Origin: a virus | Lineage: Duplodnaviria; Caudoviricetes | Reading direction: 5' to 3' (one strand) | Length of the DNA: 27,481 nucleotides | IMG/VR virus record: IMGVR_UViG_3300044454_000013 | Location: 1 to 27,481 of that record | In this document: positions 1 to 27,481 of the stretch, piece by piece | How the letters are laid out: the number at the start of each line of letters is the position of its first letter | Numbering within the stretch: the stretch's first letter is position 1 | Notes under the pieces: model-generated | The model's database searches: none | Told to the model about the DNA's origin: nothing | The model's input: only the letters and a program-made list of their open reading frames with translations | Translations under genes and position numbers: made by a program

Positions 1-2
1 GT

Positions 3-218
3 CTTTCGTTAGTAAATCCATCCGGTCCAGTTATTGATATTACGGTATCTAACATTGATACCTCGCCATGGACTGCGTTGTTTCCAAACAAAACTAAGGG
101 CAGCAAAACTTTTAGTATTCCTGCAACGTCGTCGCAAACGTACTCGGGTGGAGTTCTTAATACTATGGGTTTGTCCGATGCACTGGCAATCACCGGTCTC
201 ACATTGAGTCGAGGCTGA
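3..218 (+). CDS. 3' end of an upstream gene truncated by the window edge, probably a virion/fibre-associated protein
   Basis: Frame 3 is open from the window start (LSLVNPSGPVIDITVSNIDTSPWTALFP...LAITGLTLSRG) to TGA at 216-218, one base before the next ATG. It is S/T/G-rich like its neighbour. Not in the ORF track. Confidence 0.6.
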   Translation, partial: LSLVNPSGPVIDITVSNIDTSPWTALFPNKTKGSKTFSIPATSSQTYSGGVLNTMGLSDALAITGLTLSRG

Positions 219-219
219 T

Positions 220-3045
220 ATGACTATTTCGTATTTCTCGACTTCCTTTTCTGGCGGCGGTACGAACACGGGTTCCGGGGGGTACTACAAGGATCTAACA
301 ATCACGGGTGCCCAGGTTGGAGATAGACTTGTCGTTATTGGCGCTGCAGATAATAAAGTGAGTACTCTTACTGAGTGTCTGCTTGTCACAACAGCCGGTA
401 GCACTTCGGCCTGGACCATTAAACAAAGCGCTGGAGCAAACGACCAAGATGTTGACTACATTCTTGGTACAGCTACAGTTTCTGCTGCCGGATCGATTAC
501 CGTTCGTGTCACCCTTCGTAGTAGCACAGATATGGGTATCGCCGCGTGGCTAATCCCTGCCGCTGAGCATTCAGGCACGCCGGTTTTCACTACCGTTGAG
601 GGAGCAAACGCAACCGGTTCCATATCGGCGACCATTTCCGGAACGTCTAATGTTTTCGGACTCGGCGCCGACTGGGCCGCCATCGATGCGGGCGCAGCGA
701 CAATGCAGCCGACCGGCACCACGCACTCCGACACGTTCGTTAGCGGACAGTACAATGTCTGGGTTGGCTCGTGGGCATCACAGGCCGCTGGGACGCGCCT
801 ATATGGTCTCGCAACAGACCCTGGAGCTACTGATTACGCGATTGCTCTATGCTCAGTTCCGGTTGCCGGCGGTGGAGGAGGTCCTTCCCCAATCGCACTA
901 AGAGCAGCAGGCACCGCAACAGCAGCAACAGCAGCAGTAACGGCAGTCAACCCAGCAGTCCCAACTGGAGCGACAACCGGCGATCTGTCAGTTCTTACTG
1001 TCTGGATGAAACCGTTTGGCACAACTATAACAACGCCTTCCGGTTGGACCAAGATTGGTGAAGCCACAAACGGTACGACCGCCGCAGGCACGGATACCGG
1101 TTCTACTAAGGTTGCGGTCTTTGTTAAGGAGTCCGCCGCTGTTGGTGCCATTGGTGCACTGACTTTGGCCGGTTCTCCAAACAGCGTTGGCGCCGTTATT
1201 AACACGTATTCTAAAGATGCGGCCTATTCTTGGGATTACTCGCAGTTCACAACCGGTGGTGATACAACCGATGGCACTAACTATTCAGCAACGGGTGCTG
1301 CAGGAATTGCTGTTGCTGCTCTAGACTGGGTCTTAGCATCGACTGCCGTCAACGGCGACGTTGGAACGCAATCGGCTGATGCTATTGGCGGAATGTCCGG
1401 AGCCACGCTGGGCACTTTAGTTGTAAGACAATCGGCAGATGTTACAACCGGAACTGACACACACGGCGAGGTCGTAGACGTTCCGGTCACCGCCGGTTCA
1501 TCAAGCGCCGCTCCGACGTTCACATACACTAACGCAAGTTCTGGTTCTGGCACCACCTTATGGCTTCGCCTTCGCCAGGTTGGTGGAATTCCTTCAGGAT
1601 CGTCTACTGGATCGACCGTCTTTACTGGAAGTTCTACGGGCGCACGATCATCAAAAGGATCTGCGACGGGAACGACCGCCTTTACAGGATCGTCTACCGG
1701 AAAGAAGCTCCTTCAAGGTAGTGCTAGCGGCGCAACAGTCTTTGTTGGCTCAGCAACGGGCAAGGAAACACCAAAGGGTTCTGCTACTGGCTCGACAACT
1801 TTGGTTGGTTCTGCTTCTGGTAAGAAGATTCAAAATGGAAGTGGAACTGGCGCAACGATCTTTGTAGGTTCGGCAACCGGAAAGGAAAATCCTAAGGGTT
1901 CGGCCACTGGATCAACGGTTTATGTAGGATCCGCTACAGGCACAAGTGCTGCCCCACCAAAGCAAGGCTCGGCATCCGGAACAACAACGTATATCGGCTT
2001 TTCGACTGGTAAGCAAACGCCCAAGGGTTCTGCATCGGGGTCAACAACCTTTACGGGTTCAGCGACTGGTAAGGAAACACCAAAGGGTTCCTCTACAGGT
2101 ACGACAATCTATGCTGGCGCAGCCTCCGGAGCTAAGCCGCTCTACGGATCTGCTTCTGGAACAACAACCCACACTGGTTCGGCAACGGGCAAGGAAACAC
2201 CAAAGGGTTCTGCTACCGGGACTACCGTTTACTCTGGTTCCGCCGCAGGAGCAAAGCCGCTCCGAGGTTCGGCTTCTGGGTCGACCACAACCGTCGGTAC
2301 TTCTACGGGCAAGCGGACACCAAAGGGTTTGACTACTGGAACCACAACGTACACCGGATCTGCCTCAGGCCTTCGTGCTTCTCGAGGCTCGGCTACGGGT
2401 ACCACAATTTATGCAGGTAGTGCACAAGCTGGCGATGGTCAGTATGGTTATGCTGTAGGCGACACGACATTTGCCGGCTCTGCTTCAGGTACGCGCGCAC
2501 CCAAGGGTTCCGCCTCAGGAAGTACTTTAGAAAGTGGCACTGCATCTGGAACGAAGTCTGTTCGTGGATCCGCAACCGGTTCTACAACTCATACTGGTTT
2601 AGCAACTGGCAAGGAAACACCAAAGGGTTCGGCAACTGGCTCGACAATCCATGCTGGCTCGGCAACTGGAGCAAAGCCTCTTCGAGGTTCAGCTTCTGGT
2701 GTAACAACACACATTGGCGCATCAACGGGCCGCCATATTTCGTATGGAACTGCTAGTAGTACAACTACCCATGTCGGAACGTCAGCTGGAAGTCGTACGC
2801 CAAAGGGTTCTACCACAAGTATCACGACTTTTGTTGGTCTCGCTACTGGCAGTATGCCTTCTGGTGGATCTGCTTATGGCGAAACAACATATATTGGTCT
2901 TGCTACTGGTAAGAATGAGATTAAGCCAAGCGAAAACGCTATTGTTACTGTCACTCTCCTGCCGCGCCGGTGGGAAGGACTACTCTTGCCACAAAGGTGG
3001 GATGGTTCTATTCAACCACGACGATGGGAAGGACATCTCCTATGA
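220..3045 (+). CDS. Large G/S/T/A-rich putative virion fibre/adhesin (minor structural protein) with a tandem-repeat stalk
   Basis: 941-aa ORF. Two ~220-aa beta-rich domains are separated by a GGGGGPSP linker, followed by 22 ~20-aa repeats and three PxRW[E/D]G repeats at the C-terminus. Stop overlaps the next start (ATGA). Confidence 0.7.
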   Translation: MTISYFSTSFSGGGTNTGSGGYYKDLTITGAQVGDRLVVIGAADNKVSTLTECLLVTTAGSTSAWTIKQSAGANDQDVDYILGTATVSAAGSITVRVTLRSSTDMGIAAWLIPAAEHSGTPVFTTVEGANATGSISATISGTSNVFGLGADWAAIDAGAATMQPTGTTHSDTFVSGQYNVWVGSWASQAAGTRLYGLATDPGATDYAIALCSVPVAGGGGGPSPIALRAAGTATAATAAVTAVNPAVPTGATTGDLSVLTVWMKPFGTTITTPSGWTKIGEATNGTTAAGTDTGSTKVAVFVKESAAVGAIGALTLAGSPNSVGAVINTYSKDAAYSWDYSQFTTGGDTTDGTNYSATGAAGIAVAALDWVLASTAVNGDVGTQSADAIGGMSGATLGTLVVRQSADVTTGTDTHGEVVDVPVTAGSSSAAPTFTYTNASSGSGTTLWLRLRQVGGIPSGSSTGSTVFTGSSTGARSSKGSATGTTAFTGSSTGKKLLQGSASGATVFVGSATGKETPKGSATGSTTLVGSASGKKIQNGSGTGATIFVGSATGKENPKGSATGSTVYVGSATGTSAAPPKQGSASGTTTYIGFSTGKQTPKGSASGSTTFTGSATGKETPKGSSTGTTIYAGAASGAKPLYGSASGTTTHTGSATGKETPKGSATGTTVYSGSAAGAKPLRGSASGSTTTVGTSTGKRTPKGLTTGTTTYTGSASGLRASRGSATGTTIYAGSAQAGDGQYGYAVGDTTFAGSASGTRAPKGSASGSTLESGTASGTKSVRGSATGSTTHTGLATGKETPKGSATGSTIHAGSATGAKPLRGSASGVTTHIGASTGRHISYGTASSTTTHVGTSAGSRTPKGSTTSITTFVGLATGSMPSGGSAYGETTYIGLATGKNEIKPSENAIVTVTLLPRRWEGLLLPQRWDGSIQPRRWEGHLL
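1597..2925 (+). repeat. 22 degenerate coding tandem repeats of ~60 nt (20 aa; consensus GSATGTTx[F/Y/H]xGSATGKxTPK)
   Basis: Counted from the translation, GSSTGSTVFTGSSTGARSSK to GSAYGETTYIGLATGKNEIK; one unit is 23 aa. The DNA word aaggaaacaccaaagggttc recurs several times. Confidence 0.9.
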
Positions 3046-3311
3046 CATATCCGCAAGAAACTAAGGAATTTCAGCCCATTAGAGTGAAGGTTGATGGCGT
3101 AGAAGTAGTTGAGGGAGTTGAGGTAGCTGTTATTCCGCCGTCAACTCGTCCGATTGAAACGGACTGGGTAGCAGCTACCTCCCTCAGCAATGGACATCTC
3201 GCAGTTTTGGTAGATGGTCTTGCGCCAGCGGTCTGGAATGTTTGGGCCCGAGTTACAACCGTAGACGAGAAGGCTGTCGTCTACTGCGGAAACTTCAAGG
3301 TGACGGCATGA
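3042..3311 (+). CDS. Small beta-rich hypothetical protein (89 aa), possibly a fibre-associated/BppU-like virion protein
   Basis: ATG at 3042 overlaps the upstream stop (ATGA) and follows GGAAGGA. MTYPQETKEFQPIRVKVDG... The ORF-track start at 2970 is probably too early. Confidence 0.65.
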   Translation: MTYPQETKEFQPIRVKVDGVEVVEGVEVAVIPPSTRPIETDWVAATSLSNGHLAVLVDGLAPAVWNVWARVTTVDEKAVVYCGNFKVTA

Positions 3312-3949
3312 CTCTTCCCGAATTTGACTGGACTGCTTTAACAGACGTTGAAGTGTCTGAACTAAAGATGCAGGCAATCCTGGAAGAGGAGCGTCGCTAT
3401 CGAGTTGCACAAGCACCAACACAAGCTGAGGCTATCTCAGTTGAGTATTTCAAAGACATCGGTATGGTCGAGGGTTCCGAGTGGGTTCAGCCTACTGGAG
3501 CCCATGACGCTTACCCTTTAAACTATATTGTAGTAAAGGGTGGTCATTCCTGGAAGTCTCTGATTTCAGCGAATGTATGGGCTCCTGGTCTTGATCCACG
3601 ATGGTGGGAAGATCAAACGCCAGTCGATGATGGGGTTTGGAATCCAAATTACCATTCATATTTGATTGACGATGTCGTCCTTTACAACGGCATCTCATAC
3701 AAATGCTTGCAGGCTCATACATCTCAGCCCGATTGGACTCCTTTGGCAGTTCCTGCGCTATGGTTTGACATGACGCCGATTCCAGATCCGCCACCAGTCA
3801 CAATTGCCGAATGGGACCCAAACGCTAAAACATATTTGGTAAATGACGAAGTGGTCTATCGGGGATTCACATACAAGTGTATCCAGGCACATACATCGCA
3901 AGCAGGCTGGACTCCATTAGCCGTAGCAAGTCTTTGGACTCAACTCTAG
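3308..3949 (+). CDS. Carbohydrate-binding protein with CBM5/12 (chitin-binding type) modules
   Basis: ATG at 3308 (ATGA overlap). Contains a WVQPTGAHDAY...W module and two near-identical W[N/D]PNxxxYLxxDxVxYxGxxYKCxQAHTSQxxWTPLAVxxLW modules, typical of CBM5/12. Confidence 0.8.
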   Translation: MTLPEFDWTALTDVEVSELKMQAILEEERRYRVAQAPTQAEAISVEYFKDIGMVEGSEWVQPTGAHDAYPLNYIVVKGGHSWKSLISANVWAPGLDPRWWEDQTPVDDGVWNPNYHSYLIDDVVLYNGISYKCLQAHTSQPDWTPLAVPALWFDMTPIPDPPPVTIAEWDPNAKTYLVNDEVVYRGFTYKCIQAHTSQAGWTPLAVASLWTQL

Positions 3950-3962
3950 AAGGGAGGTAGCC

Positions 3963-4463
3963 ATGAATGAAGTTGACAACGTTCTCGCACAGTACGGCGT
4001 CCGAGGTATGCATTGGGGCGTGATTACCAAGGCGAAGAATGCCTACACCAAGGCACGAACCGAGGATACGACTCCCGTTCCAGTCTCGATTACGGCAAAG
4101 CCGGGTAAGAAGATCAAGACTGAAGGCGGTAAGTACCTCCCAACGTCGGAAGATGCCAAGATTGCGGCTATCGCTAAGCAGAAGGCTAAGGGTTCTGGAC
4201 TGCAGTCGCTATCGAACGACGAGATGAAGGTACTTGTTGATCGAATGGGTCTAGAAGAGCGATATTCTAAGATGACTCCGAGGGAAATCTCGGTTGGTCA
4301 GAAGATGGCTCAAGACATCATGAATTCTCCGGTCCCAGAACTGGCGATGATAGGCGCAAAGGTCAAGTATGGCGATTCGCCCGATCCTCGCGTTCAGGTC
4401 GGTTTCATGGTAGCCGATACAATCATCAAATATGCCAAACAGAACGGCAAAAAGAAGAAGTAG
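3963..4463 (+). CDS. Basic protein with N-terminal LAQYGVRGMHWGV tag (tag family member 1)
   Basis: GGGAGG RBS. The N-terminus matches the tag of ORFs 6587 and 7645. Lys-rich, with an LSNDEMKVLVDRMGLEERY helix. Confidence 0.8.
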   Translation: MNEVDNVLAQYGVRGMHWGVITKAKNAYTKARTEDTTPVPVSITAKPGKKIKTEGGKYLPTSEDAKIAAIAKQKAKGSGLQSLSNDEMKVLVDRMGLEERYSKMTPREISVGQKMAQDIMNSPVPELAMIGAKVKYGDSPDPRVQVGFMVADTIIKYAKQNGKKKK

Positions 4464-4472
4464 GATGGTCTA

Positions 4473-4829
4473 ATGCGTAAATGTCTCCATTGTCAGACGC
4501 CACTGTCTCGCCGAGAAACAGAGAAGCGTGCCGAATTCTTAGGTCGAAAGTACTGCAATCTACAGTGTAGCGTTGCCGATCGTCCTCGGGTTAATGCTGA
4601 GAAACGAGCGGCACTGGATCTCAAAGATAAAGAAGCGCCTCCAGAGACTAATGGTTTGACATTTACGCATCAGGAAATTCTGCATAGAGCACATATGGCC
4701 GCTCCACAAATCCCGATTTCAATTCTAGATGCTGTTATTAAGGATATTGAACCGATGCTTTCAGCAAACGTTCGACATCGGTTGTTGGGTCCAATAGCAG
4801 CGAATATTAGAGCCCAACGAGCATCGTAG
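4473..4829 (+). CDS. Hypothetical protein with an N-terminal putative zinc finger
   Basis: CLHC...KYCNLQC cysteine pattern; fills the gap between adjacent + strand genes. Confidence 0.65.
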   Translation: MRKCLHCQTPLSRRETEKRAEFLGRKYCNLQCSVADRPRVNAEKRAALDLKDKEAPPETNGLTFTHQEILHRAHMAAPQIPISILDAVIKDIEPMLSANVRHRLLGPIAANIRAQRAS

Positions 4830-4844
4830 GAAGGAGGATTGGCA

Positions 4845-6590
4845 ATGAGTCTATCAAACACTGCGACACCGTACTACTACGGACAGTTTCGTGATGCAGT
4901 CTTGCGCGGAGACGTACCGGTTAACCGCGAGATTGCTCTCGAGATGAATCGCATTGATCAACTCATTGCCAATCCTAAGATTTACTACGATGACAAAGCG
5001 GTTGAAGGCTTTGTTCGTTATTGCGAGAACGAACTTACGCTAACCGACGGCAGCGATCTGCATCTTTTACCGTCGTTCAAACTATGGGCCGAGCAATTGC
5101 TAGGATGGTACTACTTTGTTGAGCGTAGTGTCTACCAACCCTCGGAAGACAACCATGGTGGACGGTACGTTACAAAGACCATCAAGAAGCGCCTGACAGT
5201 CAAGCAGTATCTGATCGTCGCCCGAGGTGCTGCCAAGTCGATGTACGCCTCGTGTCTTCAGAGTTACTTCCTGAATGTCGACACGGCAACGACACATCAG
5301 ATCACAACAGCACCGACCATGAAGCAGGCAGACGAAGTCATGTCTCCTTGTCGAACGGCGATCGTGCGCTCTCGCGGACCGCTGTTCAAGTTCCTCACAG
5401 AGGGCTCGATGCAGAACACTACGGGCTCTAGGGCCAATCGTGTGAAGTTGGCTTCCACAAAGAAGGGCATCGAGAACTTCCTGACTGGATCCTTGCTCGA
5501 AGTTCGTCCTATGACGATCAACAAGCTCCAGGGTCTGCGTCCTAAGGTCTCAACAATCGATGAGTGGTTGTCTGGTGACGTCCGAGAGGACGTAATTGGT
5601 GCTGTCGAGCAAGGCGCATCGAAGTTGGACGACTATGTCATCGTCGCAATCAGCTCTGAAGGAACGGTCCGTAACGGTTCCGGCGACACCGTCAAAATGG
5701 AACTACAAGACATCCTTAAGGGTGACTACCTCGCGCCACACATTTCAATCTTCCACTACAAGTTGGACAGTATCGAGGAAGTTGCCGACCCAGCGATGTG
5801 GCTTAAGGCCAATCCGAACCTAGGTCGTACTGTTTCTTATGAGACATACCATCTAGATGTGGAACGAGCTGAGAAAGCTCCTGCTGCACGCAATGACATC
5901 CTCGCCAAGCGCTTTGGAATCCCAATGGAGGGCTACACTTACTTCTTCACCTACGAAGAAACTCTTCCGCATCGCCGTCGTGACTTCTGGCAGATGCCTT
6001 GTGCTCTTGGTGCTGACCTTTCGCAGGGCGATGACTTCACCGCCTTCACATTCCTCTTCCCGCTTCCGGGTGGTAAGTTCGGAGTCAAGACTCGTAGTTA
6101 TATTTCCTCACTGACTCTCATGAAACTACCTGGCGCTATGCGTCAGAAGTACGACGAGTTCATCAACGAGGGCAGTCTCCACGTTCTCGAGGGAATCATT
6201 CTTGACATGATGGAGGTATACGAGGATCTCGATCGTTTCATCCAAGAAAACGAGTACGATGTTCGTACTTTTGGTTATGACCCTTACAATGCCAAGGAAT
6301 TCGTCACTCGCTGGGAACAGGAGAACGGACCATTCGGTATTGAGAAGGTAATCCAGGGTGCTAGGACGGAGTCTGTCCCTCTTGGTGAGTTGAAGACTTT
6401 GAGTGAAGAAAGAATGCTCATCTTCGATCAGGATCTTATGACCTTTGCAATGGGTAATGCCATTACAATCGAGGACACCAACGGTAACCGCAAGCTCATG
6501 AAGAAGCGTCAAGATGAGAAGATCGATAATGTGTCGGCAATGCTCGACGCATACGTAGCGTACAAAGCAAACAAGGAGGCGTTCGAGTGA
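4845..6590 (+). CDS. terL: Terminase large subunit
   Basis: AAGGAGG RBS 7 nt before ATG 4845. Walker A-like VARGAAKS, Walker B STIDEW, coupling motif ISSEG, nuclease acidic motifs GADLSQGDD, GYDPYNA and KIDNVSA. Confidence 0.95.
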   Translation: MSLSNTATPYYYGQFRDAVLRGDVPVNREIALEMNRIDQLIANPKIYYDDKAVEGFVRYCENELTLTDGSDLHLLPSFKLWAEQLLGWYYFVERSVYQPSEDNHGGRYVTKTIKKRLTVKQYLIVARGAAKSMYASCLQSYFLNVDTATTHQITTAPTMKQADEVMSPCRTAIVRSRGPLFKFLTEGSMQNTTGSRANRVKLASTKKGIENFLTGSLLEVRPMTINKLQGLRPKVSTIDEWLSGDVREDVIGAVEQGASKLDDYVIVAISSEGTVRNGSGDTVKMELQDILKGDYLAPHISIFHYKLDSIEEVADPAMWLKANPNLGRTVSYETYHLDVERAEKAPAARNDILAKRFGIPMEGYTYFFTYEETLPHRRRDFWQMPCALGADLSQGDDFTAFTFLFPLPGGKFGVKTRSYISSLTLMKLPGAMRQKYDEFINEGSLHVLEGIILDMMEVYEDLDRFIQENEYDVRTFGYDPYNAKEFVTRWEQENGPFGIEKVIQGARTESVPLGELKTLSEERMLIFDQDLMTFAMGNAITIEDTNGNRKLMKKRQDEKIDNVSAMLDAYVAYKANKEAFE

Positions 6591-7633
6591 CTGATCCAAC
6601 GAGAGAAGAAGCTCTAGCGCACTTTGGTGTCAAGGGCCAGAAATGGGGCGTCCGTAATGAAGATAAGTTAGTTGGACAAGATCCTGCTAAGAAAGCCGAA
6701 ACTGGTTCGGACAAAGCCAAACAAAATGAGCTAACCAAGCAGTACATGGCAATCAAGCCGCCTAAGGTGTCTAAAGAAAAAGATGCCCAAATGCACGCCG
6801 AAAGTAAGGCCAAGTTCAAAGCCAAGTTCGAGTCGAACGACGCAAAGTCTGGTGAGGGAAGTTTAAAAGAGTGGCGCCCGACTAAGAAGCAAGTTGCTAC
6901 CGTTGCCGTTGGGGCCGCTGCAGTTGGATTGCTTATTTACGGTGTGAAGTCTGGAAAACTTGATTCCGCTGGCAAATCCTACATGGATACAGTTGCCAAA
7001 TGGACTGGTGGCCCAGGAGATCCAATCGCCCCCGGTGCATTTAATCTTAATGTTACCAAATCTGCAGCAACTTCTTGGGGCGCTAAAGGTTATATTCAGC
7101 CATCTTCTTTTGCTCATGAAGGATCAACCTTTCCTGTAGGTCACGTCTTTCATAGATTGACAACCTCTTCTGAAACTGGTTTTCGTCAAGCAGGCACTTA
7201 TTGTACTGATTCTGTCGACGATTTCAATCGATACGTAACCGCTTTTCGGAAAGAATTATATTCCAATGAATTGCATCATGTTACGTTTAAAGCCAAGCAA
7301 GAAATCAAGGTTCCGGGGTTAACTGACACTTTGGAAAGTTTACGTCGGTCTCTTGGTACTGACGCTACACCCGAGGATGCTCATAGTTGGTACAATCGAC
7401 TTTCGGGCGGCGGTTGGGATAAAAGCGATCCGGTTGTTAGTAATTTCTTTAAGGAACTAACTAAGAACGGCTATCATGCCATCGTTGATGAGATGGATGC
7501 CGGAGTTATCGGAGAACGGCCGCTTGTCTTCTTTGATCATAAAGCTGTAACTAAGAAAACGGCCGAACTAATGACATCCGAAGGAATTAAAGCTGCAGAA
7601 GCCGCTTTGACCGAGATCTCAAACCGAAAGTAG
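6587..7633 (+). CDS. Tagged protein (LAHFGVKGQKWGVR) with a hydrophobic segment and a C-terminal putative ADP-ribosyltransferase-like domain
   Basis: GTG overlaps the terminase stop; AGGAGG RBS. Order: tag, Lys-rich linker, VATVAVGAAAVGLLIYGV, then FHR...TYCT...GYHAIVDEMD...ERPLVFFD. The ORF is solid; the ART call is inference. Confidence 0.55.
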   Translation: MTDPTREEALAHFGVKGQKWGVRNEDKLVGQDPAKKAETGSDKAKQNELTKQYMAIKPPKVSKEKDAQMHAESKAKFKAKFESNDAKSGEGSLKEWRPTKKQVATVAVGAAAVGLLIYGVKSGKLDSAGKSYMDTVAKWTGGPGDPIAPGAFNLNVTKSAATSWGAKGYIQPSSFAHEGSTFPVGHVFHRLTTSSETGFRQAGTYCTDSVDDFNRYVTAFRKELYSNELHHVTFKAKQEIKVPGLTDTLESLRRSLGTDATPEDAHSWYNRLSGGGWDKSDPVVSNFFKELTKNGYHAIVDEMDAGVIGERPLVFFDHKAVTKKTAELMTSEGIKAAEAALTEISNRK

Positions 7634-7644
7634 GAGGCGTCAAA

Positions 7645-8487
7645 GTGACTCAACCAACACGAGAAGAAGCTTTGGCGCACTTCGGAGTCAAAGGAATGCA
7701 CTGGGGAGTTCGAAAGAATGAAACTGCTCCTCCTAAAGCAAACACCGGAGTAGTCGATCCTGTATCGGCTGCCGTGACCATTTATGCTGTTTCTTTTCTA
7801 GCAATGTATGGCAGCATGGCCGTTGCAAAAACGTTTGATAGCGGAAATGCCCGAGTCCTAGTTAATAAAGGTAAGCGCGCAGTTACCTTCCAAAAAGATG
7901 GACCACAGTATAATCGGGCTCCGGCATTAGCTAAAAAGAACATGTCTGAAGCACAGATCATGCAGTCTGTAGTTGCACCTATTAATCCTGGGTACGGTAA
8001 GCACGGCACAAAGCAGAACTGCCGTCGTTGCACGCTCGCCTACGAGATGCGTCGTCGTGGAATGGATGTAAAAGCTACTACCTCGACTATGGCTACAGGA
8101 CAGCATGGTACAGGACTTCGTAAGGCAACGGGCTCGAAAACCAAGAAAATCGACTGGGGTGAGAATAAAGTCTATCCGTTTGGAACCAACCCGAAGGATC
8201 GCTCGTCCGCACCAAAGGCTATATTTAAGCGACTCAGCACACAGCCAAATGGCAGTCGTGGTGAACTAGGCGTTGGTTGGAAGATGGGTGGCGGACACAG
8301 TCTTGCCTACGAGATTGTTCAAGGTAAGCCCGTTATATTCGATACTCAGCGAGGACTCAAGATTAAAACTGCCGCTGAACTTACCAAAGCTTATGATTTA
8401 GAAATTGGCGCTGCAGCGATCACAAGACTTGACAACAAGAAATTAAATGAACAATGGCTGGAAAGATGGGTGCAGAATAATGATTGA
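7645..8487 (+). CDS. Tagged protein (LAHFGVKGMHWGVR) with a C-terminal papain-fold toxin (Tox-PL-like deamidase/peptidase) domain
   Basis: AGGAGG RBS + GTG. Order: tag, hydrophobic segment, then QNCRRCTLAYEMRRRG, GGHSLAYE and VIFDTQ, matching the Cys-His-Asp/Gln pattern of papain-fold toxins. Confidence 0.75.
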   Translation: MTQPTREEALAHFGVKGMHWGVRKNETAPPKANTGVVDPVSAAVTIYAVSFLAMYGSMAVAKTFDSGNARVLVNKGKRAVTFQKDGPQYNRAPALAKKNMSEAQIMQSVVAPINPGYGKHGTKQNCRRCTLAYEMRRRGMDVKATTSTMATGQHGTGLRKATGSKTKKIDWGENKVYPFGTNPKDRSSAPKAIFKRLSTQPNGSRGELGVGWKMGGGHSLAYEIVQGKPVIFDTQRGLKIKTAAELTKAYDLEIGAAAITRLDNKKLNEQWLERWVQNND

Positions 8488-8707
8488 TATTTTGGAAGCA
8501 TCGAGCATTATCAAGTCCAATCTTCCTGGCTCTACGATTCAGAAGTCTGCCGAATACCAAGGCCAATTCCTGTTCTTAGTCGTGCCTAGTGATCCTGATG
8601 AGTTTCCGATCTTCTTCTCGGTGAATCGTCAGACAAAGGCATTCCGCGATTTCTCTCCGTTCGATGATGGCAATCCTGCTGAGATCGAAAAGCTATTTCT
8701 CACCTAA
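8480..8707 (+). CDS. Small protein (75 aa), candidate immunity/partner of the papain-fold toxin
   Basis: ATG at 8480 overlaps the toxin-like gene end by 8 nt. Small, acidic and aromatic (FLFLVVPSDPDEFPIFFSVNRQT). Function inferred from position only. Confidence 0.55.
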   Translation: MIDILEASSIIKSNLPGSTIQKSAEYQGQFLFLVVPSDPDEFPIFFSVNRQTKAFRDFSPFDDGNPAEIEKLFLT

Positions 8708-8728
8708 AACCAGGAAAGGAGGTAACAC

Positions 8729-10060
8729 ATGGCCAACTTTGGTGCTCGTTTGAGGCATTCCTGGAATGCATTTCTGAATAAGGATACGCAGCAGGCAGAA
8801 GTTGCTTGGAATCTTGGCCCGAGCTATTCGATTCCGCCCAATCGAACTCGAATGTATATTTCAAATGAGCGATCGATCATCTCTGCCATCTATACGCGCC
8901 TAAGTGTGGACGTGGCCTCCAATCCAATTCTGCACGTTCGTCTTGATGAGAACCGCCGTTTTGTTGGCGAGGTTGACAGCGGTTTGAACAACTGTTTGAC
9001 AATTGAGGCTAATCTCGATCAGGCAGCCCGCGCCTTTCGACAGGATATTGCTCTAACACTCTTCGACAAGGGCGTTATTGCGCTAGTTCCAGTCGACACC
9101 ACTACCAATCCCAAGATCTCAAACAGCTTTGACATCAAGACTCTTCGTGTTGGTGAGATCGTCCAGTGGTATCCAAAGTACGTCAAGGTCAGCGTATACA
9201 ACGAGGCAAAGGGGCAGCGCGAGGAAGTAACTCTTCCAAAGACCTTGGTTGCTATCGTTGAGAATCCGCTATATTCTATCATGAATGAGCCGAACTCAAC
9301 CTTGCAGCGTCTTATTCGTAAACTCGGAATGCTGGACTCGGTTGATGAGGCTACTAGTTCTGGTAAGCTGGACTTGATCATTCAGCTTCCGTACGTTATT
9401 AAGTCTGAGGCCCGTCGGCAGCAGGCAGATCAGCGTCGTAAGGATATTGAGTTCCAACTCAAGGGTAGTCAGTATGGCATTGCCTACACGGATGGAACGG
9501 AGAAGATCACCCAGCTCAATAGGCCTACTGAGAACAACCTTCTCAAGCAGATTGAGTACTTGACGGCGATGCTTTATGGTCAACTGGGTCTGACTCCAGA
9601 GATTATGAATGGTACTGCGGACGAACAGGCTATGCTCAACTACAACAACCGTACGATTGAGCCGATTCTTGCGTCTATCACTGAGGCAATGAAGCGAACG
9701 TTCCTTACAAAGACGGCACGTTCTCAACTTCAGTCGGTTGAGTACTTCAGTGATCCATTCAAGTTGGTTCCTGTTGGCAAGCTTGCTGAACTGGCTGACG
9801 TCTTCTCGCGCAATGAGATCATTGCTCCTAACGAGTTCCGTCAGATTCTGCGCTTCAAGCCCTCTAAGGATCCAAAGGCTGACGAATTGCGGAATAGTAA
9901 CATGCCACAACAGCCCGATCCAGCTGCCGATCCAGCTGCAGCTCCTGTTGTCGAAGCTCCCGTCGATGAAGGTGATGACGGAGAGATTGTTGCCGGTGCT
10001 TTCGATAGTGTCAACGGTGTGCTAGACGACATCTTTGCTGAGTTGGGGGTTGAGGAATGA
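8729..10060 (+). CDS. Portal protein
   Basis: AAAGGAGG RBS; 443 aa; lies between terminase and protease/capsid; HK97-like portal features (IYTRLSVDVAS, NYNNRTIEPI, NEFRQILRFKP); acidic C-terminal tail. Confidence 0.92.
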   Translation: MANFGARLRHSWNAFLNKDTQQAEVAWNLGPSYSIPPNRTRMYISNERSIISAIYTRLSVDVASNPILHVRLDENRRFVGEVDSGLNNCLTIEANLDQAARAFRQDIALTLFDKGVIALVPVDTTTNPKISNSFDIKTLRVGEIVQWYPKYVKVSVYNEAKGQREEVTLPKTLVAIVENPLYSIMNEPNSTLQRLIRKLGMLDSVDEATSSGKLDLIIQLPYVIKSEARRQQADQRRKDIEFQLKGSQYGIAYTDGTEKITQLNRPTENNLLKQIEYLTAMLYGQLGLTPEIMNGTADEQAMLNYNNRTIEPILASITEAMKRTFLTKTARSQLQSVEYFSDPFKLVPVGKLAELADVFSRNEIIAPNEFRQILRFKPSKDPKADELRNSNMPQQPDPAADPAAAPVVEAPVDEGDDGEIVAGAFDSVNGVLDDIFAELGVEE

Positions 10061-10635
10061 TCGATGATTCCGCCCTTCTCCACGCAGAGAAACCGTATGA
10101 TGCTAAGAAGGCCAGGGAGTACTATCTTCGAACCCGGAAGCTAAAGGGACGTAAAAAGGGGAGTGGACAACCCACACCCACTGGACGAACCCCAGGGGGT
10201 GTCAAGCCAAAAGCTGCTCCGCACCCCGCCAAGCCAAGGAAGACGAAGGCCCAAAAGCAAAAGGAAGCCGAAGTTCAGGTTGCGGCTCTTAAGAAGCGTC
10301 TTGCTCGTTTGAAAGAAGCTCTTTCGGAGTTAGTTAAAGCAGCAAAGTTGCGTAGTGGTGTTGAAACGAAGACCGATAAGGCCAAGTCCAAAGCCCAAGC
10401 GAATTCTGATGCTAAGTCTAGGAAACCTTTAACGGCTCGCCAAAAGAGCGAAGCGGCTAAGCGTTCTAAGGAAAACTACGATAAGAAAAAGCGTCCTCTA
10501 TCTTCCGATAAGGACATTGCTGAACTTCAACAGCAGATCCGCGACATCCGAGCTAAGATTAAGAACGCAATTGAAGACGCTAAGAAGACAGCGGCAACCA
10601 AGTCCAAATCCCAAACGGCATCGAAAGGCCGTTGA
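10057..10635 (+). CDS. Highly basic coiled-coil protein, putative internal capsid/DNA-binding core protein
   Basis: ATGA overlap with portal; very K/R/A-rich; begins MIDDSALLHAEKPYDAKKAREYYLRTRKLKGR. Confidence 0.7.
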   Translation: MIDDSALLHAEKPYDAKKAREYYLRTRKLKGRKKGSGQPTPTGRTPGGVKPKAAPHPAKPRKTKAQKQKEAEVQVAALKKRLARLKEALSELVKAAKLRSGVETKTDKAKSKAQANSDAKSRKPLTARQKSEAAKRSKENYDKKKRPLSSDKDIAELQQQIRDIRAKIKNAIEDAKKTAATKSKSQTASKGR

Positions 10636-10661
10636 CACTAACAAGGAAGGAGCCCGTCAAA

Positions 10662-12677
10662 ATGGAAGCTGATTTCAGCGGTTACGCCACGAAGGCAGGT
10701 CTCAAGTGCTCCGACGGTCGAACTATCATGCCCGATGCATTCAAGCACAATGACGGTATGACGGTCCCGCTCGTTTGGCAGCATGGTCACAATGACGTTG
10801 GCAATGTTCTCGGTCATGCTGTTCTCGAGAATCGTGCCGATGGCGTCTATGCTTACGGATTCTTCAATGGAACTGAGGCAGGCCAGAGCGCAAAGGTTCT
10901 GGTCCAGCACAAGGACATCACCATGATGTCCATCTATGCAAACAAGCTCGTGGAGAAGGCCAAGTCGGTTCTTCACGGATCTATCCGGGAGGTTAGCCTG
11001 GTTCTCTCAGGTGCCAATCCGGGCGCTCTTATCGACAACGTCAATCTGGCTCACTCTGACGGTGAGGTCGAGACGCTTGAGGATGAGGCCATCATCTACA
11101 CTGGTCTGACCCTTGAGCATGAGAATCTGTCTGAGGATGAGGTCGAGCACGCCGACCCCGCCGCAGATGGCGAGAAGACTGTCCAGGACGTCTACGACTC
11201 CCTCACTGAGGAGCAGAAGAATGTCGTCCACTTCATGATCGGCGCCGCACTTGAGGCTGCTGATAATACTGCACAGCACTCCGATGACGACCAGTCTGAA
11301 GAGGACACTACTAATGAGGATGAGTCTGAGGTTTCCCATGAGGGTGCCGCTGATGAGTCTGATGACGACAATCCCGAGGGCGACCTCAACCACCAGGAAG
11401 GTACCGAAATGACCCACAACGTCTTCGAGCAGAATGGCACTCCTGTCGCTTCTGCTAAGGCAACCCTTACGCACGACCAGCTGACCGCCATTGTTGACGA
11501 CGCCAAGAAGTACGGCTCGTTCAAGGACGCGTTCCTTTCTCACGCTGTGACCTACGGCATCGAGAACATCGATTTCCTGTTCCCGGATGCGACTTTGCTG
11601 TCCAACAGCCCCGAGATGATCACGCGTCGCCAGGAGTGGGTCTCGACCTTCCTCTCGGGCGTTCGTAAGTCGCCGTTCTCGCGGATCAAGACCATGTCTG
11701 CGGACCTGACGCTTGAGGATGCTCGGGCCAAGGGTTACGTCAAGGCCAGTCTCAAGAAGGAGGAGTGGTTCGCGCTTGCGAAGCGTACCACCACACCCAC
11801 CACGATCTACAAGAAGCAGAAGCTGGATCGCGACGACATCGTTGACATCACCGATCTGGATGTCGTGGCTTGGCTGAAGGCTGAGATGCGTATCATGCTC
11901 GATGAGGAGATCGCGCGCGCTTGCCTCGTTGGCGACGGTCGTCAGATCGACTCCGACGACAAGGTTGACGAGACGGCTATCCGTCCCATCGCCTTCGAGG
12001 ACGACTTCTACGCGCACAAGGTCACCATGCAGCAGACTGTCACGGGCGACGGGATTGTCGACGCTATTGTCGGCGCTCGCGTGAACTACCGTGGCCAGGG
12101 CAACCCGACGTTCTTCTGCACCGAGGCACTGCTCACTGAGCTGCTTCTGATCAAGGATGACAACAAGCGTCGACTGTACCCGACTCAGGGTGAGCTGGAG
12201 ACTGCCTGCCGCGTTGCCAAGATCGTTACGGTTCCTGTCATGGAGACCATGCGGACCAACACTGGCGATCTGATCGGCATTCTGGTTAACCTGAGCGACT
12301 ACACCGTTGGCGCCTCAAAGGGCGGACAGGTTTCGATGTTCGATGATTTCGATATCGACTACAACCAGTACAAGTACCTGATGGAGACCCGCATGTGCGG
12401 CGCTCTGACTGGGTTCAAGACTGCTGTCGTCATTTCTCGCAGCACGCTTGGTGCTTCTGTCACGCCTGCCGTCCCGACCTTCGTGGCTTCCACGGGTGTT
12501 GTGACGATCCCGGCGACGGCTAACGTCGTCTACAAGATGGATGGCGTTACCAAGACCGCTGGCGCTCAGACGGCCATCGCGTCGCTCTCCACCACGGTGG
12601 TTACCGCAGAGCCTGCGGCCAACTACTACTTCCCGCACAACTTCGATGCAGACTGGACGTTCACTCGTACCACCTGA
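10662..12677 (+). CDS. Prohead protease - acidic linker/scaffold - major capsid protein fusion with a C-terminal small beta (Ig-like) domain
   Basis: AAGGAG RBS, then MEADFSGYAT. HK97-type protease motifs VPLVWQH, MSIYAN and IREVSLVLSGANPGA. D/E-rich linker, then a capsid-sized domain (IYKKQKLDRDD, FDDFDIDYNQYKYLMETR). Strong C-ending codon bias. Confidence 0.92.
   Translation: MEADFSGYATKAGLKCSDGRTIMPDAFKHNDGMTVPLVWQHGHNDVGNVLGHAVLENRADGVYAYGFFNGTEAGQSAKVLVQHKDITMMSIYANKLVEKAKSVLHGSIREVSLVLSGANPGALIDNVNLAHSDGEVETLEDEAIIYTGLTLEHENLSEDEVEHADPAADGEKTVQDVYDSLTEEQKNVVHFMIGAALEAADNTAQHSDDDQSEEDTTNEDESEVSHEGAADESDDDNPEGDLNHQEGTEMTHNVFEQNGTPVASAKATLTHDQLTAIVDDAKKYGSFKDAFLSHAVTYGIENIDFLFPDATLLSNSPEMITRRQEWVSTFLSGVRKSPFSRIKTMSADLTLEDARAKGYVKASLKKEEWFALAKRTTTPTTIYKKQKLDRDDIVDITDLDVVAWLKAEMRIMLDEEIARACLVGDGRQIDSDDKVDETAIRPIAFEDDFYAHKVTMQQTVTGDGIVDAIVGARVNYRGQGNPTFFCTEALLTELLLIKDDNKRRLYPTQGELETACRVAKIVTVPVMETMRTNTGDLIGILVNLSDYTVGASKGGQVSMFDDFDIDYNQYKYLMETRMCGALTGFKTAVVISRSTLGASVTPAVPTFVASTGVVTIPATANVVYKMDGVTKTAGAQTAIASLSTTVVTAEPAANYYFPHNFDADWTFTRTT
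11395..11411 (+). promoter_or_regulatory. Candidate internal RBS and in-frame ATG within the protease-capsid gene
   Basis: AGGAAGG-taccgaa-ATG (ATG at 11409, MTHNVFEQ) at the end of the acidic linker, 7-nt spacing. Confidence 0.45.
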
Positions 12678-12689
12678 TAGAGGAGTAAC

Positions 12690-13031
12690 ATGGCAAAGTT
12701 CTACGGTAAGATTGGGTATGGAGAGACCGTGGAGACAGCGCCTGGAGTGTGGGCGGACAACATCGTCGAGTATGACTACTATGGCGATGTTGTCCGCAAC
12801 ACACGCACCCTCCAGGAAGGTGAAAAGCTCAACAACGATCTCTCCGTCGGTAACTCGATCAGCATTGTTGCCGACGCATACGCGAACGAACACTTCTTTG
12901 CCATGCGTTACATCGAGTGGGCGGGGACTTTGTGGACGGTTTCAGACGTCGAAGTGCAGAGTCCCCGTCTCCTTCTGAGGCTGGGAGGTGTGTACAATGG
13001 CTCCACGGCTGCAACTCCAAACTCTCCTTGA
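12690..13031 (+). CDS. Head-tail joining protein (head closure/stopper-like)
   Basis: GAGGAG RBS; directly after capsid; 113 aa beta-rich (MAKFYGKIGY...MRYIEWAGTLWTVSDVEVQSPRLLL). Confidence 0.75.
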   Translation: MAKFYGKIGYGETVETAPGVWADNIVEYDYYGDVVRNTRTLQEGEKLNNDLSVGNSISIVADAYANEHFFAMRYIEWAGTLWTVSDVEVQSPRLLLRLGGVYNGSTAATPNSP

Positions 13032-13302
13032 GGGAATTTTAGGTAGTCGCAATGTATATTTCCAACCTCCGGCCAATGTGCAAATGAAGTATCCGTGCAT
13101 TGTATATTCTCGTGATAATTCGGATACTAAGTTCGCAGACAACAACCCCTATCGCCATACCAAGCGGTATCAAGTGACGGTAATTGATCGAGACCCCGAC
13201 AGCGGAATTCCCGATAAGATCGCCGTCTTGCCGATGTGCGCCTTCAACAGGTTCTTTACGGCAGACAACCTCAACCACGATGTATATACTCTGTTCTTCT
13301 AG
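12997..13302 (+). CDS. Tail terminator/completion-like protein
   Basis: GGAGGTG RBS before ATG 12997; NVYFQPP...YPCIVY motif; immediately precedes the major tail gene. Confidence 0.75.
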   Translation: MAPRLQLQTLLEGILGSRNVYFQPPANVQMKYPCIVYSRDNSDTKFADNNPYRHTKRYQVTVIDRDPDSGIPDKIAVLPMCAFNRFFTADNLNHDVYTLFF

Positions 13303-13314
13303 AAAGGAAGAATC

Positions 13315-14196
13315 ATGACTGCACTTACCTGGGACGGAGCTGGCACGCGTCTTTTCGAGACCGGTGTCGACAAGGGTGTCCTGTACATTCCGGACGTTAA
13401 CGGCGTCTACAACACGGGCTTTGCTTGGAATGGTCTTACGACCGTCACCGAGGCGCCCTCGGGTGCTGAGTCTTCGGCTCAGTATGCGGACAACATCAAG
13501 TACCTGAACCTGATTTCGGCTGAGGACTTCGGAGCGACCATTGAGGCGTTCACGTATCCTCCCGAGTTCGCTCAGTGCGATGGTTCTGCGACGCCTCTGG
13601 CTGGACTTCGTCTTGGTCAGCAGACTCGTAAGATGTTTGGCATGTGCTTCCGCACTAAGGTTGGCGACGATCTGGTCGGCACCGACAAGGGCTACAAGCT
13701 CCACCTCATCTACAACTGCCAGGCAGCTCCGACGGAGAAGGCTTACGCCACTGTCAACGACTCTCCCGAGGCTATCACCTTCAGCTGGGAGGTCACGACC
13801 ACCCCGACTGCTGCCACCGGTTACAAGAACACGGCCAGTATCACGATCGACTCCACCCTGGTGGATCCGACCAAGCTGGCTGCGCTTGAGCTTGTTCTGT
13901 ATGGAACGGTTGGCGTTGAGCCACTGCTTCCGACCCCGGATGCTGTGATCGCAGCTCTGACCACGGTTCTCACTGTGGCTGACCTTGGTATCAGCACCAA
14001 CCAGCCGACTTATGTCGCTGGCACTCACATCATCACGCTTCCTGTTGTGACTGGTGTGACGTGGAAGATCAATGGCGTTACCAAGACCACTGGTGCTCAG
14101 CCTGCGCTGACCACGGGTCAGGTTGCCAACGTTACGGCGACTGCCTCAACTGGTTACCGTCTTGCTGGCGACAGTTCTTGGACGTTCAACTACTAA
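13315..14196 (+). CDS. Major tail (tube) protein with a C-terminal small beta domain
   Basis: AAAGGAAG RBS; LTWD...FETGVDKGVLY...AWNGL...YADNIKY...AFTYP...GYKLHLIYN...FSWE; high-expression codon bias. Confidence 0.9.
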   Translation: MTALTWDGAGTRLFETGVDKGVLYIPDVNGVYNTGFAWNGLTTVTEAPSGAESSAQYADNIKYLNLISAEDFGATIEAFTYPPEFAQCDGSATPLAGLRLGQQTRKMFGMCFRTKVGDDLVGTDKGYKLHLIYNCQAAPTEKAYATVNDSPEAITFSWEVTTTPTAATGYKNTASITIDSTLVDPTKLAALELVLYGTVGVEPLLPTPDAVIAALTTVLTVADLGISTNQPTYVAGTHIITLPVVTGVTWKINGVTKTTGAQPALTTGQVANVTATASTGYRLAGDSSWTFNY

Positions 14197-14223
14197 ACCG
14201 ATTAACAGACAGGAGGCCAGAGA

Positions 14224-14769
14224 GTGCTCACTATTACAGTTCCAGGAATTCAACTTTGGGATGAAGTTCTTGAAGAATTCACCAATGCTGAGGGTTTTAC
14301 GCTGGAGCTGGAGCACTCTCTGGTCTCACTGTCAAAATGGGAGTCGTTTTACGAAAAGCCGTTCTTAGGGACGGAAACTAAGACAAACGAAGAGACGATT
14401 TCCTACATCAAGTTTATGATTCAAACCCCGAATTTTCCCCCGGAGGTTTTTTCCAGACTGTCTGAGGACAACCTTTCGGAGATCAACAAGTACATTGATG
14501 CTAAGATGACTGCGACTTGGTTCTCTGAGATTGGAACAGCGACCAAGCGAAACACCGAGGTCATCACTGCAGAACTGATTTACTACTGGATGATCACGTT
14601 CAAAATTCCGATCGAGTTCCAGCACTGGCATCTCAATCGTCTGTTTACTCTTATCAAGATCTGTAACGTTAAGAATGCTCCTCCGAAAAAGATGAGTCGT
14701 AGCGACATCATTGCTCGGAATAGAGAACTGAATGAGCAACGTCGCGCACAACTCGGAACCACAGGATAG
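14224..14769 (+). CDS. Putative tail assembly chaperone-region protein
   Basis: AGGAGG RBS + GTG; directly after the major tail gene; [13 protein letters not shown] and [10 protein letters not shown]...[10 protein letters not shown] motifs. Confidence 0.65.
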
Positions 14770-14787
14770 CGAGAGGAGGCACTCACA

Positions 14788-15570
14788 ATGACCAGACTTG
14801 TATGGGGCGAAGAATCAGCCCGGCGTTACGAATACGGTATAGACAGGGGCGTCCTATTCCCTTCCGATGGTCCTGGAGTTGTTTGGAACGGTCTGGTCAA
14901 TGTTGAGGAGTCTTTTGTCGGCGGGGAGGTTACCTCGTTCCATTTCGACGGCATTAAGTACCTCGATACGGTCAGTCCCAAGAACTATCAGGCAACAATT
15001 ACGGCATTTTCTGCTCCGGAGGAATTTGCCCCCTGTGTAGGAGACAAATCGGTCATTCCGGGCTTTGTTCTGACAAGGCAACCACGCAACAGGTTCGGAT
15101 TCTCATACAGGACCGGCTATGGCAACGACTTAGGCTATAAGCTCCACCTGGTCTACAACGCCACAGCGAGTCCGACTGGCAAAGCATATTCGTCAATAAA
15201 CGCCTCTCCAAGTGCCGAGTCCTTGTCCTGGAAGATCGATGCCGTTCCTCCTGTAGCGACCACATACCGACCATCGGCGCACTATGTCCTTGACTCCACC
15301 AAGGTATCTGCATCAGCCCTAGAAGCAGTTGAGACCCTGCTCTATGGGTCGGCCAAACTAACTTCCAGATTGCCACTTGTTGAGGAACTCCTTGACCTTA
15401 TGTCAATCTGGACCCCACTTATTATCATCCCCCAGTCTGTTACTGGTTTATCACAGCTCACTGCTGGCTCGGGAGACCTGTATAAGACCAAGGTAGACGG
15501 TATCAACCGTGCGCTACCAAATACACGCTTGACTACATCGCCTACCAGCGGTTTCTATAGAATGGAGTAG
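14788..15570 (+). CDS. Major-tail-protein paralogue 2
   Basis: Visible homology to 13315-14196 (YEYGIDRGVL, WNGL, GIKY, GYKLHLVYNA, LSW). Confidence 0.85.
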   Translation: MTRLVWGEESARRYEYGIDRGVLFPSDGPGVVWNGLVNVEESFVGGEVTSFHFDGIKYLDTVSPKNYQATITAFSAPEEFAPCVGDKSVIPGFVLTRQPRNRFGFSYRTGYGNDLGYKLHLVYNATASPTGKAYSSINASPSAESLSWKIDAVPPVATTYRPSAHYVLDSTKVSASALEAVETLLYGSAKLTSRLPLVEELLDLMSIWTPLIIIPQSVTGLSQLTAGSGDLYKTKVDGINRALPNTRLTTSPTSGFYRME

Positions 15571-15573
15571 ACC

Positions 15574-16713
15574 ATGGCTTACGACCTTTACCCTGCCGTT
15601 GACCCTAGTTACAACTTCCCTCCCGAGGTCCGTGCCGCACTGGCTGCTTCTACGGAACTGCGTAATACCGTCGTTCCGATGACCACGACTCTCCGTAACA
15701 ACCTCACGGCTCCTGAGAAGTGGGATGGCCGTCTTATTCTGAATACGACTACCGATCGTCTCGAGCGCTGGGACGCCGGTCTGGCTGGATGGCAGCAGAT
15801 TGCAGATATTCTGGATCTTGCTCCATATACTGCGGCACTTCTGCAGAGGCCTGGACGTAATCGCATTATTAACGGCGATTTTTCTGTTAATCAAAGGGCG
15901 TTTACGACTACGTCAACAAACGCAATTTATGGATTAGATCGATGGCAACTCGGTTGCTCTGGTGGAACAGCCACCTATTCGATTGGTGGTTGGCCCCTCG
16001 GGGATCCTACAGTCTTAGAATCTCCTGCGAATTATGCTCGAATTGTTACTTCTGGGCAAGCTGTTGCAGGCGATTATGCCACATTAAGTCAGCCAATTGA
16101 ATCAGTTCGGACTCTTAGTGGCGAAACAGTTACGGTAAGTTTCTGGGCAAGGGCTTCGTCTGGAACACCTAAGGTTGCTGTTGCATTGGAGCAGTTCTTT
16201 GGCACGGGAGGCTCTCCTTCGGCTGACGTATATACCTTTGCAAATCAGGTCACTCTTACTACCACATTTGCGCGATATTCGGTTACTGTCGCCGTTCCAT
16301 CAATCTCTGGAAAGACCCTCGGCACGGCCTTAAACGACTACCTTCGGCTTCGTCTTTGGACGTCTGCAGGATCTACGTACAACGCCCGTACCGGCTCTCT
16401 GGGCATCCAGTCAGCTACCATCGACTTCTGGGGCGTCCAGGTCGAGAAGGGCAGCGTCGCAACCCCGTTCGAGGTTGAGGAGTACGGTACGAACCTGCGG
16501 AGGTGTCAGCGGTATTACTGGGCATGTTCTAACATAGTCGTTGAGACGTCAACCACGTATTCAACGCTTACCTTCCCAACACCAATGCGTGCAATTCCAA
16601 CTATTACTGGCGGTGGATCGGGCTTTGCGTTAGCGTATGGGAACGTCGATACATATGCTTTCTATCAAACCGCAAAAGCTGCTCAATCTTTACAGTTCAG
16701 TGCAGAACTTTAA
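15574..16713 (+). CDS. Minor tail/fibre protein 1 with a carbohydrate-binding-like (RNRIINGDF...CQRYY) domain
   Basis: Carries the NRIINGDFxVNQR, TVSFWARA, WGVQVEKGSVATPFE and LRRCQRYY motifs typical of phage fibre proteins. Confidence 0.8.
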   Translation: MAYDLYPAVDPSYNFPPEVRAALAASTELRNTVVPMTTTLRNNLTAPEKWDGRLILNTTTDRLERWDAGLAGWQQIADILDLAPYTAALLQRPGRNRIINGDFSVNQRAFTTTSTNAIYGLDRWQLGCSGGTATYSIGGWPLGDPTVLESPANYARIVTSGQAVAGDYATLSQPIESVRTLSGETVTVSFWARASSGTPKVAVALEQFFGTGGSPSADVYTFANQVTLTTTFARYSVTVAVPSISGKTLGTALNDYLRLRLWTSAGSTYNARTGSLGIQSATIDFWGVQVEKGSVATPFEVEEYGTNLRRCQRYYWACSNIVVETSTTYSTLTFPTPMRAIPTITGGGSGFALAYGNVDTYAFYQTAKAAQSLQFSAEL

Positions 16714-16733
16714 CTACACCATAAGGAGGTTCA

Positions 16734-17684
16734 ATGACTAAGCTCGTTTGGGACCAGGTCGGCGAACGTCTTTATGAGACTGGTGTTGACCGAGGAGTTC
16801 TATATTTGTCAGATGGTAGCGCGGTCCCCTGGAATGGACTCACCTCAGTCAACGAGACTGTGGATGATACAACATCTCCCATGTATTTCGACGGAGTAAA
16901 GTATCAGGATGTCCAGTCTACAGGGGACTTCGCTGCCACCCTGACAGCATTCACATATCCGGACGAGTTCCTGGCATATGAGGGTGTGGTAGACCTTGGT
17001 AATGGCGTACTCGTCGACGGTCAGAACTCGAAGGTATTCGGGCTCTCCTATCGTACGTATATAGCCAACGATGTAAACGGTACTGATCACGGGTACAAGA
17101 TCCATATTCTCTACAATCTGACAGCAACTCCGAATGCAGTCAGTTATTCTACAACGACCTCTGCCGCCGCTCCAGTTCCATTCAGTTGGACGCTAACCGG
17201 AGTACCTCAGGATGTAGACAATTACCGACCGACAGCACACGTTATATTTGACTCCAGATACCTAAGCCCAACCATGCTCGCCGGTCTAGAAGACCTGATC
17301 TATGGCGATATCGACACTCCAGCAACTCTCCCGACACTGGCAGAGCTGGTCGACTTCGTCTCACTCTGGGATCCGAAGCGCATCACGCCGCAGTCGGTTA
17401 CTGGTCTGTCCAATCTGGTCAATGGTATGGGCGATCTAACTCAGATCAACATCGATGGCATATTCTCAGCACTTCCCAGCACAAGACTGGTCCCTGCCCA
17501 GGTCGACGGGTTTTATACTCTCGGCCCAGGCGTTCTCATCATCACGTATCTGGGAAATGGGGTATGGACCGCCGAGGATTTCGGTGGCTATATTTCGATG
17601 CTGGATGCGGATACGTTCCAGATCGTCTCAGATACTGCAGTCTTTCTCGACGCGACTACATACACAATCTCTTCTCAGGGATAG
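16734..17684 (+). CDS. Major-tail-protein paralogue 3
   Basis: AAGGAGG RBS; LVWD...YETGVDRGVLY...WNGL...AFTYPDEF...GYKIHILYN; extra C-terminal ~50-aa module (ITYLGNGVWTAED...TYTISS). Confidence 0.85.
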   Translation: MTKLVWDQVGERLYETGVDRGVLYLSDGSAVPWNGLTSVNETVDDTTSPMYFDGVKYQDVQSTGDFAATLTAFTYPDEFLAYEGVVDLGNGVLVDGQNSKVFGLSYRTYIANDVNGTDHGYKIHILYNLTATPNAVSYSTTTSAAAPVPFSWTLTGVPQDVDNYRPTAHVIFDSRYLSPTMLAGLEDLIYGDIDTPATLPTLAELVDFVSLWDPKRITPQSVTGLSNLVNGMGDLTQINIDGIFSALPSTRLVPAQVDGFYTLGPGVLIITYLGNGVWTAEDFGGYISMLDADTFQIVSDTAVFLDATTYTISSQG

Positions 17685-17692
17685 GAGCACTT

Positions 17693-18826
17693 ATGGCTAC
17701 AATTACAGGGCTTACAGCAGCCAGAATGCTACTGATCGAGGCCGCATCTGTTATCAGCGGAGCGATTGTCGGGGATGATCTGATCCTGACCAAGAAGGAC
17801 AACAGCACGATCAATGCCGGAAACGTGCGGGGCCCTGCTGCAGCCAGGAACCGTATTATCAATGGTGATTTTGCTGTTAATCAGAGGGGATTTACGACTA
17901 CAAATGTGGATACGGCTTATGGATTTGATGGATGGAAACTTTTCAAGTCCGGCACAAGCGTCACATATCAGGCACAAACACCAGCCCTAGGCGATTTGCC
18001 AGAGTCGGCCAAAGCGTTTGCTAGAGTTATTTCTTCTGCACAGGCTGCTGCTGGGGACTATGCGATTTTAGTTCAAAGAATTGAATCTGTTCGTGTACTG
18101 TCCGGAAAGACCGCAACCATATCCTTCTGGGCCAGGGCAGCCTCTGGAACTCCAAAAGTATCGGTAATGTTGGCACAATTCTTTGGATCTGGTGGAAGTC
18201 CATCAACACAAGTAGACACATATGCCGGGCAGGTAACTTTATCTACTACTTGGGTTCGCTATAGTGTTACGATTGCTGTTCCTTCGATTGCCGGTAAAAC
18301 GTTAGGTACAGACGCATCAGATAGTCTTGGGCTATGGCTTTGGACCTCTGCGGGATCTAACAATAACGCTCGCACAGGCTCTCTAGGCCTCCAAAACACC
18401 ACTATCGACTTCTGGGGCGTCCAGGTCGAAGATAGTCCGAAGGCTACTCCATTCGAGCAGGAGGAGTATGCGGTTAATTTGAGAAGGTGTCAGAGGTATT
18501 ATTATCGAGCTTCGGCAAATGGTTCCAGTTATGGCGCGTTTGGTTTTGGTATTGGTTCGACCTCCACGTCTGTTTATTTCCAAGTACCACTGCCAAACGA
18601 AATGCGAATAACGCCGCAAATATCTTGGGTTGCTGGCTCATTAGCAACAGACGACCGTACAGCAATTATTGCAGGAACAACTCTTACTTCGTCGGTCAAT
18701 CGTGCCACATGTAAAGTAGGTCATGCAAATTTAAATGTTTCTGGAGGAATTGTCGTTGGTAAAATCTATGAGATTATTGCAAATAACTCACCATTGACTG
18801 CTATCGAATTTACAGCAGAACTCTAA
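17693..18826 (+). CDS. Minor tail/fibre protein 2, paralogue of 15574-16713
   Basis: AGGAG RBS before ATG 17693 (MATITGLTAARM). Same central domain as fibre 1, with different N- and C-termini. Confidence 0.8.
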   Translation: MATITGLTAARMLLIEAASVISGAIVGDDLILTKKDNSTINAGNVRGPAAARNRIINGDFAVNQRGFTTTNVDTAYGFDGWKLFKSGTSVTYQAQTPALGDLPESAKAFARVISSAQAAAGDYAILVQRIESVRVLSGKTATISFWARAASGTPKVSVMLAQFFGSGGSPSTQVDTYAGQVTLSTTWVRYSVTIAVPSIAGKTLGTDASDSLGLWLWTSAGSNNNARTGSLGLQNTTIDFWGVQVEDSPKATPFEQEEYAVNLRRCQRYYYRASANGSSYGAFGFGIGSTSTSVYFQVPLPNEMRITPQISWVAGSLATDDRTAIIAGTTLTSSVNRATCKVGHANLNVSGGIVVGKIYEIIANNSPLTAIEFTAEL

Positions 18827-18845
18827 CTAAAAGAAGGAGTCCCCA

Positions 18846-19223
18846 ATGATCACATATTCGTCATCAGGGGACTTCTCCAAGATGGAGGCCTTCCTGGCCA
18901 AGATGCTCAAGGGTAATATTTACACAGCCCTTGATCGAGCTGGCCAGGAAGGCGTAGACGCACTAGCTAGAGCTACGCCTATGGATACGGGTAACACCGC
19001 TGGATCCTGGTCCTATGAGATCCTACGAGATCTCAAATCATATTCTATTATCTGGAGCAACAGCAACGTTGTTGCCGGAACGCCAGTCGCAGTTCTCATC
19101 CAACTTGGCCACGGTACAGGTACTGGAGGGTACGTGCAAGGAAGAGACTACATCAACCCAGCACTACAACCCATATTTGACCGCATTGCCAACGACGTTT
19201 GGAAGGAGGTGACCTCAGCATGA
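18846..19223 (+). CDS. Neck/tail component, HK97 gp10-like
   Basis: AAGGAG RBS; ATPMDTGNTAGSW, GHGTGTGGYVQGRDYINPAL motifs. Confidence 0.75.
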   Translation: MITYSSSGDFSKMEAFLAKMLKGNIYTALDRAGQEGVDALARATPMDTGNTAGSWSYEILRDLKSYSIIWSNSNVVAGTPVAVLIQLGHGTGTGGYVQGRDYINPALQPIFDRIANDVWKEVTSA

Positions 19224-22200
19224 GTGGTGTTGACAGTCGTATTGTTACGATGAAGTTCGACAACAAGCAGTTCCAAGAGGGTGCTGCAGCGACTATGAGC
19301 GTGCTCGATAAGCTGAAGTCCGCACTGGGGTTCTCCGGAGCGTCTAAGGGTCTTGACCAGGTTCAGGCATCGGCAAACAAGATGAACTTCGGTGCCATGG
19401 AGGGTGGAATTACCCATATTTCCGCTAAGTTCATGGCCCTTTCTACTATCGCTATTACCGCTCTGTCAGGTATCGCGTCCAAGGCTATGGCTGTTGGTAC
19501 CTCGGTTGCCAAGTCTCTTACGATTGATCCGATCAAGGGTGGTTTTGACGAGTATGAGCTGAAGATGGGCTCTATTCAAACAATTATGGCGGGTTCGGGC
19601 GAGAGTCTGGCTACGGTTAACAAGTACCTTGGCGAGTTGAACACATATTCTGACAAGACCATCTACTCCTTCAAGGACATGACTAGCAACATTGGTAAGT
19701 TCACCAATGCTGGCGTGAATCTGAAGGACTCGGTTGGTGCTATTCAGGGTATTGCCAACGTGGCGGCCATCTCTGGTGCTAATGCCGAAGAGGCCTCTCG
19801 GGCCATGTACAACTTTGCTCAGTCCCTCTCGCAGGGCTCTGTTAAGCTTATGGACTGGAAGTCTATCGAGCTAGCTAACATGGCCACCAAGGAGTTCAAG
19901 ACTCAGCTCCTCGAGAGTGCTGTGGCTGCAGGAACCCTCACCAAGACTGGCGATGGGATGTACAAGACCCTCAAGAACACGCCGGTTACTGCGACCAAGG
20001 GCTTCAACGAGAGCCTCTCCGAGCAGTGGTTGACCTCAGAGGCCCTAGTCAAGACCTTGGGCGACTATTCCAACAAAGAGACCGACATTGGTAAGCGAGC
20101 CACAGCGGCAGCTTCCGACGTCAAGACGTTCTCTCAGATGATGGACACAATGAAGGAGAGTGCGGGCTCTGGTTGGGCTAATACTTCAGAGTTGATCTTC
20201 GGTAACTTCGAGGAGGCCAAGAAGCTGTGGACAGGCGTCAACGACGTCCTCGGCGGAATGATCTCTTCCTCTGCAGATGCTCGTAACAAGGTCCTCAGTG
20301 ACTGGAACGCTCTTGGTGGGCGCACTATGCTCATCGAGGCAATCAGAGATGCCTTCTGGGCACTCATGGCCGTTCTCAAGCCTATTAAGGATGCATTCCG
20401 GGAGATCTTCCCAGCCAAGACTGGCAAGGATCTGATGGACTTTACTGTTGCCTTCCGAGACTTGATGGCAAACCTCATAATAGGAGGAGGAACTGCTGAA
20501 AAACTGAAGCGTACATTCAAGGGCGTCTTTGCAGTCTTCTCCATTATCAAGATGGTCATCAGTGGCGTCATCGGTGTCATCATGGATCTGGTTGAATCGC
20601 TATCTAGCGGAAGTGGAGGATTCCTTGATTTCACAGCAGGCATTGGCGACTGGCTGGTTAATGTTGAAAGAGCTATTCGTAATGGTGAGGGGCTCACTAA
20701 GTTCTTTGCTGGACTGACTAAGGTTCTGCAAGTTCCTCTTACGGTCCTCAAAAACCTTATCAAGTTCATTGGAAACCTCTTTGATGGTGCTGGTACTGCT
20801 ATGGGTGAGGGTTCTCCCTTACAAAGCGGTATCAACGGCGTTAGTGACGGTCTTAAGGGTATTCCAGGTCTGTTCAGTAAGATCGGACAGGCTCTCCAGC
20901 CGATGGTTGACAAGTTCATCGAGGTCTTCAGCACGATTGGTCAGAAGATGGCCGACTCGTTCAGCTACGACGGCTTCAACGCCCTTCTAAGTGCTATCAA
21001 TACTGCACTATTCGGGGGCCTTGTCCTTCTGGTCAAGCGCTTCCTTGATGGTGGCGGTATATTTGGCCAGTCTGGCGTCAAGAACATGTTCGACTCGGTC
21101 GCTAGTACTTTCGGTGCTCTGACTGGACAGATGACCGCCATGCAGAAGAACGTCAAAGCCGACACGATGATGAAGATTGCTGCGGCAGTTGGAATCCTCA
21201 CGGTTTCTATTGTCGCCTTGTCCATGATCGACTCGGACAAGCTTGTCAAGGCTCTTTCGGCAGTTGGTGTGTCCTTCGGAATGCTTCTCGGAGCTATGCA
21301 GATCCTTGACAAGATCGGTAAGTCCGGTGGCTTCCTCAAGATGCCGTTCATCACGGGCAGCATGATTGCCTTCTCGGTTGCAATTCTTATTCTAACAGCA
21401 GCCGTCAAGAACCTTTCCGACCTCAGTTGGGAAGAGCTTGGCAAGGGACTTTCTGGTGTTGCTGGTCTTATGGTTATTCTCGCAGTTGCAGTCAAGCCTC
21501 TCTCAGCAAATGCTGCGGGTATGACTGCTGCTGGTGTTGGTATTCTGGCTCTCTCGGTTGGTTTGAAGGTCTTGGCCACCGTGGTCAAGGACTTCGCTGA
21601 GATGAGTTGGGCTGATATGGGTAAGGGTCTTGCCGGAGTGGCTGGGTCTTTGCTTGTTCTTGCGGGCGCTATGCGTTTGCTACCATCAAAGAGCATGATC
21701 GGTACGGCTGTCAGTATTGGTATCCTGGCAGCATCCCTCAAGATTATGGCTTCGGCTATTACTGACTTTGCTGCTATTCCTACTGGCGATATTGTCAAGG
21801 GCCTTGTTGGTATCGCTGGCGCACTTCTTATTATTGCTGGCGCTATGCAGATCATGCCAAAGAACATGCCTCTGACGGCAGCGGGACTTATACTCGTTAG
21901 TATTGCGCTTCTGGGCATCTCCAAGGCTGTCCAAACCATGGGCGGAATGTCTTGGGAAGCACTGAGTAATGGACTTAAGGGCCTTGGCCTGGCTATGCTT
22001 ATTCTGGTGGCGGGCCTTAATGCCATGAATGGTACTCTTGCTGGGTCAGCAGCTTTATTGGTTGCTGCTGTAGCGCTGGGGCTGTTAACGCCTGTCTTAA
22101 TGGTTCTCGGAAAAATGCCCTGGGGGGATATTGTCAAGGGACTTGCTGCTATCGCAGGAGTCTTTGTTATTCTCGGCCTCGCGGGGCTGCTTCTTACGCC

Positions 22201-24418
22201 ATTGTCTCCAGTTATTGCGCTTCTTGCTGTTTCTATCTTGGCCCTAGGCGCAGGTCTGGCCCTGGCTGGAGTAGGCGCTCTCGCGTTCGTAACAGCATTT
22301 AGTATGCTGGTCGGTCTAGGCGCAGCGGCAGCGATAACTATTGGCGCAATGCTATCTACAATTATTAAGAAGATTCCCGAGGCGCTTAAGGCGTTTGCTA
22401 TGGGCATCATCATGTTCGCGGCAACAATTGCTAAGGGTGGTCCTGCCTTCGTGGCAGCTATGACTACGGTTATTCTCGCCATTATCAAGGCTGTCAGCAA
22501 CGCTATTCCGAAGTTGGCAGCGTTGTTCTTGCAGTTGATCAATACTGGTCTGGCGGTTATTACAACAGCCGTGCCCAGATTTGCTGCAGCAGGTCTTAAG
22601 ATGCTACTAGGAATCCTAGGTGCCATCAGTGCTAACATTGGTAAGATCGTTACCGTTGCTGGTGATATTATTGCCAAGTTCCTCAATGGTATAGCCAATA
22701 ATATTCCCAAGATTGTTACTGCTGGCGCCAACATCATTATCAAGTTCATGGACGCAATGGCTAAGAAGATCCCTGAGCTTGCGGATAGGGCCGCTAAGGC
22801 CGTTATTACCTTCGTAAATGGCATCTCTACCGCCATCGACAACAATAGCGCTGAACTTGGTGCTGCTGGTGGACGACTTGCAACGTCCATTGTCAAGGGT
22901 ATGGTTAATGGGCTTGGTGCTGGTATTCGTCAGATCACAGACGCTGCTAGAAATCTGGCTAAGTCTGCTCTTAACGCCGCAAAGGACTTCCTTGGTATTA
23001 AGTCACCCTCGAAGGAATTCGAGAAGATCGGTAAGTACGTGAACGAGGGCTTCAGAGATGGTCTTGTCGGTGGACTCCCCGATGTTGACGCTGCTCTAGA
23101 AATGATGAAGTCCATGATTGTTGACTCCATGGCCGATACCAAGGCTGCTGTTGACGACGCTAAGGATAATCTCGGCGACGCCAGCGACGCAGTTAAGGCT
23201 GCAGAAGCTCGGCTAAAGGATCTGCAGAATAACAAGAAGCCCAATAAGGATGCAATTAAGGCAGCAAAGGTGCGTTTGGCAGAAGCCAAGCAAGCCCAAG
23301 CAGAAGCCAGGCAAGCTTATGGCGATGCTAAGGAAGCCCAAAAGGCGGCTAATGCAGCAAACCTGCTGATGACGCAACAGATGGCTGAACAGCAGAATCA
23401 ATTGCGGGCTCTTGGTGCTCAGTACGATGATATTACATCACAACTCAAGGACGCTAAGTCTGCCCTTGATCAGGCGATTAGCGCTCGAGACAGTGCTAAC
23501 AGCAGCATTCGTGGGAAGTTCGATGATCTCCCGGATATTGCCGAAGAAACGTCTCTACTTGGGTATGAGGAGCAGCTCCGCAAGTCTATCGACGACACGA
23601 ACAAGTTCAAGGCTACTTTGGATCAACTCCGCTCAATGGGTATGGATAACACCACATATCAGAAGTTCCTCGACGAGGGTACTTCTGCACAGCCATTCCT
23701 TGAGCAGCTTCTTGCAAGTGGCGCTGGCGGCATCGCAGAACTTAATAGTCTGAATGCGCAGCTTTCGGCAGCAGCAGCAAATCTGGGCAATACAGCCTCG
23801 GCAGAACTCTACCAGGCAGGTGTTAATGCTGCTCAGGGTCTTGTGGACGGTCTTACATCACAGCAGGCTGCTATTGAAGCTCAGATGACAGCTATCTCGA
23901 ACGCTATGATCTCAGCCATCAAGTCTGCTCTTGGCATCGCATCCCCGTCAAAGGAGTTTGCCAAGATTGGTAAGTACTCGACGCAAGGTCTTGCAAAGGG
24001 TCTGAGTCAGTACTCATATTTGGCAGATAAAGCAGCCTTCGACGTTGGTGAAGCAGCGCTGGAAGCCATGAAGACGTCTCTAACTAAGGTGTCTGATATT
24101 GTTATTAGCGACATGGATATCAATCCTGTGATTGCTCCAGTACTTGACCTGTCACAGGTGCAGCGCGAAGCCAGTAAGATGGGCGCAATGCTCTCTGCCA
24201 ATCCGATCACGGCCGGTGTCTCGTTCGATCAGGCATCTTCCATATCTGCAGACAACCAAAGCAAGAACTCCGATGTGGCGGAAGCCGCAGCACAAGCTGC
24301 GCCAACAACCATTACGTTCGAGCAGAACAACTATTCACCAGAAGCACTATCTGCGGTAGATATTTATCGTCAATCTAAGAACATTCTGTCACTAGCAGAG
24401 GAGGCGTTGAAAGTATAA
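19220..24418 (+). CDS. Tape measure protein (1732 aa)
   Basis: AAGGAGGTG RBS; ATG 19220 overlaps the upstream stop. Longest ORF, helical A/G/L-rich repeats, N-terminal tape-measure domain, LGIxSPSKEF motifs; precedes the distal tail gene. Confidence 0.95.
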   Translation: MSGVDSRIVTMKFDNKQFQEGAAATMSVLDKLKSALGFSGASKGLDQVQASANKMNFGAMEGGITHISAKFMALSTIAITALSGIASKAMAVGTSVAKSLTIDPIKGGFDEYELKMGSIQTIMAGSGESLATVNKYLGELNTYSDKTIYSFKDMTSNIGKFTNAGVNLKDSVGAIQGIANVAAISGANAEEASRAMYNFAQSLSQGSVKLMDWKSIELANMATKEFKTQLLESAVAAGTLTKTGDGMYKTLKNTPVTATKGFNESLSEQWLTSEALVKTLGDYSNKETDIGKRATAAASDVKTFSQMMDTMKESAGSGWANTSELIFGNFEEAKKLWTGVNDVLGGMISSSADARNKVLSDWNALGGRTMLIEAIRDAFWALMAVLKPIKDAFREIFPAKTGKDLMDFTVAFRDLMANLIIGGGTAEKLKRTFKGVFAVFSIIKMVISGVIGVIMDLVESLSSGSGGFLDFTAGIGDWLVNVERAIRNGEGLTKFFAGLTKVLQVPLTVLKNLIKFIGNLFDGAGTAMGEGSPLQSGINGVSDGLKGIPGLFSKIGQALQPMVDKFIEVFSTIGQKMADSFSYDGFNALLSAINTALFGGLVLLVKRFLDGGGIFGQSGVKNMFDSVASTFGALTGQMTAMQKNVKADTMMKIAAAVGILTVSIVALSMIDSDKLVKALSAVGVSFGMLLGAMQILDKIGKSGGFLKMPFITGSMIAFSVAILILTAAVKNLSDLSWEELGKGLSGVAGLMVILAVAVKPLSANAAGMTAAGVGILALSVGLKVLATVVKDFAEMSWADMGKGLAGVAGSLLVLAGAMRLLPSKSMIGTAVSIGILAASLKIMASAITDFAAIPTGDIVKGLVGIAGALLIIAGAMQIMPKNMPLTAAGLILVSIALLGISKAVQTMGGMSWEALSNGLKGLGLAMLILVAGLNAMNGTLAGSAALLVAAVALGLLTPVLMVLGKMPWGDIVKGLAAIAGVFVILGLAGLLLTPLSPVIALLAVSILALGAGLALAGVGALAFVTAFSMLVGLGAAAAITIGAMLSTIIKKIPEALKAFAMGIIMFAATIAKGGPAFVAAMTTVILAIIKAVSNAIPKLAALFLQLINTGLAVITTAVPRFAAAGLKMLLGILGAISANIGKIVTVAGDIIAKFLNGIANNIPKIVTAGANIIIKFMDAMAKKIPELADRAAKAVITFVNGISTAIDNNSAELGAAGGRLATSIVKGMVNGLGAGIRQITDAARNLAKSALNAAKDFLGIKSPSKEFEKIGKYVNEGFRDGLVGGLPDVDAALEMMKSMIVDSMADTKAAVDDAKDNLGDASDAVKAAEARLKDLQNNKKPNKDAIKAAKVRLAEAKQAQAEARQAYGDAKEAQKAANAANLLMTQQMAEQQNQLRALGAQYDDITSQLKDAKSALDQAISARDSANSSIRGKFDDLPDIAEETSLLGYEEQLRKSIDDTNKFKATLDQLRSMGMDNTTYQKFLDEGTSAQPFLEQLLASGAGGIAELNSLNAQLSAAAANLGNTASAELYQAGVNAAQGLVDGLTSQQAAIEAQMTAISNAMISAIKSALGIASPSKEFAKIGKYSTQGLAKGLSQYSYLADKAAFDVGEAALEAMKTSLTKVSDIVISDMDINPVIAPVLDLSQVQREASKMGAMLSANPITAGVSFDQASSISADNQSKNSDVAEAAAQAAPTTITFEQNNYSPEALSAVDIYRQSKNILSLAEEALKV

Positions 24419-25224
24419 TGTATTTTACCAAGATTCGACTCAATGGCCTCACTGCAGTGGACCTACCCAAGGTCAACGCACAACCATCCGATCTCTATAT
24501 TCTGAAGAGCGCGGATGGTCTTGGTCCGCCTGAGGTCGACGTCTCTATTGCAGATACTCTCAATGCTGGGGGTTACTACAGGGGACGTCGGCCTCAGAGC
24601 CGAGAACTCGTATTTCTAATCGGTCTGAACCCTGATTACAGCGCAGGCATGACAGCAGCAGATCTCCGTACGACCCTGTATGGAATGTTGTCGCCGGGCT
24701 CCTCAGACAGCGTACTTGTGGAAATCATGGACACGAACGGCACCATCGTCCAGACCACGGCCTACGTGAAGAAACTTGAGATTGTGCCCTTCACAAAGGA
24801 TCCTGCCGTTCAGATCACTATGCCTTGTTTGCAGCAGTATCTCCTTGCTCCGTCGTTGCTGTATGTGGTTCCTGAAACGTTTGCTACACCAAGCATCAGT
24901 AATGTTGGAACCGCTCCCTCGGGTTTCCACATGGAGGTTATATTTACGTCTAGCATGTCGTCTTGGACTTTGACTCATAGTTCCGGTCGTCAAATGACGT
25001 TCACCTACAGCTTCCTTTCTGGGGATAAGCTTATTGTCGACACTCGCCCGGGATCTCGCGGCATTTGGGTCCTGCGCGGCTCAGTACTCACAAACATTAT
25101 CTACACTTTGTCGGTTGACTCCGTTTGGCACATGCTCCACGGAGGAGTTAACAACTTCACCGTCAGCTCAGCGGCCTTTACTTGGGGCGATGTGTACTAT
25201 TTGCCTCAGTATTGGGGGATTTAA
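24418..25224 (+). CDS. Distal tail protein (Dit-like minor tail protein)
   Basis: TAATG overlap after the tape measure gene; 268 aa; DGLGPPEVDV, NVGTAPSGF and LHGGVNNF motifs. Confidence 0.8.
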   Translation: MYFTKIRLNGLTAVDLPKVNAQPSDLYILKSADGLGPPEVDVSIADTLNAGGYYRGRRPQSRELVFLIGLNPDYSAGMTAADLRTTLYGMLSPGSSDSVLVEIMDTNGTIVQTTAYVKKLEIVPFTKDPAVQITMPCLQQYLLAPSLLYVVPETFATPSISNVGTAPSGFHMEVIFTSSMSSWTLTHSSGRQMTFTYSFLSGDKLIVDTRPGSRGIWVLRGSVLTNIIYTLSVDSVWHMLHGGVNNFTVSSAAFTWGDVYYLPQYWGI

Positions 25225-25225
25225 C

Positions 25226-26410
25226 ATGGATGTGCTACGTCTGAACGCGGTTACATATTACCCAGATGCTCTTATCGAGGGCTACAGTTCCATGATTTGG
25301 ACTGAGCGCAACCTGGAAAATGGCGACTTTGAGATGAAGACGCCGAAAGTGGCTGAAACGCGAGCACTTCTTCCTATCGGATCTCAGATCAGCCTGCGCG
25401 ACACCAACGAAATCATGATGGTGGAAACGCACTCTATTGGACGCGACAACAACGGATATTCCGAACTAACTGTCACAGGAAGAACCTTTGAGACTTTCTT
25501 GGAGAATCGAGTCTTAGCGGCGGCTGTGTATAACACTCCGTGGCAGGTCTATAAGACATATACGCCATCTGAGTTTGTTTCGTTGCTTCTGTGGAATCAT
25601 GCCGTAAACGCAACGGGAGAAGACCCGACACGGGCAGCAACCACAAAGTCCACATACGACGCTATTCCGCAGGTTGTCGTAACAGATAGCACGACTCGGA
25701 TTGATGCGGCTAAGGTGTGGTGGCTTGAGAGCGGAATAGTATATTCGACTCTGCGAGACATCCTAACTTTGTCTGAGCTTGGGGTTCGGTCGATTCGTCC
25801 TCCGGGGACCACCGGCAATGTCATGACGTTCGATGTTACCCGAACAGTTAGTCGTGGAACGGTCAGCAAGGCCTCGACAAGCAATATCTCACAAATTCGA
25901 CTTGACGTGTACAACGGCCTTGACCGATCTCGTAATCAAGGAATTCTCGAACCGGTTATGTTCCATTATGATTCGGGACATATCGACGATCCGAAGTACT
26001 TATTCTCCATCAAGGAGTACAACAACTTCGCTATCGTGCTTGGCAGTATGCAAGCAGTTGAGGTGTGGCCAGATGTTACTCCAGCGCCAGATACCACAGT
26101 AAACGGTCTAGCTCGAAGGCCTTTGTATGTCGACGGAGAAACTGTCGGAACAATGTCCACGCCAGACTTCGTTGCGGCGATGACGCAAAAGGGTCGTTTA
26201 GAACTGAAGAAGCGGAATCAAACTGCTGTTTTTGATGGGGCCATTTCGCCTCTCTCACCCTACAAGTACAATCAGCATTATTTCTTGGGCGACAAGGTTA
26301 CCTTATTGGCTGAGTATGGGTATGAGGCTACAATGGTAGTTAGCGAATACATTCGGACCGAAGATCAATCGGGTGATCGGGGATATCCTGGATTGTCAAC
26401 CATAGTCTAG
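25226..26410 (+). CDS. Baseplate hub/minor tail protein (ReqiPepy6 gp37-like)
   Basis: ATG 25226. IEGYSSMIWTER...GDFEM at the N-terminus; YNQHYFLGDKV...VSEYIRTED at the C-terminus; follows Dit. Confidence 0.8.
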   Translation: MDVLRLNAVTYYPDALIEGYSSMIWTERNLENGDFEMKTPKVAETRALLPIGSQISLRDTNEIMMVETHSIGRDNNGYSELTVTGRTFETFLENRVLAAAVYNTPWQVYKTYTPSEFVSLLLWNHAVNATGEDPTRAATTKSTYDAIPQVVVTDSTTRIDAAKVWWLESGIVYSTLRDILTLSELGVRSIRPPGTTGNVMTFDVTRTVSRGTVSKASTSNISQIRLDVYNGLDRSRNQGILEPVMFHYDSGHIDDPKYLFSIKEYNNFAIVLGSMQAVEVWPDVTPAPDTTVNGLARRPLYVDGETVGTMSTPDFVAAMTQKGRLELKKRNQTAVFDGAISPLSPYKYNQHYFLGDKVTLLAEYGYEATMVVSEYIRTEDQSGDRGYPGLSTIV

Positions 26411-26428
26411 CAAGGAGTAGGATACATC

Positions 26429-26692
26429 GTGGACGATCCAGTAGAGCGGCTTAAGCTTGATATCGAAGCCTTACGACGAGAAATGTATGTGTTAGGAATA
26501 ACTAGCGCAACAATGAAAGAAAAGCTTGACGCTATTGAGAAAGATATTGTCATCATCTCGTCGTCATCTCTTCCCAAACTAGTAACAATGGAACGGTTTA
26601 CGCCAGTCGAAAAGGTTGTTTACGGGATGGTTACACTAATCCTGGTGTCCTTTCTAGGTGCGATTCTAACCTTGGTGGTGAATAAGACATGA
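26429..26692 (+). CDS. Small membrane protein (coiled coil plus C-terminal TM), lysis-region
   Basis: AGGA before GTG; C-terminal VVYGMVTLILVSFLGAILTLVV. Confidence 0.7.
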   Translation: MDDPVERLKLDIEALRREMYVLGITSATMKEKLDAIEKDIVIISSSSLPKLVTMERFTPVEKVVYGMVTLILVSFLGAILTLVVNKT

Positions 26693-27207
26693 TTAAATCG
26701 AATACCGAAAAAGAGAATCAAGGAATTGTAGCTTCTAACGCCCCATCGAAGCCTTTGTATGCCATTTTCACTGTGAGTGCTGTTTTGGGAATTTCGGGTT
26801 GGCTCTTCTTGATGGGGCTTTATATTTTCTGGATGCTTGAGTCTGACCCGACCCCAAGCATTCAAGAGCCTATTCCGGTTTTGAACGTAAACAATTCTGT
26901 GGCTATTGGCGATGCCTTGCTCATGGAATTTGAGGTTATCAAGCTTGAAGAAATTCAGCCCGTTAGTGCCGCCAGATTCCTAGAGTGTGAGTCCGGAAAT
27001 CTGGTAACACTAACTGCGGCGGCAATTACGTTACCTGTTGGCGAATACACCATCATTTCAAATGATATTACAATTCCAGCTAAGGTAGCTCCTGGCGATA
27101 AGTGCATCTTTGTTATTGAGGTGACTTATCAGATTAATCCACTGAAACAAGACACTAATCGTTTCCAGTCTGAAACATTCACAGTTCTTCCTGCAACAAA
27201 GAAGTGA
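26689..27207 (+). CDS. Membrane-anchored protein with one N-terminal TM and a beta-rich domain
   Basis: ATGA overlap; TM LYAIFTVSAVLGISGWLFLMGLYIFW; two Cys in the soluble domain. Confidence 0.7.
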   Translation: MIKSNTEKENQGIVASNAPSKPLYAIFTVSAVLGISGWLFLMGLYIFWMLESDPTPSIQEPIPVLNVNNSVAIGDALLMEFEVIKLEEIQPVSAARFLECESGNLVTLTAAAITLPVGEYTIISNDITIPAKVAPGDKCIFVIEVTYQINPLKQDTNRFQSETFTVLPATKK

Positions 27208-27216
27208 GGTACCAGT

Positions 27217-27481
27217 ATGACGAATCCCAATCCTGAGCCAGAGAACGTGGTCCGCGATCATTTCTTGAGCAGCCAGGCATATGACACTATCAAGTGGTTG
27301 GCCCTGATCGGATTTCCTGCTCTTGGTTCACTATATTTTGCTTTGGCTGGTATTTGGGGTTTGCCCAATGCCGAACAGGTTGTCGGAACGATTGTAGTTG
27401 TTGACACCTTCCTTGGTGCTCTGCTGAGCTTCTCATCAAAGTCCTACAACGCTAGCGAGGCCAAGTATGACGGCTCGATCG
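27217..27481 (+). CDS. Holin (Dp-1 family-like), truncated by the window end
   Basis: Manual translation, not in the ORF track: MTNPNPEPENVVRDHFLSSQAYDTIKWLALIGFPALGSLYFALAGIWGLPNAEQVVGTIVVVDTFLGALLSFSSKSY...; GAGG RBS. Confidence 0.85.
   Translation, partial: MTNPNPEPENVVRDHFLSSQAYDTIKWLALIGFPALGSLYFALAGIWGLPNAEQVVGTIVVVDTFLGALLSFSSKSYNASEAKYDGSI

Follow-up and report, generated by a model that had tools for sequence, protein, structure and literature searches.

In a 27.5-kb partial phage contig (IMGVR_UViG_3300044454_000013, 27,481 nucleotides; this whole stretch is called the window below), three genes of the head region open with one short N-terminal tag, DUF7211. On balance we consider it probable that this tag is a head-loading signal with a protease site, placed on a constant core protein and on optional enzymes, one of which has a likely inhibitor. 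Loading, cleavage, ejection, enzyme activity and inhibition are what we infer. The window encodes a terminase, a portal protein, a protease-capsid fusion, tail genes, and a holin.

The tagged genes are ORF1 (166 aa, 3963..4463, + strand), ORF2 (348 aa, 6587..7633, +), and ORF3 (280 aa, 7645..8487, +), each with a good ribosome-binding site. The pattern G[VI]xGxxWG had exactly three matches in a six-frame scan of the window, at residues 12–14 of these ORFs, against a mean of 0.023 matches in shuffled translations. All three tags pass the cut-off of 27 bits for Pfam PF23847 (DUF7211; 29.7 bits for ORF1, 28.1 for ORF2, 41.3 for ORF3), an entry that itself gives no function, and the common N-terminal motif proposed in a sequence-only reading of this DNA is thereby borne out. 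Full-text searches for DUF7211, PF23847, and spellings of the motif returned no relevant paper, most subscription journals lying outside the search; a literature search on polymorphic toxins, phage capsid, MuF, and N-terminal motif returned none on the tag, as judged by title and abstract. The first twelve residues of ORF2 and ORF3 differ at one position, and the tag His, part of Leu-Ala-His at residues 10–12 of ORF2, is replaced by Gln in ORF1. Past the tag the three proteins are unrelated, as had been claimed: their post-tag regions have no Pfam family in common, and global alignment gives identities of 17% and 27% between ORF1 and the other two. Two of the ORFs had been described as having a basic linker, a hydrophobic helix, and an enzyme-like domain; the helices are there (hydrophobic 19-residue windows at residues 102–120 of ORF2, mean 1.86, and 36–54 of ORF3, mean 1.71; ORF1 has none, 0.43), and in ORF3 the linker ahead of the helix is short. 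The absence of a recognisable MuF gene was confirmed, no MuF family being found with Pfam (24 window ORFs) or PHROGs (10 ORFs).

What the sequence-only reading overlooked is that the tag opens with a motif repeated in the spacer of the capsid precursor. Head protease, spacer, and major capsid protein are fused in one gene (10662..12677, +; PHROGs and Pfam matches), and nine of the ten His in the spacer (about 11046–11543) have L, I, V, or M two residues before them; the last such site stands just before the capsid domain. In the 31 of 40 protease-capsid fusions that were delimited (nine were skipped, their anchor motifs giving no match), 84% of spacer His have L, V, I, or M at −2, compared with 23% in the background and 25% in a terminase control. 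Every analysed spacer, by eye, ends with such a site (Phe counted), roughly a dozen residues or fewer ahead of the conserved stretch that starts the capsid domain, and the spacers of ReqiPepy6 and 1706 carry the His sites. Among 430 tags, 96% have L or I two residues before the His, and the product of the post-portal gene likewise opens with the motif. Since the start of the tag matches the motif that studs the capsid-precursor spacer, the tag is, by sequence pattern, likely to be a head-protease site that marks head cargo for incorporation into the prohead, much as the capsid-targeting sequence of T4 does. Doubt on the protease-site reading comes from the Gln of ORF1; from the many portal proteins without the His (the window portal, 8729..10060, +, PHROGs and Pfam matches, has Leu-x-His at residues 8–10, and among 46 relatives many have the His, though not all); from the frequency of the motif in some other small families; and from the conserved tag residues, which fall C-terminal to the predicted cut. 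The post-portal gene (10057..10635, +) encodes a basic 192-aa protein of PHROG 12541 (unknown function), in which Leu-x-His begins a second conserved leader type. This second type (Leu-x-His, then Tyr-Asp and a basic stretch) was seen on the post-portal gene at 14 loci, in some of them in two copies.

The tag is widespread and confined in position. One narrow codon pattern retrieved at least 163 viral stretches (about 980 estimated), and another retrieved 44 stretches in bacterial and archaeal assemblies; the tag-bearing sequences in bacterial assemblies are probably prophages. A terminase, portal, or capsid gene lies on the same locus and strand for 398 of 415 distinct complete tagged proteins, a set enriched for papain because 79 of its loci were fetched with a papain query, and the core head gene is at most 5 kb away in 397 of the 398. 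The expectation that the tag would be common to many unrelated cargoes near terminase and portal thus held. No full tag lies outside the head module in the complete genomes of Madamato (four tags), ReqiPepy6 (eight), and 1706 (two in gp07, one of them weak). Polyproteins with two to four tags were found, the motif opening each unit. A variant tag stands at the start of the putative RNA polymerases 1706 gp75, Madamato gp84, and ReqiPepy6 gp106 (L293:22082-25171, L295:2128-4914, and L296:33543-36257), which give weak matches to RdRP profiles. Public records apply the label 'structural protein' both to 1706 gp07, which is tagged, and to gp75, the 1706 polymerase. The same variant tag was noticed on an ART-like protein (P0266).

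The window phage belongs to the 1706/ReqiPepy6/BI/DJ lineage. In the available portion of the preprint that describes it (bioRxiv 10.1101/842583), this lineage spans actinobacteriophage clusters, Lactococcus phage 1706, ReqiPepy6, and Faecalibacterium phage Oengus, and its signature gene is a putative RNA polymerase. The window terminase large subunit (4845..6590, +; PHROGs and Pfam matches) is 82–86% identical to the 60 terminases listed as matches, all from Streptomyces and Gordonia phages. Between ORF1 and the terminase lies an untagged 118-aa ORF (4473–4829) with a Cys-rich N-terminus, a weak PHROG match to an HNH endonuclease family (E 0.004), and no match in a Pfam search, possibly a homing-endonuclease remnant. 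Further upstream, a 941-aa repetitive Gly/Ser/Thr-rich protein (220–3045; no Pfam match) is probably a fibre, and none of its ten His falls in the hydrophobic-x-His pattern; a protein at 3308–3949 has repeats of carbohydrate-binding module 5/12. In the region 13315–17684, three look-alike major-tail-type genes (at 13315, 14788, and 16734) and two related proteins (at 15574 and about 17693) were recognised by eye.

ORF1, in which the tag is followed by a conserved basic region (pI 9.7; no Pfam domain besides the tag), is likely a core head-interior protein and not toxin-like; core cargo is a better reading of it than toxin. Among 42 distinct terL loci that had enough sequence upstream, a profile of 28 relatives located the ORF1 family in 35, lying 5' of the terminase in 33 and never in more than one copy per locus. 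The family also includes 1706 gp07 (E 1e-6), ReqiPepy6 gp13, Madamato gp7, and Sporto gp6, and 82 phage records match it. At two loci (L001:10681-12276 and L177:3369-5066), a 2H phosphoesterase domain was observed 5' of an internal tag and fused to an ORF1-family unit.

ORF2 carries the tag, a basic linker, its helix, and a C-terminal domain (about 7067–7630) that is predicted by structure modelling to adopt an unnamed ADP-ribosyltransferase/RES-like (ART/RES-like) fold. The domain family comprises 2,988 clusters, with its own conserved R-Y-D-Y-D-D set and no match in Pfam. The predicted fold resembles that of RES/ART NAD+ enzymes (MbcT, ParT, anti-CRISPR entry 6kyf) and ART-PolyVal, whereas identity is 8–15% and there is neither a Pfam match nor an antitoxin-like neighbour. 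Of 31 ART-like genes, 5 have a small untagged ORF behind them, no excess over the 38 of 294 other tagged genes (p 0.58).

The residues of ORF3 mark it as a papain-fold enzyme of the Tox-PL1 family, its triad (C126, H218, D233) being intact. Behind tag and helix it matches PF15644 (Tox-PL1) above the cut-off (E 5.5e-10), and the NC-H-DxQ signature, given for Tox-PL1 in the accessible part of PMC3482391, appears as N125-C126, H218, and D233-x-Q235, which do not vary in any of the 27 aligned sequences. As the earlier reading had noted, a small ORF overlaps its end; the likeliest start is 8480 (8480..8707, +), the same as in relatives, with an 8-base overlap with the ORF3 stop. The product is untagged, of 75 aa, and acidic (pI 4.3), with a PepSY-like predicted fold. 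A small untagged ORF stands behind 61 of 64 papain genes and behind 38 of 294 other tagged genes, a comparison of the kind applied to MuF toxins in the available text of PMC5576092. With a profile of the small family, 67 of 76 papain domains have a match behind them (of the nine that do not, three are from unrelated phages); conversely, a papain gene precedes 73 of the 75 family members. Across 79 viral loci the papain gene stands before or after the terminase, the small gene relocating with it. Partner proteins are mostly acidic (pI <6 in 37 of 43), and the ORF3 domain is basic. In gene order, ORF3 and its small ORF behave like a toxin-immunity pair, and papain cargo shows the signature expected of an adjacent immunity gene; ART-like cargo, the ORF2 family included, lacks that signature. 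PepSY, a peptidase-propeptide family (PF03413), is matched by 9 of 43 partner members (best E 4.5e-4), the window protein not among them; in the Atlas fold comparison the small protein reaches TM 0.64–0.71 to PepSY clusters, below the tool's bar for naming a family, so that its fold is weakly predicted to be PepSY-like. The small protein is likely an inhibitor of ORF3. With the Tox-PL1/Imm35 systems of PMC3482391, as far as excerpts of that paper describe them, ORF3 shares the signature and a dedicated small neighbour; the partners differ, none of 43 matching Imm35 (PF15567) at E up to 0.1 and leaning to PepSY instead. Papain domains of the ORF3 type also occur in unrelated phages, joined to MuF in jmh42, a Bacteroides phage, and to VG15 in GardenState; the tag thus sits where other phages have MuF. 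Several related annotations were noted in passing: Mycobacterium phage Echild gp3 (L299:1543-2675), annotated 'VIP2-like toxin', instead matches the papain-fold family (E 1.8e-13); that label is common to many records similar to it; the small gene after it weakly resembles the partner family; and one partner-family protein (L206:800-1195) has His sites and a tag fused at its C-terminus.

Enzymes are a real minority of the tagged cargo, and most tagged proteins have no recognisable enzyme. Clustering of 154 post-tag regions with BLAST gave 71 clusters. Of 138 tagged proteins, 12 had a Pfam domain other than the tag at E <1e-4 (papain in five, GNAT in three, and one each of ART, Ntox50, DUF6883, and 2H); 120 further tagged proteins, of 155 candidates, added GNAT 3, 2H 1, papain 1, DUF2262 1, and one doubtful short match. 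No MuF domain was present in the 258 tagged proteins scanned with Pfam. Two tag-pattern scans yielded 197 tagged proteins, 190 with pI >9: 68 belong to the ORF1 family, 19 are ART-like, and 6 are papain, the 25 of the last two classes leaving uncounted any folds that escape detection. Varied domains behind the tag, as proposed, are borne out, with papain-fold, ART-like, GNAT, Ntox50, and 2H cargoes among them; a reading of every cargo as an interchangeable toxin is not supported, given these 25 of 197, the single-copy basic ORF1 family, and an ORF2 family without an immunity-type neighbour.

Tags of one genome resemble each other. The six residues before the tag His are 49% alike between unrelated cargoes of one genome (196 pairs) and 28% alike between genomes (14,643 pairs), homologous cargoes of different genomes also giving 28%; 0 of 300 label shuffles reached the within-genome value, and fourfold third positions of the tag agree at 50% within a genome versus 36%, all pairs being taken without correction for relatedness or base composition. 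Such likeness would be expected if tags were recopied or converted within a genome, or if they adapted jointly to its protease. The phage likely takes on new cargo by giving a gene a copy of one of its own tags.

A precedent is found in T4 and SPN3US, where the motif at which the head protease cuts the capsid propeptides is also its cutting site in internal-protein leaders (PMC5694885, available sections, on which the whole comparison draws). In common with the T4 capsid-targeting sequence (internal proteins, Alt) and the SPN3US/phiKZ ejection proteins, a short N-terminal leader is here common to varied head proteins, and the protease motif is repeated as in their capsid and scaffold propeptides; T4 packages an ART (Alt), to which the predicted ART-like ORF2 would correspond. 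The leader thus shares the motif pattern of the capsid precursor, with ORF1 as the exception. Unlike the T4-type leader, the predicted cut follows His and not Glu and would leave the conserved stretch on the mature protein; the present case is a siphophage with a protease-capsid fusion. With MuF toxins, as presented in the parts of PMC5576092 and PMC3482391 at hand, the system shares the head-module site, variable enzyme cargo including Tox-PL1 and Ntox50, and a small downstream ORF; it differs in having a 20-residue tag, no MuF domain, several tagged genes per genome, and cargo that is mostly not toxin-like.

A strict polymorphic toxin system, in which the tag delivers interchangeable toxins against rival cells or phages and immunity genes protect the carriers, would account for the Tox-PL1, Ntox50, ART, and DUF6883 cargoes, for the linkage of papain gene and partner, and for tag-bearing sequences in probable prophages. 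We consider it quite unlikely, in view of the cargo composition (ORF1-family and very basic proteins prevailing over ART-like and papain ones, and few non-tag Pfam matches), the ART-like genes without excess small neighbours, and a variant tag on a polymerase. An N-terminal module on variable C-termini is present, and the C-termini, as far as their folds are recognised, are not predominantly toxins; the tag system is only partly a polymorphic toxin system, and not a MuF toxin.

Alternatively, the tagged proteins might form a structural inner core, the basic tag binding DNA, portal, or scaffold and the proteins condensing DNA or aiding assembly and never entering the cell, with ORF3 an accessory maturation protease restrained by its partner. 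The mostly small, very basic cargo and the near-constancy of ORF1 agree with this, as does the role proposed for Tox-PL1 in processing proteins of MuF neighbourhoods (PMC3482391, in the part available); yet the papain gene is optional, no scanned tagged protein of ReqiPepy6 or 1706 matches the papain family although their spacers have His sites, and NAD-type, GNAT, RNase-type, and 2H cargoes are hardly sensible as scaffold, so that we hold this explanation unlikely. Very unlikely, in our view, is that these are late-expressed factors acting in the cell and outside the virion, with a His motif that is a peptide for binding metal or nucleic acid and that resembles the spacer motif by chance: the lack of the His in ORF1 and the hydrophobic helices of ORF2 and ORF3, which could be membrane anchors, are compatible with it, and the strict head-module position, the spacer statistics, and the 'structural protein' labels speak against it.

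Under the favoured reading of the tag as a head-loading signal, tagged proteins would be built into the prohead, trimmed by its protease just behind the His, and ejected along with the DNA. The cargo would be of two tiers, ORF1 as the near-constant basic core protein and ORF2 and ORF3 as optional enzymes that would act on the newly infected cell in takeover or counter-defence, ORF2 likely by consuming NAD+ or ADP-ribosylating, and ORF3 likely as a cysteine peptidase or deamidase; the untagged small protein would keep ORF3 switched off while late genes are expressed in the producing cell. A bolder version, possible and held here tentatively, would make the His-cut 20-residue peptide a universal head-loading code of a widespread lineage of phages of Actinobacteria and gut Firmicutes, recopied within genomes and shipping RNA polymerase, core proteins, and swappable effectors, in the window a papain-fold enzyme with a PepSY-type immunity protein and a member of a new NAD+-enzyme family that counts about 3,000 clusters.

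The proposal gives a candidate function to DUF7211, an abundant domain of unknown function, and covers unannotated genes in cultured phages, e.g., Arthrobacter phage Sporto, where papain gene and partner both occur, and Gordonia phage Secretariat. If it is true, MuF would not be the only way in which effectors get into phage heads, the head protease would be unusual in its specificity for His, and a peptidase with its inhibitor and a large ART-like family would be new. The short tag could then also serve to package proteins of choice into phages of Gram-positive hosts; the bolder version would amount to a MuF-independent system of injected effectors together with a portable packaging tag for such phages.
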